NCBI GenBank assembly: GCA_963663165.1 | Contig: OY760175.1 | Span: 736,001 to 800,000 of the forward strand | Direction: 5' to 3' | DNA from: an uncultured Desulfospira sp. | GTDB lineage: Bacteria > Desulfobacterota > Desulfobacteria > Desulfobacterales > Desulfobacteraceae | Length of the DNA: 64,000 nucleotides | Part shown: piece after piece, positions 1-64,000 of the stretch | How positions within the stretch are numbered: the first letter of the stretch is position 1 | Layout of the letters: every line of letters begins with the position of its first letter | The notes under the pieces: generated by a model | Seen by the model: only the letters and a program-made list of their open reading frames with translations | The model's database searches: none | Told to the model about the DNA's origin: nothing | Program-made: the position numbers and the translations under genes

Positions 1-433
1 GTTTAAGTTGGCCGGGCAGGGTCTTAAGCAAGGTGGACGGAAACCATAAAATATTGACCGTCTGCCAGGGGCCTGAAGCCGTTACAATCAGAATCAGGGC
101 CCAGATTCCCCCGGCAATGGAGCCGTAAAGGAACAGGTTGACCACACCGGAAACGCCCAAAAAACTGCCTGAAGCCGCCAGCAGTTTCACATCTCCGCCG
201 CCGGCATACCGCAGCAGAAAGGGGATCATCAGCAATAATAACCCGGTTCCCATTCCTTTAAACGCGTACAGGCAGCCCCATTCCAGACCGCTGGTTGCGG
301 CATGGTATCCCAAGCCTGCCAGACAGGCCGGAACAGTCAAATAATTGGGAATCCGCCGGAATCTTAAATCAAAGACAGCGGATATCCCGAATAAGAGGCT
401 GCACATCAAAATGGCCGGCATCGGTTGCATCAT
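1..433 (-). CDS. cpaA: A24-family prepilin peptidase (CpaA/TadV-like), 3' end runs off the window
   Basis: Not in the ORF track; translated by hand from ATG at 433: MMQPMPAILMCSLLFGISAVFDLRFRRIPNYL...RYAGGGDVKLLAASG. It has both catalytic-Asp motifs (D-L-R-x-R-R-I-P-N and GGGDVKL) and lies directly downstream of an Flp pilin. Confidence 0.88.
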   Translation of the reverse strand, partial: MMQPMPAILMCSLLFGISAVFDLRFRRIPNYLTVPACLAGLGYHAATSGLEWGCLYAFKGMGTGLLLLMIPFLLRYAGGGDVKLLAASGSFLGVSGVVNLFLYGSIAGGIWALILIVTASGPWQTVNILWFPSTLLKTLPGQLK

Positions 434-462
434 TTGGCTTTCGTATCCCCCCGCACAGAAGG

Positions 463-651
463 CTATGGTTCCTCGGTGGTGTCTTCCCCGTTCAGGCCGT
501 CAACGATTTCCTGGAATTTGTCATTAATGGTCTCTCCTAAGGTTGAGACAACCGTAACAATAGCCAGGGCAATGCCGGCGGCCATTAATGCATATTCCAC
601 TGCTGATATCCCTGAATCATCTTTCCATAACTCTTTTAATCTTTGAATCAT
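463..651 (-). CDS. flp: Flp/Fap type IVb (Tad) pilin
   Basis: 62 aa, short charged leader, G|ISAVEYAL processing/Flp motif, then a hydrophobic helix; AAGGAG RBS upstream. Confidence 0.93.
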   Translation of the reverse strand: MIQRLKELWKDDSGISAVEYALMAAGIALAIVTVVSTLGETINDKFQEIVDGLNGEDTTEEP

Positions 652-782
652 GATGCTCCTTTGGTGTTCTGTCGGCTTCTTTTACCGGGTCTTTCCCTTG
701 GGGCCCGCCCTAGTAACGGTCTCTTTACAGCCCTGAAAATAAAGGCCTGCTGGCGGTTAAGTTCAGGGGCTTGGGATGGGCC

Positions 783-823
783 AAAAAAAAATCCCAGACC
801 AAAATACTGCTTTGATCTGGGAT
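783..823 (-). terminator. Intrinsic terminator in the flp leader (riboswitch expression platform)
   Basis: Minus strand ATCCCAGATCAAAG-CAGTA-TTTTGGTCTGGGAT (14-bp stem with G-U pairs) followed by 8 T; lies between the riboswitch and the flp start. Confidence 0.85.
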
Positions 824-889
824 GTCCCCTTTTTATCCGCAAATTCTTTATGTGACCTGTATCCTATGAAGCCGCAAGAATACATTGTC

Positions 890-1082
890 TGATCAAACGG
901 GCAGGTCTTCTGACTTCCCTCCCTTCATGCGGCCTTCCCATCCCAAGATTCTGGTGGAACAGTGGCACAATAAATTGCTGAAGAGTTCCTGTTAAAATAA
1001 CAGGCAAGGGTCACAGCAGCGGGCCTGTCTTCGATTTTCACGAAGTTCCCTATTAAGCTTAATTTGCAAGCACCCATTCGGC
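890..1082 (-). ncRNA. Cobalamin (AdoCbl, class I-type) riboswitch
   Basis: Minus strand reads CGAATGGGTGC...TTAATAGGGAACTTCGTGAAAATCGAAGACAGGCCCGCTGCTGTGA...GCCACTG...GGGAAGGC...AAGTCAGAAGACCTGCCCGTTTG. All hallmark motifs, including the 3' B12 box, are in order, and P1 pairs CGAAUGGGU/GCCCGUUUG. Confidence 0.93.
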
Positions 1083-1085
1083 TGC

Positions 1086-1114
1086 AATGAACCAAAAATC
1101 TTCAAAAAAGTCAA
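1086..1114 (-). promoter_or_regulatory. Putative sigma70 promoter of the riboswitch-flp transcript
   Basis: TTGACT-17 bp-TTCATT with an extended TG; predicted +1 falls near the 5' end of riboswitch P1. The -10 is weak. Confidence 0.5.
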
Positions 1115-1221
1115 TTTTTTTCTTAACTTTTTGGAACTATGACGGTGTGCAACCCTATAAATTAGGATTATTTTGCTGTGTGGAAAACGGGGGAAAGCAG
1201 ATAAAATGGGGGAAGACCCGG

Positions 1222-2289
1222 TTATTTAACCGGGGGGTTGATGTCGAATTCGCTCATTTTGTAGAGCAGGGTTTTGTAGCTGATCTTTAGAATTTTGGCG
1301 GCCTTGGAGCGGTTCCAGCCCACCTTGTCCAAAACAAAGACAATGACTTCCTTTTCTACCCGGTTGGCGGCCATTTTTTTGATTTTTTTAAGGGAGATGT
1401 CCTGGAACAGTTTTTCAGAACTGGTGGACAAATCAACGAACTGGGAGATGATGGTTACCGATTCAGTGCTGAATTCTCCGGTATCGGTATCCGACTTTTT
1501 GCCCTTGTTTGGTTTTACAACATTTTTCGGGACTTCTGTACCGTCCTTGGGAAGCTCATTGAATATCTTCTCCCAGGAGTTCATCACCATCTGCTTTTTA
1601 ATGCAGTTTTGAAGCTGGCGTACATTTCCCGGCCAGGAATACCGGCACAGTTTTTCCATAATGTCTGTATCTGGTTTGGCCCCGTTGTTTTCAGGGTATT
1701 CAGATTTAAATTTCCGGTAATAGTACTCAACCAGGGCAGGGATGTCTTCTTTGCGTTCCCGTAACGGGGGGATGTCGATTTTGATAATGTTCAGCCGGTA
1801 AAAAAGATCTTCCCGGAATTGCTTTTGTTTGATCCGCTCTTCAAGGTTATGGTTGGTGGCGGCAATGACCCATACATCGGTTTTAAACTCCTGGTCTGAT
1901 CCGAGGGGGGAGAATTCACCGCTTTGCAGGACATGGAGCATTTTGGACTGAAGGGCTATGGGCATGTCCCCGATTTCATCCAGGAAAAGCACGCCTTTGT
2001 TGGCGGTCTGAAATTTGCCGGGCCGTTTTCTGTGGGCACCGGTAAATGCCCCCCTTTCGTATCCGTACAATTCACTTTCAAGAAGGGTTTCCGGCAGGGC
2101 CGCACAATTTATTTTCACAAAATTGCGGGAAGATCTGGTGGACTCGGCGTACAGGTTTTGGGCGACCACCTCCTTGCCGACACCGGTTTCACCGGTGATG
2201 AGGACGTTAAGGCAGGTGTGCGCCACATGGTTGATCAATTCCTTGATCTTTAACATTGATTGACTTACGCCGATTAGAGGTGTGCTCAT
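1222..2289 (-). CDS. Sigma-54-dependent transcriptional activator (AAA+ and Fis HTH, no N-terminal sensor)
   Basis: GETGVGKE Walker A, GAFTGA loop, LFLDEIG, FREDLFYRL, WPGNVRQL, C-terminal WNRSKAAKILKISYKTL HTH. Confidence 0.93.
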   Translation of the reverse strand: MSTPLIGVSQSMLKIKELINHVAHTCLNVLITGETGVGKEVVAQNLYAESTRSSRNFVKINCAALPETLLESELYGYERGAFTGAHRKRPGKFQTANKGVLFLDEIGDMPIALQSKMLHVLQSGEFSPLGSDQEFKTDVWVIAATNHNLEERIKQKQFREDLFYRLNIIKIDIPPLRERKEDIPALVEYYYRKFKSEYPENNGAKPDTDIMEKLCRYSWPGNVRQLQNCIKKQMVMNSWEKIFNELPKDGTEVPKNVVKPNKGKKSDTDTGEFSTESVTIISQFVDLSTSSEKLFQDISLKKIKKMAANRVEKEVIVFVLDKVGWNRSKAAKILKISYKTLLYKMSEFDINPPVK

Positions 2290-2310
2290 AAGTATTAACG
2301 TCTTTTTTGT

Positions 2311-2694
2311 CTACTTCTTTTCCTTGTTTAACAGCTTGGCAACTTTTTCTTCGATGTCAAACAAATCTATAGGCTTAAACAATACCAAGTCAGCTTCCGC
2401 TTCAGAGGCAAGGGCACCGGGGTGGTCTCCATAACCGGTCATGGCAATAATTTTAATTCCCGGGCATTCTTTTTTTGCAATGGAAATAAGACCGACCCCG
2501 CTGATATTCGGCATAACCAGATCCGTTATCAGGCAATGAAATACTTTGGGTTTCTCCTTTAAAATTTTTAATGCGGCAAGACCGTCAATGGCAGTTTTGA
2601 CTTCGTACCCCATTGAATTGAAAAATTCGTAAAAGGTAGACAGGATGTCTTCGTTGTCATCAACTATCAAAAGTCGCAGAGGATTTTCCGGCAT
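2311..2694 (-). CDS. Stand-alone response regulator receiver protein
   Basis: LIVDD, ITDLVMP (phospho-Asp), AMTG, FKP; 127 aa with no output domain. Confidence 0.9.
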   Translation of the reverse strand: MPENPLRLLIVDDNEDILSTFYEFFNSMGYEVKTAIDGLAALKILKEKPKVFHCLITDLVMPNISGVGLISIAKKECPGIKIIAMTGYGDHPGALASEAEADLVLFKPIDLFDIEEKVAKLLNKEKK

Positions 2695-2846
2695 TTTTAT
2701 TACCTTAAAATTTCAACGGATTTTATATTGTTAAGTGCATATAATAGTTTTGTTCCGGTTTGCAAGGAAAAAATATGATTTCCCGACTATTTTAAAAAGA
2801 ATCGTATCCGGCACCTTATATAAATTGCCCACTTGAAATATCCTGA

Positions 2847-3794
2847 TCAGATGAAATAGGAGACAGCAATGTAGACAAAAAACAAAACCACAAAAACCAG
2901 TCCCTGGCCTTTGTTCACCCCTTTATACTTATAGGCAAGGACGCCCAGGGCCAGGCAGATAAAAATCATGAAAGGGAACTGGAACAAATGAAGGGACTTG
3001 TCAATATGCATGGGATTGCATATGCCCACAAACCCCATGACCAGGCAGATGTTGAACAGGTTTGATCCCACCACATTGCCGACAGAAATATCGCTTTCCC
3101 CCCTGGCAGCAGCCACGGCCGAGGTGGCAAGTTCGGGCAGGGACGTACCGAGTGCCACCACTGAAATGCCGATAAAGGTCTGGGACAGCCCGATTTTTTC
3201 AGCAAGCCCGATGGCCGTGGAAACCACAAGCTCAGCACCGTAACCGAGCATGCCGACGCCCAGGATAATATAGATAAAGTTTTTTAACAGCTTTTTTGAA
3301 TTGCGCTGGGATGCAAGGTTTTCATTTCCGGCTGAAGGGTCTTTTTTTTCCCTGGCCGTGAGAATCCCGTAGACCAGAAATCCGATCAAAAGGCCGATAA
3401 GGATGATCCCGTCCATGCGGCCGATGGCCCCGTCCAGGCACATCACCCAGAATATAATCGAAACAGCGACCATGTAGGGGATTTCAATGATGGTCACCTG
3501 CCGTTTAACGGAAACCGGCCGGATCATGGCGGAAATTCCGAGAACCAGGGCAATGTTGATGACATTGGAGCCCAGGATATTGCCGATGGAAATGGCACCG
3601 GACCCTTTAACGGCCGCCACCATACTCACCAGAAGTTCCGGTGCCGACGTGGCCAGAGAGACAACGGTCAGCCCGATAATAACCGGTCTTACAGCAAACA
3701 TGACAGCCGTGGAGGCTGCCCCTTCAACCAAAATTTCAGATCCAAAATAAAGCAGGAGCAACCCTGCCGTCAATATCAGTAGCGGTACAATCAT
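2847..3794 (-). CDS. Ca2+/cation antiporter (CaCA, YrbG-like)
   Basis: Two alpha-repeats (ATSAPEL...GNILGSN and GTSLPEL...GNVVGSN), about 10 TM helices. Confidence 0.92.
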   Translation of the reverse strand: MIVPLLILTAGLLLLYFGSEILVEGAASTAVMFAVRPVIIGLTVVSLATSAPELLVSMVAAVKGSGAISIGNILGSNVINIALVLGISAMIRPVSVKRQVTIIEIPYMVAVSIIFWVMCLDGAIGRMDGIILIGLLIGFLVYGILTAREKKDPSAGNENLASQRNSKKLLKNFIYIILGVGMLGYGAELVVSTAIGLAEKIGLSQTFIGISVVALGTSLPELATSAVAAARGESDISVGNVVGSNLFNICLVMGFVGICNPMHIDKSLHLFQFPFMIFICLALGVLAYKYKGVNKGQGLVFVVLFFVYIAVSYFI

Positions 3795-3938
3795 GGGGTC
3801 ATTCTTTCTTTTCGCTTTTTACTTAAGCGGTTATCTGCCTTGCGTTAACATAAAATTAATATTATAAGACGTGAATCATAAATCAGGCCGGCCAATTTAT
3901 CAAGCAGGATAACCCCGGCAAGAAAAGAAACAAGGAAG

Positions 3939-4949
3939 ATGTGTATGAAGAAAAGTATGATAAAAGGCACCGGGATGTTTGTTCCCCCTAACCTGGTGAC
4001 CAACCATGATCTGGTTAAACTGATGGACACCTCTGATGAATGGATCCGCCAGAGAACCGGCATCCGTCAAAGATACTGGACAACGGGCGAGTGCGGGTCT
4101 TCAGACCTTGGATATGAAGCCTCTGTTAAGGCCCTTGACATGGCCGGGTGGACAGCCGAAGACCTTGATTTTATCATATTTGCCACATTGAGCCCGGATA
4201 TCATGTTTCCGGGCTCAGGCTGCCTGATGGCCGCTCGTTTGGGATTGAATTCAACCCCTGTCCTGGATATCCGCCAGCAGTGTACCGGCTTTCTTTACGC
4301 TCTGGCAACGGCCGATGCCTATATCCAGTGCGGCCTTGCTAAAAAAGTTCTGGTGGTCGGGGCCGAAGTTCATTCCACCGGCCTTGATAAAACCACCCGG
4401 GGCCGCGATGTGACCGTGATATTCGGTGACGGCGGCGGTGCGGTCTGCGTTGAAGGCGTTGACACCGATGAAAAATGCGGCCTGTTATCATCGGCCCTCC
4501 ATGCCGACGGCAATTTTGCCTCTTCTTTAATGACGGAGCTGCCGGCGTCCAGACTGCCGGTGCGAATCCCAAAGGATGCGGATGCAGATGACCCCCGATG
4601 GTTTCCGATAATGGACGGTCCGGCCATCTTCAAAAAAGCGGTCCGGATGCTGCCCAAGGTGACCCAGGAGGCATTGAAAATGGCCGGTATAGGGCTTGAC
4701 GAGATTGATCTGGTCATTCCCCACCAGGCCAACAAACGGATCAACCAGGCCTTTGGACAGTTCTTAAAACTGCCTGAAGACAAAATTTTCCATAACATTG
4801 AAAAATACGGAAACACCACGGCCGCCAGCATCCCCATTGCCCTTCACGAGGCCATGGAACAGGGCCTGATCGGAGAACCCGGCTCGACCGTGCTGTTTGC
4901 AGGGTTAGGGGCCGGCCTGACATGGGCGGCGTCGATTTACCGGTTTTAA
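3939..4949 (+). CDS. fabH: 3-oxoacyl-ACP synthase III
   Basis: DTSDEWI..RTGI, catalytic Cys (QQCTG), PHQAN, GNTTAAS, FGDGGGA. Start could be 3945. Confidence 0.9.
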   Translation: MCMKKSMIKGTGMFVPPNLVTNHDLVKLMDTSDEWIRQRTGIRQRYWTTGECGSSDLGYEASVKALDMAGWTAEDLDFIIFATLSPDIMFPGSGCLMAARLGLNSTPVLDIRQQCTGFLYALATADAYIQCGLAKKVLVVGAEVHSTGLDKTTRGRDVTVIFGDGGGAVCVEGVDTDEKCGLLSSALHADGNFASSLMTELPASRLPVRIPKDADADDPRWFPIMDGPAIFKKAVRMLPKVTQEALKMAGIGLDEIDLVIPHQANKRINQAFGQFLKLPEDKIFHNIEKYGNTTAASIPIALHEAMEQGLIGEPGSTVLFAGLGAGLTWAASIYRF

Positions 4950-4952
4950 AAA

Positions 4953-5041
4953 AGCAGTTAGCTGTTAGCCATTAGCGGGCTGTAGCAGCCCAAAATCTGC
5001 ACAGCTAAAAGCTAACAGCTAATGCCTAACAGCTAATGGCT
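4953..5041. repeat. 7-bp-periodic inverted repeat (TTAGCTG/CAGCTAA family) between convergent fabH and pgi
   Basis: AGCAGTT AGCTGTT AGCCATT AGC ... ACAGCTA AAAGCTA ACAGCTA ATGCCTA ACAGCTA ATGGCT; overlaps the pgi stop. Confidence 0.85.
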
Positions 5042-6661
5042 TTTAAACAATTTGTTCAGATAGAACGCTTCCGCCTCTCCCAAATGATCAAAGCTGTGGG
5101 AAAAATCCTGATTTTTGGACTGAATTTCTGTCCTTAGTTTGGAAGCAAGGACCTTGCCCAGTTCCACACCATACTGATCAAAGGGGTTGAGCCCCAGGAT
5201 AAACCCTTCGAGAACGGTCCTGGCTTCGTAAAAGGAGAGCAGAATCCCGATACTCTGGGCGCTCAGATCATTAATTACCAGAACCGATGAGGGCCGGTTG
5301 CCTGAGAAAAACCGCTCGGGCCGGTCATCGTCCTTGCCAATGGCCAGCGCCGTGGTCTGGGCAATGAGGTTGGCCCACAGCTCCTGATGGTTGGTCACCC
5401 CTTTTGACCGGACGCTCTTTCCGGTAAACCCGGGGGTAAGAACACCGATAAATTCAATGGGAAACGCTGGTCCCTGGTGGGCAAGCTGGAAAAAAGAATG
5501 CTGGGCGTTGGTGCCGGGTTCCCCGAAAATAATGCATCCCCCGGGGGTTTCCAGGAACTGCCCGTCAGCGGTTACCATTTTGCCCAGGCTTTCCATATAA
5601 AGCTGCTGGACGTGGGGGGCCAGCCTGGAAAGGGCGGCAGAGTAGGGCACAATGGCCTGGGCCCCGTAGTTCAGGCAATAGGTATTCCATATGGAAATCA
5701 GGGCTGCGGTTAAGGGGATATTTTCATTTGGAGGGGCCTTGAGGGTGTGGCGGTCCATGGCGTGGCACCCTTTAAGAAATTGCTCAAACACGTCAAACCC
5801 GAAGGCAAGGCTTAAGGGCAGGGCGCCTACCGCCGAAGTCACCGAGTACCGGCCGCCGATAAAATCAAACATGTGAAAACTGTCCAGAATAGGGGCCGCG
5901 GTGTCAGACGGATTGTCCCCGGGACTGCCCTTGGCCGTGACCGTTACCAGATGGTCCTTGGACGTCAGCAAATGGCTTTGCAGGTAGAACAGCACCTGCT
6001 CCAGGTTGGCCATGGTTTCAGTGGTGGTGTAAGATTTAGAAATCACGATCCATAAACAGGATTCCGCCTCAACCTCACGGGTTATCCGGGCAAAATTGTC
6101 AATATCCACGTTGGACAAAAATAACAGTTTAATCTGGGATTCGTGGGCGGCTTTCAATGCTTCAGAAGCAAATTCGCACCCCAGGTACGACCCGCCGATT
6201 CCCACAATTACGGCATGGGTAAAGGGTTTGCCGGTTGAGCCCTTGAGTTCGCCGGACCGGACAGCCCGTGAAAATTGCTGAATCTGGCCATTGACCCGGT
6301 GGATTTCCTTTAACACATCCACATCGCCTGCCATAAGGCTGTCCCGGGAAAAATCCCGGGTACCGGTATGAAGGGCCGAGCGTTTTTCAGTGACGTTAAC
6401 GATTTCTCCTTTGGCCATTTCGTCAAAGGTTTCCAATGCCCCGGCTGTTTCAGCAAGGGCATAAAGAGACGCCATGGCATCTTTGTCCAGGCGCTGGCGT
6501 GAAAAATCAAAAAACAGCCCTTCGCATTCAAGGCTGAAGCCTTTGAACCTGTCCGGGTCTTGAAGCAGCTGTTTAAGGTGGCGGGTTTGAGAATCAAACC
6601 CGGTGGCTTTTTGAATCAGATCTTTGAATTCAGAAAGCTGGTCCATGGCTTTTGTGTTCAT
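5033..6661 (-). CDS. pgi: Glucose-6-phosphate isomerase
   Basis: GIGGSYLG, SKSYTT, IGGRYSVTSAVG, QQLYMESLGK, GTNAQHSFFQL, FDQYGVELGK. Start reset to ATG 6661 (GGAGG RBS). Confidence 0.96.
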   Translation of the reverse strand: MNTKAMDQLSEFKDLIQKATGFDSQTRHLKQLLQDPDRFKGFSLECEGLFFDFSRQRLDKDAMASLYALAETAGALETFDEMAKGEIVNVTEKRSALHTGTRDFSRDSLMAGDVDVLKEIHRVNGQIQQFSRAVRSGELKGSTGKPFTHAVIVGIGGSYLGCEFASEALKAAHESQIKLLFLSNVDIDNFARITREVEAESCLWIVISKSYTTTETMANLEQVLFYLQSHLLTSKDHLVTVTAKGSPGDNPSDTAAPILDSFHMFDFIGGRYSVTSAVGALPLSLAFGFDVFEQFLKGCHAMDRHTLKAPPNENIPLTAALISIWNTYCLNYGAQAIVPYSAALSRLAPHVQQLYMESLGKMVTADGQFLETPGGCIIFGEPGTNAQHSFFQLAHQGPAFPIEFIGVLTPGFTGKSVRSKGVTNHQELWANLIAQTTALAIGKDDDRPERFFSGNRPSSVLVINDLSAQSIGILLSFYEARTVLEGFILGLNPFDQYGVELGKVLASKLRTEIQSKNQDFSHSFDHLGEAEAFYLNKLFKSH

Positions 6662-6976
6662 GTTGTCCTCCCCGATTTTTTTTATGATAAAGCTTGAATG
6701 CTGGAATTTGAGTGCCGCAATTTCTGATAGAATAATAAAACTAAATGGTTCGGTCAAGCGCGGCGAACGAGATGTTAAAAGGCGTCTGTGTTAATTGCAG
6801 ATACAACTATTATTAAATTATATAACAACTAATTGTAATGACAATAATTTTGATAAGTTTGTTGTGTGTACAAATAAGGGGAGGGCGGGTGGTAAGTTTT
6901 CCCTATAGGCAAAACCAAGACGTCATGATGGACTTTTTATATGAAAGACTCAGCAACCTGTTGAGTGCTTTCAATA

Positions 6977-7236
6977 TTCGTTGTGGGCGGTTCTTGGTTG
7001 GATAACCAAGACGGCCCGTGGCCGTTATAAGAAACTGGAGACAAGAAACAAGAGACAAGAGGGCGAAGCACCTGCGGTGCCCAATTTATAGTCTACCGTT
7101 GCTGGTATCTTCAGTTTCATTAATAGTTGTGGGCTTGTGGCCCATGGCAGTTTATAAGAAAGTCTCACTAACAAGATGAAAAGACTTTCATTTTTCGTTG
7201 TGGGCGGTTCTTGGTTGGATAACCAAGAACCGCCCA
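6977..7236. repeat. Two copies of a 35-bp REP-like palindromic repeat plus one truncated copy
   Basis: TTCGTTGTGGGCGGTTCTTGGTTGGATAACCAAGA at 6977-7011 and 7194-7228. The second extends to a perfect 16-bp stem (7201-7236, loop GGAT). A short variant lies near 7127-7161. Confidence 0.8.
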
Positions 7237-7276
7237 TGTCCACCAGGATTTTAATTAGTGCCTGAATGGAAAACCC

Positions 7277-7419
7277 GTGTTTGGACGAAAAGTTGCCCAG
7301 ATGCAAGGCGTAACCAAAGGTCAGAAACCAGAAAAAATGGCAACCGGAGCAACCTTGCGGTTGTGAGGATTGCCATTTTTTCTGCAACACAGCAGATGGG
7401 TGACTTTTCGTTCAAACAC
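7277..7419 (-). mobile_element. TIR-bounded MITE-like element, copy 1 (inverted, ~18 bp longer)
   Basis: Ends GTGTTTGGACGAAAAG ... CTTTTCGTTCAAACAC; interior matches the reverse complement of the copies at 10962 and 40174. Confidence 0.75.
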
Positions 7420-8126
7420 TAATCCCTGGAGCCGCCAAAAATCCTGAGCAGAAACAGAAACAGGTTAATGAAGTCCAGATAAAGGGTGAGGGCGCCCATA
7501 ATGGATCCTTTGCGAACCATGGCACCGGTGGCGTTGCCCGGCATGGTAACGGCCATGGATTTAAGTTTCTGGGTGTCATAGGCGGTTAATCCCACAAATA
7601 CCAGAACGCCGATATAGGAAATGACCATGGCCATGGCCGAACTCTGGATGAATATATTCACCACAGAGGCGATGATAATACCGATCAGCCCCATCATCAT
7701 GAAGCCGCCCATGGAGGTCAGATCCCGTTTGGTGACCATGCCGAAGATGCTGCAGGAAAGAAAGGTGACCGCGCAGATCACAAAGGTGGACGCGATAGAG
7801 GTTGCCGTATACGCCAGGAATATAAAGGACAGAGTAATCCCGTTGAGTATGGCGTATACCGCAAACAGCGTGGTCGCCGTGGACGCCTGAATTTTTTGTA
7901 TCCTGGCCGACAGGAAAAAGACAAACCCAAGCTCGGCAATGATCAGCACGGGCAAGGCAATGGGATTGCCGTAAACTATCTGGATGGCGGTTTCGTTGTG
8001 GGATACGAAATATGCGGTAAAGGCGGTGAGGCCAAGGCCGATGGCCATCCAGTTGTAGACGCTTCTGATAAACGAATTAACCCGGGTTAAGGTATCGGAC
8101 CCGGAAAAAGAATAAGCCTGATTCAT
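7419..8126 (-). CDS. Bax inhibitor-1/YccA-YbhL family membrane protein
   Basis: VYNWM, 7 TM helices, LTAYDTQKLK, GALTLYLDFINLF. Start reset to ATG 8126 (AGGAGG RBS). Confidence 0.92.
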   Translation of the reverse strand: MNQAYSFSGSDTLTRVNSFIRSVYNWMAIGLGLTAFTAYFVSHNETAIQIVYGNPIALPVLIIAELGFVFFLSARIQKIQASTATTLFAVYAILNGITLSFIFLAYTATSIASTFVICAVTFLSCSIFGMVTKRDLTSMGGFMMMGLIGIIIASVVNIFIQSSAMAMVISYIGVLVFVGLTAYDTQKLKSMAVTMPGNATGAMVRKGSIMGALTLYLDFINLFLFLLRIFGGSRD

Positions 8127-8280
8127 TTGGTATGCCTCCTTAAAAAGTTTGTTTCGGATCATTAAAGTACTTTTATCAGTATAATAACATTAAAAAAGGG
8201 GATTGCAAGATTACAATTTGATTAACCATTTGGACCGATAAAAAGTTTACATAATATATATTATCAGACATTCAAAATAA

Positions 8281-8352
8281 GGAAGACCTGAGACCGGATA
8301 TTGTGACTCCCTCGGGTTTACGCATTCCGGTCTCCGGTCTTCCGGTTTCCTT
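8281..8352. repeat. Short-period inverted repeat (GAGACCG/CCGGTCT family)
   Basis: GGAAGACCTGAGACCGGA ... TCCGGTCTCCGGTCTTCCGGTTTCC; related to 17385-17440. Confidence 0.6.
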
Positions 8353-8437
8353 CAATCATCATATTTATATTGTTAAAACAAATTCATTGTTTTATAAATA
8401 TACCCCTTGTATTTAATGAACGATATCGATAAATCAG

Positions 8438-9787
8438 ATGGTTATGGCTCAGGAAAAACAATTTAACCACATATACACGGTTTCAAAGCTGACCCGTGAG
8501 CTGAAAACCATACTGGAAAATCAATTTTCCTTTGTCTGGATCATTGGGGAAATTTCCAACTATGTTGTGCCCGGATCAGGCCATTCCTATTTTTCATTAA
8601 AAGATGAAGGCGCCGTGATCAACTGTGTGATGTTCAGAAACCAGAAACACGCCTTGAAATTTGAACCGGAAAACGGATTGCGGGTCATCGGCTTGGGCCG
8701 GATTTCAGTTTATGAACCCCGGGGATCCTATCAGCTCATCTTTGAACATATGGAGCCTGAAGGCACCGGATCACTTCAATTGGCCTTTGAACAGCTCAAA
8801 AAGAAACTGGACCAGGAAGGCCTCTTTGACCCTTCCCATAAAAAAGACATCCCGTTCTTACCCTCAACCGTTCATGTGATTACATCGCCGACAGGCGCAG
8901 CTGTGCGGGATATTATCAAGGTGGCCACCCGGCGATACCCCAACGGCTGCATTCAAATTTTACCGGTAATGGTTCAGGGCGTTGATGCGCCCTTGCAGAT
9001 CGCTCAGGCCATTGAATTTTCAAATCAACTGAACCGGGCAGATTTAATCATCCTTGCCCGGGGCGGCGGTTCCATGGAAGACCTGTCCGCCTTTAACAGC
9101 GAAGTGGTGGCCCGGGCCGTTTTCAACTCTGCCATCCCGGTCATTACGGGTATCGGACACGAAACAGATTTTACCATTGCCGATTTTGTGGCTGATTTCA
9201 GGGCGCCGACCCCATCAGCGGCGGCGGAACATGCCTTTCCGGATAAAAAAATGCTTGTCCAGACCCTGAACCGGCTAACCTTGTCCATGACCATGACCCT
9301 TGAAAAGACATTGACCCGGAAGGAATCTCAGATTATAGATCTTGAATCCCGTCTCAAAAGCCCCCGGCGCCTGATTGACGATCATATGCTCAAACTCGAC
9401 GACCATGGGGCAAGACTGTTGAAGGCCCTTGAAACCAGAATTTCCCGGTCACAGGAACATCTTTCTTTCCTGACCCGGCGCCTGATCGGCAGCCGGCCTG
9501 ATGTTCAGGCCGATAAGCGCCAGGTGACCGGGTTATCGGACCTGCTTGGCCTGGTAATGGGGGCTTGCCTGGAAAAAGGGAAAAACCGGCTGGGAAAACT
9601 TGAAACCGGTTTGGGGGCGGTTAATCCGGAATCTGTCCTGAAAAGGGGGTACAGCATAACACGCACCCTGCCCCGCCGGAAAATGGTGACCAGTGCTCAG
9701 GATCTTCAGGCCGATGACCGGATTGAAGTGATCCTGGCAAAGGGGCGCATCACCGCACAGGTAAAGGAAACAACCGCTGACAGCTAA
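8438..9787 (+). CDS. xseA: Exodeoxyribonuclease VII large subunit
   Basis: GEISN..SGHSYFSLKD, TSPTGAAVRDI, ARGGGSMEDL, GHETD, APTPSAAAE. Confidence 0.96.
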   Translation: MVMAQEKQFNHIYTVSKLTRELKTILENQFSFVWIIGEISNYVVPGSGHSYFSLKDEGAVINCVMFRNQKHALKFEPENGLRVIGLGRISVYEPRGSYQLIFEHMEPEGTGSLQLAFEQLKKKLDQEGLFDPSHKKDIPFLPSTVHVITSPTGAAVRDIIKVATRRYPNGCIQILPVMVQGVDAPLQIAQAIEFSNQLNRADLIILARGGGSMEDLSAFNSEVVARAVFNSAIPVITGIGHETDFTIADFVADFRAPTPSAAAEHAFPDKKMLVQTLNRLTLSMTMTLEKTLTRKESQIIDLESRLKSPRRLIDDHMLKLDDHGARLLKALETRISRSQEHLSFLTRRLIGSRPDVQADKRQVTGLSDLLGLVMGACLEKGKNRLGKLETGLGAVNPESVLKRGYSITRTLPRRKMVTSAQDLQADDRIEVILAKGRITAQVKETTADS

Positions 9788-9804
9788 CGGCTGACAGCTA
9801 ACGG
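9773..9804. repeat. Heptamer tandem (ACAGCTA family) across the xseA stop
   Basis: ACCGCTG ACAGCTA ACGGCTG ACAGCTA ACGG. Confidence 0.7.
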
Positions 9805-9816
9805 AGACGAGACCAA

Positions 9817-10041
9817 ATGGCCAAAAAAACTTTCGAAACAGCGTTACAGGAACTCGAAGATATTGTCAGGGAAATGGAATCAGGGGAACTGCCCCTTGAA
9901 CAGGCCCTTAAAAAATATGAGGCCGGCATTGCCCATGTTAGCTACTGCCGTGAAATCCTGGAGCGGACTGAAAAAAAAATTACCGTGTTAACCAAAGGAA
10001 TAGACAACACCATAGAGGAATCACCATTTGAAGACCATTGA
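9817..10041 (+). CDS. xseB: Exodeoxyribonuclease VII small subunit
   Basis: FETALQELEDIVREMESGELPLEQALKKYEAG; located between xseA and ispA. Confidence 0.95.
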   Translation: MAKKTFETALQELEDIVREMESGELPLEQALKKYEAGIAHVSYCREILERTEKKITVLTKGIDNTIEESPFEDH

Positions 10042-10957
10042 TCCTTTATTTGATTTGTCCGGATATCTGGCCAGGTACCGTGAACTTATCGATGACCGGC
10101 TTAACCGGATGTTTCAATCCCAGGACCCGGATCGTGAGCTGGTACGGGCCATGACCCATTCGCTCATGGCCCCCGGAAAACGGCTTCGACCCATTCTGGC
10201 CATTGCCTCAGCCCAGGCCTGCGGCGGGGATGAGACCTATGCCCTGCCCGCCTGCTGCGCCATTGAGATGATCCATGCCTATTCTTTGATCCACGATGAT
10301 CTCCCGGCCATGGACGACGATGATTTAAGGCGGGGCATGCCCACCTGCCATAAAAAATTTGGTGAAGCCACCGCCATTCTGGCCGGTGACGGACTGCTCA
10401 CCCACGCCTTCAGGGTCATTGCCAGTCCCGGGGACCTGTTTGATGTGTATCCCGATGACCCGGTCCGGATTCAATTGATTGCGGCCATCTCCGACGCGGC
10501 CGGGATTAACGGCATGGTGGAAGGACAGATGCTGGACATGCAGTCCGAAGAACTGTTGAAAAATGCGCCGGATAATATCCTTGACCGGCTCCTTAAGCTT
10601 CATGGGCTTAAAACCGGAAAAATGATTTCCGTGAGCGTGGAATCCGGGGCATTAAGTGTGAATGCCGGCGATTCATTAAAAACACCGTTGCTAACCTATG
10701 CCGCCGGCATCGGTCTTGCCTTCCAGGTCATGGACGACATCCTCAATGTCGAAGGAGACCCGGAAGTCATGGGAAAAGCCGCCGGGTCTGATGCCGAAAA
10801 CCAGAAAACGACGTTTCCGGCCCTCATGGGGCTTTCCAAGTCCAAGGCATATGCCCGCAACCTGATTGACAGCGCCCTTGAGGCCCTTGACGGGTTTGAC
10901 CGGAAGGCCGACCCTTTAAGGGCTATTGCCCAGTACATCATTAACCGAAAAAGGTAG
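10028..10957 (+). CDS. ispA: Farnesyl/geranyl diphosphate synthase
   Basis: GKRLRP, LIHDDLPAMDDDDLRRG, GLAFQVMDDIL. Confidence 0.95.
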   Translation: MKTIDPLFDLSGYLARYRELIDDRLNRMFQSQDPDRELVRAMTHSLMAPGKRLRPILAIASAQACGGDETYALPACCAIEMIHAYSLIHDDLPAMDDDDLRRGMPTCHKKFGEATAILAGDGLLTHAFRVIASPGDLFDVYPDDPVRIQLIAAISDAAGINGMVEGQMLDMQSEELLKNAPDNILDRLLKLHGLKTGKMISVSVESGALSVNAGDSLKTPLLTYAAGIGLAFQVMDDILNVEGDPEVMGKAAGSDAENQKTTFPALMGLSKSKAYARNLIDSALEALDGFDRKADPLRAIAQYIINRKR

Positions 10958-10961
10958 CCCC

Positions 10962-11086
10962 ATGTTTGAACGAGAATTCACCCATCTGCTGCGTTGCAAA
11001 AAAATTGGCAATCCTCATATACCCCGGTATGCTCCGGTTGCAAATTTTTTTGGGCCTTGCATCTGGGCAAATTTTCGTCCAAACAT
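10962..11086 (+). mobile_element. TIR-bounded MITE-like element, copy 2 (125 bp)
   Basis: ATGTTTGAACGAGAATT...CCCATCTGCTGCGTTGC...GCCTTGCATCTGGGCAAATTTTCGTCCAAACAT, between ispA and dxs. Confidence 0.75.
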
Positions 11087-11148
11087 AAATCCTTCTTTAG
11101 ACGCTAAATATCTTCTTGAACCCCTAACAGCGAACAAGGTAATATAAC

Positions 11149-13047
11149 GTGAGCCTTCTTGAACAGATAAAAACGCCAGCGGATCTGAAAGCCCTGCCCC
11201 GGAACCGCTTACCCGAACTTGCCTGGGAAATTCGAGAGCGGATCATTGAAGTGGTTTCCAAAAACGGGGGACACCTGGCCTCAAGCCTTGGCGCCGTTGA
11301 ACTGACCATTGCCATCCATTATGTGTTTGATCTGCCCAACGACACATTGATCTGGGATGTGGGCCACCAGTCCTATGCCCATAAGCTGTTAACCGGCCGG
11401 AATGACCGGTTTGACAGCCTGCGCCAGTACAAAGGGATCTCCGGGTTTTTAAAAATCAAGGAAAGCCCTTATGACGGATTTACCGTGGGCCATTCATCCA
11501 CGTCCATATCCGCAGGACTCGGCATCTGTGCCGCCAAGCAGCTCATGGCGGACAAATCCGACGTGATTTCTGTTATCGGGGACGGTTCCCTTACCGCCGG
11601 ACTGGCCTATGAAGGCCTCAACCAGACCGGGGACTTAAGCCCGGGCATGATCGTGATTCTCAATGACAATGACATGTCCATTTCCCCCAACGTGGGGGCG
11701 TTGTCTTCTTATCTGTCCCGGACCTTTTCGGCCAAAGCGCTTCAGGGGTTAAGAAATCAGTTCGGGGTATTTCTCAAATCCCTTCCCAAAATCGGGGATG
11801 ACATGTACGGCATGGCCAAGCGGTGGGAAGAATCCTTTAAAACCTTTGTCACACCGGGCATGCTGTTTGAGGCCTTTAACTTTGATTACTTCGGTCCCAT
11901 CAACGGCCACAATCTGGACCATCTGATCGACATTTTAACCAATATCCGGCATCCCGATTCCCCGGTGCTGCTCCATGTCACCACCAAAAAGGGAAAAGGG
12001 TATGAACCGGCGGAAAAAAACCCGGTCTATTTTCACGGGGTCGGCGCCTTTGTTGTTGACACCGGGAAAAGCAACAAAAAAGCCGATGCCAAATGCAAGG
12101 TGCCTTCTTACACCCAGGTGTTTGGGGATACCATGATCCATCTGGCCAACCTGGACAAAAGAATTGTCGCCGTTACTGCCGCCATGCCTGAAGGCACCGG
12201 GCTGATGGGGTTTGCCGAACAGTTTGAAGACCGGTTCTTTGACGTGGGCATTGCCGAACAGCATGCCGTAACCTTTGCCGCAGGCCTTGCCGCCAAAGGC
12301 TTAAGACCGGTGGTGGCCATTTATTCCACCTTTCTTCAGCGGGCCTATGACCAGATCCTTCATGATGTCTGTATTGATGCCCACAGGGTGGTGTTTGCCA
12401 TTGACCGGGGCGGCATTGTGGGCGAAGACGGCCCCACCCACCACGGGTTGTTTGATTTTGCCTTTTGCCGCAGCATTCCCAACATGGTGGTCATGGCCCC
12501 GAGCAATGAAAATGAACTGGCGCGCATGCTGACAGCCGCCTTGAACCATGACGGCCCCATTGCCTTAAGATACCCCAGGGGCAAGGGGGAAGGGGTTGAA
12601 CTGGATCCGGTGCCATCACCGGTTCAAATGGGCAAAGGCAAGGTGGTCCGGCAGGGATCTGATGTATTGATCATTGGTATCGGACGGGTGGTCAACGATG
12701 CCCTGGCCGCAGCGGATATGCTTGAATCAGACGGGATTCAGGCCCAGGTGCTGGATGCCCGGTTTGTCAAGCCCCTGGATAAAGACCTGATCCTTGAACG
12801 GGCCGGCCAAATCAAAAAAGTGGTCACGGTGGAAGAGCATGTTCTTGACGGCGGGTTCGGATCAGCGGTGCTGGAGTTGCTGGCCGACAACGGCCTGACC
12901 GGTGCCAGGGTGAGGCGGCTGGGAATTCAGGATTGTTTTGTGGAACATGGGGCCCAGTCCATCCTTAGAAAAGAGTGCGGCATTGACAAAGATGCCATTT
13001 TTCTTACAGCCAAAGACCTGGTCAACAACGGCGTCCCCGATGACTAA
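11149..13047 (+). CDS. dxs: 1-deoxy-D-xylulose-5-phosphate synthase
   Basis: GGHLASSLG, WDVGHQSY, GHSSTSIS, GDG...NDN TPP motif, IAEQHAV, DGPTHHG. Confidence 0.97.
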   Translation: MSLLEQIKTPADLKALPRNRLPELAWEIRERIIEVVSKNGGHLASSLGAVELTIAIHYVFDLPNDTLIWDVGHQSYAHKLLTGRNDRFDSLRQYKGISGFLKIKESPYDGFTVGHSSTSISAGLGICAAKQLMADKSDVISVIGDGSLTAGLAYEGLNQTGDLSPGMIVILNDNDMSISPNVGALSSYLSRTFSAKALQGLRNQFGVFLKSLPKIGDDMYGMAKRWEESFKTFVTPGMLFEAFNFDYFGPINGHNLDHLIDILTNIRHPDSPVLLHVTTKKGKGYEPAEKNPVYFHGVGAFVVDTGKSNKKADAKCKVPSYTQVFGDTMIHLANLDKRIVAVTAAMPEGTGLMGFAEQFEDRFFDVGIAEQHAVTFAAGLAAKGLRPVVAIYSTFLQRAYDQILHDVCIDAHRVVFAIDRGGIVGEDGPTHHGLFDFAFCRSIPNMVVMAPSNENELARMLTAALNHDGPIALRYPRGKGEGVELDPVPSPVQMGKGKVVRQGSDVLIIGIGRVVNDALAAADMLESDGIQAQVLDARFVKPLDKDLILERAGQIKKVVTVEEHVLDGGFGSAVLELLADNGLTGARVRRLGIQDCFVEHGAQSILRKECGIDKDAIFLTAKDLVNNGVPDD

Positions 13048-13792
13048 AGGGGAAAAGGTCGTTAAAGAACGGCTGGACCTTTTAATCGTGAATAAAGGGC
13101 TGGCCCCGTCCCGGCAGCGGGCTCAGAGCCTGATTATGAGCGGCCGGGTCCTGGTGGACAACACCCCCTGTGACAAGCCGGGCACCAAGGTTGCCTGCCA
13201 GGCGGAAATTACGGTAAAGGGAGATGACAACCCCTTTGTCAGCCGGGGCGGGCTCAAGCTTGAGAAAGCTTTCAACACCTTTCCCGTCAGCGCCCAAAAT
13301 TTAACCTGTCTGGACATCGGGGCCTCCACCGGCGGGTTTACCGACTGTCTTTTAAAACACGGGGCCCGGAAGGTATATGCCTGTGATGTGGGGTATGGGC
13401 AGCTGGACTGGGCCTTGCGCAACCATGACCGGGTGGTGGTGATTGAACGGACCAATATCAGAAACATGGCCTTTGACCAGGTGGGGCAGACCGTGGATAT
13501 GGTGGTGGCCGACACCTCTTTTATTTCCTTAAAAAAAGTGATTCCGGCGGCAGAAAAGTTTATGAAACCGGGAACCGTGGTCCTTGCCCTGATTAAGCCC
13601 CAGTTTGAGGCCGGCCGGGAAAATGTGGGCAAGGGGGGGGTCGTGCGCAGCGAACAGGTCAAGGAAAATGTCAAAACAGACCTGATGGATTTTTTCACCA
13701 ACAGGGGATTTGAGATCCAGGGGGTAACGCCCTCCCCCATCCTAGGTCCCAAAGGAAATGAAGAATTTATTATATTTATGATTTTAAGGTAA
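13040..13792 (+). CDS. tlyA: TlyA family rRNA (cytidine-2'-O)-methyltransferase
   Basis: S4 domain (RLDLL..SRQRAQ), VSRGGLKL, DIGASTGGFT, LIKPQFE, GPKGNEEF. Start reset to ATG 13040, overlapping the end of dxs. Confidence 0.93.
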   Translation: MTKGEKVVKERLDLLIVNKGLAPSRQRAQSLIMSGRVLVDNTPCDKPGTKVACQAEITVKGDDNPFVSRGGLKLEKAFNTFPVSAQNLTCLDIGASTGGFTDCLLKHGARKVYACDVGYGQLDWALRNHDRVVVIERTNIRNMAFDQVGQTVDMVVADTSFISLKKVIPAAEKFMKPGTVVLALIKPQFEAGRENVGKGGVVRSEQVKENVKTDLMDFFTNRGFEIQGVTPSPILGPKGNEEFIIFMILR

Positions 13793-13896
13793 AAAGTACT
13801 GTCCTTTTTATTTAAATTTTATTATTTAAATATTAATTTTTGGTTAATGCAAGGGCTGACCGGCATTATTTTGGCGGGTTTGCCTGACTTTAAAAG

Positions 13897-13928
13897 AAAA
13901 AAAATCTCACTGGGTTGGGGTTTTTTTT
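13897..13928 (+). terminator. Possible intrinsic terminator after tlyA
   Basis: AAAAAAAATCTCA-CTGGGT-TGGGGTTTTTTTT: weak G-U-rich stem plus T tract. Confidence 0.4.
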
Positions 13929-13949
13929 ATGACTTGAAAAGGAGCGGTA

Positions 13950-16019
13950 ATGAGCGAAGAAATCAAAGCCATGAGGAATGTGGCCCTAGCAGGCCATGGA
14001 GGTGCGGGCAAGACTAGTCTTGCTGAGGCTATGCTGTTTCACGCCGGGGTGACCAATCGTCTCGGAAAGGTTGAAGAAGGCAACACCGTAATGGATTTCC
14101 AGCCTGAGGAAACCAAAAAACAGCAAAGTATCAACACATCATTAATGAAGTATGCCCACAATAAGCATACAATCACACTGATGGACACGCCGGGCGATCA
14201 AAATTTCTTCTCTGCCGCCAAAACCTGCTTACCCGTTGCGGACAGTGTCGCCTTTGTGATTGACGGTGTGGGCGGCCCGTCCGCCATGACCGAAGAAGCC
14301 GCAGTCAGCGCCCTTGAATACAACCTTCCCGGGTTTGTTATTGTGAACAAGTTAGACAGGGAACGCGCGGATTTTAATACCTGCGTTGAAGCCTGCAGCA
14401 CCGCCTTGAAAAAAAAGGTGGTACCGGTCTGCTATCCCATTGGCCAGGAAGATGGGTTCAAAGGATTGGTCAATATTGTATCCGGACAGGCCTTTGAATT
14501 TGATGGCCAAGGCAAAGCCAAAAAAGTGGATATCCCCCAGGATATGGCGGATGATATAGCTGCCGACAAAGAAGCATTCATTGAAAATATTGCCGAACTC
14601 AACGACGAGCTTCTTGAAAAATACCTGGAAGGCGAAGAGCTTTCCGAAGAAGAAATTAAAGCCGCTTTCAGGCAGGGGATTCTGGATGCTGAATTCTATC
14701 CGGCCGTTCCTTCATCAGCAACAAAGCTGATCGGCATTGAGACCATTTTAGATTTTATTGATGACTACATGCCTTCTCCCATTGACCGGGGAGACTGGAT
14801 TGCCAAAGACAGTGCCGGGGAAGACGTTGTGGTTTCACCGGATCCAACGGCTGAATTCTGCGGGTTTGTTTTTGCCACCATCGTAGACCCCTATGCCGGC
14901 CGGCTGTCTCTTTTCAGGGTTATTTCAGGATCTCTTGGCAAAGAGGGGAACGTTCTCAATGTGACCAAAGGGGCCAAAGAACGATTCTCCCAGCTGCTGG
15001 AAATTGCCGGAAAAGAGCAGAAAACCATTACATCCGCCCTGCCCGGCTCCATTGTGGCCGTGGCCAAGCTTAAATCAACCCTGACCGGGGATACCCTGAC
15101 CGGCGGCAAGGAGATCCAGATCCCGGCCCCGGAACCCATGCCCCCTGTGATTTCATTTGCCATTTCACCCAAAGCCAAAAACGATGAAGATAAAATTCAC
15201 GAGGCGGTCCGTAAAATCCTTGAAGAGGACACGGGACTTCGGCTTAGAAGGGAAGAGGAAACCCGCCAGACCATTCTATCGGGCCGCGGGCTGGTTCATA
15301 TTGAGGTTACGGCTGAAAAGATCCTAAGAAAATTCAACGTGGCCATGGACATTGCCACTCCCAAAGTGGCCTACCGCGAAACCTTTAAAAAGAAAATCAG
15401 GGTCCAGGGCAAACATAAAAAACAGTCCGGCGGCCATGGCCAGTACGGGGACTGCTGGATTGTCCTTGAGCCCCTTCCCAGGGGAACCGGATTTGAATTT
15501 GTGGACAAGATCGTGGGCGGTGTAATCCCCAAAAACTATATTCCGGCTGTAGAGGCTGGTATCAGGGAAAGTTCAGCCTATGGTATCCTGGCCGGATTCC
15601 CCTGTGTGGACTTTAGAACCACCCTGGATTTCGGGTCCTACCATTCGGTTGACTCCTCTGAAATGGCCTTTAAAACCGCCGGGTCCATTGCCTTTAAAAA
15701 TGCGGCCAAGGACGCCGGTGCAACGTTGCTTGAACCCATTATGAAAGTGTCTGTAAAGGCGCCGGATACCAATACCGGTGATATCATGGGCGATCTGAAC
15801 TCCAGAAGGGGCCGGGTCCTTGGCATGGATTCCGAAGGAGACAAACAGGTCATCAATGCCCTGGTACCCATGTCTGAAATGCTCCGGTATGCCCCGGACT
15901 TAAGCTCCATGACCCAGGGCCGCGGCACCTTTACCATGGAATTTGAGCAGTATGACGAGGTCCCCGGGGACCTGGCCAAAAAAATCATTGAAATGGTGAA
16001 TGCTGAGAAAGACAATTAA
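13950..16019 (+). CDS. fusA: Elongation factor G paralogue (EF-G2-like)
   Basis: GHGGAGKTS, DTPG, NKLD, KQSGGHGQYG, H.VDSSEMAF; not in an rpsL-rpsG-tuf context. Confidence 0.92.
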   Translation: MSEEIKAMRNVALAGHGGAGKTSLAEAMLFHAGVTNRLGKVEEGNTVMDFQPEETKKQQSINTSLMKYAHNKHTITLMDTPGDQNFFSAAKTCLPVADSVAFVIDGVGGPSAMTEEAAVSALEYNLPGFVIVNKLDRERADFNTCVEACSTALKKKVVPVCYPIGQEDGFKGLVNIVSGQAFEFDGQGKAKKVDIPQDMADDIAADKEAFIENIAELNDELLEKYLEGEELSEEEIKAAFRQGILDAEFYPAVPSSATKLIGIETILDFIDDYMPSPIDRGDWIAKDSAGEDVVVSPDPTAEFCGFVFATIVDPYAGRLSLFRVISGSLGKEGNVLNVTKGAKERFSQLLEIAGKEQKTITSALPGSIVAVAKLKSTLTGDTLTGGKEIQIPAPEPMPPVISFAISPKAKNDEDKIHEAVRKILEEDTGLRLRREEETRQTILSGRGLVHIEVTAEKILRKFNVAMDIATPKVAYRETFKKKIRVQGKHKKQSGGHGQYGDCWIVLEPLPRGTGFEFVDKIVGGVIPKNYIPAVEAGIRESSAYGILAGFPCVDFRTTLDFGSYHSVDSSEMAFKTAGSIAFKNAAKDAGATLLEPIMKVSVKAPDTNTGDIMGDLNSRRGRVLGMDSEGDKQVINALVPMSEMLRYAPDLSSMTQGRGTFTMEFEQYDEVPGDLAKKIIEMVNAEKDN

Positions 16020-16047
16020 TCCCAGCCAGACCAGTCATTTTTAATTT

Positions 16048-16090
16048 CAAAAGGGGCTGCCGGTTTTCCGGCGGCCCCTTTTGTATTTTT
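16048..16090 (+). terminator. Intrinsic terminator after fusA
   Basis: AAAAGGGGCTGCCGG-TTTT-CCGGCGGCCCCTTTTGTATTTTT. Confidence 0.88.
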
Positions 16091-16221
16091 GATCATTGCC
16101 TATTCGATAATTGATTTAAGGCGCATTTGTGCGACCTTTGCGCCGGCATCTTTGAAATCACCTTCCCCTGACCTGTTCTGCAACATCCTGAAATATAGTG
16201 TAAATTAGGTTTCCATTCACT

Positions 16222-16237
16222 TGGCATGAACTTTGCT
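16222..16237 (+). promoter_or_regulatory. Sigma-54 (-24/-12) promoter
   Basis: TGGCATGAACTTTGCT: exact GG-N10-GC spacing, about 60 bp upstream of the 16299 ATG and just downstream of a terminator. Confidence 0.8.
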
Positions 16238-16298
16238 GTTAATTCTCTTAAGGCAACATTTTCATATTACCTAAACAGTTAAGGACGGGGGAAACAAA

Positions 16299-16844
16299 AT
16301 GAAAGTAGCGGTAAGTGCTTATGGCCAGGACCTGGATGCACAGATTAATCCCCGGTTTGGCCGGTGCGATTATTTGCTGTTGGTGGAAACCGATGACATG
16401 AGCGTTGACTCTTTTTCCAACCAGAACATCAACGCCAGCGGCGGGGCCGGGATACAATCCGCCGTGTTTGTGATTAACCAGGGGGCCCGTGCTGTGTTGA
16501 CCGGCAACTGCGGCCCTAAGGCCATGGATGTGTTTAATTCTTCAAACATTGCGGTGTATACCGGCCAGGACGGAACCGTGAGGCAGGCGGTGGAACGCTT
16601 TAAAAGCGGGGGACTTCAGGCATCTCCCGAGGCCACGGTACCGGAAAAATCCGGGGTTAATTCCGGCATGAACCAGCCCTCCTCACCCAGTGGTACCGGC
16701 CGTGGCATGGGCGGCGGCGGTGGCCGTGGCATGGGCGGCGGCGGTGGCCGTGGCATGGGCGGTGGTGGCGGCCGCGGCATGGGCGGTGGCCGTGGAATGG
16801 GCGGCGGCCGTGGCATGGGCGGTGGTGGCCGCAGCATGGGGTAG
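16299..16844 (+). CDS. NifB/NifX-family (FeMo-co binding-like) protein with Gly/Arg/Met-rich tail
   Basis: MKVAVS, PRFGRC, GGAGIQSA, TGNCGPKA; C-terminal GRGMGGG(GG) repeats. Confidence 0.88.
   Translation: MKVAVSAYGQDLDAQINPRFGRCDYLLLVETDDMSVDSFSNQNINASGGAGIQSAVFVINQGARAVLTGNCGPKAMDVFNSSNIAVYTGQDGTVRQAVERFKSGGLQASPEATVPEKSGVNSGMNQPSSPSGTGRGMGGGGGRGMGGGGGRGMGGGGGRGMGGGRGMGGGRGMGGGGRSMG
16697..16841 (+). repeat. In-frame 18-24 bp tandem repeat encoding GRGMGG(GG)
   Basis: About 6-7 units of GGCCGTGGCATGGGCGGCGGCGGT and shorter variants. Confidence 0.85.
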
Positions 16845-16854
16845 CAGCGATAAA

Positions 16855-16940
16855 TAAGCTGTTAGTTGTTAGCCCTTAGCTGTTAGCTAAAAACCCGACG
16901 GCTAATAGCTAACGGCTTAAAGCTAACAGCTAATAGCTAA
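16855..16940. repeat. 7-bp-periodic inverted repeat (TTAGCTG/CAGCTAA family)
   Basis: AGCTGTT AGTTGTT AGCCCTT AGCTGTT AGCT ... ACGGCTA ATAGCTA ACGGCTT AAAGCTA ACAGCTA ATAGCTA. Confidence 0.85.
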
Positions 16941-16963
16941 AAAAAACATTAAGGAGATCGTAA

Positions 16964-17350
16964 ATGACAAAAGTAGCCATGATTCGGTGTGAGAAAAATG
17001 AAAACCGGTGTCCTTTGACCGGCTGTTTTAAAACCATGATGGAAACCAGCCAGGGATTTGCCGGATACGAGGAATGCACCCCGGCCGGGGTGTTTACCTG
17101 TCGGTGCCCGGGGGACAATGCCGTGGAATTCGGTAAAATTTTAAAATCAAAGGGGGCTGAGGTAATTCATTTTTGCACATGCAGCTTTGCCAAAAAAACC
17201 GAAGCCGGATGGGATAACGCCAACGGTGGATTTTGTGAGGATATGGAAGCCATTGCCCGTAAGATTTCCAGGGAGACCGGACTTCCCTGTGTTCTGGGCA
17301 CCGCCCATTTGCCCAAGGGATATGAACCGGTCAAGATACAAGAAACTTGA
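16964..17350 (+). CDS. CGGC-domain-like Cys-rich protein
   Basis: KVAMIRC..CPLTGCF..GFAGY..FTCRCPG..IHFCTC..C..GTAH matches the Cys/His pattern of the CGGC family; AAGGAG RBS. Confidence 0.8.
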   Translation: MTKVAMIRCEKNENRCPLTGCFKTMMETSQGFAGYEECTPAGVFTCRCPGDNAVEFGKILKSKGAEVIHFCTCSFAKKTEAGWDNANGGFCEDMEAIARKISRETGLPCVLGTAHLPKGYEPVKIQET

Positions 17351-17440
17351 AACAAGAAATTTGATACAGGAAACAAGAGAAGAAGACTGGAGACCGGGTG
17401 CGCAAATTCGGTCTCCCGTTTCCGGTTTCCGGTCTTCAGC
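17332..17440. repeat. Heptamer tandem (AAACAAG-like) plus GAGACCG/CCGGTTT hairpin between convergent genes
   Basis: AAGATAC AAGAAAC TTGAAAC AAGAAAT TTGATAC AGGAAAC AAG, then GAAGACTGGAGACCGG...CGGTCTCCCGTTTCCGGTTTCCGGTCTTC. Confidence 0.65.
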
Positions 17441-18547
17441 TTAAAGCAGATCCGGGTTGAGCTGGCAGTGTTTTACCGCGCTTTGGTCCAAAAGATGCCC
17501 TAGTTCCCCGTCTTTTCCCGGGTAAAATCCCATGCAGGCTTCCCAGACTTCCCGGTCTTCCATGCAAAAATAAACCAGGACCTTGGGATCATGCTGCCTG
17601 ATCCGCTCAACCACCTTCTGGTAAAGGCCGATGCGAAGGGGTTTGAAATATCGCATTTTATTGTCCAGGCCCGTGATAAACTCCCCATAGCAGATCACGG
17701 ATTTGGAGAACCGCTGTTCCACTATGGGTTTGAGTTTGGGCATGAACCGGAAGCTGCCCATACTGATCCAGACGATATGATCGGCGCTGACTTGGGCGAA
17801 TATGTCATCCACCACCTTTAAATAATCATCTTCACACCCCGGATAAACCACCATGGGATCAAAGTGAAAGGCCAGGTGGAACCCCTTGGATTCACAGAGG
17901 CGGGCCGTCTTTAACCGGGCGTTAAGCGATGCCGTTCCCCGCTCCTGGGTTTTGATCACCTCAGGGGTGTTCACCGACCAGGAAAGGACGGTTTTTTGGT
18001 TATGGTCCAGGTCCAGCAGGGAACCAACGTTGATGGTTTTTGTTTTTAATTCCAGCAGGCAGTTGGTCTGCCGGGCAAATTTTTCAACCAGAAATTGGGG
18101 GCTCTGGCTTACCGGTTCCCAAATCAGGGAATCGGTATATTCCCCGGTTCCGATACGGTAAATCCGGTTCTGGGAAAAGGTGTGGTCAAGTTCTTTGCCA
18201 AAGGTGTCAAGGCCGGCAAAGTACTGGAGCACCGGGGGGTGAAAATAGGCCTGAAGAATGCAGTAGGAACAGTCCATGGTGCAGAAGGTCCCGGTATGAA
18301 GGATGGTATAATCGCAGCAGGTATAGTGACTGGTACCGGGGCAGGGCCTGACCACTGCCCCCTTGTTTCGGGTAATATAAAGAATGGTTTTGGCCAGGGA
18401 TACGGGATCAGGCGACCGGTTGATCACATCGTAGACCATGGCGGAGTTCTCAACGGGTTCTGGTTTGAGCCCTGTTTTTGAAATCAGGTATTCAATTTCA
18501 GGATCCCGGGCAATCTCCTTATCCATAAATAAACGGGACAGTTTCAT
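17441..18547 (-). CDS. Spore photoproduct lyase (SplB)-family radical SAM protein
   Basis: CPG...CTMDCSYCILQAY, RIGTGEYTDSL, LELKTK, SWSVN, FHFDP, YFCME. Confidence 0.82.
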   Translation of the reverse strand: MKLSRLFMDKEIARDPEIEYLISKTGLKPEPVENSAMVYDVINRSPDPVSLAKTILYITRNKGAVVRPCPGTSHYTCCDYTILHTGTFCTMDCSYCILQAYFHPPVLQYFAGLDTFGKELDHTFSQNRIYRIGTGEYTDSLIWEPVSQSPQFLVEKFARQTNCLLELKTKTINVGSLLDLDHNQKTVLSWSVNTPEVIKTQERGTASLNARLKTARLCESKGFHLAFHFDPMVVYPGCEDDYLKVVDDIFAQVSADHIVWISMGSFRFMPKLKPIVEQRFSKSVICYGEFITGLDNKMRYFKPLRIGLYQKVVERIRQHDPKVLVYFCMEDREVWEACMGFYPGKDGELGHLLDQSAVKHCQLNPDLL

Positions 18548-18577
18548 ACCTAACCTTTTGCAGCCATGTTGATTTTT

Positions 18578-19540
18578 TTATTTCCTGTCCAGGATAAGCC
18601 TGAAATCCGGATGGTTACCAGCCGCCTCAATCTCGGATAACCGGGTCTTGAATTCTGCCACGGATTTAAAATTAAAGGACATGGTGTAAGTGGTTCCCTC
18701 GAAATTTTCCGGCAGGGTGAACTTGATGTGTTTATCCAGGTTCAGCTTATTGATGGCCCCATTTACCCGGGACCGTTTTTCTTCAAGAAATGGAAACCGG
18801 GTTTGAACCAGAAACTGTCGCAAGGCATCGGCCTTAAACCCTAAATCCCCGCTGTCGTGAGATAAAATGGCATGGATCGATTCCTGTCCGAAAAAATCTT
18901 CCGGGCTGATCCCATCCCTTGCCATGATCTCCAGCATAAAGGTGATCATTTCCCTTTGCTTGGAAGATGAGGCCTTTATCCGTCCGAATATGTCAAGAAA
19001 GAAGTCCCGGGTAACCGGCTCAAGCCTGGAAATTTTCACGGCGGATTTTAATGACAGATGGCCGCTGTCCAGTACCTGGCACATGGTCTTACCCATGCCC
19101 CCGATGGAGAGCAAATCCTTTATATAGGCCGTGTTCATCCGGGTATTGAATATCAAAAGAGACTGGGCCGCGATCTTTTCCACAGGCATGACGCCCTTGA
19201 GCAGCATCAGGGACTTGATGGTTTCCATCAGGGTCAGGTCTCTTTGAAAGGCATTTTCCGCCACAGCCCTCGGGGCTGCATCGTCTTTATTTTCAAGGAC
19301 CCGGCAATACATAAGGGGAACGGCTTTGTTGAGCAGTGCCGCCCGGATCCGTCTGAAACCCGATACAATGACCACCCTGCCCTGGTCTTTGATGACCACC
19401 GGCGCCGTTAACATCCCTATGGTTTCAATGGAAAGGGCCAGGGATGAAAGGTCGCAGGGGTCAGTGGAAATCTGAAACCGGGTATCGGTAAGATCAATGT
19501 CCGATACCCGGATTTGCTCAAGATGATCAGAGGGTTTCAC
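18578..19540 (-). CDS. ParB N-terminal (CTPase-like) domain protein
   Basis: LALSIETIGMLTAPVV..IVSGFRRIRAA..AENAFQRDLT..E; overlaps the purC stop. Confidence 0.75.
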   Translation of the reverse strand: MKPSDHLEQIRVSDIDLTDTRFQISTDPCDLSSLALSIETIGMLTAPVVIKDQGRVVIVSGFRRIRAALLNKAVPLMYCRVLENKDDAAPRAVAENAFQRDLTLMETIKSLMLLKGVMPVEKIAAQSLLIFNTRMNTAYIKDLLSIGGMGKTMCQVLDSGHLSLKSAVKISRLEPVTRDFFLDIFGRIKASSSKQREMITFMLEIMARDGISPEDFFGQESIHAILSHDSGDLGFKADALRQFLVQTRFPFLEEKRSRVNGAINKLNLDKHIKFTLPENFEGTTYTMSFNFKSVAEFKTRLSEIEAAGNHPDFRLILDRK

Positions 19541-20405
19541 CGGTCAGTCTCGTATAGATGTCCTTATAAGTTCGGGCCGTATGGTCTATGACCTCCTGGG
19601 GAAGTTCAGGGCCGGGAGGGGTTTTGTCCCATCCGGAATTGACCAGCCAGTCCCGGACGGTCTGTTTGTCATAGCTGTTCTGTCCCCTGCCCGGCTCATA
19701 GTCATCCAGGGGCCAGAACCGGGATGAATCCGGGGTCAGGATCTCGTCAATAAGGATAATCTCATCATCCAGCAGCCCGAATTCAAACTTTGTATCGGCA
19801 ATGATGATCCCTTTTTCAAGGGCCAGCCGAGCGCCTTTGTTGTAAATGGCAAGGCTCAGATCCCGTAATTTTTCAGCGATTTCCCGGCCCAGAAGGTTAA
19901 TGGTTTCCTCAAAAGAAATATTGATATCATGGTCCCCGACTTCCGCCTTGGTTGAGGGGGTGAACAAGGGGGTTTCCAGTTTTTCGGATTCTTTAAGGCC
20001 TTTGGGCAGTTCAATGCCGCAGACATGGCCTTCCTTGAGGTAAGATGACCATCCGGAGCCCGTGATATATCCCCGGACAATGCATTCCACTTCAAAGGGT
20101 TTTGCCTTTTTAACCAGCATGCTGCGCTTGTCTAAAGCGTTTTTGTAGGCCTTGAATTCCTCAGGGTACTGATTGACATCCACGGTAATGATATGGTTTC
20201 TGATGAGATCTTCCATCTGCTTGAACCAGAACACCGATATCTGGTTTAAGACCTTGCCTTTGTCCGGGATCAGATTGGGCAGCACCACATCAAAGGCAGA
20301 CAACCGGTCTGTAGTCACCATTAAAAGGGCATCCCCTGTATCAAAAATATCCCTTACTTTCCCCTGCCGGACCATGGGCAGGTCATCGTTTATTGTCGAT
20401 GTCAT
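19527..20405 (-). CDS. purC: SAICAR synthetase
   Basis: GKVRDI, DRLSAFD, ECIVRGY, FTPSTKA, ADTKFEFG, DEILTPDSSRFW. Confidence 0.97.
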   Translation of the reverse strand: MTSTINDDLPMVRQGKVRDIFDTGDALLMVTTDRLSAFDVVLPNLIPDKGKVLNQISVFWFKQMEDLIRNHIITVDVNQYPEEFKAYKNALDKRSMLVKKAKPFEVECIVRGYITGSGWSSYLKEGHVCGIELPKGLKESEKLETPLFTPSTKAEVGDHDINISFEETINLLGREIAEKLRDLSLAIYNKGARLALEKGIIIADTKFEFGLLDDEIILIDEILTPDSSRFWPLDDYEPGRGQNSYDKQTVRDWLVNSGWDKTPPGPELPQEVIDHTARTYKDIYTRLTGETL

Positions 20406-20646
20406 CCATTTTTCTCCTTGTTCATTATTCCTTCCTGCCTGCGCACCTGTCCAATCATGGGCAATGGATACCCCCTAGGGCTTTATCCGTTAAGCAAGGC
20501 AGGTAATACTTGACGATCAATACCAAATCATCATATGGTTATCAACACTTTTCATCAGCACCCATTCCCCCTGGCAGATCTTGCCAAAGGCGGTTGATGC
20601 TGGCTTTAAGGTTTCAAATTTTATTGATGATCTGTAATGTTCAAAA

Positions 20647-21963
20647 ATGAGGTCGATTATGAAAATAACCGTGTGGGGTCTGTTCTGGGGTCCGGTGTTC
20701 AGTTTATGGCTTGCCCTTAATGCTGCCGTTGCCGGACCCGGACCATTATACACTTTAAATGATCTTTGCCGTGAAGCCGCAAAAAATGCCGAACAAATTC
20801 AGATGGCCCAGGAAAATGTTACCATTGCCGAGGATGAAAAAAAGCGGGCCCTTTCGGTCCTCATTCCCAGGATCAGCACGTTTGGCAGCGTTGTAAACCA
20901 TAAACACGACAGCCAGTCCTATCCGGATTCCACCACATTAGGGATAAACCTGACCCAATCCTTTACCATCAACGGCAAGGAGCTGACCGCTTACAATTTC
21001 ACCAAAAAAGGGATTGAAAAAAGCGGTTTTGCTTTAGAACGGGTCACAGCAGACTATTTGTTCAGCGTGGCCGAGTCCTATTTTCAGACCTTGAGTGCCA
21101 AACGTAAAAAAGAAATTGCCGAGGCCGATATGGACCGGCTGAAAACCCACAGGGACTCGGTTCAAGAAAAACTTTCTGTGGGGTCTGTAACCAAAACCGA
21201 TCTTTACCGGGCTGAGGCCGAGCTGTCCAAAGCAAGGACCTCTCAGGTGACTTCAGAACACGGGATTCAGCAGGGAATGGCCCGGATTGCCAGATTGGCC
21301 GGCATTGATCATGATTTTACCATTTCAGCTGAACATGCCGGAACCCTGGAAAATTTTCATCCCACTTTGGACGGGATTAAGGGGGCAGCCCTTGAAAACC
21401 GGTATGAAATTAAAGAAGCCCAAAAAGACCTGGAAAGGGCCATGGACAATGTCAAGTATGAAAAAGGCGATTACTGGCCGGTCTTAAGCCTGGAAGCCGG
21501 ATACAAGGACTCTGATATTTCCTATGACGCCGGATCACAGGATACTGACCTGAATGTATATGATCCCTATATTCAGGCCCAGCTGGTCTTTACCCTTTAC
21601 GACGGCGGCTTGAGAGGCGCCGAGGTTTCCCAGGCCAGGGCAAAGGAACGGCAGGCCCGCCAGAACCTTGAAAGCGTCAAGAACGATATTGTATTGCAGG
21701 CAAAGGTCGCTTTCCTGGAATATGAAACTGCCAGAAACACCCTGATCAATCTTCAGGACGAGTTAAAATCCGCCAATGAAAACTATAATGCGGTTAAAAT
21801 GCAGTTTAAATACGGCATGGCGGACAGCATTGACATGATGGATGCCAACACCCTTCTGGTCACCGCTGAACGAAGCATTTCCGATGCGCAGTATGCCCTT
21901 GTCCTGGCAGCCTTGAAAATTAAATATGTCAAAAGTGAGCTGACAGAATATTTACTCAAATAA
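20647..21963 (+). CDS. TolC-family outer membrane efflux protein
   Basis: Signal peptide and two OEP repeats (VAESYF..L, DLYRAEAEL; LYDGG, QFKYG..DSIDMMDA). Start may be 20659. Confidence 0.85.
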   Translation: MRSIMKITVWGLFWGPVFSLWLALNAAVAGPGPLYTLNDLCREAAKNAEQIQMAQENVTIAEDEKKRALSVLIPRISTFGSVVNHKHDSQSYPDSTTLGINLTQSFTINGKELTAYNFTKKGIEKSGFALERVTADYLFSVAESYFQTLSAKRKKEIAEADMDRLKTHRDSVQEKLSVGSVTKTDLYRAEAELSKARTSQVTSEHGIQQGMARIARLAGIDHDFTISAEHAGTLENFHPTLDGIKGAALENRYEIKEAQKDLERAMDNVKYEKGDYWPVLSLEAGYKDSDISYDAGSQDTDLNVYDPYIQAQLVFTLYDGGLRGAEVSQARAKERQARQNLESVKNDIVLQAKVAFLEYETARNTLINLQDELKSANENYNAVKMQFKYGMADSIDMMDANTLLVTAERSISDAQYALVLAALKIKYVKSELTEYLLK

Positions 21964-22154
21964 GTGAATTCGGGTTCAATTTCCCCAAACCCCGGGTAAA
22001 AAATTTTTTTCAGGGTTAAGTGGCTACAAATATTTCATTAATACGGTTTTTCCGGTATCATACCCCATGGATAGACTCTGAATCTGCAATGTTTTCAAGA
22101 CGTAAGCTTGACTTGATCTAAAGCTTGAAATATTCTTCTGATTAAATTTCAGAT

Positions 22155-22192
22155 CAGCGATAGCAGCGACAGCAGCGATAGCAGCGACAGCG
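22155..22192 (+). repeat. 4x 9-bp tandem repeat CAGCGAYAG
   Basis: CAGCGATAG CAGCGACAG CAGCGATAG CAGCGACAG CG, 30 bp upstream of the 22223 ATG. Confidence 0.85.
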
Positions 22193-22222
22193 TAACAAAA
22201 AAAAAGAAAAAAGGAGTTAGCC

Positions 22223-22537
22223 ATGTACGAAATCATTGCAAATCCTGAAGACTACCAGATTGATCATCTGATTAACGGTACCGGCAACGCCAACATTGAA
22301 CTGTCCCAGGAAGAGCGGGACAAATGGGCCAATGAAGTGGTGAATTTCAGTGAACGGCTCATGGAGCTTGCCAAAAAATCAAAGGTTCTCGCCGACCTTT
22401 TATGTTCCAAAGAGCCCATCGCAGCCACCCCTGCATCCTTAAAAACATTGAAAATTCAACTTTTTATGATCAACGACTCCCTGAACTCAGCACTTGAAAT
22501 TTCTGAAAAACTGGAAACGGATATTATCAAAAAATAA
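22223..22537 (+). CDS. Hypothetical protein, 104 aa, predicted helical
   Basis: Strong AAGGAG RBS, fills the gap between tolC and the convergent aroC; no recognised motif. Confidence 0.75.
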   Translation: MYEIIANPEDYQIDHLINGTGNANIELSQEERDKWANEVVNFSERLMELAKKSKVLADLLCSKEPIAATPASLKTLKIQLFMINDSLNSALEISEKLETDIIKK

Positions 22538-22543
22538 CCCGTT

Positions 22544-23596
22544 TCAGACAATTGATTTTTGCCTTAACAGATGGTCTGCCAGAACCAGCATAAGCATGGA
22601 CTCGCAGACCATGTTAATTCTGGGAATGGCGCTGATATCATGCCGTCCCGTTGTGGAAATCGTTGTGGGCTCATGGGTCTTTGTAAGGGTCTTTTGAACT
22701 TTTAAAATAGAGGGGATGGGTTTGATATGGACCCTTGCCACAATCTCATCCCCATTGGAAATGCCGGCCAGAATTCCGCCGGCATGGTTGGTTTCAAACC
22801 CGTCGGGCATGATCTGGTCGTTGTTCTCATACCCGGTCATCCGGGCCGCCTCAATTCCGGAACCAATTTCAACCGCCTTGACCGCACCGATACTCATCAA
22901 GGCCTTGGCAATATCGGCATCTAATTTATCAAACACGGGATCTCCGAGCCCTGCCGGAACATTTGAGGCCCTGATTTCAACCACGCCGCCAAGGGAATCC
23001 CCTTGTTCTTTGACCTGTTCAATTCTTTTTTCCATGGCCATGGCCGCCTTGGGGTCAGCGCACCGCAACGGACTGGTTTCAAGAAATTCAGGATCAAAGG
23101 TTTTGGCCTCAACCCTGCCAAGGGCCAGGGTATGGCTCATGATACGGATCTGATGTCCTGCAAGGACAAGCCCTGCCACGGCACCTGCGGCCACCCGGGC
23201 CGCGGTTTCCCTTGCCGATGCCCGGCCCCCGCCCCGATAATCCCGGATACCGTATTTTTGGGTGTAAGAATAATCCCCGTGACCCGGCCTGAAGAGATTT
23301 GCAATATCATCATAGGATCTGGACCGGGCATCCTGGTTTTCAATGAGGATCATGATGGGGGTCCCGGTGGTCCGGTTTTCAAAGGTGCCGGAAAGGATTT
23401 TCGGGCGGTCTGGTTCTTTTCTCTTGGTAGAGGCCGGGCCTTTACCGGGTTTCCGTCTGTCCAAAGCCTTTTGAATCATGGCCTCGGTAATGGGAAGGCC
23501 CGGCGGGCATCCCTGGATGATCACGCCTAACGCCGGGCCGTGGGATTCGCCAAAGGTGGTGATCTGAAATGCTTTTCCAAAACTTGATCCTGACAT
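22544..23596 (-). CDS. aroC: Chorismate synthase
   Basis: TFGESHG, RPGHGD, RGGGRASARET, GGILAGISNG, GRHD. Confidence 0.97.
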   Translation of the reverse strand: MSGSSFGKAFQITTFGESHGPALGVIIQGCPPGLPITEAMIQKALDRRKPGKGPASTKRKEPDRPKILSGTFENRTTGTPIMILIENQDARSRSYDDIANLFRPGHGDYSYTQKYGIRDYRGGGRASARETAARVAAGAVAGLVLAGHQIRIMSHTLALGRVEAKTFDPEFLETSPLRCADPKAAMAMEKRIEQVKEQGDSLGGVVEIRASNVPAGLGDPVFDKLDADIAKALMSIGAVKAVEIGSGIEAARMTGYENNDQIMPDGFETNHAGGILAGISNGDEIVARVHIKPIPSILKVQKTLTKTHEPTTISTTGRHDISAIPRINMVCESMLMLVLADHLLRQKSIV

Positions 23597-23611
23597 GGGG
23601 TCCTCGTTTGT

Positions 23612-23652
23612 TTAGCGGTTAGCTTTTAGCTGTTAGCCATTAGCTGTTCGGT
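23612..23652. repeat. Heptamer tandem (TTAGCTG family) between aroK and aroC
   Basis: TTAGCGG TTAGCTT TTAGCTG TTAGCCA TTAGCTG TTCGG. Confidence 0.8.
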
Positions 23653-23653
23653 T

Positions 23654-24184
23654 TTAAAGTTTTTCAAATGCTGTTTGAATCTGCCGGGCCGCCTGGTCCG
23701 GGGAAAGGGCCTGAGTATCGATGGAAAATCCGGCGGTTTCCTGGTAGAGGGGGTTCCTTTCTGACAACAGGGCAACGGTTTCCTGATAGATGGGGCTTTG
23801 GGTCAGGGCAGGCCTAGAGGATTGGCTGTTCAAATCCTGCCCAAGCCGTTCAATGATACCGGCAGGCTCGGCCTTAAGCCATACCGCCCATCCCTTTTCC
23901 CGGATCAGTTTCCGGTTTTCCGGATCAAGGACAATACCGCCGCCTGTGGAAATCACCTGCCCGGCATGGCCAAAGTCCTGATTGGCTATAAATTCAAGGA
24001 CATGGGCCTCCTGTTCCCTGAAAAATGGCCACCCGTTCTTTTCTACCATCGCTTCAATGGACATGCCGGCCCGTTCCTGAACCACCTGGTCCGTATCCCG
24101 GAAATCATATTCAAGAAGATCCGCCAGCAGCCTGCCGATAGTGGTCTTTCCCGTACACCGGTATCCAATCAAAAAAATATTCAT
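23654..24184 (-). CDS. aroK: Shikimate kinase
   Basis: IGYRCTGKTT P-loop, GWPFFREQE, STGGGIV, RPAL, RNPLY. Confidence 0.94.
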   Translation of the reverse strand: MNIFLIGYRCTGKTTIGRLLADLLEYDFRDTDQVVQERAGMSIEAMVEKNGWPFFREQEAHVLEFIANQDFGHAGQVISTGGGIVLDPENRKLIREKGWAVWLKAEPAGIIERLGQDLNSQSSRPALTQSPIYQETVALLSERNPLYQETAGFSIDTQALSPDQAARQIQTAFEKL

Positions 24185-24196
24185 TTAAATAGGGGG

Positions 24197-24261
24197 TTAG
24201 GCTGAAGGGGATTAGACTGAAGTAATTTACCTTCAGTCTTCAGCCTAAATACCTTCAGCCT
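24197..24261. repeat. Short-period inverted repeat (AGGCTGA/TCAGCCT) between aroA and aroK
   Basis: TTAGGCTGAAG..TTAGACTGAAG-TAATTTAC-CTTCAGTCTTCAGCCTAA..CTTCAGCCT. Confidence 0.65.
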
Positions 24262-24265
24262 GCTT

Positions 24266-25522
24266 TTAAAGTTTCTCAAAAATATCCCAGTACCCGGGAA
24301 AAGATTTTTCCACGCAACCGGGATTTTCAATTTCCATGCCCGGCACCACCAGGCCGGCCAGAGAAAAAGCCATGGCAATCCGATGATCGTTATAGGTCTC
24401 AATGAACGCGCCTTTAGGGGTTCCACCAACCACCGTAAGCCAGTCATCTCCCTGCCGGGCATCGATTCCCATTTTCAAAAGCCCTAAAACCACGGCATCA
24501 ATCCGGTCACACTCTTTTTCCCTTAAGTGGGCGATGTTGGTGATCCTTGTTTCCCCGTTGGCAAAGGCGGCGGCAACCGCAATGGCCGGAACCGCATCCG
24601 GCGTATCCGACATGTCCACATCCACTCCGGTCAGTCCATTCCCTCTGACACCGGCACAGCGGTCTTTAAATTCCAGGGTGGCGCCCATTTTTTCCAGAAT
24701 ATATATCTGTTTAAAATCACCCTGCAAAGAGTCTTTTTGAACATTTTTTACATAAATGGCCCGGCCGGTAATGGCGCCGGCCGCCCAGAAATACCCGGCA
24801 TTGGAAAGGTCGGGTTCCACAAAAAAGGTTCCGGACGCATAGGACTGTCCCCCGGGCACCAGATACCGGGTTTCATCAAGGCGCTTTGCATCAACCTTAA
24901 ACTGTTTCATGATATCCAGGGTAAGGTCTATATACGGTGAGGATACCGGGGGCCCGGTCAGTTGAATGTTAAGGCCGTTTTCAAAAAAAGGGCCGATCAT
25001 GAGAAGGCTGGAAAGGTACTGGCTTGATCTTGAACAATCAAGCAGGGTATCTCCCCCCTGCCGGTTTCCCCCCTGAATGGTTATGGGGGGGGTTCCCTGG
25101 GCATTGTCAGACCTGGCGCTAATTTGTATCTTTTCAAGGGCATCCAGCAGCTCCTTCATGGGACGGCGGCACATTCTCTGGTCCCCGGTCAGGGTATAGG
25201 CACGGGTGCCCAGGGCGGCAATTCCAGCCAGAAGCCGCATGGACGTGCCGGAATTGCCCAGATAAACCGGTTCATCAAAGGGTTCTGGCCTGCCGTTAAA
25301 TCCTTTCACTTCAACAGTATCAGGACCGGTGTCCCTGATTTGGACCCCCATATGGGAAAGGCACTGGCAAGTCAGGGAAATATCCTGGCTTTCAAGAAGG
25401 TTGGTTATGTTTGAAACTCCCCCTGAAAGGGCGGCACAGATCAGCATCCGGTGAGAGATGCTTTTTGATCCTGGCACGGTAACCGTCTGGTCTTTAATGG
25501 GCCTTGGAATTATTTTTTTCAT
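24266..25522 (-). CDS. aroA: EPSP synthase
   Basis: PGSKSISHR, GNSGTSMR, SSQYLS, LREKECDRI, DHRIAM, KSFPGY. Confidence 0.97.
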   Translation of the reverse strand: MKKIIPRPIKDQTVTVPGSKSISHRMLICAALSGGVSNITNLLESQDISLTCQCLSHMGVQIRDTGPDTVEVKGFNGRPEPFDEPVYLGNSGTSMRLLAGIAALGTRAYTLTGDQRMCRRPMKELLDALEKIQISARSDNAQGTPPITIQGGNRQGGDTLLDCSRSSQYLSSLLMIGPFFENGLNIQLTGPPVSSPYIDLTLDIMKQFKVDAKRLDETRYLVPGGQSYASGTFFVEPDLSNAGYFWAAGAITGRAIYVKNVQKDSLQGDFKQIYILEKMGATLEFKDRCAGVRGNGLTGVDVDMSDTPDAVPAIAVAAAFANGETRITNIAHLREKECDRIDAVVLGLLKMGIDARQGDDWLTVVGGTPKGAFIETYNDHRIAMAFSLAGLVVPGMEIENPGCVEKSFPGYWDIFEKL

Positions 25523-25540
25523 CCTTTTTCCTTTCAGGTG

Positions 25541-26368
25541 TCATTTTGTGAGCAGGGCGGTGCGCATCTGATGCTGATCCGGTTCAATGCCCGTCCACAG
25601 TTTAAACTGGGCAGCGGCCTGGGCAATAAACATGGCAAGCCCGTCCACCACATGGCAGCCCCTTTGCCTGGCGGCCTGGATCAGTCTGGTGTCCGGCGGG
25701 GTATAAACTACATCCATCACCACCATTTCAGGCCTAAGCCATGACAGGGGAACCGGAGCCTGATCCACGGCCGGCGCCATCCCGATACTGGTGGTGTTAA
25801 TGAGAATATCCGCCTGAATTTGAGAAATGTCTTGGAGGGGACAGAACCTGCCCTGGTATTGGCCGGCCAGATCCATGCCCGTTTGAGCGGTCCGGTTGAC
25901 AATCACCAGACGGCCTTTGTTTTTCCATATGCCAAAGGCAACCGCTCTGGCCGCCCCTCCGGCCCCGACAATACAGACGGTTTTACCGGCAATGCCAAAG
26001 GGTTTAAGGGGATCAACCGCCGCCTTTGAATCGGTATTGTACCCCAAAAGAGAGCCCCGGTCATTGACAATGGTATTCACCGCGCCCATATCCCCGGCCT
26101 CAGGATCGATCCAGTCCAGGTAATCCATAACCCCCGCCTTGAAAGGAATGGTAATGGATGCCCCTTTTATATTCAGGCTTCGGATAGCGTTGATACAGCT
26201 TTTGGCATCCGGCGGTTCAAAGGCCAGATATACCGCATTTATGCCCTGATGGGCAAATGCCCTGTTGTGAACCAGGGGGCTTTGGCTGTGGGACACCGGG
26301 CTGCCCATCACACCGTACAATTGCGTGGCGGCATTGATCTGTTGATTCATATAAGGTTCGAAATCCAT
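25541..26368 (-). CDS. aroE: Shikimate dehydrogenase
   Basis: PVSHSQSP, SITIPFK, GAVNT, GYNTD, GAGGAARA, NTTSIGM, DVVY. Start may be 26350. Confidence 0.95.
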   Translation of the reverse strand: MDFEPYMNQQINAATQLYGVMGSPVSHSQSPLVHNRAFAHQGINAVYLAFEPPDAKSCINAIRSLNIKGASITIPFKAGVMDYLDWIDPEAGDMGAVNTIVNDRGSLLGYNTDSKAAVDPLKPFGIAGKTVCIVGAGGAARAVAFGIWKNKGRLVIVNRTAQTGMDLAGQYQGRFCPLQDISQIQADILINTTSIGMAPAVDQAPVPLSWLRPEMVVMDVVYTPPDTRLIQAARQRGCHVVDGLAMFIAQAAAQFKLWTGIEPDQHQMRTALLTK

Positions 26369-26380
26369 TTTTACATTCCA

Positions 26381-27505
26381 CTATCCTAAAGTTTGAATCC
26401 CTGACTCGCTGTCCATGGGATAAGAACCCAAAACCCTCAAAGAAAGGCAGACAGACTTGAGTTGTTCAATGGTATGGGAAACCACCGGGTCCTGAATATG
26501 CCCTTCAATGTCCATAAAAAAATAATAACTCCAGTTCTGGTTCCGCGTGGGCCTGGATTCAAGTTTGAGCATGTTAAGCCCGGCCTGGTTTACCGGTTCC
26601 AGGGCCTTGAACAATGCACCGGGCACATGGGAGGCGGCAAACATGATAGATGTTTTGTCTTTCCCGGTGGGGGGAGGCATGTCTTTACCAATAACCAGGA
26701 ACCGGGTGATGTTCCCGGCATGATCTTCAATGGAGGTTTCAACGGGAAGCAGTTCATAGATATGGGCGGCCTTGCCGCTGGCAATGACGGCCCCGTCCGG
26801 ATCACTGGCAACCGCCCTGGCGGCCAGGGCGGTTGAACCGGTTTCCTTGACGGGGGTGTTAGAAAATTTCTTTCTCAGCCACCCCTTGCATTGGGCCACC
26901 GCCTGGTGGTGGCCGTAAATGGTTTTCACATGGGAAGGGTCTCCGGTCATGGACAGCAGATCATAGCTCACGGGTTCATAATGTTCAGCGCAGATCTGCA
27001 AGGTATACACCGCAAACAGGTCCAGGGTATGGTTAACCGCCCCTTCAATGGAATTTTCAACCGGGACTACCCCAAAACGGCTTTCATTTTTCTCCACCTC
27101 CTTGAACACGTCGTTGAGGCCGGGCTGGCAAATGAAATTGCCCGAATGTTTAAAATGAGTTAACGCCGCCATGTGGGTTAAGCCGGCTTCAGGTCCGAGA
27201 AAGGAAATTTTCTTGGGCTTCTGAATTTCACGGGTGGCTGTAATAATCACATTGAATATGTATTGAAGCAGGTCCCTGGAGGCCGGCCCCCGGTTCAGGG
27301 CAAACAGGTTCTCTATGACTTTTTTTTCCCTTTCCCGGTCCAGAACGGCGCCCCCTTTCTCCTGTTTGATCCGGCCCACCTGTCTGCCGATGTCAAGGCG
27401 CTGGTTGATCAATTCCAGGATCTGAGCATCAATGGTGTCGATCTGTTTTCTTAAAGGGGCCAGGGCCCTGTCCCGGTCTGGGTGGGCCGGTTTTTCTGTG
27501 TTCAT
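26381..27505 (-). CDS. pheA: Bifunctional chorismate mutase/prephenate dehydratase (P-protein)
   Basis: LRKQIDTID..RE CM domain, FLGPE, VPVENSIEG, NITRF, LESRP ACT domain. Start reset to ATG 27505 (GAAGGAAGG RBS). Confidence 0.95.
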   Translation of the reverse strand: MNTEKPAHPDRDRALAPLRKQIDTIDAQILELINQRLDIGRQVGRIKQEKGGAVLDREREKKVIENLFALNRGPASRDLLQYIFNVIITATREIQKPKKISFLGPEAGLTHMAALTHFKHSGNFICQPGLNDVFKEVEKNESRFGVVPVENSIEGAVNHTLDLFAVYTLQICAEHYEPVSYDLLSMTGDPSHVKTIYGHHQAVAQCKGWLRKKFSNTPVKETGSTALAARAVASDPDGAVIASGKAAHIYELLPVETSIEDHAGNITRFLVIGKDMPPPTGKDKTSIMFAASHVPGALFKALEPVNQAGLNMLKLESRPTRNQNWSYYFFMDIEGHIQDPVVSHTIEQLKSVCLSLRVLGSYPMDSESGIQTLG

Positions 27506-27544
27506 ACTTGTCCTTCCTTCAGCCGGTTTACCTGAATACCCAAT

Positions 27545-27582
27545 AAAAAACCGCAACAAGATGAATCCTGCTGCGGTTTTTT
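27545..27582 (-). terminator. Attenuator terminator upstream of pheA
   Basis: Minus strand AAAAAACCGCAGCAGGA-TTCA-TCTTGTTGCGGTTTTTT, 40 bp before the pheA ATG. Confidence 0.88.
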
Positions 27583-27608
27583 CTGGTCAATTGGTTGAAA
27601 TGATCAGT

Positions 27609-27680
27609 TCACCACAGACAAAATCCAGTATAATAATACCGGTAAAAATAAAAAAATATGTCTGTGAGAATAATATGCAT
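27609..27680 (-). CDS. Aromatic-amino-acid leader peptide (pheL-like), MHIILTDIFFYFYRYYYTGFCLW
   Basis: Hand translation from ATG 27680 to TGA 27609: 23 aa with 4 Phe, 5 Tyr and 1 Trp in the last 15 codons; immediately followed by a terminator and then pheA. Confidence 0.88.
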   Translation of the reverse strand: MHIILTDIFFYFYRYYYTGFCLW

Positions 27681-27709
27681 TTCAAATTTTAATTTTATGT
27701 TTGATCAGA

Positions 27710-27738
27710 ACCCTATAACCGGCCAAAAAATATGTCAA
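27710..27738 (-). promoter_or_regulatory. Putative sigma70 promoter of the leader-pheA-aro operon
   Basis: TTGACA-17 bp-TAGGGT, about 30 bp upstream of the leader ATG. Confidence 0.65.
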
Positions 27739-27812
27739 GAAATTTATCTGCACGGATCATGGGACTTTTCAGATGAACCCTTCCTTTAGGGGGATGGTTT
27801 ATCTCCAAAAAA

Positions 27813-27898
27813 TTGGACTTGGGACTCGGGATATGGGACTTGGGGATTGCGGCATCCACGGCCTCCCCAAGTCCCATATCCCATATCCCAAGTCTCAA
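27813..27898. repeat. 7-bp-periodic inverted repeat (TGGGACT/AGTCCCA family)
   Basis: TTGGACT TGGGACT CGGGATA TGGGACT TGGGGA ... TCCCCA AGTCCCA TATCCCA TATCCCA AGTCTCA. Confidence 0.85.
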
Positions 27899-27976
27899 CA
27901 ATATACATTATAAAATTTACATACAACGTCCAAATATCATGCCGGATTATGAATGTGGTTGCCCAGAATACGGTTC

Positions 27977-29218
27977 TCATTCCCGGTTAAAAACAAAAGA
28001 TTTTATCCGGTTGCCGTCCATGTCTTTGACCGTGATGGTCCATTTATCAACCACGATGGATTCTCCGGGCTGGGGAATCCGTTCAATCTGTTTGAGGAAA
28101 AAACCGGAAAAGGTGTCATAATTGGCGGATTCCGGGATGGAGATATTGATTTTTTTATTTAAATCGTAAATATCGATCTTTCCGGCCACCAGCCATTTGT
28201 TTCCCTTAATCCGGATGATATCCGGTACGTTCCGGTCGGATTCGTCTGAAATATCCCCGATAATTTCTTCCACCACATCTTCGAGGGTGACAATCCCGGC
28301 CACGCCGCCATGCTCATCCACTACAATGGCCATGTGGCTTTTTTTGATCTTAAACTCGTGGAGCAAAGAATCCAGCTTTTTAAATTCCGGTATGAAATAT
28401 GGCTTTTTCATAATCTTTTTGACATCCAGTGATTCGGGATCTTCTTTTTGCTCGGTGATTTTCTGGAAGCTTGCAAACAGGTCTTTTACATGAAGAATGC
28501 CGATGACATGGTCAATGGAATCTTCAATCACCGGGATTCTTGAAAATCCGGTCTCCAGGATTTTCTGGATATCAAGCCCGTTGGATACATCAATAAAAAA
28601 CATATCCGCCCTGGGGGTCATGATTTCAGAGCAGGCCGTGTCGTCAAAATCAAAAATATTGCTGATCAGTTCCTTTTCTTCTTCCTTGATTTCCCCTTCC
28701 CCCTCAACCACTTCTACCATGGTCATCAGTTCATCTTCGGTGACCGCTTCCTGGGCATTGTCAATGGTACCGTGGAGTTTGGGAATAAAATTAAGAATAA
28801 AAATCAAAGGCCAGAACAGCCGGGACAACCAGAACAGGGGGTAGATCACCATCCGGGAAACCAGGACATTGTTGTGGTTGGCAAAGGATTTGGGGAAAAT
28901 TTCGCCAAAGACCAGGATCAGCAGGGTCATCCCGCCGGTAGCGATCCCGACGGCATTGGATTGAAAATGGGATATGGCAAGGGAGGTGGCAAGGGCCGAG
29001 GCCCCGATATTAACGATGTTGTTCCCGATCAGGATGGTGGTTAAAAGCGTATGGGAATTCTCTTTCATGTCCATGATCAGCTGACCGGTCTTTGAGCCGT
29101 CCTTGGCAATGTGAAAGGCCTTAATTTTGGATATGGAAAACAGCGCGGTTTCCGACGATGAAAAAAAGCCTGACAGAAACAGGCAGATCACCAGAAGAAT
29201 CATTTCAAAGGTTAGCAA
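27977..29218 (-). CDS. CNNM/HlyC-CorC family protein (DUF21-CBS-CBS-CorC)
   Basis: SGFFSSSETALFS, ILIGNNIVN, FGEIFPK, IMTPR, FSRIPV, VDEHGG..GIVTLEDVVEEIIG. Confidence 0.92.
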   Translation of the reverse strand: MLTFEMILLVICLFLSGFFSSSETALFSISKIKAFHIAKDGSKTGQLIMDMKENSHTLLTTILIGNNIVNIGASALATSLAISHFQSNAVGIATGGMTLLILVFGEIFPKSFANHNNVLVSRMVIYPLFWLSRLFWPLIFILNFIPKLHGTIDNAQEAVTEDELMTMVEVVEGEGEIKEEEKELISNIFDFDDTACSEIMTPRADMFFIDVSNGLDIQKILETGFSRIPVIEDSIDHVIGILHVKDLFASFQKITEQKEDPESLDVKKIMKKPYFIPEFKKLDSLLHEFKIKKSHMAIVVDEHGGVAGIVTLEDVVEEIIGDISDESDRNVPDIIRIKGNKWLVAGKIDIYDLNKKINISIPESANYDTFSGFFLKQIERIPQPGESIVVDKWTITVKDMDGNRIKSFVFNRE

Positions 29219-29300
29219 AATGGAACGGGTCCTATATAGTTTAAAGATGGGTTATCTTTAATCGTATTTTCAATGGTTTGTCAATGCTTAGGGATAAGGT

Positions 29301-30464
29301 TTACCCTTGTTTTCGGATTAAACTCAAGGCGAGCCTTGCCGCCCTTAAGGGGGCTCCGGGAGGTCCGAGCCGCTTTCTGACACGGCCAAGTTTTCTGGAA
29401 ATTAAAGGCAGATCCTTAATCATTTCAAGGGATACCCGGTATATGTTGTCTACGGTGGCCTCGTGCTGAATCAGCTCCGGCATGACAGGGCTGTTGGTGA
29501 TAATATTGGCAAGGCCGGCATATTTAACCTTGACCAGTATTTTGGCCAGAAAAAAGCTGACGGCCTGCATTTTGTAGATAATAATGGTGGGCACCTGGGC
29601 TAAGGCCGCCTCTAAGGTGACGGTTCCGGAGGCGGCAATGAGCAGGTCGGCCCGCTCAAAGATGGTCCCGGGGTGCCCCTGAACCACCTCAAACCGTCCG
29701 CCCGGATCATATTCGCTGACCATGGCGCTGATTTTTTCATGGGATACAGATCCGGCACAGGAGACATAAACCCGCGTATCCGGAAAGGTCTGGCCGATTT
29801 TCAAGGCCGTTTTGAGCATGGGGACAAGCAGCCGGTCAATTTCAGAGCGCCTTGACCCGGGCAGCAGGCCAATGGACAGGGGGTGATGGGCGGCTTTGTT
29901 CTTAACCCCGGGCTGAATCTGAAAACCAAGATAATCCACAAGGGGATTTCCCACGTAAGTGCAGGGGATGTCGGCTTTTTTATATATTTTTTCCTCAAAG
30001 GGAAAAATCAAGGCCGCATGGTCGATATTTTTTTTAATGGTTTTTAACCGGCCCGGGTTCCAGGCCCAGACCTTGGGGGTGATATAGTATAAAATTTTAA
30101 AATCATATCGCTTTTTGGCGTAGGCAGCGGCTTTCAGATTGAATCCGGGATAGTCCACCAGGATTAAAAGGTCGGGCGGCTCGGTCCTTAACTCATCCCG
30201 GAACCGGTTAAAGGCCTGCTTAATATACTTAAACTGAAGCACCACCTCTGTGGCGCCCATGGCCGAAAGCCGGTCAATGGTGTAAAACAGCCTGGCCCCG
30301 GCAGCGGCCATGTTCGGACCGCCAATGCCGGTGACCCGCGCATTGGCATTGAGCTTAAGCATATTTTTTATTAGTGCGGCCCCGTGGATATCTCCCGAAG
30401 GCTCGCCGGCCAGAACCATGATACGGGGAAAAGCGCAGTCTATGGACTTGTCAGGCTCTTTCAT
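29301..30464 (-). CDS. lpxB: Lipid A disaccharide synthase
   Basis: AGEPSGD, VDYPGFN, PKVWAW, LLPGSRRSE, ASGTVTLE. Confidence 0.96.
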   Translation of the reverse strand: MKEPDKSIDCAFPRIMVLAGEPSGDIHGAALIKNMLKLNANARVTGIGGPNMAAAGARLFYTIDRLSAMGATEVVLQFKYIKQAFNRFRDELRTEPPDLLILVDYPGFNLKAAAYAKKRYDFKILYYITPKVWAWNPGRLKTIKKNIDHAALIFPFEEKIYKKADIPCTYVGNPLVDYLGFQIQPGVKNKAAHHPLSIGLLPGSRRSEIDRLLVPMLKTALKIGQTFPDTRVYVSCAGSVSHEKISAMVSEYDPGGRFEVVQGHPGTIFERADLLIAASGTVTLEAALAQVPTIIIYKMQAVSFFLAKILVKVKYAGLANIITNSPVMPELIQHEATVDNIYRVSLEMIKDLPLISRKLGRVRKRLGPPGAPLRAARLALSLIRKQG

Positions 30465-30470
30465 GAAATT

Positions 30471-31322
30471 TTAAACGTCCTTGGGGATATCGTCATCGGT
30501 AAGAGCGACCACGGCAATGGCATGCTGGTCGGCCAGGGCAATCATTTCTTTGCGGTCAAAGCAGATGGATTTGCCGGCTTCAAGGGCCAGAACACGGGCA
30601 CCGGCCGCCGCCATGGTTTGAATAGTGCCAAGGCCCGAGGCCGGCAGATCAAAGCGCAGGTCCTGACCGGGCTTGGATAATTTGACCACCACAGGGCCGC
30701 TTTTACAGGACAGCTCCCCTCCCCGTTTAATAGCGGCATCGGTTCCCTCCACCGCCTCAACCGCCAGGATGGTTCCGTTGCTGATCACAACGCACTGGCC
30801 GATATCGAGTTTACCGATTTGTCTGGCCAGTTTCCAACCCTGGAAAATGTCTCTTTTCTCACCCCTGTCAGGGGATCTTCTGGTCCAGCATCCTTTGGGG
30901 CTGATAATTTCGGGCAAGATCATGGTAGACGGCAGAATGTTAATCCCTTCTTTGAACAGCAGTTGTGCAAAAGAAGACAGGATGCTGTCGTCATGGGTCC
31001 GTTTGGTTGTGGCAATAAAGGTCAGGGCTTTCAAGTCCGGGCGGATATCTTTAAAAATATTAATCTTTTTAACCGTTCCCAGCATAACGGCCTGGGTGAT
31101 ATCATGTTGACCGAAAAACCGGACCAGTTTGGATATCTGGCCTAGATGAATCCAGGAAAAATGATCTACCAGAGTGCAAAGGTCAGGGTCTGTTTCAGAT
31201 TTAAAGCCCACCGCCGCAGTTTGAAACCCTTTTTCCCGGGCTTTTTCGGCAAAAAGCCGCGGGAACTGCCCACCGCCGGCAATGATTCCGATTTTCATGT
31301 CCTGTGTCTGGCGGCTGTCCAT
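30471..31322 (-). CDS. lpxI: UDP-2,3-diacylglucosamine hydrolase LpxI
   Basis: IGIIAGGGQFP, DIGQCVV, AVEAVEGTD, KPGQDLRFDLP; between lpxA and lpxB. Start reset to 31322. Confidence 0.92.
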   Translation of the reverse strand: MDSRQTQDMKIGIIAGGGQFPRLFAEKAREKGFQTAAVGFKSETDPDLCTLVDHFSWIHLGQISKLVRFFGQHDITQAVMLGTVKKINIFKDIRPDLKALTFIATTKRTHDDSILSSFAQLLFKEGINILPSTMILPEIISPKGCWTRRSPDRGEKRDIFQGWKLARQIGKLDIGQCVVISNGTILAVEAVEGTDAAIKRGGELSCKSGPVVVKLSKPGQDLRFDLPASGLGTIQTMAAAGARVLALEAGKSICFDRKEMIALADQHAIAVVALTDDDIPKDV

Positions 31323-31335
31323 ACCCCCCCGTTCA

Positions 31336-32106
31336 TCAGCGGGCCACCCCCCGGTTGGATTTGACAATAAATTCCATAAAATTTTTAACTTCCGGGACCT
31401 GCTCCACTTCAGCCTTTACCCGTTCTGAGGCCTGTTTAACGGTCAGGCCGATCCTGAAAAAAATCCGGTAGGCCTTTTTAAGCTGCCGGATGGTGGAGTT
31501 GGAGAACTTATGCCGTTTGAGCCCCACGTTGTTCAACCCGTGAAGGGTTGCCCGGTCGCCAGCGGCAATGACATAAGGCGGAATATCTTTGACCACGGCG
31601 GATTTGCCGCCGATATAGGCATAATCCCCGATGTGGACAAACTGGTGAATGGCCACCAGGCCGCCAATGGTAGCATGATTCCCGATTTCAATATGACCGG
31701 CAAGGGTGGAGTTATTGGCCAGGATCACCTGCCGCCCGGTCTTGCAGTCGTGGGCAATATGGGTATAGGCCATCAGATAATTCTGGTCCCCCACTTCGGT
31801 AATACCTCCGCCGGCTTCGGTTCCCCGGTTGATAGTGACAAATTCACGGATAATGGTGCCGCGGCCTATGGTCAGATAACTTTTTTCCCCATGAAATTTT
31901 AAATCCTGGGGGGCCCCGCCAATAGAGGCATACTGGTAAATCTGGCAGTTTTCTCCAATGGTCACGTACTTTTCCACTGTGGCATGGGACCCGATGGTGG
32001 TGCCTGAACCAATGCGGACATCGGATTCAATAATGGCGTAAGGACCAATGGTGACATTGGCATCGATTTCTGCCGAAGGGCTGATAATGGCCGTGGGATG
32101 AATCAT
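31336..32106 (-). CDS. lpxA: UDP-N-acetylglucosamine acyltransferase
   Basis: IHPTAII, PQDLKF, IREFVTINRGT, HIAHDC, LAGHI, HQFV, GLNNVGLKR. Confidence 0.97.
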   Translation of the reverse strand: MIHPTAIISPSAEIDANVTIGPYAIIESDVRIGSGTTIGSHATVEKYVTIGENCQIYQYASIGGAPQDLKFHGEKSYLTIGRGTIIREFVTINRGTEAGGGITEVGDQNYLMAYTHIAHDCKTGRQVILANNSTLAGHIEIGNHATIGGLVAIHQFVHIGDYAYIGGKSAVVKDIPPYVIAAGDRATLHGLNNVGLKRHKFSNSTIRQLKKAYRIFFRIGLTVKQASERVKAEVEQVPEVKNFMEFIVKSNRGVAR

Positions 32107-32121
32107 GACTGCTCCAAATTC

Positions 32122-32196
32122 GTGTTTGAATAAAGAATTATCCTTGGGCTGTATGGCATGAAAGGTGACAGCTTACGAAAGGTTTCATCCAGACAC
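32122..32196. mobile_element. Possible degenerate, internally shortened copy of the 125-bp element
   Basis: Begins GTGTTTGAATAAAGAATT and ends TTTCATCCAGACAC, resembling the element's TIRs; the interior does not clearly match. Confidence 0.35.
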
Positions 32197-32204
32197 AGTT
32201 ATGT

Positions 32205-33272
32205 TTAATTTTGGTTATGCTGTTCAAGGGCATTAAGCCGCTTTTCAATGGACATTAATTTCTTTCGCATTCCAGGCAGTCTCAATAAAATTTGGGAAAC
32301 TTTAAGCCAGGTCTGGTGAGGCATTTGGGGAATTCCTGAAACAATCTGTCCGCCCGGGACATCAGAAGCCACCCCGGCATAGGGACCGACAATGGCCCCG
32401 TCTCCGATATGAAGGTGGCCGGATACGCCGGCCTTGCCCGCAATGATCACGTTTTTGCCCACCGTGGTAGACCCGGCAATGCCCACCTGGGCTACGATAA
32501 GGGTGTTGTCGCCGATTTTAACGTTGTGGGCGATATGGATCTGGTTGTCGGTTTTCACCCCTGATCCAATGATGGTGGTGCCCAGGGTTCCCCGGTCAAT
32601 GGTATTGCAGGCACCGATTTCCACGTGGTCACCGATGTGTACATATCCGGTGTGGGGAAGTTTTTCATGATTGGTGCCGGCCTGGGCAAATCCATACCCG
32701 TCAGACCCGATCACCGTTCCCGAATGAATGAGCCCGTGATGTCCGATCCTGGTCCGGTCCATCAGGGTCACATTGGGTTTGATTACCGTATGTTCTCCGA
32801 TAATGGATTTGCGGCCCACAAACACGCCGGGCATTAAATGGACATGGTCTTTGATCACCGCATGATCCTCAATGACCACATGGGCCTCAATGGTAACCCC
32901 CTCCCCTAAACAGACACCGTTTCCGATGACCGCCAAAGGGCTGATATACGGAACCGGATTTCTGGGCGGATGAAAATAGGGCACCAGCTTAAAAAAGGCC
33001 AGCCGGGGGTGATCGGTTTTGAGCAGGGTGGTATTCGAGCAGGGTTTACAAGACGCGGGGACAATCACTGCCCCGGCCCTGACCGATTCAATACGGGACA
33101 AAAATTCGGGTTCAACAGCAAAGGTAATATCATTGGGGCCGGCATCATCAAAAGATGACACCCCTGAAATAACCAGATTGCCCTGCCCTTCCATCCGGGC
33201 ATCAATGATCCGGGCAATTTGTTCTACAGGGTAAGGCCCTGGCTGATATGGGTTAGAACTTGTTGACTCCAC
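32205..33272 (-). CDS. lpxD: UDP-3-O-acylglucosamine N-acyltransferase
   Basis: Hexapeptide repeats, [30 protein letters not shown]. Confidence 0.96.
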
Positions 33273-33293
33273 CGGCTTTTGCTCTGAAAAGGG

Positions 33294-33830
33294 TTACTTT
33301 TTGCTGGCCATCTGTTTGTTATAGGCCTCAATGACCCGGTCTGTGATATCCATCTGGTCAGGCATGTAGATGATACCGGCAGTTTTTCTTTCCATGATCA
33401 TCATATACCCCTCATCCTTTCCGATCTGATCGGTAATTTTAAATACATCGGTCTGGATTTCTTTGATGAGTTCTATTTCCATGGTTTTTAACTCTCTGGC
33501 AAAATCTTCCTGCATTTTTTTTAAATCATTAACCCGGATTCTAAACTCCCGTTCCTTTTCTTTTTTCTTTTCCGCACTCAGCAAAAGGGCTTCTTTTTCA
33601 TAGTTTTGAGACATTTCTTCAAGTTCGGCTTTTTCTTTTTCCAGTTTTCCTTTAAGCTCCTGGCCCTTTTCCTGAAGCTGATTCTGGGTCAGTTTCCCCT
33701 TGCTGGACTCTTTGAGAATTTTTTCAAAATTAAGGACCCCAATTTTGGCCACATCTGCGCTGAACACCGGCTGGCAAAGTCCTGCAATCCCGAACAGGGT
33801 AATCATTGCCATAATCATAAATTTTTTCAT
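33294..33830 (-). CDS. skp: Periplasmic chaperone Skp/OmpH
   Basis: Signal peptide, KIGVLNFEKIL, coiled coil, DITDRVI; between bamA and lpxD. Confidence 0.92.
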   Translation of the reverse strand: MKKFMIMAMITLFGIAGLCQPVFSADVAKIGVLNFEKILKESSKGKLTQNQLQEKGQELKGKLEKEKAELEEMSQNYEKEALLLSAEKKKEKEREFRIRVNDLKKMQEDFARELKTMEIELIKEIQTDVFKITDQIGKDEGYMMIMERKTAGIIYMPDQMDITDRVIEAYNKQMASKK

Positions 33831-33911
33831 TTTTTTCTCCTAAAATTTAAGTAATGATTGCTTATGTTTTCTTGTATTCAAAAATCAAGGTAATCGCCGC
33901 CGGCCCGGCTT

Positions 33912-33947
33912 ATAGCTAAAAGCTAACAGCCAATGGCTAACAGCTGA
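33912..33947. repeat. Heptamer tandem (ACAGCTA family) after the bamA stop
   Basis: ATAGCTA AAAGCTA ACAGCCA ATGGCTA ACAGCTG. Confidence 0.8.
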
Positions 33948-33950
33948 AAA

Positions 33951-36632
33951 TTAAAAGAACGCACCAACACTAAAGTCAAACTGCCCCTCTCCGGTATCCT
34001 TGACATCCTGTCCTTCCACCACGATGCCGTAAGCCAGCCGGATGGGCCCCATGGGGGAGTTCCAGCGAAATTCAAAACCCACCGTGGAATACTGTTCGCC
34101 CAGATCAATGCTGTCCCCTTTCCGGTAAACATCCCCCCGGTCATAAAACAGAACTCCGATCACCCCCATTTCTTCCTGGATGGGAAAAATCAGCTCAAAA
34201 TTAAACATCACATACTGTTCACCACCGCGCTGGATGGTTTCCCCTTCCGGGGTACAGTTGATGTCGGTGTCATCAAACCCCCGGATGGAGTTAATGCCCC
34301 CAAGGTAAAATCTTTCCCAGTCAATGTCGATATCGTTGCCGGTCCGGTCGTCTAAGTAACCTCCCTCAGCATGAAGGGCACCGACAAACTTCCAGAACAG
34401 GGGAATCCAGTAGCCGGTTTCAACCAGGTACCTGGTAAAATCGACTTCTCCGCCCACAAACTCCCCGGCATATTCAATGGAAAATTTATGGAATGCCCCC
34501 TTGGTGGGAAGAAAATAATGATTCCTTGAATCATACTTGATGTACGGCTTGATACTTGAGGTGATCCATGATCCTTCCATCACATTGGTATAGTCGCTTT
34601 CCACATCCGAGATATCAAATTTTTCCAGATTATATTCTACGCCCACCGTGGTGTAATCCCACAGGGCCCGGTATCCGGTTCTCAGGGTAAAGCCCACGGA
34701 GTCGCGATCATAATAATCATATTCTTTTTCCAGTTTGTAGACATCAGCCCCCACGGAAATGGGTCTGTCAAAGAGCCAGGGCTCGGTAAATCCGATCTTG
34801 TACAAGAGGGTTGAACCCGATAACCGGGTTAACAGCTTTAAGTTGTATCCACGCCCTAAAAAGTTTCGTTCTTCCAGGGATACCTGGGCAAAGGCCCCGT
34901 CATCACTGGAAAAACCGCCGCCAAAAGAAATGTTGCCGGTGGCTTTTTCTTCCACTTTGACATCAACGTCCCGATAATTTGGCCGGTCAGTGGGGACCGG
35001 GGTAACTTCAATATTTTGAAAGTAGTCTTTGTAATTCAAGTTCCGGTAGCTTCGCTGAAGTCCATGTTTGGAGTAAAGCCCCTGTTCTTCAATGGCCAGT
35101 TCCCGTCGAATGACCTTGTCCCGGGTTTTTGAATTGCCGGTGATCACAATCCGGTTAAAGTAAACCAGATCTTTTTTGTCGATCTTAAACGACAGGTTGA
35201 CCACATGTTTCTCATCATCCTTGTCCATTAAAGGAACCACATCCACATTGGCATATCCCTTGTCGGAATACATATCCGTTAAGGTAATCATGTCCTTTCG
35301 GACCAGTTCCCGGTTGTAAAGTTCCCCTTCCTTGGATTCCATGCCGGCCATCAGTTCTTCCCTGGTTGTCAGGATATCACCGGTAATGGCAACCGTGCCG
35401 ACCTTATACTGTTCTCCCTCTTTGATTTTAAAATGAATGGAGATGCTTTCATGGCCAAACTCGATCTGTGGATCTGATACTTTGGCATTAATGAACCCAT
35501 TGTTTTTATAGAAGGATTCAAGTCTGAGGGCGTCATTTAGGGCCTCGGTTTCATTTAAATCCCCGGATGAAGTAATAAAGGACCAGAACCCTTTTTCCGA
35601 TGTCTGAATTTCATCTTTAAGATCGTCTTCATCAAAGAAGCTGTTTCCTTCAAAAGTAATGGACTCTACCTTCAGCTTTTTGCCCTCGTCTATGGTAAAG
35701 ACAATATCGGCCTGGTTGTTGTCAAGGGGGTTGACCTCGTACTCTATGACACAATTATGATAATTTTTATCGGTGTACAATTGCTTTAACCGTTCAACAT
35801 CCGAGTTGATCTTGTACAGGTTTAAGATGGATCCCGTACGGGTTTCCACCACCTCGAACAACTCTTCTTCTTCGTAAATAACATTTTTCGTGAATATGAT
35901 TTTCCGGACACTGGGCTTTTCAGCAACCTCAAAAATAATTTCAAGGCCCCGGTCAAGTTTGTTCTTTTTAACCGTAACGTCATCAAAATAGCCCATTTTA
36001 TAAATTTGTTCCAGGTCATGGGACAACTTTCCCGAATCGGCAATATCGCCTTTCTGGGAGGTAACCACCCTGAGAATGGCATCGGATTCCACCCGTTTGT
36101 TCCCTTTTACGGTAAACAGGGCAATCACGCTTTTTTCAAACAATTCCCCGGTAATGGAACGGCCAAGCCGGTTCACGGCAGACCCTAACCCGCCGATACC
36201 TTCGGCCTGGGAGAAAAAGGTTAAGGGCGGCTCATTTTCAAACACATTGTGCATGCTGGTATCAAGGCTGACCCCCTTGCCGGCCATGAAGATGTGGCCG
36301 GTGATGATCCGGTCTACCCCTAAACGGACCCCCTCTTCCCGGAATTTGTAATAATCCCATTGATCCATCTGGCTCGGGTCAGTCAGATCTGTAACAATAA
36401 CAATTTTTGCGCCGTCCTTTTCCAGCCGTTCCTTGAGCATCTGAAGGATACTTTCCTGGATTTTGGGGTTTGGCTGTTCCGCCTGGATAGAAAAGGGAAA
36501 CAGGGCAACCGAAGGCGCCTGGGCAAACGCCAGGGGTGAGGCCAGGGTTGTAATCAAGATTGTAAAACCAAAAAACATCAGCCATGCCGGGCCAAAGGCC
36601 TTAAGGTGTTGTCTAACATTCATGGGTAACAT
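33951..36632 (-). CDS. bamA: Outer membrane protein assembly factor BamA (with extra N-terminal domain)
   Basis: Five POTRA repeats (GNKRV, GYF, GNSKTRDKVIRRE), barrel with IRGF motif, WNSPMGPIRLAYG, terminal F. Confidence 0.95.
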   Translation of the reverse strand: MLPMNVRQHLKAFGPAWLMFFGFTILITTLASPLAFAQAPSVALFPFSIQAEQPNPKIQESILQMLKERLEKDGAKIVIVTDLTDPSQMDQWDYYKFREEGVRLGVDRIITGHIFMAGKGVSLDTSMHNVFENEPPLTFFSQAEGIGGLGSAVNRLGRSITGELFEKSVIALFTVKGNKRVESDAILRVVTSQKGDIADSGKLSHDLEQIYKMGYFDDVTVKKNKLDRGLEIIFEVAEKPSVRKIIFTKNVIYEEEELFEVVETRTGSILNLYKINSDVERLKQLYTDKNYHNCVIEYEVNPLDNNQADIVFTIDEGKKLKVESITFEGNSFFDEDDLKDEIQTSEKGFWSFITSSGDLNETEALNDALRLESFYKNNGFINAKVSDPQIEFGHESISIHFKIKEGEQYKVGTVAITGDILTTREELMAGMESKEGELYNRELVRKDMITLTDMYSDKGYANVDVVPLMDKDDEKHVVNLSFKIDKKDLVYFNRIVITGNSKTRDKVIRRELAIEEQGLYSKHGLQRSYRNLNYKDYFQNIEVTPVPTDRPNYRDVDVKVEEKATGNISFGGGFSSDDGAFAQVSLEERNFLGRGYNLKLLTRLSGSTLLYKIGFTEPWLFDRPISVGADVYKLEKEYDYYDRDSVGFTLRTGYRALWDYTTVGVEYNLEKFDISDVESDYTNVMEGSWITSSIKPYIKYDSRNHYFLPTKGAFHKFSIEYAGEFVGGEVDFTRYLVETGYWIPLFWKFVGALHAEGGYLDDRTGNDIDIDWERFYLGGINSIRGFDDTDINCTPEGETIQRGGEQYVMFNFELIFPIQEEMGVIGVLFYDRGDVYRKGDSIDLGEQYSTVGFEFRWNSPMGPIRLAYGIVVEGQDVKDTGEGQFDFSVGAFF

Positions 36633-36640
36633 GCCATTCC

Positions 36641-37333
36641 TTAATCTGCGGGTATTATTTTTGATTCGTCCAGTGTAACGCGCCGGTCCATCATTCCTGC
36701 AAGCATTGTATTGTGGGTAACAACAATCATGGTCATGCCAAGCTCCCTGTTTAACTGGTTGAGAAGTTCATGAACGGCCATGCTGTTGGACTGATCCAAA
36801 TTGCCTGTGGGCTCATCGGCAAGCAGCAGATCCGGTTTCATGACAAGGGCCCTGGCTATGGCCACCCGTTGCTGCTCTCCGCCGGACAAATCTTCTGCCC
36901 GGTGGGTAAGTCTGGAACCAAGCCCTACTCTTTCAAGCATATTTACGGCATTGTTTTCAATAGTTTTTTTTGACATTCTGCCGATCAATCCCGGAATCAT
37001 CACATTTTCAACGGCGGTAAACCCCTGAAGCAGATAATGAAATTGAAAGATAAACCCGATCCTGGAATTTCGAAATTGCGCCAGGGCCTTATCTTTGAGC
37101 GTGAGCAGGTCCATATCCTGGAACATGATTCTTCCTGAATCGGGCCGGTCCAGGGTGCCGATGATATTTAAAAGTGTGGATTTTCCGATTCCCGAAGCCC
37201 CGACAACGGCAATGCTTTCAGATTTTTTTATGGTTAAATCGGCCTGATCCAGAATCCGGATGGGCGGCTGTCCGTTAAACGCTTTTGTCAGCCCTTCCAG
37301 CGACAGCAGGTATTCACTACAATCCTTATCCAT
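36641..37333 (-). CDS. lolD: Lipoprotein-releasing ABC transporter ATPase
   Basis: GASGIGKST, GFIFQFHYLL, LSGGEQQRVA, LADEPTGNLD. Start reset to 37333. Confidence 0.92.
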   Translation of the reverse strand: MDKDCSEYLLSLEGLTKAFNGQPPIRILDQADLTIKKSESIAVVGASGIGKSTLLNIIGTLDRPDSGRIMFQDMDLLTLKDKALAQFRNSRIGFIFQFHYLLQGFTAVENVMIPGLIGRMSKKTIENNAVNMLERVGLGSRLTHRAEDLSGGEQQRVAIARALVMKPDLLLADEPTGNLDQSNSMAVHELLNQLNRELGMTMIVVTHNTMLAGMMDRRVTLDESKIIPAD

Positions 37334-38549
37334 AACGGATGGCCTCAACCGGGTCCATTTTTGATGCCTTGCGGGAAGGATAAAGGGTTGATATAAAGCA
37401 GATCAAGAGCGAACTGATCCCGATAATCAGTACATCCTGGCCTGACAGCTCCACGGGCAGGGTGGAAAAGGGATAAGCCTCGGGCAGCCGGATGAAGTCA
37501 TATTTTTTTAACAAAAAACAGACCAGAACCCCGGAACCGGTACCCAGAAGAGTTCCTGTGGCACCGATGATCATGCCCTTGAGGATAAAAATCTTGCCGA
37601 TGATATCATGGGTGGCGCCCATGGCTTTGAGAACGGCAATATCTTTGGTTTTCTCCATGACCATCATGATCAGGGCGCTGGCAATATTAAAGGCCGCCAC
37701 CAGAATAATCAGGGTCAGAATGATAAACATGGCCGTTTTTTCAAGTTTCAGGGCGGAAAACAAACTGTGGTTGATGTCCATCCAGTCCCTTATATAAAAA
37801 GGGTATTTAAGAAAATTAAGCTCATTTTTCCGGATGCTTTTCACATTAAACACGTTGTCAACCCACAGTCCCAATGCCGAGACTTTTCCCCTGGCCGATA
37901 CCAGGTCCTGGGCCTGGTCCAGGCTGACATAGGCCAGGATACCGTCATATTCAGACATGCCCGATGAAAAGGTCCCCTTTACCACAAACCGTTTCATGGA
38001 CGGAATCTGGCCAATGGGGGATATAAACGTTTTCGGGGACATGAGAACCGCCTTGTCATTGATGGTGACCCCAAGGGAATCGGCCAGTTCCCTGCCCAGG
38101 ATAATCCCGGGAAGGCTGTCTTTTTCATTGGATTCCTCAAGGGCGGTGGAAAGCTTTTGAGCGGTGTACCCTTTCATGAGCAGGGCCCCGTGTTCTGGAG
38201 AAACCCCCCGAACCATCACCCCTGAAAAGGACCGGTTGGTCCGGATCATGGCCTGACCGAAAAGAATGGGCGAGGTGTCTTTAATATGGGGGCTTGATGA
38301 GATCTTATCCAGGATGTCCTGATACTGGTCAAAGGTGCCCCCATAGTTCATGATCAATATGTGGGGCTCAAGTCCCAGGATCCGTTTTCGAAATTCAGTT
38401 TCAGCCCCGCTCATAACGGCAATGACCACCACCAGTGCCATGACCCCCAAGGCCACCCCGGCAATGGATAAAAATGTGATCAGAGAGATAAACCCTTCTT
38501 TTCTTTTGGCTTTAAGGTATTTCCCGGCTATAAAAAATTCAACGGACAC
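37326..38549 (-). CDS. lolC: Lipoprotein-releasing ABC transporter permease LolC/E
   Basis: FISLITFLSIAGVALGVMALVVVIAVMSG, LIILVAAFNI, KDIAVLKAMGA, YPSRKAS..DPVEAIRY. Confidence 0.93.
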   Translation of the reverse strand: MSVEFFIAGKYLKAKRKEGFISLITFLSIAGVALGVMALVVVIAVMSGAETEFRKRILGLEPHILIMNYGGTFDQYQDILDKISSSPHIKDTSPILFGQAMIRTNRSFSGVMVRGVSPEHGALLMKGYTAQKLSTALEESNEKDSLPGIILGRELADSLGVTINDKAVLMSPKTFISPIGQIPSMKRFVVKGTFSSGMSEYDGILAYVSLDQAQDLVSARGKVSALGLWVDNVFNVKSIRKNELNFLKYPFYIRDWMDINHSLFSALKLEKTAMFIILTLIILVAAFNIASALIMMVMEKTKDIAVLKAMGATHDIIGKIFILKGMIIGATGTLLGTGSGVLVCFLLKKYDFIRLPEAYPFSTLPVELSGQDVLIIGISSLLICFISTLYPSRKASKMDPVEAIRYG

Positions 38550-38565
38550 AGGCTTGGGCCTCTTT

Positions 38566-40044
38566 TTATGCGTTCTTTTTCATATGCGGAAAAAGAATAA
38601 CCTCCCGTATGGAAGCTGAATCGGTTAACAGCATCACTAAGCGGTCAATACCAATGCCCTGGCCTGCGGTGGGCGGCATGCCGTATTCCAACGCCTCCAC
38701 ATAATCCGAGTCCATGATATGGGCTTCAGTATTGCCCTCGTCCCGCTGCCTGACCTGCATGAGAAACCGGTTGTGCTGGTCTTCAGGGTCATTGATTTCA
38801 GAAAACCCGTTGGCAATTTCCCGGCCGGCGATAAACAGTTCAAACCGGTCGGTCAGTTCCGGATCCGTATCACTTTTTCTGGATAACGGCGACACTTCCA
38901 CCGGATAACCGGTAATAAAGGTGGGCTGGATCAACTCGGGTTCAACCAGGACATCAAACAGCTTGGTCAACACTTTCCCGTGGCGGTCTTTTTTGGTGAT
39001 CTGAATATTTTTTTCTTTGGCAAAGGCGAGCAGGGCCTCGGTATCATTTAGGATTTGGGCATCAATGCCGGCAATGTCCGTTAAGGAATCCATCATGGAG
39101 ATCCGCTTCCATCCCTTTGAGAAGTCAATGGCCTGTCCCTGGTATTCAATAGTGGAAGAACCGTTGACCTGGATGGCAATGGATTCAAACATTTCTTCAG
39201 TCAGGTTCATTAAGTCTTCATAGTCCGCATAGGCCTGGTAAAATTCGACCATGGTGAATTCCGGGTTATGCCGGGTGGAAACCCCTTCGTTACGGAAATT
39301 CCGGTTAATTTCAAACACCCGTTCAAACCCGCCCACCACAAGCCGTTTTAAGTAAAGCTCCGGGGCAATCCTCAAATAAAGTTCCATATCCAGGGCATTG
39401 TGCCAGGTTTTAAAGGGAGTGGCTTCGGCACCGCCGGGAAGGGGCTGCATCATGGGGGTTTCCACTTCCATGAATCCCCGGTCCTCAAAAAAGCGTCTCA
39501 TGGCCGATACGGTCTTGCTTCTTTTAAGGAAAATCTGCCGGGAGTCTTCGTTCATGATCAGATCCAGGTACCGCTGACGGTACCGTTTTTCAGGATCTTT
39601 AATCCCGTGAAATTTCTCAGGCAAAGGCCTGGCCGCCTTGGACAGGAGCTTAAAACTTTTGGCCTGGATGGTCCACTCGCCGGTTCTGGTCTGGAACAGC
39701 GGCCCTTGAACCCCGATGAAATCACCAATATCCAGCTTTTTGAACAGGTCATACACCTCATCTCCGAGAACATTTTTCTGAAGGTAGGCCTGAATCTGGT
39801 CGGTTCCGTCCTTGAACCTTATAAACGAGGATTTCCCCATTTTATTGACCGCCATCATCCGGCCGGCCACCTTAAACTGCCGGCCGTCTTCTCCCAAAGA
39901 ATCGGGATCCGTATCAATGACCTCTTTGACTTCTGAAATGGGGCAGTCAACTTTAAAATCATTGGGATAAAGGGGGATTCCCTTATCCTTAATCTCGTTC
40001 ATTTTTTCTTTTCTAAGCTGAATCAGCTTGCTTTCCTTATCCAT
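38566..40044 (-). CDS. lysS: Lysyl-tRNA synthetase (class II)
   Basis: RYRQRYLDL, YLRIAPELYLKRL, FRNEG..RHNPEFT, YGMPPTAG.GIGIDRL. Start reset to ATG 40044. Confidence 0.97.
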   Translation of the reverse strand: MDKESKLIQLRKEKMNEIKDKGIPLYPNDFKVDCPISEVKEVIDTDPDSLGEDGRQFKVAGRMMAVNKMGKSSFIRFKDGTDQIQAYLQKNVLGDEVYDLFKKLDIGDFIGVQGPLFQTRTGEWTIQAKSFKLLSKAARPLPEKFHGIKDPEKRYRQRYLDLIMNEDSRQIFLKRSKTVSAMRRFFEDRGFMEVETPMMQPLPGGAEATPFKTWHNALDMELYLRIAPELYLKRLVVGGFERVFEINRNFRNEGVSTRHNPEFTMVEFYQAYADYEDLMNLTEEMFESIAIQVNGSSTIEYQGQAIDFSKGWKRISMMDSLTDIAGIDAQILNDTEALLAFAKEKNIQITKKDRHGKVLTKLFDVLVEPELIQPTFITGYPVEVSPLSRKSDTDPELTDRFELFIAGREIANGFSEINDPEDQHNRFLMQVRQRDEGNTEAHIMDSDYVEALEYGMPPTAGQGIGIDRLVMLLTDSASIREVILFPHMKKNA

Positions 40045-40173
40045 ATGACATTCACTGCTTTCTTTGATTTGGTATGTGAAACATTTGGTTGTACCTGGAC
40101 TTTGGTGCCTGTACCCAAAGGGTGGAACATGGATAGATAGCTTGATTGGACCCGGATTGTCAAGGTTTAGTTG

Positions 40174-40298
40174 GTGTTTGAACGAAAAGCCACCCATCTG
40201 CTGCGTTGCAGAAAAAATGGCAATCCTCGCAACCAAAAGGTTGCTCCGGCTGCCATTTTTTCTGAGCCTTGCTTCTGGGCAACTTTTCGTTCAAACAC
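40174..40298 (+). mobile_element. TIR-bounded MITE-like element, copy 3 (125 bp)
   Basis: GTGTTTGAACGAAAAG ... CTTTTCGTTCAAACAC perfect 16-bp TIR; inner hairpin CAGAAAAAATGGCA...TGCCATTTTTTCTG. Confidence 0.78.
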
Positions 40299-40326
40299 AA
40301 AGTTTCGATTAACTGGCTTGTTTTTT

Positions 40327-41631
40327 TTAAGCGCGGCTGCCCTGGCCGGCCGGGCCTGACGCCTGGTTGAACACCAGGGTAAAGACCGTGCCTTTTCCAG
40401 GGGTGGAATCAAAATCGATCATGCCGTCATAGGTGTGGACGAGCCGGTGGATAATGGGCAGCCCAAGACCTGTCCCCTCGGGTTTGGTGGTAAAAAACGG
40501 GTCAAAAATGTGCCGGGCCTCTTTGACATCAATGCCCTGGCCGTCGTCCTGAATGGTCAGGTAAATTTTCTGGTTCCTGGCCGGTGTCAGGGAAATGGTA
40601 ATTTTCCCTTGGTTTTCAATGGATTCTGCCGCATTTTTGATCAGATTCCATAAAATCTGCTGAAGGTGAATGGGGTTGATGCTGACAAAAAGAGTGCGCA
40701 CCAGGTGAAGATCGACCTTGATACGGGGGGCCCACTCCGGAGTATTCTCAAAAAGGGCCATGACCTCATCAATGGCCAGGGCAATGTCCACATTTTCCGA
40801 ATAGGCCCGGCTGGGCTTCGCAAACACCCGGATATCATTGACAATGGTTTTAAGCCGGTCGGTTTCCCTTAGAATAATCTTCATGAGCTTGTCTTCATAA
40901 CTTTCCGGAACGGCATCTTCTTTGAGCAGCTGGATAGAGCCTGACAGGGAGGCCAATGGATTTTTGATCTCATGGACAATTCCGGATATCAGCTCATCCA
41001 TGGCCTCCATTTTTTCCACCCGCCGGAGGTGTTCCTGGGTGATTTTAAGGTCCTGGCGGGTGGTCTTCAGCTGCATGGACAGAATGCCGCTCAAGAGGGC
41101 CACGGCAAAAAAAGCCCCAATGGTGATGGCGATCCGGTAAACCACGTGAACCGGGTCTTCCGTTGCAATGGAATGATTCCACGAGGCCTCAAGAACCCCG
41201 TAATAGTCAAGCTCAATGAGAAGGCCGTAAAGAACGCTTGATATACAGGCGGCCAGCATGCTGCCCTTGCGCAACAGCAGCATGGCGCTGCAAATAATGA
41301 CCACCAGATAGACAAAGGTAAACACCGAATAATAACTGCCGGTCAGAAAAATAATAGCAGTAGAACAAAACAGGTCCACCACGATCTGGATATAGGCCAG
41401 CAGGACCAGGTTCTTTTTTTGATTCAGCCACAGGGTATACCCCACGGACAAGACCAGGACCAGGGCGGCAAGGTAGTACAGGTAAAGAAAGGGCTTGGAT
41501 AAAATGGCCAGCCGTTCTCCGGCGGAAAACACCAGGCAGGACAACACCAGGAGAAAAGAAAACATAATCCTGGCAAAGGTCAGCCAGGACAGTTGTCTGG
41601 CAAAATAGGAATTTTTGTCGAAGGATCTCAA
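40327..41631 (-). CDS. pilS: PilS-like sensor histidine kinase
   Basis: About 6 TM N-terminus (WLTFAR, QIVVDL..TG...S.F.F.Y), HEIKNPL H-box, WNLIKNA, DDGQG, FFTTK, GTGLGL; follows pilC. Start reset to TTG 41631. Confidence 0.8.
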   Translation of the reverse strand: MRSFDKNSYFARQLSWLTFARIMFSFLLVLSCLVFSAGERLAILSKPFLYLYYLAALVLVLSVGYTLWLNQKKNLVLLAYIQIVVDLFCSTAIIFLTGSYYSVFTFVYLVVIICSAMLLLRKGSMLAACISSVLYGLLIELDYYGVLEASWNHSIATEDPVHVVYRIAITIGAFFAVALLSGILSMQLKTTRQDLKITQEHLRRVEKMEAMDELISGIVHEIKNPLASLSGSIQLLKEDAVPESYEDKLMKIILRETDRLKTIVNDIRVFAKPSRAYSENVDIALAIDEVMALFENTPEWAPRIKVDLHLVRTLFVSINPIHLQQILWNLIKNAAESIENQGKITISLTPARNQKIYLTIQDDGQGIDVKEARHIFDPFFTTKPEGTGLGLPIIHRLVHTYDGMIDFDSTPGKGTVFTLVFNQASGPAGQGSRA

Positions 41632-41635
41632 AATA

Positions 41636-42847
41636 TCAGCCAATGGCGCTTGCCATGGTAAAGATGGGAAGGTACATGGCAATGACCAGGCCGCCGACCA
41701 CCACCCCAAGGAATACCAGCATGAACGGTTCAATCATATCGGTCAGGTTTTTTACAGCCTGATCCACTTCAGTATCATAAAAGTCGGCGATCTTTTCCAT
41801 CATGATATCCAGGGCACCGGTGGATTCCCCCACGGCAATCATGGAGCAGACCATGGCCGGAAACACCCCGCTTTCCAACAGCGGGTCTGCCATGGACCGG
41901 CCTTCGGTGATCCCGGTCTTAACATCCTGGATGGCAAACTCTACGATTTTATTGCCCGATGTTTTGGCCACAATGTCCAGGGCCTCAAGAATGGACACCC
42001 CGCTCGAGATCATGGTGGACGTGGTCCGGGTAAATTTGGCCACCGCCACTTTCCTTATCAGCATGCCCATGACCGGCAACCGCAGGAAGATGTCGTCCAT
42101 GATCACCCGGCCCTTGGGGGTTTTGTAGCTGTATCGAAGAAAAAAAATAACCCCGGCAATGCCACCGATAATCACCCAGATTTTTGAAATCACCAGATTG
42201 CTTAAAGTGACCACGAACATGGTGGGCGCCGGCAAGGTAGACCCCATTTCTGAAAACATGTCTTGAAACACGGGAATTACAAACACCAGGATAATGCCCA
42301 CCACAATGACGGCTACGGCAAGGGTGATGCCCGGATAGGTCATGGCCCCCTTGACCTGTTTTTTGAGCTTGGCCATTTTTTCCATGTAGGCGGACAACCG
42401 GTTGAGAATAACATCCAGGATACCCCCGGCTTCACCGGCCGCAATCATGTTGATGAACAATTCATTGAACACTTTGGGGAATTTTTTTAATGAATCGGCA
42501 AATGTTTCTCCGGATTCCACGGATTCCTTTATTTTTTTCAAAACTTTCTTGAATGTCGGATTTTCCTGCTGGGAGTAAAGAATATCCAGGCACTGCAGCA
42601 GAGGAAGTCCGGCATCAATCATGGTGGAAAACTGCCGGGCAAACACAATAACATCTTTTTCTTTTACTTTGGGGGCAAGAAAAGGAATATCTTCAAATAT
42701 ATCTTTTGGCTTTTTCTTGATTCTGGCGGGGGTTATTTTGCGCCTCTGTAGGCTTGAAGCGACCTGTTCCGCGTTCTCAGCTTCCATCTCCCCCTTGACT
42801 TTTCTGCCTTTTGGATTCTTTCCTTTCCACTGATAGATAACCGGCAT
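41636..42847 (-). CDS. pilC: Type IV pilus inner-membrane platform protein
   Basis: FARQFSTMIDAGLPL, AGEAGGILD, AMTYP, MIAVGESTG.LD, IEP, AMYLPIF. Confidence 0.94.
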   Translation of the reverse strand: MPVIYQWKGKNPKGRKVKGEMEAENAEQVASSLQRRKITPARIKKKPKDIFEDIPFLAPKVKEKDVIVFARQFSTMIDAGLPLLQCLDILYSQQENPTFKKVLKKIKESVESGETFADSLKKFPKVFNELFINMIAAGEAGGILDVILNRLSAYMEKMAKLKKQVKGAMTYPGITLAVAVIVVGIILVFVIPVFQDMFSEMGSTLPAPTMFVVTLSNLVISKIWVIIGGIAGVIFFLRYSYKTPKGRVIMDDIFLRLPVMGMLIRKVAVAKFTRTTSTMISSGVSILEALDIVAKTSGNKIVEFAIQDVKTGITEGRSMADPLLESGVFPAMVCSMIAVGESTGALDIMMEKIADFYDTEVDQAVKNLTDMIEPFMLVFLGVVVGGLVIAMYLPIFTMASAIG

Positions 42848-42923
42848 GGTTTTTCCTTATTATTGAGATTTCCAAGGGTATAGTATATAAATTTCATGAT
42901 CTGAATTCAACAGGAGTTAATTT

Positions 42924-45593
42924 TTGCCGGAAAAAAAAAGTAAAATACAGGCCCCCACGGTAATTACAAGCCATGTCAACGCAGACTATGATGCCCTGGG
43001 GGCCATGCTGGCCGCCCAAAAACTGTACCCGGACAGTATCATTATCTTCCCCGGTTCCCATGAAAAAGATTTGAGAAATTTTTTTATCAATTCAATGAGC
43101 TATCTGTTCAACATGGCAGACCCGGCCCGTATTGATTTTTCAAAAACCACCACCCTGGTGCTGGTGGACACCCGGCAGCGCCACCGGCTTTCCGGGGTGG
43201 ATGACCTGCTTGAAAAAAAGGATCTGGCCATCCACGTCTTTGACCACCACCCGGATCAGAAAGGCGATGTGGCAGCCCAGAAGGCCGTTATTAAAAGCTA
43301 TGGGGCCACCACCACCATCTTGAGCATGATCTTACAGGAAAAAGGGATCGTGCCCACCCCTGAAGAGGCCACGGTCATGGCCCTGGGGATCTACGAGGAT
43401 ACCGGCCTGTTTACCCATGAATCCACCACCCGGGAGGATTTTGACCAGGCAGGCTATCTGCTGTCCTGCGGGGCCAGCCTTGGCACCATTGTCAGCCTGG
43501 TGGTCAGAGAGATTAAAACCGAACACGTCACCTGGCTCTATGAACTGCTCAACGAGATGACGGTCCATAAAATTAACGGAATTGATGTCCATATTTCCAC
43601 CATATCGGCTTCGGTTTACATCACTGACCTGGCCTCCATTGTCCAAAAAATCATGAGAATGGAAAACCTGGACCTGTTTTTTGCCATTGTCTTGATGGGC
43701 AACAAAATCAATATCATTGCCAGAAACCGGCTGTCCCAGGTGGATGCAGGGAAAATCCTTTCCTATTTCGGCGGGGGCGGCCATGCTTTTGCGGCTTCGG
43801 CAAAAGTTGAGGAAACCACCCTGTCTCAGGTTGAAATCATGCTCCTTGACCAGATCAAGCAGCATGTCAAGCCGGTGCAGCCGGCAAGGGCCTTGATGTC
43901 ATCTCCGGCCATCACGGTAGCCCCTGACACCTCATGTTCAAAAGCCGCCCTGCTCATGACCCGGTATAATATTAACACCCTTTTGGTGGTGGACCCTGAA
44001 ACTAGTGCCTATGAAGGATATATCACCCGGCAGGTGGCTGAAAAAACCCTGGTTCACAAACTTGAAGAACAACCGGTCAGGGATTACATGACCTCTGACA
44101 TTGACCATGTGACACCGGATGCCGGGATATCTGAAATCGAACAAAAAATCATAGATCGGAAACAACGGATTTTACCGGTAGTTGAAGACGGACAGATCAA
44201 CGGGGTGATCACACGGACTGACCTTCTGTCCTACCTGGTGCAAAATAACAATGCCAAAAAAGACCTGGATCTTCCCGTATCCATGCGCCACAGCGCCAGA
44301 AAACGGCAGGTGGACAACCTGTTTACCCAGCGGTTGCCCCTTCGGGTTTTAGAGCTTCTAAAAGACATCGGCATTGCCGGAAGACAGCTGAATACAGCGG
44401 CCTTTGTGGTGGGCGGATTTGTCCGGGACCTGCTGCTGAACCGGCCCAATGACGATATTGACATTGTGGTGGAAGGCGATGGGATCCAATTTGCCAAAGC
44501 CGTTGCAGGGCATATGGGCTGCCGGGTCAATGCCCATAAAAAATTCGGCACAGCGGTCCTTATTTTTCCGGATAATTTCAAGATTGACGTGGCCTCTGCC
44601 CGGCTCGAATATTACACCATGCCGGCGGCCCTTCCCATTGTTGAAAAAAGCTCCATCAAATTGGACCTGGCCCGGCGGGATTTTACCATCAACACCTTAG
44701 CGGTCAGCCTTGCGCCGGAATCCTTTGGGACAATGATTGATTATTTCGGGGCCACCCGGGATATCAAAGATAAAACCATCCGGATCATCCATAACTTAAG
44801 CTTTGTGGAGGATCCCACAAGGATCTTCCGGGCCATTAAATTCTCCAACCGGTTCGGGTTTAAAATCGGAAAGGTCACCTCCAACCTCATTAAAAACGCC
44901 ATCAAAATCGACTGTTTCAAAAACTTGGGCAACCTGAGGGTGCTATCGGAACTCAAGCAGATTTTAAGCGAAGAAAATCCCATCCCGGCCATTCGAATGA
45001 TGGCATCTTACGGCCTTGAAAAGGTGATCCATCCGGATTTGACTATTATACCTGAAACTTATCAGCTTCTCGAATCCGTGAACAAAACCCTGACCTGGCA
45101 TGACCTCATGTACGGGCATGAAGATTACCCGAGATGGGCGGTTTATTTTATGGCCCTGCTCCACCGGTGCTCCTTTAAAATTTCAACGGAAATCTGTGAC
45201 CGTTTTTTTGTATCACCCGGTGAGAGGGCACTGATGCTTGACACCCGGTACAAGGCGGAACAACGGCTTACCAGAATCGAACATAGTCCGCCGGTGACCC
45301 CCGAGGCGCTTTATTGGGGCCTGATTTATTTTAAACCCGAATCCATTCTTTATATGGTGGCCTTAAGTAAAAACGAAGCGGTCAAAAAAGAGATCCTTTT
45401 ATTTTATACCCAATACCGCCATATCAAGCCCTTGATTCAGGGCCGGGACCTTAAGGCCCTTGGCATCAAGCCGGGACCGGTCTACACCCGGATATTAAAC
45501 CAGGTGCTGAACGCCAAGCTTTCAGGAGACCTTGCCACCAAAGAAGAAGAACTGGCCTTTGCCAAAGAGGCTGCCCATAAATATATTGATTAA
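42924..45593 (+). CDS. DHH-DHHA1-CBS-fused tRNA nucleotidyltransferase (likely A-adding type)
   Basis: HVNADYDALG, FDHH, GGGHAFAAS, CBS pair, VGGFVRDLL..DIDIVV, DLARRDFTIN, SFVEDPTRIFRA. Confidence 0.9.
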   Translation: MPEKKSKIQAPTVITSHVNADYDALGAMLAAQKLYPDSIIIFPGSHEKDLRNFFINSMSYLFNMADPARIDFSKTTTLVLVDTRQRHRLSGVDDLLEKKDLAIHVFDHHPDQKGDVAAQKAVIKSYGATTTILSMILQEKGIVPTPEEATVMALGIYEDTGLFTHESTTREDFDQAGYLLSCGASLGTIVSLVVREIKTEHVTWLYELLNEMTVHKINGIDVHISTISASVYITDLASIVQKIMRMENLDLFFAIVLMGNKINIIARNRLSQVDAGKILSYFGGGGHAFAASAKVEETTLSQVEIMLLDQIKQHVKPVQPARALMSSPAITVAPDTSCSKAALLMTRYNINTLLVVDPETSAYEGYITRQVAEKTLVHKLEEQPVRDYMTSDIDHVTPDAGISEIEQKIIDRKQRILPVVEDGQINGVITRTDLLSYLVQNNNAKKDLDLPVSMRHSARKRQVDNLFTQRLPLRVLELLKDIGIAGRQLNTAAFVVGGFVRDLLLNRPNDDIDIVVEGDGIQFAKAVAGHMGCRVNAHKKFGTAVLIFPDNFKIDVASARLEYYTMPAALPIVEKSSIKLDLARRDFTINTLAVSLAPESFGTMIDYFGATRDIKDKTIRIIHNLSFVEDPTRIFRAIKFSNRFGFKIGKVTSNLIKNAIKIDCFKNLGNLRVLSELKQILSEENPIPAIRMMASYGLEKVIHPDLTIIPETYQLLESVNKTLTWHDLMYGHEDYPRWAVYFMALLHRCSFKISTEICDRFFVSPGERALMLDTRYKAEQRLTRIEHSPPVTPEALYWGLIYFKPESILYMVALSKNEAVKKEILLFYTQYRHIKPLIQGRDLKALGIKPGPVYTRILNQVLNAKLSGDLATKEEELAFAKEAAHKYID

Positions 45594-45623
45594 ACGGCTT
45601 TTTTTTGATACTTGCGCAATTAT

Positions 45624-45715
45624 TTTAGACTTCAGACCTTAGACTTTAGACCTTAGACTTTAGATGGTGGCGGGCTTATAATTTTAAAGTCTAATGTCTC
45701 AAGTCTAATGTCTAA
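45624..45715. repeat. 7-bp-periodic inverted repeat (TTAGACT/AGTCTAA family)
   Basis: TTAGACT TCAGACC TTAGACT TTAGACC TTAGACT TTAGA ... AGTCTAA TGTCTCA AGTCTAA TGTCTAA. Confidence 0.85.
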
Positions 45716-45738
45716 CACAACCATTTAGGACCTTATAT

Positions 45739-46752
45739 ATGAAAAACGCAGACTTTTTAACCGGTATAACCCCCAGTGGCACTCCCCATTTAGGAAACTA
45801 TGTGGGCGCCATCCGGCCGGCCGTTGAATCCAGTAAAAATCCGGACCTGACATCCTATTATTTCCTGGCCGATTACCACTCCCTGATCAAAAACCATGAT
45901 CCTGAAAAAAGACGCCAGTCTTCCCTTGAAATTGCGGCGGCCTGGATAGCCTTGGGGCTGGATCACCAAAACTGCGTGTTTTACCGCCAGTCTGATATTC
46001 CTGAAATTCCCGAATTGACCTGGATTTTAACCTGCATGACCGCCAAGGGGCTGATGAACCGCGCCCATGCCTACAAAGCCCTGGTCCAGGAAAACGAAGA
46101 AAACAACCACAAAGACCCGGACAAGGGCGTGACCATGGGGCTGTTTTCCTATCCCATTCTCATGGCCGCCGACATCCTCATGTTCAATGCCCGGAAAGTG
46201 CCTGTGGGCAAAGACCAGATCCAGCATCTTGAAATGACACGGGACATTGCCGCCCGGTTCAACCATGTTTACAAAGAGCTGTTTATTCTGCCTGAGGTGG
46301 TGGTGGATGAGTCTTCTGCCGTGCTTTCAGGCCTGGACGGCAGAAAGATGAGCAAAAGCTACAATAACACCATCCCCCTGTTTGATACCCAGAAGCGGCT
46401 TCGGAAAATGATCATGAAGATCCAGACCAACTCTTTAGGGCCGGATGAACCCAAAGACCCAAAGACCTGCACCCTGTTTTCCATTTACCAGGCCTTTGCC
46501 ACAAAAGAACAGACCAAAGCCATGGAAGCCCGGTACCATGAGGGGATTGCCTGGGGCGTCATGAAACAGGAACTGTTTGAACTCATTGACGAAGTGGTCA
46601 AAGAACCCCGGAAGGTTTATGAAGAACTCATGAACAACCCCGGGGATATCGACCAGATTTTAAATGACGGCGCAGCCAAGGCCAGGGAATTTTCCGTTCC
46701 CTTTCTGGCACAGATCCGGAAGGCAACGGGAATTGGACCTTTGAAAGGATGA
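45739..46752 (+). CDS. trpS: Tryptophanyl-tRNA synthetase
   Basis: TPSGTPHLGNY, YPILMAADIL, VPVGKDQIQHLE, KMSKS. Confidence 0.96.
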   Translation: MKNADFLTGITPSGTPHLGNYVGAIRPAVESSKNPDLTSYYFLADYHSLIKNHDPEKRRQSSLEIAAAWIALGLDHQNCVFYRQSDIPEIPELTWILTCMTAKGLMNRAHAYKALVQENEENNHKDPDKGVTMGLFSYPILMAADILMFNARKVPVGKDQIQHLEMTRDIAARFNHVYKELFILPEVVVDESSAVLSGLDGRKMSKSYNNTIPLFDTQKRLRKMIMKIQTNSLGPDEPKDPKTCTLFSIYQAFATKEQTKAMEARYHEGIAWGVMKQELFELIDEVVKEPRKVYEELMNNPGDIDQILNDGAAKAREFSVPFLAQIRKATGIGPLKG

Positions 46753-46788
46753 GGGATAAAGGATGAAAGGTGCGAATCCTGCAAGCCC

Positions 46789-47550
46789 TCATCCTTTTTT
46801 GTTTTTTTTGCGGCTGACCGGTTCATGGCTTGTCAGCCGTTTGATTTCTTTGGGCGTCAGGTGGCGCCATTCTCCAGGCTTTAGGGTGCCAAGGGTGACG
46901 CTGGCCATGCGGACCCTCAGCAACCGAGTCACGTGATTGCCGGTTTTTCCCACCATCTTTCTGATCTGCCGGTTCAACCCCTGTTTGAGGACCATCTTAA
47001 ATTCGTCTTTTCCCAGGCGGGAAACCTTTGCTTTCCGGGTTTTTACCCCGTCGATCATCATGCCCCGGGCCATGGCGTCAAGGGCGGCATCGGGTATGGA
47101 ATTCAAGGTTTTGACCCGGTACTCCTTTTCATGGTCGTGGGAGGGGTGGGACAGAAGGTTATGAAGCTGCCCGTCATCGGTGAGCAGGACCAGGCCTTCG
47201 GAATCTTTGTCCAGCCGCCCTACGGGGTACACCCGTTTGTCTGTTTTCACCAGGTCCAGAATAATTTTCCCGTGTGTCCTTGAACAGGAGGTGATCACTC
47301 CCGGTGGTTTGTTAACCAGGATATAGGTGTGGGCTTCTTCTGTCGGCAGGGTCACGGGTCTGCCGTCAAACCATACCTGGTCGGTCCTGGGATTAACCTT
47401 TGTGCCAAGCTCGGTGACGGTCTTTGCGTTAACCTTGACCCGGCCTTCAAGGATATGGGTTTCCGCCTTCCGGCGTGAGCAGATCCCCGAGTGGGCCAGA
47501 AACTTTTGAAGCCGGATATCAGGACCGGTAGTCGGCATTGATGGAGACAT
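46789..47550 (-). CDS. rRNA pseudouridine synthase (RsuA/RluB/RluF family)
   Basis: RLQKFLA.SG..SRRKAE S4 domain, NKPPG, GRLDKDSEGL, QGLNRQIRKM. Start uncertain (47550 or 47538). Confidence 0.92.
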   Translation of the reverse strand: MSPSMPTTGPDIRLQKFLAHSGICSRRKAETHILEGRVKVNAKTVTELGTKVNPRTDQVWFDGRPVTLPTEEAHTYILVNKPPGVITSCSRTHGKIILDLVKTDKRVYPVGRLDKDSEGLVLLTDDGQLHNLLSHPSHDHEKEYRVKTLNSIPDAALDAMARGMMIDGVKTRKAKVSRLGKDEFKMVLKQGLNRQIRKMVGKTGNHVTRLLRVRMASVTLGTLKPGEWRHLTPKEIKRLTSHEPVSRKKNKKG

Positions 47551-48688
47551 ACTCCTTTGAAAAATCACAGAACCAGAAGGCGTCGGATTCTGGGCCAAGG
47601 TTTAAATCCAGAACCAGGTTGATCTCGTCCCCCTTCATGATGACGGCGGCTTCTTTTTCAGCGTCAAGCCCCTGCCACTTCCCCTTGATCACCAGGGCGG
47701 TATCCCCAAAATAAAGGTCCATGAGATCCTGGTCTACCTTGGCGCCGGACCGGCCGGCAGCAGCCGTGATTCTGCCCCAGTTGGGATCTTCACCGTTAAT
47801 GGCGGTTTTGACCAGGTTGGAGTGGGCAATGGCCTCGGCCGCCTTAAAGGCGTCTTCTTTGGTCAGGGCCCCCTTGACCAGGATCTGAACCAGTTTGGTG
47901 GCCCCCTCCCCGTCCCGGACCATCCACTTGGCCAGCTCCTGGCAAACCTGGTCCAGGAGCTGCTGAAATACGGCTTGATTATCCGCAGTTATAACCGCCC
48001 CGCTTTTCCCTGAGGCCAGGCATAGCAGGGTATCGTTGGTGCTGGTATCCCCGTCCACAGTAATCCGGTTAAAAGATTGCTCATTGGCCCGGACCAGACA
48101 GGATTTTAAGCGGTCTGCCGAAATGCCGGCATCGGTACAGACATAGGCCAGCATGGTGGCCATGTCCGGACGGATCATTCCCGATCCTTTGGCAATACCG
48201 GTCATTGAAACCACGTTACCGTCAATTTCAACCTGCCCGTTCACCACTTTGGGAACCGTATCCGTTGTCATGATGGCCGCTGCAAAATCATCCGGGCTTG
48301 GGGAAAGGTTGTCTTTTAACTTAGGGATGGCCGCTTCAAATATGTCCATGGGCAGCGGGGCACCGATCACCCCGGTGGAAGAGACCATAACCATATCTTC
48401 ACTGGTATTTAAAACCGATGCGGTGAGCCGGGCGCACCGGGCCGCATCCAAAATTCCCTGTTCCCCGGTATAACAATTGGCATTGCCTGAGTTGGCCAGC
48501 ACCGCCTGGATTTTCCCCTTTTGAATCACTTTTTGTCCCAGGAGTACCGGCGCGGCCTTGACCTGATTTTTTGTGAACAATGCGGCGGCTGAGGCCGGTT
48601 CATCACAGACAATCACCCCTAAATCTTTTTTTCCGTTCTTTTTTTTAATCCCGGCGGCAATGCCGGCAAATGAAAATCCTTTGATCAT
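47519..48688 (-). CDS. argJ: Bifunctional ornithine acetyltransferase/N-acetylglutamate synthase
   Basis: NSGNANC, SSTGVIG, MTTDT, KGSGMIRPDMATML, DTSTNDT, DGEGATK, DPNWGR, INADYRS. Confidence 0.97.
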   Translation of the reverse strand: MIKGFSFAGIAAGIKKKNGKKDLGVIVCDEPASAAALFTKNQVKAAPVLLGQKVIQKGKIQAVLANSGNANCYTGEQGILDAARCARLTASVLNTSEDMVMVSSTGVIGAPLPMDIFEAAIPKLKDNLSPSPDDFAAAIMTTDTVPKVVNGQVEIDGNVVSMTGIAKGSGMIRPDMATMLAYVCTDAGISADRLKSCLVRANEQSFNRITVDGDTSTNDTLLCLASGKSGAVITADNQAVFQQLLDQVCQELAKWMVRDGEGATKLVQILVKGALTKEDAFKAAEAIAHSNLVKTAINGEDPNWGRITAAAGRSGAKVDQDLMDLYFGDTALVIKGKWQGLDAEKEAAVIMKGDEINLVLDLNLGPESDAFWFCDFSKEYVSINADYRS

Positions 48689-48699
48689 TTAATTTTTTC

Positions 48700-51411
48700 C
48701 TAAAATCCTGGTAGTTTAAATTTCATGGTGACCTCCCCGGTCTCTTTGTCCAGCGTGATCATTTTTTCCTGTGAATCCAAGTTTTCCATTTTCTGTCCCG
48801 TGGCCATTTCCATGAGGCCTGCAATAAAACTTAAGCCTGAATTTAACACCGCCTCAACCTTTTCCGGGGCCTGGGCGGCGAAGATATGTTGAGATTGATC
48901 CAGGTCAGGGTCACTCAGTTCAGGGGTCGCCAGTCCGGGGGCCCGGGCAGAATTATCTGTATCCTCAGGTTCGAGGCGGTCTGATGCCGGCTCATCTTTG
49001 CCGAGAACCTCCGGGTTCAGATAATGGGGGGTATCTTCAGGAATTTCTTCAGGCTCAGCCGTTTCAAAGCTTTCCGGTTCCGGTTCTTCTCCCATCATCT
49101 GCCTGAGCCGGTTGAGCATTTCATTTTTCTTTTCCCTTGAGAAATCCACCTCATCGGGCCCTTCCTCGTCAAATACCCCCTTGAACAGATCGGCTTTCAG
49201 CTGAATACCGGCCAGAATCTTTTCTTCAATGCTGCGCTTGGCAATCAGATTGATCACATTGATACAGGAACTTTCCTGCCCGATCCGGCTGACCCGGCCG
49301 ATGCGCTGGTTCATTTTGGCCGGATTCCAGGGAAGTTCAAAGTTGACCACACAGTCGGCGGCCTGAAGATTGAGCCCGGTCCCCCCGGCATCGGTGGATA
49401 AAAACACCCCGCACTCGGGATTATTGGTAAACTCGTCAATCAACGCCTGCCGTTTTTTGACCGGCACCTTTCCGGAAAGCTCCACAAAGGAAACGCCCAT
49501 ATCAGAAAGGGTATTGGCAATCAGAAAGGTCATGGAGGTCCATTCACTGAAAATGACCATTTTTCGTTTATTCTGGATCACCATTTCATCAATGATGCCC
49601 TCAAGCTCTTTGAGTTTGGGGGAAATCCGGGTATCCCGGTCAATTAAAAAGGTGGCATCGCAGACCATGCGCATGCGCAGCAGCAGGATCTGGATCCGTC
49701 TCATATCAACAGGGGTTAAAAATTTTTTATTGAGCAGGGGAAGCAGCTGCCGGGCATAGCCTGAATGGATGGCGGCCTGCTCATCATGAAGGTCAATGTA
49801 AAAGTTATTGACCACTTCTTTGGGCAGGTCTTTGAGAACATCTTCTTTTTTGCGCCGAATGACTATGGATTTTAGTTTCTGATTAAGGGAATCCAGGTTT
49901 TTATATCCGGCAACACTGCTTTTCTTCTTTTTGGGGATCTGGAAATGGTCTCCGGCAAACTGCCACAACGGGGTGAGCATGTAAGGATCAAGGAACTGGA
50001 CAATGGAGTAGACATCCTCAAGCTTATTTTCCAGGGGCGTGCCGGTCAACACAATGGCATGTTTTTTGGGAATCTGTTTGACCGCATCCGATGTCTTGGT
50101 GGAAAAATTTTTAATGCGCTGGGCCTCGTCCAAGACAATCACATCCGGGTTAAACCGCCTTAACACCAGGGTATCCCTTAACACGGCCTCATAGTTGGTA
50201 ATTTTAAACAAGGAGGAATCATTAAAATAAATATTTTTTCTCTGATCCGGCCCGCCTTCCAGGATCACGGCCTGTTCGTGGGAAAATTTCTCAATTTCCC
50301 GTTTCCACTGCTCTTTTAACGATGCCAGGGTAATGACCAGAATCTTTGAAAACCCGAAAATTTCCTTTTTTAACACCCCCAGCGCAATGGCCTGAAGGGT
50401 TTTGCCAAGCCCCATCTCATCACCGATGAGAACGCCGGGCTTAAAAAGGCCAAAGGAGACCCCCTTTTGCTGGTAGGGATAAAGGGTGGCTTTCAATGGA
50501 ATTTCCGGGATGTCCTGACTGGAAAATTCTTGAATCTGATCCCATTGAAGTTTTGATTCAATCCGGTTGAGCAGGCTTTCCCTGATCCTGACCCGCTTGT
50601 TGCCGTCAAGCAGATCCATCAGGTCAATGATCCTTGTAAAATCATCATGACGGAACATGCCGGCACCGTCAAAATATTTATCTAAGATGGCAGCGGTATC
50701 TTCAGGGATATCCACAGATTTGTCCCCATACATCCGGGGGGCTTCCAAAACCGAATCCCAGAAAATGTCGATAAAGGGGAAGGTTTCCATTTGAAGTCGC
50801 TTGTTATAATCGGCTTCAAGCTTGAGCTGGTTCACCGCAAAATGAATATGCTTGCAGGTCCCAAGCCCGTTGGTCATATAATCCGGGCAGGAGCAGTGGC
50901 CGGTTCCGGTTTCAGGGTCATGGAGGGTGACCTGGTATTTTCGTTTATTTTTATTGATGACCAGGTGATCCCCCTTGAACAAATCTCCGGGCACCAGTTC
51001 AAATGTCTCCACCCGGGCCCTTTTTTCACGGTCTTCTATGGCCAGGGCCTTGATATCTTCACTGGTTAGAAAATCATTTTCCTCTTGGGGATCATCAGAT
51101 GAAAAGGCCGTTTCTGTGGCCCCTTTTTTCATCAGAATCTGCCTGGCATGAAGGGCTGCGGCCACCACATGCTTGCACCCGTCCCCGGGGTACGGGCAGG
51201 TACAGGATGAACGGATTTGTTCGTCGCCAAACTGGATTTTAGTGGTATAATCCCCGTAGGCCCCGTCCACCTGGTAAACAAATTGTTTCTCAGAAAGACT
51301 GCCCTTGGACAAAAAAAACGATCCCCCCTCAAAAAGGGACTCCCCCCGGCTGAAAATCAATGGGGAATCAGCCAACTGCTTTTGTATATACGCTTTTGAC
51401 GGAATCTGCAT
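48700..51411 (-). CDS. SNF2-family helicase/ATPase with two SWIM zinc fingers
   Basis: CTCP..CKH and CSCPD..CKH; GDEMGLGKT, LDEAQRIKN, LTGTPLEN, GLNLQ, PWNP...QRIGRVSRIGQ. Confidence 0.92.
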   Translation of the reverse strand: MQIPSKAYIQKQLADSPLIFSRGESLFEGGSFFLSKGSLSEKQFVYQVDGAYGDYTTKIQFGDEQIRSSCTCPYPGDGCKHVVAAALHARQILMKKGATETAFSSDDPQEENDFLTSEDIKALAIEDREKRARVETFELVPGDLFKGDHLVINKNKRKYQVTLHDPETGTGHCSCPDYMTNGLGTCKHIHFAVNQLKLEADYNKRLQMETFPFIDIFWDSVLEAPRMYGDKSVDIPEDTAAILDKYFDGAGMFRHDDFTRIIDLMDLLDGNKRVRIRESLLNRIESKLQWDQIQEFSSQDIPEIPLKATLYPYQQKGVSFGLFKPGVLIGDEMGLGKTLQAIALGVLKKEIFGFSKILVITLASLKEQWKREIEKFSHEQAVILEGGPDQRKNIYFNDSSLFKITNYEAVLRDTLVLRRFNPDVIVLDEAQRIKNFSTKTSDAVKQIPKKHAIVLTGTPLENKLEDVYSIVQFLDPYMLTPLWQFAGDHFQIPKKKKSSVAGYKNLDSLNQKLKSIVIRRKKEDVLKDLPKEVVNNFYIDLHDEQAAIHSGYARQLLPLLNKKFLTPVDMRRIQILLLRMRMVCDATFLIDRDTRISPKLKELEGIIDEMVIQNKRKMVIFSEWTSMTFLIANTLSDMGVSFVELSGKVPVKKRQALIDEFTNNPECGVFLSTDAGGTGLNLQAADCVVNFELPWNPAKMNQRIGRVSRIGQESSCINVINLIAKRSIEEKILAGIQLKADLFKGVFDEEGPDEVDFSREKKNEMLNRLRQMMGEEPEPESFETAEPEEIPEDTPHYLNPEVLGKDEPASDRLEPEDTDNSARAPGLATPELSDPDLDQSQHIFAAQAPEKVEAVLNSGLSFIAGLMEMATGQKMENLDSQEKMITLDKETGEVTMKFKLPGF

Positions 51412-51596
51412 GAATTATAAATCCTTTTATAAAAGCTGTACCACCGTTGTGGTTTTTTTGATAATCTGGTGTCTTTTTAATACACCTTTTAATAATTGAC
51501 AATGTTAATGCCGATATAAAAAATTATGATGGACTTTGGCCATCTTGACTGATACCCTTTTTAAACAGAACTATTCTTTTAACATCAAGAGATAAT

Positions 51597-52685
51597 ATGG
51601 AAATACTGCGTGCCAAGACGATTGATTTAAGGCAGACACGGGAATTGTCCGCTGACCGTAAAAAAAATGCAATTCTCAATGAAAAAGAAGCCAGGCAGCA
51701 AAAAGCCGATCCTGTGTCTTATCCGCGGCGATTTGTCTTTGAACTGACAAACCGGTGCAATTTAAATTGTGTTATGTGCGGCCGTAATGCAGCAGATTTT
51801 AAACATACAACCTTTGATATATCCTGGTTAAAATTATTTGACTCCGTGGTAGATAAAGTCGAAGAAGTTACCCTTATGGGATGGGGGGAACCCACATTAC
51901 ACCCCGAGTTTCCCCAATTTCTTAAATGGGCGCACAAAAATGGAATGCGCAAATATTTCTGCACCAACGGCATGCGGCTGAAACGCCTGACAGACATTAT
52001 ATTTGACACTGAAACAGATATTATCGCCGTAAGCCTGGACGGGGCAGATGCAAAAACAAACAACCGTATCCGAAGGGGTTCTGACTTTAACCTCATTTTA
52101 AACAACATTGAATCAATCATTAACCGTCGCGGCAAATGGCCGTATATGAACTTTGTATTCACTGCTATGAAATCCAATATCAGCCAATTGCCGGCCATGG
52201 TAAAATTAGCCTCTGATTTTGGTTTAGATGAAGTCAAAGTTGTCTATCTGACGGCATTCAGTAAACCCATGGAAGAACAAACCCTGTACGATAACATCCC
52301 ATTGGTAAACCATATGTTTCATGAGGCCCAAATGCTTTCAGAAAAGTACGGCATTTCACTCAAGCTGCCTCATTTGCAGGGACAAGATCCGGCTTACGAT
52401 CTTTGCCATAAGACCTGTTATACCGGCTGGAGAGATTTTTTTCTAGGGTCTGACGGTTATGTCCGTCCATGCATGTCTTCACCAAACAAACTGTTTCATA
52501 TCAGAAGCTTCCCGTTATTTGACGACATGTGGAATTCAAAGCAGCTTCAAGAACACCGGGCAAAGGTAAACACGGATGACATGGAATCGGCCTGCCAGAC
52601 ATGCTATCAGTCCTCCTTTGCCAACTGGAATAAGAAAGAATCATTCCTTCAGACAAGTGAAAATTTTTCACCCGACTGGGAGTAG
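51597..52685 (+). CDS. Radical SAM/SPASM domain protein
   Basis: CNLNCVMC, GWGEP, TNG, SLDG; C-terminal CY..DGYVRPC..CQTC. Confidence 0.9.
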   Translation: MEILRAKTIDLRQTRELSADRKKNAILNEKEARQQKADPVSYPRRFVFELTNRCNLNCVMCGRNAADFKHTTFDISWLKLFDSVVDKVEEVTLMGWGEPTLHPEFPQFLKWAHKNGMRKYFCTNGMRLKRLTDIIFDTETDIIAVSLDGADAKTNNRIRRGSDFNLILNNIESIINRRGKWPYMNFVFTAMKSNISQLPAMVKLASDFGLDEVKVVYLTAFSKPMEEQTLYDNIPLVNHMFHEAQMLSEKYGISLKLPHLQGQDPAYDLCHKTCYTGWRDFFLGSDGYVRPCMSSPNKLFHIRSFPLFDDMWNSKQLQEHRAKVNTDDMESACQTCYQSSFANWNKKESFLQTSENFSPDWE

Positions 52686-52719
52686 TGCGGTGAAAAGTGT
52701 TATGAAAGGTAAACCATAA

Positions 52720-53493
52720 ATGAAAGTTGTTATATTGTGCGGCGGCATGGGAACCCGTTTAAAAGAGGAAACCGAATACAGGCCCAAACCCATGGTTAAA
52801 ATCGGGGATAAGCCGATCCTCTGGCATCTGATGAATATTTTTGCCTATTACGGATATAAAGATTTTATACTATGCCTTGGGTATAAAGGGGACATGATCA
52901 AAGAGTATTTTCTCAATTTTGAAATGCTCAACAACGATTTCACCATTAATTTGTCCCATCCCCAAAAAATAAAGATTCATCAATCAGTTTGCAGCGACTG
53001 GTCTGTAACCCTGGCCGATACCGGGGAAAAGACCTTAAAAGGCGGACGGTTAAAAAAAATAGAAAAATATATAAAGGGCGATATGTTTCTAACCACCTAC
53101 GGGGACAGTATTGGAAACATCAACATTCCGGCCCTGGTTCAATTTCATAAAAACCACGGTAAAATCGCGACCATCTCCGGCGTAACCCCGGCATCCAGGT
53201 TTGGCAAAATGAAATTAAACGGGGATCAGATCCTCTCGTTCCATGAAAAGCCCAAAGACTCAGGAACCCTGGCAAACGGCGGTTTTATGGTTTTTAGCAC
53301 AAAGATTTTTGATTACCTTACAGAAAATGACGACTGTGATCTTGAATACGGGCCTTTTGAACAGCTGGCCCGTGACGGCCAGCTGATGATGCACCGGCAT
53401 GAAGGGTTCTGGGCATGCATGGATACCATCCGGGATATGGAGTTTTTAAATGAATTATGGGAATCAGACAATGCCGGGTGGGTGTTTGAATGA
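52720..53493 (+). CDS. rfbF: Glucose-1-phosphate cytidylyltransferase
   Basis: ILCGGMGTRLKEET..PKPMV.IG, LGYKG..IKEYF, DTG, TYGD, HEGFWACMDT.RD. Confidence 0.92.
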   Translation: MKVVILCGGMGTRLKEETEYRPKPMVKIGDKPILWHLMNIFAYYGYKDFILCLGYKGDMIKEYFLNFEMLNNDFTINLSHPQKIKIHQSVCSDWSVTLADTGEKTLKGGRLKKIEKYIKGDMFLTTYGDSIGNINIPALVQFHKNHGKIATISGVTPASRFGKMKLNGDQILSFHEKPKDSGTLANGGFMVFSTKIFDYLTENDDCDLEYGPFEQLARDGQLMMHRHEGFWACMDTIRDMEFLNELWESDNAGWVFE

Positions 53494-53562
53494 TGGCCCA
53501 TCTTTACCGATGACTGACCTTGACTGAAAAAAACAAAATATGGGGGGAGACCGGGCCGTAAG

Positions 53563-54114
53563 ATGAGATTTAAGCCGACTGCTATTGACGGTGCGTACAC
53601 CATAGAACTCGAAGCGTTTAGGGATAACAGAGGCGCCTTTTCCAGACAATTTTGCACCCGGGAGTTTGAACAGATTGGGTTTACCGGCCCAATTGCTCAA
53701 ATCAACCATTCAGCGACAACCCAAAAAGGCACTGTCAGGGGATTACATTATCAACTGCCGCCGGCCTGCGAGACCAAAATAATCCGGTGTCTTCAAGGTA
53801 AAATTTTTGATGTCATGGTTGATTTGAGGGCTGGTTCCCCTACGTTTATGAAATGGCATGGCATTGAATTATCCAAAGCATCCTTGTCAATGGTCTTTAT
53901 TCCCGAAGGGGTTGCTCACGGTTTCCAGACCCTGACTGACCATGTAGAAATGATTTATCTTCATTCGGCCCACTACACGCCGCATTGTGAAAGGGGCATC
54001 AGGTTTGATGATGAACGGCTGTCCATTAAATGGCCGGAACAAGTGACCTGTATCTCTTCAAGGGATCTGGGATTTCCCGGGCTTGAAAAAACCTTTAACG
54101 GATTAACTTTGTAA
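53563..54114 (+). CDS. rfbC: NDP-4-keto-6-deoxyhexose 3,5-epimerase (RfbC/RmlC family)
   Basis: DNRGAF, RGLHYQ, VDLRAGSPTF, IPEGVAHGFQTL. Confidence 0.9.
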   Translation: MRFKPTAIDGAYTIELEAFRDNRGAFSRQFCTREFEQIGFTGPIAQINHSATTQKGTVRGLHYQLPPACETKIIRCLQGKIFDVMVDLRAGSPTFMKWHGIELSKASLSMVFIPEGVAHGFQTLTDHVEMIYLHSAHYTPHCERGIRFDDERLSIKWPEQVTCISSRDLGFPGLEKTFNGLTL

Positions 54115-54131
54115 TTACAGGCGGTCTGCCA

Positions 54132-55376
54132 ATGAAATGCCGGCACTGCAACGCACCACTTGAACACATGTTTGTGGATCTGGGGTTTGCCCCGCCATCC
54201 AATGCATATTTAAGTCAAGATGATTTAAGAAAACCGGAAATCTATTATCCGCTCCGGGTCAGGGTCTGTGACCGGTGCTTTCTGGTCCAAACCGAAGATT
54301 ACACCAAGGCCGGTGATTTGTTCAACTCTCAATACGCCTATTTTTCCAGCACATCCGCCGGCTGGGTGGCCCATGCCGCCCGTTTTGTCCAAGAAATAAT
54401 CAAGCAGCTGTCTATTGGCCCTGACAGCATGGTTATTGAAATTGCATGCAATGACGGCTATCTGCTCAAGGAATTCATCAAAGCCAACATTCCCTGCCTG
54501 GGCATTGAGCCCAGTAAAAGCACGGCGCTTGCAGCCCAAAAAATTGGGATTCCGGTGTTAACGCAATTTTTTTGTGAGAAACTTGGCCTTGAACTTGAGT
54601 CCAGGGGCAGGCAGGCGGATTTGATTGTCGGCAACAATGTTTTTGCCCATGTGCCTGACATTAACGACTTTACCAGGGGGATGAAAATTGTCCTGAAAAA
54701 AGGCGGCACCATCACCCTTGAGTTCCCGCATTTAATGCGGTTATTGGAATTCTGCCAGTTTGATACCATTTATCATGAACATTATTCTTATTTGTCTTTG
54801 TATGCGGTAAACCGTATCTTTTCAGCCGCCGGACTACGTGTGTTTGATGCAAAAGAACTGCCGACCCATGGCGGAAGCCTGCGCGTTTATGGGTGTCATG
54901 ATGACGATATACGGCCTGTTAGTGACCGGGTTAATCAATTATTGCACGAAGAACAGATAAGGGGAATGCACACCCTTGAACCCTACCGGCACTTTCAGGA
55001 ACGCGCCGGCCGCATAAAAGACGATCTGCTTAAATTTTTAATCGCCCAGAAACAAGACGGCAAAAAGGTCGCGGCTTATGGGGCTGCGGCAAAAGGAAAC
55101 ACTTTATTAAACTATGCCGGCATTAAACCTGATTTAATCGAGTTTGTATGTGATGCCGCCCCTTCCAAACAGGGGCAATATCTGCCGGGCAGCCACATTC
55201 CCATTTGCCACCCAAATAAATTGTCAAAAGAAAAACCCGACTGGATTCTTATGTTACCCTGGAATATTGCCGAAGAAATTATGGTGCAGCAAAAACAGGC
55301 CGCCGACTGGGGGGGACGGTTTGTGACAGCTGTCCCCGAATTAACCGTGTTTCCTTTACCTGAAAAAAAACGGTAG
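54132..55376 (+). CDS. NDP-hexose C-methyltransferase family protein
   Basis: N-terminal CRHC..C..C Zn site, EIACNDG, NNVFAHVP, FDTIYHEH.SY, HGGSLR, YGAAAKG.TLLN, LPWN. Confidence 0.9.
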   Translation: MKCRHCNAPLEHMFVDLGFAPPSNAYLSQDDLRKPEIYYPLRVRVCDRCFLVQTEDYTKAGDLFNSQYAYFSSTSAGWVAHAARFVQEIIKQLSIGPDSMVIEIACNDGYLLKEFIKANIPCLGIEPSKSTALAAQKIGIPVLTQFFCEKLGLELESRGRQADLIVGNNVFAHVPDINDFTRGMKIVLKKGGTITLEFPHLMRLLEFCQFDTIYHEHYSYLSLYAVNRIFSAAGLRVFDAKELPTHGGSLRVYGCHDDDIRPVSDRVNQLLHEEQIRGMHTLEPYRHFQERAGRIKDDLLKFLIAQKQDGKKVAAYGAAAKGNTLLNYAGIKPDLIEFVCDAAPSKQGQYLPGSHIPICHPNKLSKEKPDWILMLPWNIAEEIMVQQKQAADWGGRFVTAVPELTVFPLPEKKR

Positions 55377-55435
55377 GCGCGAATTGTTTATGGAGCTTAA
55401 AGTCAACCGGTTGACCGTATACAGGAAGAAAAACC

Positions 55436-56605
55436 ATGCCAGATAGACCCTGCCCGGCCTGCCACAGTATAGACGGTAATATCATCGTCCATTTGTCAGG
55501 ACTTGATTTTGATAACAGCCCGCTTCCTTTAGAACGGGACCTTGTCCAATGTTCAAAATGCGGTTTTCTATTTTGTTCTGCGCCGTACACTGAAACCTTG
55601 CTTTTCGAATATTACACCAATTACTACCAGGGAATCACCAGCAATGACCAAAGTTACCGCTTAAGCCATCTGCTTGATCGAAAAACATCGTTGACAGATA
55701 CGCTTTTAAATCATTGCTGTTCCAAACCCGTTGAAGAACTGATTATCTGTGATGTGGGCTGCGGCCGCGGGGAACTTCTTGAAAATTTTTACCGGAAAGG
55801 GGCAAGGCGCCTTTACGGGATTGATCCGGGATCTTTTCCCGAAGATGTCCTTTCAGTACGAAAATTTAAAACCATCAATTCAAGCTTTACGGATTTCAAA
55901 CTTCCGGAAAAAGCAGACATTGTTATTTCAACCCATGTTTTTGAACACCTGCTGAATATCACTTCAGCTATCCGTGCCATTGCCGATAATATTACGGATA
56001 ACGGAACGGTTTATATTGAAGTCCCGGACTCAGAAATCACCTCAGGACAAGGCGTGATGCTGTCAAACTATCTGCCCGAACATATCAACATGTTTACCGC
56101 ATGCCAGCTGTGCCGGCTTCTTAGGGAAAACGGCTTTGTGCCGCTGGCTGTCATCAAAGAAAAGATAAATTTCTGCGCTTCGCACATCCTCGGGGTGATC
56201 GCACGGTACCGGTCCATGGAAAAAGGAATTGACAGCAAAGAGAACCCGAATTTAGATCAAATTCAGGCCGTACCCCGGATGCCTTATAAAATAGATATCA
56301 TGTTAAAAAATTATGTCCATACATCAAGAACCGTGTATATCTGGGGAATAACCAATGTTATTTTCCAGCTTGCGGCTTACTCGGCATTAAAGGACTGCCG
56401 GACGGTTTTTATAGACAAAAGCACAAAAAAACAAAAACATACCATTCATGGGAAGCCTGTCAACAGCCCCGGAATTCTTTACGATGCGCCGGATGACAGC
56501 TGTGTGGTGATTGGTTCATATCTTCGTGGAGACTCTATCGTATCTGAATTAAAGGAGATGAACTATCCCGGGGAGATCATCAATAATTTCTACCATATGG
56601 ATTAA
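55436..56605 (+). CDS. Class I SAM-dependent methyltransferase with N-terminal Zn site
   Basis: CPAC..CSKCG, DVGCGRG, HVFEHL, IEVP, EHINMF. Confidence 0.85.
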   Translation: MPDRPCPACHSIDGNIIVHLSGLDFDNSPLPLERDLVQCSKCGFLFCSAPYTETLLFEYYTNYYQGITSNDQSYRLSHLLDRKTSLTDTLLNHCCSKPVEELIICDVGCGRGELLENFYRKGARRLYGIDPGSFPEDVLSVRKFKTINSSFTDFKLPEKADIVISTHVFEHLLNITSAIRAIADNITDNGTVYIEVPDSEITSGQGVMLSNYLPEHINMFTACQLCRLLRENGFVPLAVIKEKINFCASHILGVIARYRSMEKGIDSKENPNLDQIQAVPRMPYKIDIMLKNYVHTSRTVYIWGITNVIFQLAAYSALKDCRTVFIDKSTKKQKHTIHGKPVNSPGILYDAPDDSCVVIGSYLRGDSIVSELKEMNYPGEIINNFYHMD

Positions 56606-56627
56606 AGATAAGAAATGGAGATAAACT

Positions 56628-57737
56628 GTGGCTCTTAACAAACGTATGAAAGATTATCTGGAACCAAGGACCTATGCCCACATTGATGCCTTGTATGCAT
56701 TAAAACACCATCTGCCCCACCCGCCGGTTGAGGTTGAAATCTCGCCGACCTCCAGCTGCAACCAGAAATGCCGTTACTGCTATACATACAACCGGGACGG
56801 CAAGGCCACCCTTGAAAAAGATCATTATATTGATATTGTCCGCCAGGCGGCCGATTACGGGGTCAAATCCCTTCTGATCCAGGGGACCGGCGAACCCCTG
56901 GTCAACAAGTGGACCCCGGATGCCATTGAAGCGGCCGCCGCAAGGGGGCTTGACATTACCCTGTCCAGCAACGGGGCCCTTTTTGTTCCCGAAATTCAGG
57001 ATCGGGTCCTGGAAAAACTGTTTTATATCAGATTCAGTGTGATGGATTCAGACCCGGCCCGGTATGCCGTTGACCATGGCTGCGACCAGTCCCAGTGGCA
57101 TGATGTGGTCAGCAATATATCCTATGCGGCAAATTTAAGGGATAAAAACGACCTTGATGTTGTGTTGTGGTCCAGTCTCTATGCCAGTGAAGATAACTTA
57201 GGGAACATTGTACCCATCACCGGGTTTCTCAAAAACCTCGGGCTTGATTATATTTATATTTATGAGCCGGCCTATACCGAATTTTCTCCTGACGGCAGAT
57301 CAGAGTTTATTTCCAATCAGATCACCGCAGAAAAAGTTGAACAGATGCGAAAGGAATGCGAAAGCCTTATGGATGAAAATTTTCACGTATTTGTCTTTCG
57401 CAAAACCGGAACCACTTATTTTTCAGAAAATAACCGGCTTGGCAACTGGAAGAAAAATAACTGCACCGGCATTGACCTGTTCACCAGCATTTCAGCAACA
57501 TCCCATGTATACTCCTGCTGGCGGTTCTGGGGAAAAACAGATTACAGTTACGGAAATCTCAAGGAACAGACCTTCAAAGAGATCTGGGAAGGAGAAAAAC
57601 GGCAGAAAATCAGAGAATACATTTTTAAAACCCCGCCTGAGGATGATGGTTGTGTGGTCTGCGGCCACTGCAACATAAGCCAGTTTATTGCCAATGTTCT
57701 GACAACCAAAAACAAATGGAAAAATATTTTATACTGA
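56628..57737 (+). CDS. Radical SAM/SPASM domain protein
   Basis: CNQKCRYC, GTGEP, SNG; C-terminal C..VYSC..GNL....F.EIW..CVVC..C. Confidence 0.9.
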   Translation: MALNKRMKDYLEPRTYAHIDALYALKHHLPHPPVEVEISPTSSCNQKCRYCYTYNRDGKATLEKDHYIDIVRQAADYGVKSLLIQGTGEPLVNKWTPDAIEAAAARGLDITLSSNGALFVPEIQDRVLEKLFYIRFSVMDSDPARYAVDHGCDQSQWHDVVSNISYAANLRDKNDLDVVLWSSLYASEDNLGNIVPITGFLKNLGLDYIYIYEPAYTEFSPDGRSEFISNQITAEKVEQMRKECESLMDENFHVFVFRKTGTTYFSENNRLGNWKKNNCTGIDLFTSISATSHVYSCWRFWGKTDYSYGNLKEQTFKEIWEGEKRQKIREYIFKTPPEDDGCVVCGHCNISQFIANVLTTKNKWKNILY

Positions 57738-57765
57738 TTCAATCCCAATAGAATCGGCAGTCATC

Positions 57766-58962
57766 ATGCTTGATATAAAGACCGGCATAAAACTTTTAAG
57801 ACCCTGTGTGGTATGCGGCACAGATCACGGCATACAGCTTGGCCAGCTGGATTTTGCCATTTATGATTCGTTCAGTATCGGTAAAAATACCCGGGTTGTA
57901 TGCTGCTGTGAATGCGGTGCTGTTTTTTATGAAACCCATTCAACACAAAAAGATTACCTTGCTTACTATGAAGCCTATGAGTTTAACCATACCTGCTCAT
58001 CACCCGGCACCGGCAGCTGCCTTGAACAGGACACCGCCCGCTTTGAAACGATTTTCAAGCTGATTTCACCCCTGAATATGCCCCCGGATGCGGCGATTGC
58101 CGATATTGGATGTGCCAGAGGCGGGCTTTTAAAAACACTGTTCAACCATGGATACACCAACCTTACGGGCATTGACCCCCTTGCGGCCAACTTGACATTT
58201 CCAAAAGAATACGCCCCTATTTCAACCGTTACCGGGAACGCCTCAAAAATCCCGTTTGAAGACAGCCGCTTTGATTTGATATGTTTAACCCATACACTTG
58301 AGCACCTCTTTTCGCCGAAAACCTCCCTTTCCGAAATTTACAGAGCCCTTAAGCCCGGCGGTCACCTGTTTATCGAAGTGCCCAACGCGTCGGCATATCC
58401 GGGTTTTCCTCAAGCGCCTTTATGGAACTTTCTTTACGAACATATCAATCATTTTGATGCCGCAGCCTTAATTAACCTGACCCGTGCCTGCGGTTTTTCT
58501 GCAAAGTCCGTTCACACATCCGATCTGGTGCAGAACCAAAACAAGGATGAATCCCTTTACGGGGTGTTTAAAAAAGAGCCCGTACAAAATGGGCAGCTGA
58601 CCCCCGACTTTTCACTGGCCAAAAAGCTTGAAGGCCTTTTTAAACCGCCTGATACCATCACCTGCTTTCTCAATGAATATTCAAACACAAAAAAGACGCT
58701 CCATGCCTGGGGATTATCGTCATACATGCTGTATCTGCTGGAAACTTACTTGTATCCGAACTTTTCATCAATTAAACTCTACGACAAAGACCCGTATAAA
58801 CAGACCTTGACCATTCACAGCCAAAAAATTTCAGACCCTGAGAATTTAAAGCGGCTGTCCCCCCGAACAGATATTGTCGTCATCACCACAACCCCCTACA
58901 TAGACAAGATGAAAAATTATTTTGGGTTACTTAATACGGGTCTGCCGTTATCCATACTTTAA
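57766..58962 (+). CDS. Class I SAM-dependent methyltransferase (same architecture as 55436)
   Basis: PCVVC..CCECG, DIGCARG, HTLEHL, IEVPN, EHINHF. Confidence 0.85.
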   Translation: MLDIKTGIKLLRPCVVCGTDHGIQLGQLDFAIYDSFSIGKNTRVVCCCECGAVFYETHSTQKDYLAYYEAYEFNHTCSSPGTGSCLEQDTARFETIFKLISPLNMPPDAAIADIGCARGGLLKTLFNHGYTNLTGIDPLAANLTFPKEYAPISTVTGNASKIPFEDSRFDLICLTHTLEHLFSPKTSLSEIYRALKPGGHLFIEVPNASAYPGFPQAPLWNFLYEHINHFDAAALINLTRACGFSAKSVHTSDLVQNQNKDESLYGVFKKEPVQNGQLTPDFSLAKKLEGLFKPPDTITCFLNEYSNTKKTLHAWGLSSYMLYLLETYLYPNFSSIKLYDKDPYKQTLTIHSQKISDPENLKRLSPRTDIVVITTTPYIDKMKNYFGLLNTGLPLSIL

Positions 58963-58989
58963 GCTTTCAAAAACCATAAGGAGCCACCA

Positions 58990-59727
58990 TTGGACGAAAT
59001 AAAAAAATTTGAAGAACAAGTAAAACAGAACCTGATCAAACTTGGACATGACAAAGAGCTGCACGAGATCACCAAACAGTGGGTCATTCAAAGCAGCAAA
59101 GACAATTATGTCTATAATTTTAAATGGATGGGCAGGCCCGTGATTCAATTTCCCCAGGATATGGTTGCCATGCAGGAAATCATATGGGAGGTAAAACCGG
59201 ACCTGATTATCGAAACCGGTATTGCCCACGGCGGTTCTTTGATCATGAATGCCGGGTACATGGAAATGATGGGAATAACCAGCGGGCAGGTGCTTGGTAT
59301 CGATATTGACATCCGTGAACACAACCGCAGACAGATTCAAGAGCATCCGATGTATAAACGGATTACAATGTTTGAAGGGTCTTCCGTTTCAGATGATATT
59401 GCCCGAAAGGTAAAGGATTTTTCCCGCAGCTTTGACAAAATACTGGTCAGCCTCGACTCAAACCACAGCCACCAGCATGTGTTAAAAGAGCTTGAAATTT
59501 ATTCAGACCTTGTATCACCGGGCAGTTACTGTGTTGTCTGCGACACATCCATAGATGATTATCCGCAAATTCCTTTAGGCGACCGGCCATGGGGCGCCGG
59601 GGACAATCCCAAAACAGCAGTGGATGAATTTCTTAAACGCAATGATTCATTTGTTCTGGATAAAGACATTAAAAATAAACTGGTTATCTCATGTTCCGGG
59701 AATGGCTATTTAAAGCGGATTAAATAG
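58990..59727 (+). CDS. CmcI (cephalosporin hydroxylase-like)/rhamnosyl O-methyltransferase family protein
   Basis: WMGRPVIQFPQD, QEIIWEVKPDLIIETGIAHGGS, LDSNH, GDNPKTAV. Confidence 0.9.
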   Translation: MDEIKKFEEQVKQNLIKLGHDKELHEITKQWVIQSSKDNYVYNFKWMGRPVIQFPQDMVAMQEIIWEVKPDLIIETGIAHGGSLIMNAGYMEMMGITSGQVLGIDIDIREHNRRQIQEHPMYKRITMFEGSSVSDDIARKVKDFSRSFDKILVSLDSNHSHQHVLKELEIYSDLVSPGSYCVVCDTSIDDYPQIPLGDRPWGAGDNPKTAVDEFLKRNDSFVLDKDIKNKLVISCSGNGYLKRIK

Positions 59728-59815
59728 TTTTCTTTAAAAACACAAATGCTGCGGGCAGACATTAAAATTTCCAACCGTCTGTAATGTTTAAAAAAAATAA
59801 TTTGCAGGAAGATAA

Positions 59816-60805
59816 ATGGCTAAAAAGGAAATAGTTTGGATTAACCGGAAAGAACGATCCGTTTTAAAAGATATTTTACCCCTTGAAGAACCTTTATCCA
59901 TCATCATAGAGCCCATAAATTTATGTAATTTTAAATGTACCTATTGCACACTGCCCCAGGATCAAAAAAACAAAATTAACCGGGGCCGGATGCCATTGGA
60001 CGTTTTTAATAAAATCGCTGCCGAGGCAAAGACCTTTAAAAAGAAATTAAAAACCATAAATTTTTCGGGTTTTGGAGAGCCGCTGATGCATACGGATCTT
60101 TCAAAGATGGTGCGCTTAGCCAAAGAGATTGCCCAGGAAACCGTTGTAATCACCAATGGGTCATTACTGACGAAAGAAAAAAGTGATGAATTGATCGCAT
60201 CAGGATTGGACACCATCAGAATATCCCTTCAAGGCGTCATCGCAGACCAGTGTTATCAAACTTGCGGCGTACGCATAAACATGGAAAAATTTGCGGCAAA
60301 CATCAAATATTTTTATGACAACAAACGTCAATGCATGGTTTATATCAAGGTCCCGGACCTTGCATTGGAAGAAAAAAGCCACGAGAAAATTTGCCATCAG
60401 ATATTTGATCCCATTTGTGACAGCCTGACAATCCAGCCCATTGCCCCTTTATTTGAAAGCGTGGATTATTCAAAAATAAAGAACAAATTTGACAAAAGCC
60501 TGTTGAACCAGCCCCTTTTGGAAACCGTCACGGTCTGCCCCCAGCCCTTTTACAACCTTCAAATATATGCCGACGGCGGCATCCAGCCCTGTTGCGCGCC
60601 AACCAAGCTTGTGATCGGAAATATTAATCAGACAGGCATGCTGGATGTCTGGAACGGCAGTCCCCTGAAAAAAATAAGACAGCTTCATCTTAAAGGTGAA
60701 AAGAGCCGTATCAAAGCCTGTAAAACCTGTGCCTATCCAAGATACGTCAACAATGCATACGATAACCTTGATGCGGCCGCCCCGGAACTGCTTTTAAAAT
60801 ATTGA
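59816..60805 (+). CDS. Radical SAM/SPASM domain protein
   Basis: CNFKCTYC, GFGEP, TNG; CPQPF..DG.IQPCC..IGNI..W..CKTC. Confidence 0.9.
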   Translation: MAKKEIVWINRKERSVLKDILPLEEPLSIIIEPINLCNFKCTYCTLPQDQKNKINRGRMPLDVFNKIAAEAKTFKKKLKTINFSGFGEPLMHTDLSKMVRLAKEIAQETVVITNGSLLTKEKSDELIASGLDTIRISLQGVIADQCYQTCGVRINMEKFAANIKYFYDNKRQCMVYIKVPDLALEEKSHEKICHQIFDPICDSLTIQPIAPLFESVDYSKIKNKFDKSLLNQPLLETVTVCPQPFYNLQIYADGGIQPCCAPTKLVIGNINQTGMLDVWNGSPLKKIRQLHLKGEKSRIKACKTCAYPRYVNNAYDNLDAAAPELLLKY

Positions 60806-60927
60806 AGGCAGACCGGAGAACGAAAAGCCAAATTTGGTTATCGGTATCTTGCCTTTAATCATCCCATCGCTCTAAACAATTTGTAACTATTCAGCTAATG
60901 ATAGAAAATAAGCAGACATTAGGGGCC

Positions 60928-61035
60928 GTAACTATTCATCAGTGCTTCATATTTGTTTAGTCAGGTCTTCGTAGCATACTTTTGCTATGTGAGAAGGCCT
61001 GAATGAGCGAAGATGGGGCACTGCTGAATAGTTAC
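60928..61035 (+). repeat. 108-bp imperfect palindrome with GTAACTATTCA/TGAATAGTTAC ends; extra half-end at 60883
   Basis: GTAACTATTCATCAGTGCTTCAT..TCAGGTCTTC / GAAGGCCTGA..ATGGGGCACTGCTGAATAGTTAC, between convergent genes. Confidence 0.75.
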
Positions 61036-61158
61036 AACAATTTAAGCAAGAGCAAAAAAAAACAGGCGGGACGGAAGAACAGGGTATGCCCCGTTAACAC
61101 CCGGCAAAATCAAAATTGGTTTCAAGTTTCGTTCAACTTTAAATTTAACCGATTCTAT

Positions 61159-61204
61159 TAAAATTAAGCAGGCTGATCCGGTAAAATTAAGCAGGCTGAT
61201 CCGG
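61159..61204. repeat. Exact 23-bp tandem duplication across a stop codon
   Basis: TAAAATTAAGCAGGCTGATCCGG twice (61159-61181 and 61182-61204). Confidence 0.9.
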
Positions 61205-62065
61205 CATATCTGTTGGCCCCGGCGGACATTGCCCAAGGCAGTGATTAAGCTTTTTCCGGTCTCCCCAGAATGCCATTGGCTCATGATCGGGATAGGGATA
61301 GTGCCCGAGATTGAGTTGAATCTGCCAGTGGTTTGCTTTAATCCACCCCTCAACCAGTTTCCGGACAGAAACAGGCTGCCCAGAACAGATATTCACACGG
61401 CCCATGTCTTTGAATCCCAGCGCCAGGGAGACAATATATCCGGCCGCTTCTGTCACCGGCAGGTAATCGCGCAGCTGTTCTCCGCCGGACATATTAAATA
61501 TCTTTTCTTTTTGTTCAATGGCCCGGTACAGCTGGGGAAAAAGAGAATTTGAGGCCTGCCCGTCACCGTAAAGGTAAAAGAGCCTTCCCCATACCAGGGA
61601 AAAGGGCGTTTTGGTTTTCAAATACATCAACTGCTTATGCAAGGCATCTTTGGCAAACCCGTAAGGATTTTTGGGACAAGACGGCATGTTCTCGCTTAAC
61701 GGCCCTGACTGCATACCATACTCAAAACAGGTACCGGCAACAAACAGATGGCCAAGGCCTGAGGCGATTAAATTTTTTAAAAAATCATACTGCATGGGCA
61801 ATTGTTCTTCAAAGTGATGGAGGGATTTATAATGGGGCAGTCCGTCCCATGCCAGGTGGATCAGTGCATTTGGACGCCCTAACCGGTCAAAAAGATCAAT
61901 GCCGGAATCGGTTAAATCAAACCGGTGCGTTTTAATTTTCGGCAACCGGGGGACATTCGAAAGCGATTGCCTTGAAATACCTATAATATCAACAGGATAC
62001 CTTGAAAGTTCGGCAATCACATGCCTTCCTATAAAACCGGTTGCCCCGGTGACGGCAATTTTCAT
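61187..62065 (-). CDS. NAD-dependent epimerase/reductase (extended SDR, NDP-4-ketosugar reductase-like)
   Basis: TGATGFIG, HLAW, GTCFEYG, YGFAK, RLFYLYG, GEQLRDY, NICSG. Confidence 0.9.
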   Translation of the reverse strand: MKIAVTGATGFIGRHVIAELSRYPVDIIGISRQSLSNVPRLPKIKTHRFDLTDSGIDLFDRLGRPNALIHLAWDGLPHYKSLHHFEEQLPMQYDFLKNLIASGLGHLFVAGTCFEYGMQSGPLSENMPSCPKNPYGFAKDALHKQLMYLKTKTPFSLVWGRLFYLYGDGQASNSLFPQLYRAIEQKEKIFNMSGGEQLRDYLPVTEAAGYIVSLALGFKDMGRVNICSGQPVSVRKLVEGWIKANHWQIQLNLGHYPYPDHEPMAFWGDRKKLNHCLGQCPPGPTDMPDQPA

Positions 62066-63414
62066 AAGCTGGTGTAATCCTTTTTTCCGGCATTGGCCAT
62101 GGCATCACTCCATAAGGCCAGAACCGGATCATCCGGGAAAAAATACCGGTAATGGTGGACACTGCCCTTGGTGGCTGCCTGAAAGCTTGGAAGATTTCCC
62201 AGCAACGCAATTTTTTCAAGCCATCGGGCCTTTCCATCAGCTGTTCTGGTTCTGCTGTACGACCAGAACAAATCTGCGTATCCCCCAAGGGACTCAAGAA
62301 AAATATCCCTGGCCGTTATTTTGGAGAAGGACAGATGATGCGGCCATTTTTTAACGGCCTTGCCGCTTTTTAAAAGCGTTTCAAAAACCTTTCCCCAATC
62401 CTGGTTCAGCTTATCCAGCGTAAATGTGCGTTTGGCGTATTGCTGTGCTTTTTGGGACAACTCAATTCTTAATTGAGGGTCATGGTACAGTTTTTCAATG
62501 GCCTTTACATACCCGGGTTCATCCTGGGCAATAAGCCCTGTCTTATGGTTTTGGACGATATAGGCTTCCATCGGGTTTTGCAGGACAACGGGCACCACAC
62601 CGGCTGCCATACTCTCGGCCAGTACCTGGTCGCAGGTCCCATAGTGGTAAGGGGCAAGGGGATAGCCCAGCACATCAAACTTTGACAGATACGGGACAAT
62701 ATCATCCACATGGCCGGTAAAGGTCATCTTTTGATTTAATTTTTTTTCCGATGCCGCCTGGCTGATCTGCCCGTGGCTTGGTCCGCCGCAGACAAAAAAA
62801 TGAACATCCGGAATGTCAATTCTGGCGCAAAGGTCTAAAAAACCAGGGTGCAGTTTGCAATAATCCACCGTGCCGATATATCCCACATTAAACCGGTCAT
62901 GGGGAACCGGGGATACCGCCGCAACATGGCCGACCCCGGCCGTGGACCAGACCGATGTGATCCGGTCCGGGTCTTTAACATCAATATTCAAGAATGACTC
63001 AGCCTTGTAACTGACCGGTGTGGTGAACACAAATATATCCGGGTAATTTAATATTTTTTCAGTAAATACATTAGGGGGATGAAAACCGGATATATGGCTC
63101 CAGAAGGCCAGGCGGCAGGGCGGCAGATCATTTCGCACCAGAAAATCAAACAGCAGCGGGTGATTCCACCAATGGACAAGGACAATGTCCGCATCGGCCA
63201 CCATGGATTTGAGCCCGGGAATATCCCAGGCCATCTTTTCCTTTAAAACAAACGAATACGCGGCCGCCTCATTTTTTGCCTGGCCATTGGCATAATCCAG
63301 GCACGCGGTTTCATGGAAAAACGAGGAATCTTTCTTTACAAATTTCAGGTAGTTGAGCAAAACCCGGCCCACGCCGCCGCCCAGATGGGGGGTGATATGC
63401 AGTATCCGGATCAT
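62062..63414 (-). CDS. Glycosyltransferase, GT4-like
   Basis: ILHITPHLGGGVG, GYIG, FTGHVDDI..YL..FDV, LAESMAAGVVPV, TGLI. Confidence 0.88.
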   Translation of the reverse strand: MIRILHITPHLGGGVGRVLLNYLKFVKKDSSFFHETACLDYANGQAKNEAAAYSFVLKEKMAWDIPGLKSMVADADIVLVHWWNHPLLFDFLVRNDLPPCRLAFWSHISGFHPPNVFTEKILNYPDIFVFTTPVSYKAESFLNIDVKDPDRITSVWSTAGVGHVAAVSPVPHDRFNVGYIGTVDYCKLHPGFLDLCARIDIPDVHFFVCGGPSHGQISQAASEKKLNQKMTFTGHVDDIVPYLSKFDVLGYPLAPYHYGTCDQVLAESMAAGVVPVVLQNPMEAYIVQNHKTGLIAQDEPGYVKAIEKLYHDPQLRIELSQKAQQYAKRTFTLDKLNQDWGKVFETLLKSGKAVKKWPHHLSFSKITARDIFLESLGGYADLFWSYSRTRTADGKARWLEKIALLGNLPSFQAATKGSVHHYRYFFPDDPVLALWSDAMANAGKKDYTSL

Positions 63415-64000
63415 GATGCCGGACCTGAAAAGGAACTTTCCCCGGATTTTTGGTAAATAATCTCTTTTGCCATCTGACCCTCAAACTGCCCTTCCTTTAC
63501 CCGTTCCATTTTAGCAAGGCAATAGGCTTTACCAAGATGAAGCCCCTCATGATTTGTAACAAATGCACTGGTGCGCTGGAACCGGTTATACAAAATCTGG
63601 GCGTATTCCTTATCCAGAAGGTGCTGCACATTTTTATCCGGATGGGGCGCAGGGCTTCCGTTCCATGTTTCCATAAAGCGGCCCTCTCTGGCCAGGGATA
63701 CTGCCCGGTCGATCTCAAAAGTCAAATTTTTCCCATATCGCCTGGCATATTCGCTGTAGGTGGCCTTAATTAAACGGACAATGCTCTCTTGGGGCAAACC
63801 AGACTCTAGCAGATCCAGGATATGCTGCTGGATACTTTCACTAACCGGCATGGAAACCCCGCTGAGCATATAATTGGCGGAGCATCTTCTTTCCCTGTTG
63901 GCCAACAGTTCCTGCCAGCTTTCCGCCCGGCTGCCCCGCCGCCGGATAAACAATACTTCAGGGATTTGGATAATTTTCCCGCGAAAGACAATATTGGCCA
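63411..64000 (-). CDS. C-terminal part of a gene starting outside the window, possibly a GT2 glycosyltransferase
   Basis: The frame stays open past the ORF-track start (63953) to the window edge: ANIVFRGKIIQIPEVLFIRRRG resembles the distal GT2 strand. The stop overlaps the GT4 ATG (ATGA). Confidence 0.55.
   Translation of the reverse strand, partial: ANIVFRGKIIQIPEVLFIRRRGSRAESWQELLANRERRCSANYMLSGVSMPVSESIQQHILDLLESGLPQESIVRLIKATYSEYARRYGKNLTFEIDRAVSLAREGRFMETWNGSPAPHPDKNVQHLLDKEYAQILYNRFQRTSAFVTNHEGLHLGKAYCLAKMERVKEGQFEGQMAKEIIYQKSGESSFSGPAS

Follow-up and report, generated by a model that had tools for sequence, protein, structure and literature searches.

A cobalamin riboswitch leads an intact tad operon

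We analysed a 64-kb window, the whole stretch of 64,000 nucleotides, from the uncultured Desulfospira genome G000 (G000:736001-800000). Its first kilobase carries, on the minus strand, a regulatory leader, the flp gene and the 5′ part of cpaA (Table 1). The pilin and A24 prepilin peptidase genes that the original prediction had read from the sequence were both recognized by Pfam; the full cpaA gene spans genome positions 735927-736433, and Flp is 98% identical in G113, a genome of the same genus. The aptamer, predicted to be complete, matched RF00174 along the full model (positions 1-189) with 84.6 bits (E 2.1e-19; gathering score 31.5), and this was the sole Rfam match within the window.

The promoter is the weakest item of the leader. 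Of the weak sigma-70 promoter predicted earlier, the -35 hexamer TTGACT is present and also kept in G113, but the -10 element has only 3 of 6 matches and a consensus scan gave no call. The predicted intrinsic terminator, in contrast to this, held up as a 14-pair hairpin with a U run and a predicted energy of -18.0 kcal/mol. Since a scan of the region found no more terminators than its shuffles contained (4 versus a mean of 4.2), the support for this one comes from its position and from the fact that all 12 related same-strand leaders likewise have a hairpin and U run.

In the predicted structure the P13 hairpin and the terminator hairpin do not overlap. The loop of P13 (875-872) is complementary to L5 (1022-1019), from which we infer that the two are kissing-loop partners. 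A candidate antiterminator lies between P13 and the terminator, where 838-835 may pair with 823-820, the base of the terminator; a similar element is found in related leaders. The Priestia megaterium metE-type repressing riboswitch, as presented in the accessible text of PMC10653944, has the same L5-L13 complementarity and a P13 apart from the downstream terminator, whereas its antiterminator uses the 3′ side of P13. The same portion of that source takes a P13 compatible with the terminator as the criterion of a repressing corrinoid riboswitch. By this criterion the leader has a repressing layout, and it is very probable, judging from the sequence, that B12 represses flp-tad expression. Leaders of similar layout precede btuF, cobI and TonB-receptor genes in G000.

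Only overlapping ORFs of 40-70 aa lie between the aptamer and flp. The segment 652-782 diverges between G000 and G113, whereas the leader itself is nearly identical. Just past the terminator, 11 bases (770-780, minus strand) are the exact complement of a part of the aptamer (937-947, minus strand), and 10 of them are kept in G113; this pairing could lock read-through transcripts in an aptamer-disrupted fold. Upstream of the leader (1222-2694, minus strand) are genes for a sigma-54 activator and a single-domain response regulator; the former is kept in G113 but absent beside the other loci of the secretin clade described below.

Table 1. Features of the flp leader and of the tad island (window positions unless marked as genome)
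Feature	Position	Strand	Basis or remark
Candidate -35 hexamer TTGACT, leader promoter	1109..1114	-	read in sequence; weak
Cobalamin riboswitch aptamer RF00174	883..1092	-	Rfam match
P13 hairpin	858..884	-	predicted
Candidate antiterminator	820..838	-	read from leader sequences; weak helix, proposed
Intrinsic terminator (attenuator)	783..823	-	14-pair hairpin 823-791, U run 790-783
flp ribosome-binding site	656..660	-	read in sequence; identical in G113
flp, major pilin, 62 aa	463..651	-	PF04964, E 3.7e-16
cpaA/tadV, prepilin peptidase (5′ part)	1..433	-	PF01478, E 2.5e-16
Operon past the window edge	genome 735927 down to 724274		tadE x2, cpaB x2, N-domain protein, rcpA, tadZABCD, small lipoprotein
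After the tad operon, in order			riboswitch-AraC1, propeller-dockerin, cohesin-like PEP-CTERM, membrane protein, tadG, riboswitch-AraC2
Converging operon	to genome 711037		riboswitch-btuF/cbiZ-btuF-btuC-btuD-cbiK

The adjoining DNA, to which the original prediction had pointed for further tad genes, holds a complete operon downstream of flp-cpaA. Its 14 genes are intact, with intergenic gaps of -8 to 104 nt, and Pfam found Flp, A24 peptidase, RcpC/CpaB, RcpA, TadZ and TadA-TadD in one gene run. The minor pilins are encoded by two PF07811 genes (tadE) and, 4.7 kb further on, by a PF13400 gene (tadG). The full set flp, cpaA, tadE, cpaB, rcpA, tadZABCD and tadG is that of Tad/Flp (type IVc) pili. 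Unlike known Tad systems, however, this subclade encodes a pair of CpaB proteins with two RcpC domains apiece, as well as a distinct secretin-N-like protein (the N-domain protein of Table 1). Genes resembling type II secretion pseudopilins were seen just upstream of the tad locus in L013, L014, L015, L018 and L035.

Together with the genes that follow, the operon forms a 26-kb island that contains 4 of at least 8 RF00174 matches in G000 (best 150 of 571 candidates scored). AraC1 and AraC2 are cNMP-binding AraC regulators (PF12833 and PF00027), each behind its own riboswitch. The propeller-dockerin protein (505 aa) ends in a TSP3 and dockerin tail, and its cohesin-like neighbour (207 aa) in a VPLPA/PEP-CTERM-type tail. 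By reading of translations, the other G000 riboswitches precede a cbi/cob operon, two TonB receptors with a CobN-like gene, a ThiC-like/CobT-like pair and an unrelated-looking operon. One long riboswitch (G000:4458103-4458388, L010; 71.2 bits) has an unusual target, an anthranilate-phosphoribosyltransferase-like gene and a long dehydrogenase-like gene. G000 has 17 B12-binding domains above the Pfam cut-off. In a comparison of G000 with G113, identity is 79-98% for the tad core and 31% for TadG, and the cargo genes differ; in G113 a DUF4465 gene (E 3.1e-51) adjoins tadG.

The riboswitch link is a property of one secretin clade

We collected RcpA relatives by a family search (28 of 161 genomes) and by a search of genome contigs (best 80 of 282), the latter with a query made from 11 close relatives in which many riboswitches had already been seen. 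After removal of 8 duplicates and 3 short rows, the tree held 89 rows and placed the window locus in a clade of 33 (SH-aLRT 94, quick method). Seven of these were short of upstream DNA, leaving 26 scorable loci, and in 19 of them a cobalamin riboswitch lies within 1.2 kb of flp (11 of 16 when only rows outside the query alignment are counted). Rfam confirmed 18 of the 19; the one in L032 was found by nhmmer only. Thirteen face flp, eight directly ahead of it and five ahead of an AraC gene that precedes it, while six point away, four to AraC and two to polysaccharide genes. Among the seven clade loci without a near riboswitch, an RF00174 match precedes the AraC orthologue in five, either close by or in another place; in one of the other two the AraC gene lies at the contig end, and the last (L067) is broken.

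Outside the clade, none of 39 rows with at least 1.5 kb of upstream DNA had a cobalamin riboswitch near the first tad gene; counted over the whole locus, one occurs in 1 of 56 rows. Rfam gave none in 7 outgroup loci and nhmmer none in 11 more. The riboswitch link is thus a property of one secretin clade. In one outgroup Tad locus (L062:4288-4898) two c-di-GMP-I-GGC aptamers stand ahead of the flp gene.

The pairing, which the original prediction had asked to be sought in other genomes, recurs in many families, and the proposal that the riboswitch here is an orphan beside a decayed tad locus fails. The link is kept in three layouts: directly, via a co-transcribed AraC gene, or via a divergent or distant AraC gene and a box at flp. 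It is very improbable that the linkage is incidental, whether through an orphan riboswitch or through tad genes hitch-hiking in a B12 island. Such an origin would suit the broken L067, whose genome has no AraC match for the query used, but it sits badly with the conserved link and with the intact operon here.

A probable AraC relay to dispersed PEP-CTERM genes

Searching 22 upstream regions for motifs, we obtained a direct repeat with a 21-nt period (information 15.0 versus 10.5-10.8 in three shuffles). This tandem box resembles E. coli AraC half-sites. We trained a matrix on 10 flp promoters of other genomes and ran it over both strands of G000. The top four sites (30.2-33.5 bits) are all intergenic and all ahead of dispersed PEP-CTERM genes: one for a DUF4465 protein, one for a BtuH-like protein, an operon for a BtuH-like dockerin protein and a cohesin-like anchor, and one more PEP-CTERM gene. 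The next three (20.3-21.4 bits) likewise lie at PEP-CTERM promoters. Ten column-shuffled matrices gave best sites of 16.7-22.1 bits and never reached 30. The box marks only a subset of the tail-pattern ORFs of G000 (6 of 78), and no box of at least 17 bits was found in L062-L110. From family membership and linkage, the cNMP-AraC protein is very likely the activator that binds the box.

The flp leader of the window has no box (best 1.7 bits); here flp stands behind the riboswitch itself. At the G000 dockerin promoter the box is below threshold, and a variant repeat is shared with the G113 propeller promoter. The flp promoters of L035, L037 and L051 share a different conserved repeat upstream of flp. 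Both repeats are possibly sites of AraC paralogues. Weaker boxes (L143-L149; G000 2568025 and 3650799) were seen ahead of a glycerophosphodiesterase-like gene and a PEP-CTERM gene, named by reading of translations; the latter is seemingly split into two frames and lies beside a cobalt/nickel-transporter-like operon.

Candidate cobamide binders and a possible cohesin-dockerin pair

The DUF4465 protein of G000 matches PF14717 (E 2.2e-55) and six solved DUF4465-type chains (best 9HMU, E 2.4e-23), and the solved DUF4465 proteins bind B12 according to the accessible part of PMC13398666. The link to BtuH is weak and transitive: one family member matches 7BIZ, the B12-binding domain of BtuH2 (E 0.0096), and 8BLW_B (E 0.33). 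The same member and the G000 protein give a 29% alignment when the tail is counted. No 7BIZ-type PDB match came from one more single query or from three profiles of this family, and the Atlas gave only unnamed clusters. In L154-L168, BtuH-like proteins encoded in TonB-receptor operons often have a GGCF-type tail, compared with the VPxP tail in Tad-clade genomes. In L183 (G548) several more riboswitch-like elements (nhmmer only), spread over 17 kb, separate successive BtuH-like, DUF4465, propeller, dockerin and cohesin-like genes.

The 505-aa protein was modelled as a β-propeller (pLDDT 86.5) whose best matches are generic, six-bladed-type enzymes, and no BtuG entry was among the matches listed, an outcome that is still compatible with a BtuG-like function. 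Its dockerin (PF00404) scores above the cut-off (E 8.8e-7). The profile of the anchor family has two cellulosomal cohesins as its two best PDB matches, both weak (E 0.009 and 0.012), and the Pfam cohesin model found none in 11 of 11 family members. Thus, as in cellulosomal cohesin-dockerin pairs (PDB 2Y3N, 1TYJ), a dockerin here may meet a cohesin-like partner. Unlike in cellulosomes, the host is Gram-negative, a single cohesin-like domain sits on a PEP-CTERM/VPLPA tail, and no carbohydrate-active domain was seen in these proteins.

We sampled 401 genomes of the order, in 11 of which an RcpA of the clade type was found (>400 bits; next 380). The TSP3-dockerin family (E 1e-25; three candidates scored per genome) occurs in 10 of these 11, six as long matches and four by the tail only, and in 0 of the 390 others (kin not independent); this tail also appears on proteins whose N-terminal domains are unrelated. 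These results, together with the joint swap of TadG and the cargo cassette between G000 and G113, could be explained if the Tad machinery were a type II-like secretion system for TSP3-dockerin-tailed proteins. The exported proteins would dock on the cohesin-like PEP-CTERM anchors and form a cellulosome-like B12-capture layer that feeds TonB receptors, a role for which the cohesin matches of the anchor also speak. However, four further GspE/PilB-type ATPases are encoded in G000, and most of its 20 dockerin matches lie outside the B12 regulon, so another exporter exists in this genome. PEP-CTERM binders are also found in 30 genomes without the clade, and the co-occurrence with dockerins may partly reflect co-transfer of the island. 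We consider such an export role unlikely. The narrower idea that DUF4465 proteins need Tad for export was discarded, as 30 of the 34 genomes with DUF4465 lack the clade. A genome-wide survey of G000 gave 78 ORFs with a PEP/VPxP-type tail pattern and two strong and one weak exosortase matches; a second dockerin/PEP cluster (6103500-6116000) has no riboswitch.

Second-messenger aptamers and polysaccharide genes

Six binder leaders (L151, L175, L177, L179, L181, L182) contain a second cobalamin riboswitch followed by a c-di-GMP-I or c-di-GMP-I-GGC aptamer; the one in L151 lies behind the AraC gene. A c-di-GMP-I-GGC aptamer alone was seen in L042/L174 and L061. Its pairing with cobalamin aptamers may give a clue to what the GGC variant does. 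The riboswitch next to flp is directed at gmd or at polysaccharide export genes of the XrtA type in L050 and L051. Across L050:5415-7225, L051:3520-7563 and L061:4217-6737, the exopolysaccharide genes faced by riboswitches are gmd and genes for XrtA/PEP-CTERM export, outer-membrane and chain-length proteins.

These leaders, and the polysaccharide genes faced in L050 and L051, would fit a role of the pilus in attachment, an established function of Tad pili. B12 scarcity would then elicit an adhesive pilus, exopolysaccharide and PEP-CTERM proteins, and the cells would clump together or adhere to partners or particles rich in cobamide, with the binders lodged in the matrix and import proceeding via TonB receptors. 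An adhesin-type β-solenoid at the TadG tip and the persistence of riboswitch-led TonB receptors, both described below, are in line with this. Attachment leaves unexplained, however, the strict tie to dockerin-tailed proteins and the missing binder-linked receptor in all four clade genomes with DUF4465, and G000, having a cbi/cob operon, shows no obvious dependence on partners. We regard it as a rather doubtful explanation.

TonB receptors and the TadG tip

We examined DUF4465 loci in 20 of the 30 genomes that have this gene without the Tad clade. A TonB receptor gene adjoins DUF4465 in 18 of these loci and is fused to it in a 19th; most lie behind a riboswitch, with btuFCD and a BtuH-like gene. 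The core family of these receptors occurs in 32 of the 401 genomes and in none of the 11 with the clade, and the best full-length matches in G000 are at 21-25%. Within the 34 DUF4465 genomes it is found in 0 of 4 with the clade versus 26 of 30 without (p 0.0015, with kin not independent). Depending on the genome, the same binders thus accompany either a TonB receptor or the Tad clade, which favours a function of the pilus in retrieval or import of cobamide.

Other counts speak against an exclusion of the two. The broader receptor family is not depleted in the clade (3 of 11 versus 101 of 390; p 1.0, again with kin not independent), and of 25 further clade genomes two have the core and three the broader family. 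G000 keeps its riboswitch-led pair of TonB receptors; in 9 of 10 family genomes of the clade a riboswitch lies directly ahead of some TonB-receptor match (by comparison of coordinates), and in L052 a riboswitch-led receptor stands right before the tad operon. The idea that Tad replaces all B12 TonB receptors is thus unsupported.

TadG was modelled as a pilin followed by a β-solenoid (pLDDT 84.3), with a variable C-terminal domain. Its best fold matches are DUF3494 ice-binding β-solenoids (Z 13.6, rmsd 3.0, 189 residues), its lead in the Atlas was DUF7305 (0.86-0.90), and no B12-binding protein was among the fold matches listed, which is still compatible with cobamide binding. Over its whole length the model resembles ComZ (PDB 6QVI), the tip pilin of Thermus thermophilus DNA uptake, which also combines a pilin with a β-solenoid; the match is loose (Z 11.2, rmsd 8.3, 304 residues). 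Unlike TadG, ComZ belongs to a type IVa competence system and binds DNA. The likeness of the TadG tip to an uptake pilin favours retrieval, while the closer match to ice-binding β-solenoids tells against it. Comparison of the TadG tree with cargo type was too weakly resolved to address co-evolution of the two.

Discussion

The above results suggest that the secretin clade probably has a role in cobamide acquisition or scavenging. For the pilus itself we tentatively favour retrieval or import of cobamide, with a probability of about 0.38. When cobamide is scarce, the attenuator would let RNA polymerase read into the tad operon, and the sister riboswitches would release BtuFCD-CbiZ-CbiK and the cNMP-AraC activator. 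AraC would turn on the dispersed DUF4465/BtuJ-family and weakly BtuH-like PEP-CTERM proteins, the dockerin-tailed β-propellers and the cohesin-like anchors. The Tad pilus would be the moving part of this scavenging apparatus: its ComZ-like TadG tip would retrieve cobamide from the surface binders, and retraction would bring it up to the outer membrane, or across it, for BtuF. The pilus would thereby fill the place that a TonB receptor takes in the same binder module of relatives.

Retrieval is further supported by the intactness of the RF00174-led operon, which shares its island with btuFCD and three more riboswitches, by the clade-wide riboswitch linkage and by the box, which ranks four PEP-CTERM promoters first, one of them that of a DUF4465 gene. 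Tad-dependent DNA uptake is reportedly already in print, and we count it on the same side. Against retrieval stand the persisting riboswitch-led TonB receptors with their undepleted broader family and the 2 of 25 further clade genomes with the core family, the six-bladed-type propeller with its generic matches (BtuG is seven-bladed), and the 6 of 19 riboswitches that point away from flp. We also found no precedent for import of a vitamin by a pilus. The most specific form of the proposal appears unlikely as a whole: a type IVc pilus as a TonB-independent vitamin importer, in which BtuJ/BtuH-like proteins and cohesin-docked propellers would collect cobamides and pass them to the TadG tip, retraction would carry them through the RcpA secretin to BtuF-CbiZ for import and remodelling, and a riboswitch-to-AraC cascade would also read c-di-GMP.

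The original prediction of a B12-scavenging pilus is partly supported by the complete operon, the recurrent pairing, the B12 uptake genes and the homologues of B12 binders, although its expression when corrinoid is scarce is deduced from the leader. It did not include the probable relay from riboswitch to AraC, the regulon of dispersed PEP-CTERM genes or the candidate cohesin-dockerin proteins.

Tad pili, including the Myxococcus Kil system, a tip-customised Tad apparatus according to the available portion of PMC12075869, have a TadG with a variable C-terminal domain, as here. Unlike known Tad systems, the present one is predicted to be under cobalamin-riboswitch and AraC control and is linked to dockerin, cohesin-like and B12-binder genes. 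With the Bacteroides thetaiotaomicron relay BtuJ-BtuH-BtuG-BtuB-BtuFCD, as outlined in the accessible sections of PMC13616437 and PMC13398666, it shares riboswitch control, a DUF4465 binder, a weak BtuH link, a surface propeller and BtuFCD. In contrast to that relay, judged from the same sections, the binders here are PEP-CTERM or dockerin-tailed proteins and not lipoproteins, a Tad operon accompanies the binder module in place of a TonB receptor, and a probable AraC relay extends the regulon. Moreover, BtuG is a seven-bladed propeller lipoprotein bound to BtuB, whereas the propeller here is of the six-bladed type and dockerin-tailed, with no adjacent receptor gene.

In the literature searched we found no description of a cobalamin riboswitch with a Tad/Flp pilus, although supplements such as riboswitch census tables could list such genes. 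Likewise, we found none of DUF4465 with PEP-CTERM and B12, of PEP-CTERM, dockerin or cohesin with Tad, of a B12 riboswitch with AraC in Desulfobacter, of type IV pili in B12 uptake, or of Tad with cobalamin in sulfate-reducing bacteria. The accessible text of a paper on delta-proteobacterial regulons (PMC545781) contains no pilus or pilin terms. The conserved, intact association of this Tad pilus clade with probable cobamide scavenging is thus apparently undescribed.

A riboswitch that controls a transcription factor can reach unlinked genes, which regulon surveys based on riboswitches only would miss. The regulon described here offers candidate functions for a subset of PEP-CTERM proteins and for Gram-negative cohesin-dockerin pairs. 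Adhesion, motility, secretion and DNA uptake are the known roles of type IV filaments, and the passage of B12 across the outer membrane is ascribed to TonB and BtuB; pilus-driven vitamin import, if true, would be categorically new. Cobamide sharing shapes anaerobic sediment communities, and a Tad clade wired to cobalamin riboswitches across families of sulfate reducers is a concrete and testable case of a pilus that may act in micronutrient capture.

What the first reader, a model, noticed from the sequence alone, without database searches (positions are those of the whole stretch)
27545..27738. Unannotated Phe/Tyr/Trp leader-peptide attenuator upstream of pheA and four shikimate-pathway genes
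Seen: promoter TTGACA-17-TAGGGT; leader ORF MHIILTDIFFYFYRYYYTGFCLW* (27680-27609), with 10 of the last 15 codons aromatic. CACAGACA can pair with TGTCTGTG (1:2). TGGATTTTGTCTGTGGT can instead pair with ACCGCAGCAGGATTCA (2:3 antiterminator), and that segment is also the 5' arm of a T-tailed terminator (3:4) 40 bp before pheA. Established: this is the layout of ribosome-mediated attenuation (E. coli pheL/trpL), where pheL senses Phe only. Inference: one leader here integrates Phe and Tyr (perhaps Trp) tRNA charging to control the common pathway pheA-aroE-aroA-aroK-aroC. Standard ORF callers would miss it.
Basis: partly seen in the sequence, partly recalled or inferred. Interest (0 to 1): 0.8.

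Follow-up and report, generated by a model that had tools for sequence, protein, structure and literature searches.

The report
Phe/Tyr leader-peptide attenuator, shikimate operon
A tiny unannotated gene packed with phenylalanine and tyrosine codons, followed by competing RNA hairpins, very probably lets sulfate-reducing bacteria switch on aromatic amino acid synthesis when these run short; it is a textbook type of switch, here found as a widespread but uncatalogued family.

Summary
In detail: promoter, 23-codon leader (27680-27609, minus strand), 1:2 / 2:3 / 3:4 helices and a U-tailed terminator 39 nt before pheA-aroE-aroA-aroK-aroC. A covariance model finds the element in 114 of 151 genomes of the order. 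Of 125 hits examined, 121 precede an aromatic-pathway gene, mostly aroA' or DAHP synthase rather than pheA. The 1:2 and 2:3 helices covary; control pairings do not. AT-richness does not explain the Tyr codons: a separate leader before a DAHP synthase-prephenate dehydratase fusion in the same family has 127 Phe and 4 Tyr codons in 19 copies. It is very probably a classical ribosome-mediated attenuator (0.88). Phe plus Tyr sensing is inferred, not shown. Trp sensing is unlikely for this copy, because its only Trp codon lies inside antiterminator segment 2. This copy has no Shine-Dalgarno sequence, and no RNA data exist. The mechanism is known, and similar Phe/Tyr leaders are in print (aroR; shikimate uORFs; one sentence on a D. 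autotrophicum pheL). The family has no Rfam match. Verdict: new member of a known kind, interest 0.4.

The parts
27710..27738 (-). sigma-70-type promoter, TTGACA-17 nt-TAGGGT (predicted)
   Evidence: Sequence. TTGAC[AT] lies within 140 nt upstream of the leader start in 150 of 159 homologues, against 23 for the antisense control; median distance 63.5 nt. Not listed by the consensus scanner. No start site data.
27609..27680 (-). leader ORF, 23 codons, Phe/Tyr-rich
   Evidence: An aromatic-rich ORF is found in 163 homologous loci. No Shine-Dalgarno pairing in this copy; 80% of 159 homologues have one.
27630..27656 (-). sensing codons 9-17 (3 Phe, 5 Tyr, 1 Arg)
   Evidence: Constrained folding: a ribosome with its A site at codons 9, 11, 13, 15, 16 or 17 gives P(2:3)=1.00 in the nascent RNA; codon 18 gives 0.35; codons 20, 23 and the stop give 0.00 (assumes a 12-nt footprint).
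27659..27666 (-). segment 1 (anti-antiterminator / pause hairpin 5' arm)
   Evidence: 1:2 helix: 76.7% of cells paired, 37 two-sided changes vs 13.9 shuffled, 0 of 500 shuffles. Own duplex -13.7 vs cross-genome -11.0 kcal/mol.
27625..27642 (-). small hairpin inside the 1:2 loop (CCGGTAT/ATACTGG)
   Evidence: It may constrain the NGG codon that reads Trp, Arg or Gly in homologues; inference.
27611..27627 (-). segment 2 (pairs with segment 1 or segment 3; overlaps the last leader codons)
   Evidence: 2:3 helix in 100 homologues: 84% paired, 26 two-sided changes vs 10.1 shuffled, 0 of 500 shuffles. Not significant in the first 15-sequence alignment, 37 to 154 of 500.
27545..27582 (-). segments 3:4, intrinsic terminator hairpin with U6 tail
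   Evidence: -22.2 kcal/mol. Own duplex -21.5 vs cross-genome -16.4, 0 of 10000 permutations (that alignment was fitted to this helix).
26381..27505 (-). pheA, chorismate mutase/prephenate dehydratase
   Evidence: NCBIfam
25541..26368 (-). aroE, shikimate dehydrogenase
   Evidence: NCBIfam TIGR00507 over cut-off
24266..25522 (-). aroA, EPSP synthase
   Evidence: NCBIfam TIGR01356 over cut-off
23654..24184 (-). aroK/aroL, shikimate kinase
   Evidence: NCBIfam NF002988, E 2.6e-46, just under cut-off
22544..23596 (-). aroC, chorismate synthase
   Evidence: NCBIfam TIGR00033 over cut-off

Best explanation
A classical ribosome-mediated transcription attenuator. Transcription starts about 25 nt before a 23-codon leader. 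When charged tRNA-Phe and tRNA-Tyr are plentiful, the ribosome runs to the stop codon, covers segment 2, and the 3:4 terminator stops RNA polymerase before pheA. When either is short, the ribosome stalls in codons 9-17, segment 1 is covered, segment 2 pairs with segment 3, and polymerase reads into pheA-aroE-aroA-aroK-aroC. Shown here: the anatomy, conservation, gene context and covariation. Inferred: translation of the leader, termination at about 27547, the response to Phe (about 0.85) and the response to Tyr (about 0.65). Trp sensing by this copy is unlikely (about 0.1), but plausible for the roughly half of the order-wide copies with a Trp codon in the sensing window. The copy belongs to an order-wide family that ancestrally heads aroA'-aroB'-pheA-aroE-aroA-aroK-aroC; pheA became the first gene where aroA'-aroB' were lost (direction of change inferred from distribution, no tree built).
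For: Covariance model hits in 114 of 151 genomes of the order, 87 of 113 high-quality ones. 121 of 125 hits examined are followed within 1.3 kb by an aromatic-pathway gene: aroA' 70, DAHP synthase 41, pheA 3, aroE 3, aroK 2, aroD 1, aroA 1. All 8 hits outside the order carry an aromatic-rich short ORF before an aromatic-pathway gene (by inspection of translations). Codons in the cores: TTT/TTC 552 against TTA/TTG 5, TAT/TAC 623. Own-genome duplexes beat cross-genome duplexes for 1:2, 2:3 and 3:4 (0 of 10000 permutations each, 114 sequences), but not for the controls 1:3, 2:4 and 1:4 (8060, 2117, 2673 of 10000). Pair counts on an alignment not fitted to 1:2 or 2:3 agree. Internal control for composition: 127 Phe, 4 Tyr, 0 Trp in 19 leaders before the DAHP synthase-prephenate dehydratase fusion, against 164 Phe, 99 Tyr, 8 Trp in 41 pheA-first leaders and 335 Phe, 456 Tyr, 65 Trp in 120 leaders before common-pathway genes. 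Promoter and Shine-Dalgarno signals are conserved in homologues.
Against: No expression, ribosome or 3'-end data. This copy and its closest relative have no Shine-Dalgarno pairing (+2.9 and +0.2 kcal/mol). At equilibrium on the full transcript the terminator wins at every ribosome position (P(3:4)=1.00), so the switch must be kinetic. Covariation was not significant in the first 15 sequences. Two of 19 family pheA loci lack the element, and one keeps only segments 2-3-4 with no leader ORF. The tested Phe-Tyr-Phe leader aroR does not respond to Tyr (PMC11802643). Homologues are related and not independent, and leader ORFs were picked by aromatic content, which inflates the frame comparison.
Confidence: 0.88

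Rival explanations
1. It is a ribosome-mediated attenuator, but in practice it senses Phe only (a pheL equivalent); the Tyr codons are tolerated filler. This is a sub-case of the best explanation, counted within its 0.88.
For: C. glutamicum aroR has Phe-Tyr-Phe and responds to Phe only (PMC11802643). pheA-first leaders are shifted towards Phe (164:99) compared with common-pathway leaders (335:456). Gurvich et al. call a D. autotrophicum element a potential pheL (PMC3082878).
Against: This copy has 5 Tyr against 3 Phe in the sensing window. 40 of 41 pheA-first and 118 of 120 common-pathway leaders keep Tyr. The Phe-specific fusion gene has almost pure-Phe leaders in the same AT-rich setting.
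Confidence: 0.25
2. The family is a real attenuator, but this copy is decayed: without a ribosome-binding site the leader is poorly translated, 1:2 and 3:4 form by default, and the element only sets a fixed low readthrough.
For: No Shine-Dalgarno pairing here. Loss of the leader has happened in relatives (L004/L222, L010/L220, L015/L221).
Against: ORF, ATG, stop and all three helices are intact and kept in both same-genus genomes, with synonymous and Phe/Tyr-preserving changes. The 5' UTR is short and A/U-rich, which can allow initiation without a Shine-Dalgarno sequence (own knowledge).
Confidence: 0.07
3. The RNA switch is worked by something other than a translating ribosome (an RNA-binding protein, uncharged tRNA or a metabolite), and the U-rich stretch only looks like Phe/Tyr codons.
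For: The core is U-rich. Rfam's trpB motif gives a weak match over the element (25.4 bits against a gathering score of 59, E 0.26).
Against: Third-position pattern TTY/TAY almost without TTR; conserved start codon, Shine-Dalgarno sequence and ORF length of 15-35 codons; codon content follows the downstream gene. No Rfam family reaches its gathering score here.
Confidence: 0.04
4. Chance: AT-rich intergenic DNA plus an ordinary terminator for the upstream CNNM-family gene.
For: The upstream gene runs in the same direction and ends at 27977.
Against: Shuffle and genome-wide nulls; the element occurs with various upstream neighbours and almost always before aromatic-pathway genes; covariation.
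Confidence: 0.01

Closest known systems
E. coli pheL-pheA attenuator (Gurvich et al., PMC3082878; section 10 read)
   Same: Short leader with Phe codons, alternative hairpins and terminator before pheA. [quoted passage not shown]
   Different: pheL is Phe-only and controls pheA alone. This leader is mixed Phe/Tyr and heads common-pathway genes. No match to Rfam's Phe or Trp leader models was listed. Whether the D. autotrophicum element is this family or the Phe-only leader could not be told: the supplement was not searchable.
Corynebacterium glutamicum aroR-aroF attenuator (PMC4046766 passages; review PMC11802643 passages)
   Same: Leader peptide with Phe and Tyr codons before a common-pathway gene (DAHP synthase), ribosome-mediated.
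   Different: Three codons (Phe-Tyr-Phe), responds to Phe only. Here 8 Phe/Tyr codons lie in the sensing window, often with Trp in homologues. Different phylum; sequence homology was not tested.
Shikimate-associated uORF candidates from the Breaker laboratory: uORFC-13-1 before aroF in Acholeplasma (PMC8632094 passage); two Phe/Tyr uORFs (PMC6429828 figure legend)
   Same: Predicted uORF with aromatic codons plus terminator before shikimate genes.
   Different: uORFC-13-1 is from another phylum; the lineage of the two PMC6429828 uORFs was not given in the passages seen (none of the five genomes analysed is in this order). A full 1:2/2:3/3:4 set was not described in the passages seen. Their supplements were not read.
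Putative attenuator before aroA'-aroB'-pheA-aroF-tyrA-trp in Desulfovibrio vulgaris (Song et al., PMC1173090, Table 7 and section 36 passages)
   Same: Same phylum-level group and the same operon head (aroA', aroB').
   Different: Only an automatic terminator/antiterminator prediction, with no leader peptide mentioned ('leader' occurs 0 times). Whether it is homologous was not tested.
Multivalent attenuators such as E. coli thrL and ilvL (recalled, no call)
   Same: One leader reads several amino acids made by a shared pathway.
   Different: Different amino acids and sequence.

Membership tests
Ribosome-mediated (classical) transcription attenuator | Short leader ORF enriched in codons for the pathway's end products | tested here: met
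Ribosome-mediated (classical) transcription attenuator | Mutually exclusive antiterminator (2:3) and intrinsic terminator (3:4), with a 1:2 helix | tested here: met
   Folding and covariation; not significant in the small alignment
Ribosome-mediated (classical) transcription attenuator | Geometry: stalling at control codons frees segment 2, a ribosome at the stop covers it | tested here: met
   Constrained folding, (model; 12-nt footprint assumed)
Ribosome-mediated (classical) transcription attenuator | Lies in the 5' leader between a promoter and biosynthetic genes | tested here: met
   promoter predicted only
Ribosome-mediated (classical) transcription attenuator | Translation initiation signal for the leader | tested here: inconclusive
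   ATG present; no Shine-Dalgarno pairing in this copy; present in 80% of 159 homologues against 21% in a control window
Ribosome-mediated (classical) transcription attenuator | Leader translated, and termination relieved by amino acid limitation | not testable with these tools
   Needs experiment
pheL (Rfam Phe_leader) | Match to the Rfam model at its gathering score | tested here: not met
pheL (Rfam Phe_leader) | At least five Phe codons, two adjacent, within 60 nt (criterion of PMC3082878) | tested here: not met
   Four Phe codons in the leader; criterion
Trp leader (trpL) | Trp codons placed so that stalling frees the antiterminator | tested here: not met
   The single Trp is the last codon, inside segment 2
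aroR-type leader (C. glutamicum) | Sequence homology to aroR | not tested
   aroR sequence not fetched; resemblance is in working principle only

The most novel reading that the evidence does not exclude
Desulfobacterales run aromatic amino acid synthesis through a tunable set of leader-peptide attenuators. One homologous family reads Phe, Tyr and often Trp together at the entry to the common pathway, including the archaeal-type aroA'/aroB' route. Other leaders in the same genome are set by codon content to one branch: Phe-only before a DAHP synthase-prephenate dehydratase fusion, Trp before trpE, and Phe-rich before an ABC transporter with a phenylacetate-CoA ligase-like gene, which may be aryl-acid salvage. 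If so, it is a multivalent attenuator with real Tyr and Trp input on the shikimate pathway, which the tested aroR case does not show.
Probability: 0.45. Interest if true: 0.58.

Novelty: new member of a known kind. Interest (0 to 1): 0.4.

Why it matters
It supplies the likely main control of aromatic amino acid synthesis for a large order of sulfate-reducing bacteria, and a ready alignment of more than 150 leaders for a family that no Rfam model covers. Natural copies differ in Phe:Tyr:Trp content on one RNA scaffold, so whether one leader can integrate several aromatic amino acids is directly testable with reporters. The mechanism itself is textbook.

Tried and rejected
Rfam: no family at gathering score over the element; only a cobalamin riboswitch elsewhere in the window. 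Sub-threshold matches, including trpB (25.4 vs 59 bits), were treated as chance. NCBIfam has no match for the leader peptide. The pattern search (124 of 161 genomes) was too loose: many matches are chance or coding-sequence hits, so its tally is not used; I hand-picked 20 plausible matches from it. Covariation on 15 sequences was not significant. In the all-pairs scan the best non-terminator pair was one register off the 2:3 helix, so it is not cited as support. The difference in Trp content between pheA-first and pathway-entry leaders (8 of 41 vs 58 of 120; Fisher p 0.0009 on a cruder count that wrongly included two terminal Trp) is confounded with phylogeny, and the Trp codon sits at an NGG position that also reads Arg or Gly (TGG 60, CGG 16, AGG 12, GGG 11), so it is not taken as proof of Trp sensing. 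No match in plasmids. No profile hit within 2.5 kb of pheA in 32 more distant loci, mostly Nitrospirota; longer operons could hide one. tyrA of this genome shows no leader. Earlier findings by place and by sequence: nothing. Literature: 8 searches found no description of this family beyond the items under Closest known systems. Lopatovskaya et al. 2010, a large attenuator survey cited in PMC4833913, is not held; by my recall it covers delta-proteobacteria and may already list some of these leaders. The supplement of PMC3082878 could not be searched.

Full report
Observation. The 211-nt leader folds at z = -4.67. The isolated helices are 1:2 -17.3, 2:3 -22.1 and 3:4 -22.2 kcal/mol. Downstream lie pheA, aroE, aroA, a shikimate kinase and aroC; upstream lies a CNNM/GldE-like gene. 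The consensus scanner listed neither the promoter nor the terminator. Rfam has no family for the element.

Chance. 67 of 100000 shuffles of the leader body and 24 of 100000 shuffles of its T-rich window reach the observed aromatic density. Of 120133 short ORFs in the genome, 19 have at least 8 aromatic codons in 12; 4 of these have a terminator-like hairpin behind them, and 3 of the 4 precede aromatic biosynthesis genes.

Conservation in the family. A PheA search of 41 genomes returned 30 loci, 19 of them full-length pheA loci of the same family. 15 of 19 carry the leader and helices within about 400 nt of pheA. One carries it 1.9 kb upstream, ahead of aroA' (ADH synthase) and aroB' (3-dehydroquinate synthase II). 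One keeps only segments 2-3-4, and two lack it. The nearest named PheA relatives are Desulfospira, Desulfobacula and Desulfobacter records. 36 of 48 such Desulfobacterales-type loci have the leader within 2.5 kb of pheA, among them Desulfospira joergensenii DSM 10085 and Desulfocicer vacuolatum DSM 3385; 0 of 32 more distant loci do.

Order and phylum. A covariance model from 15 family sequences hits 114 of 151 genomes of the order, 87 of 113 high-quality ones. I examined 125 of the 126 listed matches and left out one antisense match overlapping another hit. 121 are followed within 1.3 kb by an aromatic-pathway gene: aroA' 70, DAHP synthase 41, pheA 3, aroE 3, aroK 2, aroD 1, aroA 1 (the aroD label and the DAHP synthase subtype labels are my recognition, not a family search). 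Of the other four, one is at a contig end, one is an aromatic leader before an unrelated gene, and two look like false hits. In a phylum sample, 13 of 151 genomes hit, 8 of them outside the order; all 8 have an aromatic-rich short ORF before aroA', a DAHP synthase or aroK, by inspection of translations. The element therefore heads the common aromatic pathway; pheA is its first gene mainly in this family, and the window's genome gives no tblastn match to aroA' or aroB'.

Coding signal. In 163 leaders the cores hold TTT/TTC 552 times against TTA/TTG 5 times, and TAT/TAC 623 times. The best 12-codon window has 7.9 aromatic residues in frame against 2.8 and 3.6 in the other frames (inflated, because ORFs were chosen for this). 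TTGAC[AT] lies upstream in 150 of 159 homologues (antisense control 23), and 80% have Shine-Dalgarno pairing of -3 kcal/mol or better against 21% in a control window. This copy has none (+2.9), nor has its closest relative (+0.2).

RNA switch. In 100 homologues aligned with a model that contains only the terminator, the 2:3 helix is 84% paired with 26 two-sided changes (10.1 in shuffles, 0 of 500) and the 1:2 helix 76.7% paired with 37 (13.9, 0 of 500); slid registers give 32-49%. The tool warns that relatedness alone can give such shuffle results. The duplex test has matched controls: across 114 sequences each genome's own segments pair better than mixed ones for 1:2 (-13.7 vs -11.0), 2:3 (-17.6 vs -15.4) and 3:4 (-21.5 vs -16.4), 0 of 10000 permutations each, while 1:3, 2:4 and 1:4 show no such effect. 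The 15-sequence alignment alone gave no significant covariation.

What it senses. With a 12-nt ribosome footprint, stalling at codons 9-17 leaves 2:3 free in the nascent RNA; at codon 20, codon 23 or the stop it is blocked. The window holds 3 Phe and 5 Tyr codons. The only Trp is the last codon and lies in segment 2, so Trp sensing by this copy is unlikely. On the full transcript the terminator always wins at equilibrium, so the switch must be kinetic, as is accepted for trpL (own knowledge). That Tyr codons are selected is supported by an internal control. The same genome has a leader before a DAHP synthase-prephenate dehydratase fusion; in 19 of 20 fetched copies with a scorable leader it holds 127 Phe, 4 Tyr and 0 Trp. 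The family studied here holds 164 Phe, 99 Tyr, 8 Trp in 41 pheA-first leaders and 335 Phe, 456 Tyr, 65 Trp in 120 leaders before common-pathway genes; Trp occurs in 8 of 41 and 58 of 120. The Trp mostly sits at an NGG codon that also reads Arg or Gly, and the groups differ in phylogeny, so Trp input elsewhere in the order is plausible but open.

Mechanism. Best explanation (0.88): a classical ribosome-mediated attenuator. Response to Phe about 0.85, to Tyr about 0.65, to Trp about 0.1 for this copy; these are my estimates. Rivals: Phe-only sensing in practice (0.25, within the 0.88), a decayed copy with fixed readthrough (0.07), a protein- or ligand-driven switch (0.04), chance (0.01). Nothing here shows translation or regulation.

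Prior knowledge. Gurvich et al. note in one sentence a potential pheL in Desulfobacterium autotrophicum (PMC3082878, section 10 read; supplement not searchable). C. glutamicum aroR (Phe-Tyr-Phe) precedes aroF (PMC4046766 passages) and responds to Phe but not Tyr (PMC11802643 passages). Phe/Tyr uORFs before shikimate genes appear in PMC8632094 (passage) and PMC6429828 (figure legend). A putative attenuator before aroA'-aroB'-pheA in Desulfovibrio vulgaris is tabulated in PMC1173090 (passages). PMC2659441 lists Shewanella pheA and aroF leaders (passages). PMC11109978 (passages) and PMC4833913 (passages) do not describe this family in the passages seen. Eight literature searches found no description of the order-wide family, but Lopatovskaya et al. 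2010 is not held and may cover it. This scan has 29 earlier findings with the same keywords; the 8 shown are from other lineages where the lineage is stated (unchecked notes).

Verdict. Real, well conserved, and ordinary in mechanism. It works like pheL/trpL but fails the membership tests for both; it is an uncatalogued family of a known kind. What lifts it a little is its spread across an order, its position ahead of the aroA'/aroB' route, and several differently tuned leaders in one genome. Interest 0.4; 0.58 if multivalent Phe/Tyr/Trp sensing is shown.

Noticed in passing
G000:C1:4614345-4614475 (-), L111: Second copy of the same attenuator family, with Phe, Tyr and Trp in the core, before a 355-aa DAHP synthase.
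   Followed up: partly
G000:C1:665698-665813 (+), L112/L225: Phe-only leader with terminator before a 622-aa DAHP synthase-prephenate dehydratase fusion; conserved in the family, 34 of 61 genomes match. It may be the 'pheL' noted for D. autotrophicum.
   Followed up: yes
G000:C1:3076057-3076220 (+), L223: Leader with Phe, Tyr and two adjacent Trp codons plus terminator before a third DAHP synthase and aroB. DNA match in 5 of 41 genomes, only one other over the full length.
   Followed up: partly
G000:C1:5346505-5346668 (+), L224/L227: Phe-rich member of the same family (profile E 1.4e-6) before an ABC transporter cluster and a phenylacetate-CoA ligase-like gene (below cut-off); possible aryl-acid salvage for Phe synthesis (inference). 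Long DNA matches in 6 of 41 genomes.
   Followed up: partly
G000:C1:1514540-1514690 (+), L226: Ile/Leu/Val-rich leader with strong terminator before ilvD and further branched-chain genes.
   Followed up: no
G000:C1:about 2249890-2250060 (+), upstream of trpE at 2250154: Short ORF with Trp-Cys-Trp followed by a terminator-like hairpin before the trp genes; candidate trpL.
   Followed up: no
window 27813-27897: 85-bp palindromic repeat between the CNNM-family gene and the promoter; matches fall in 127 distinct 200-nt bins of the genome, many at 97-99% identity. REP- or MITE-like.
   Followed up: partly
window 24185-24265: Palindrome (-32 kcal/mol, no U tail) between aroA and aroK; probably another small repeat.
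   Followed up: no
L004/L222 (G014), also L246: Attenuator truncated: segments 2-3-4 remain right behind the upstream gene's stop, with no leader ORF or promoter.
   Followed up: partly
L199/L228 (G193:C175:89-232): Aromatic-rich leader and terminator before a 545-aa protein with no match to my aromatic-pathway references.
   Followed up: no
window 883-1092 (-): Cobalamin riboswitch, Rfam RF00174, 84.6 bits.
   Followed up: no
L003 (G001): pheA of a same-genus genome is split by a stop or frameshift near residue 276-320; may be an assembly error.
   Followed up: no
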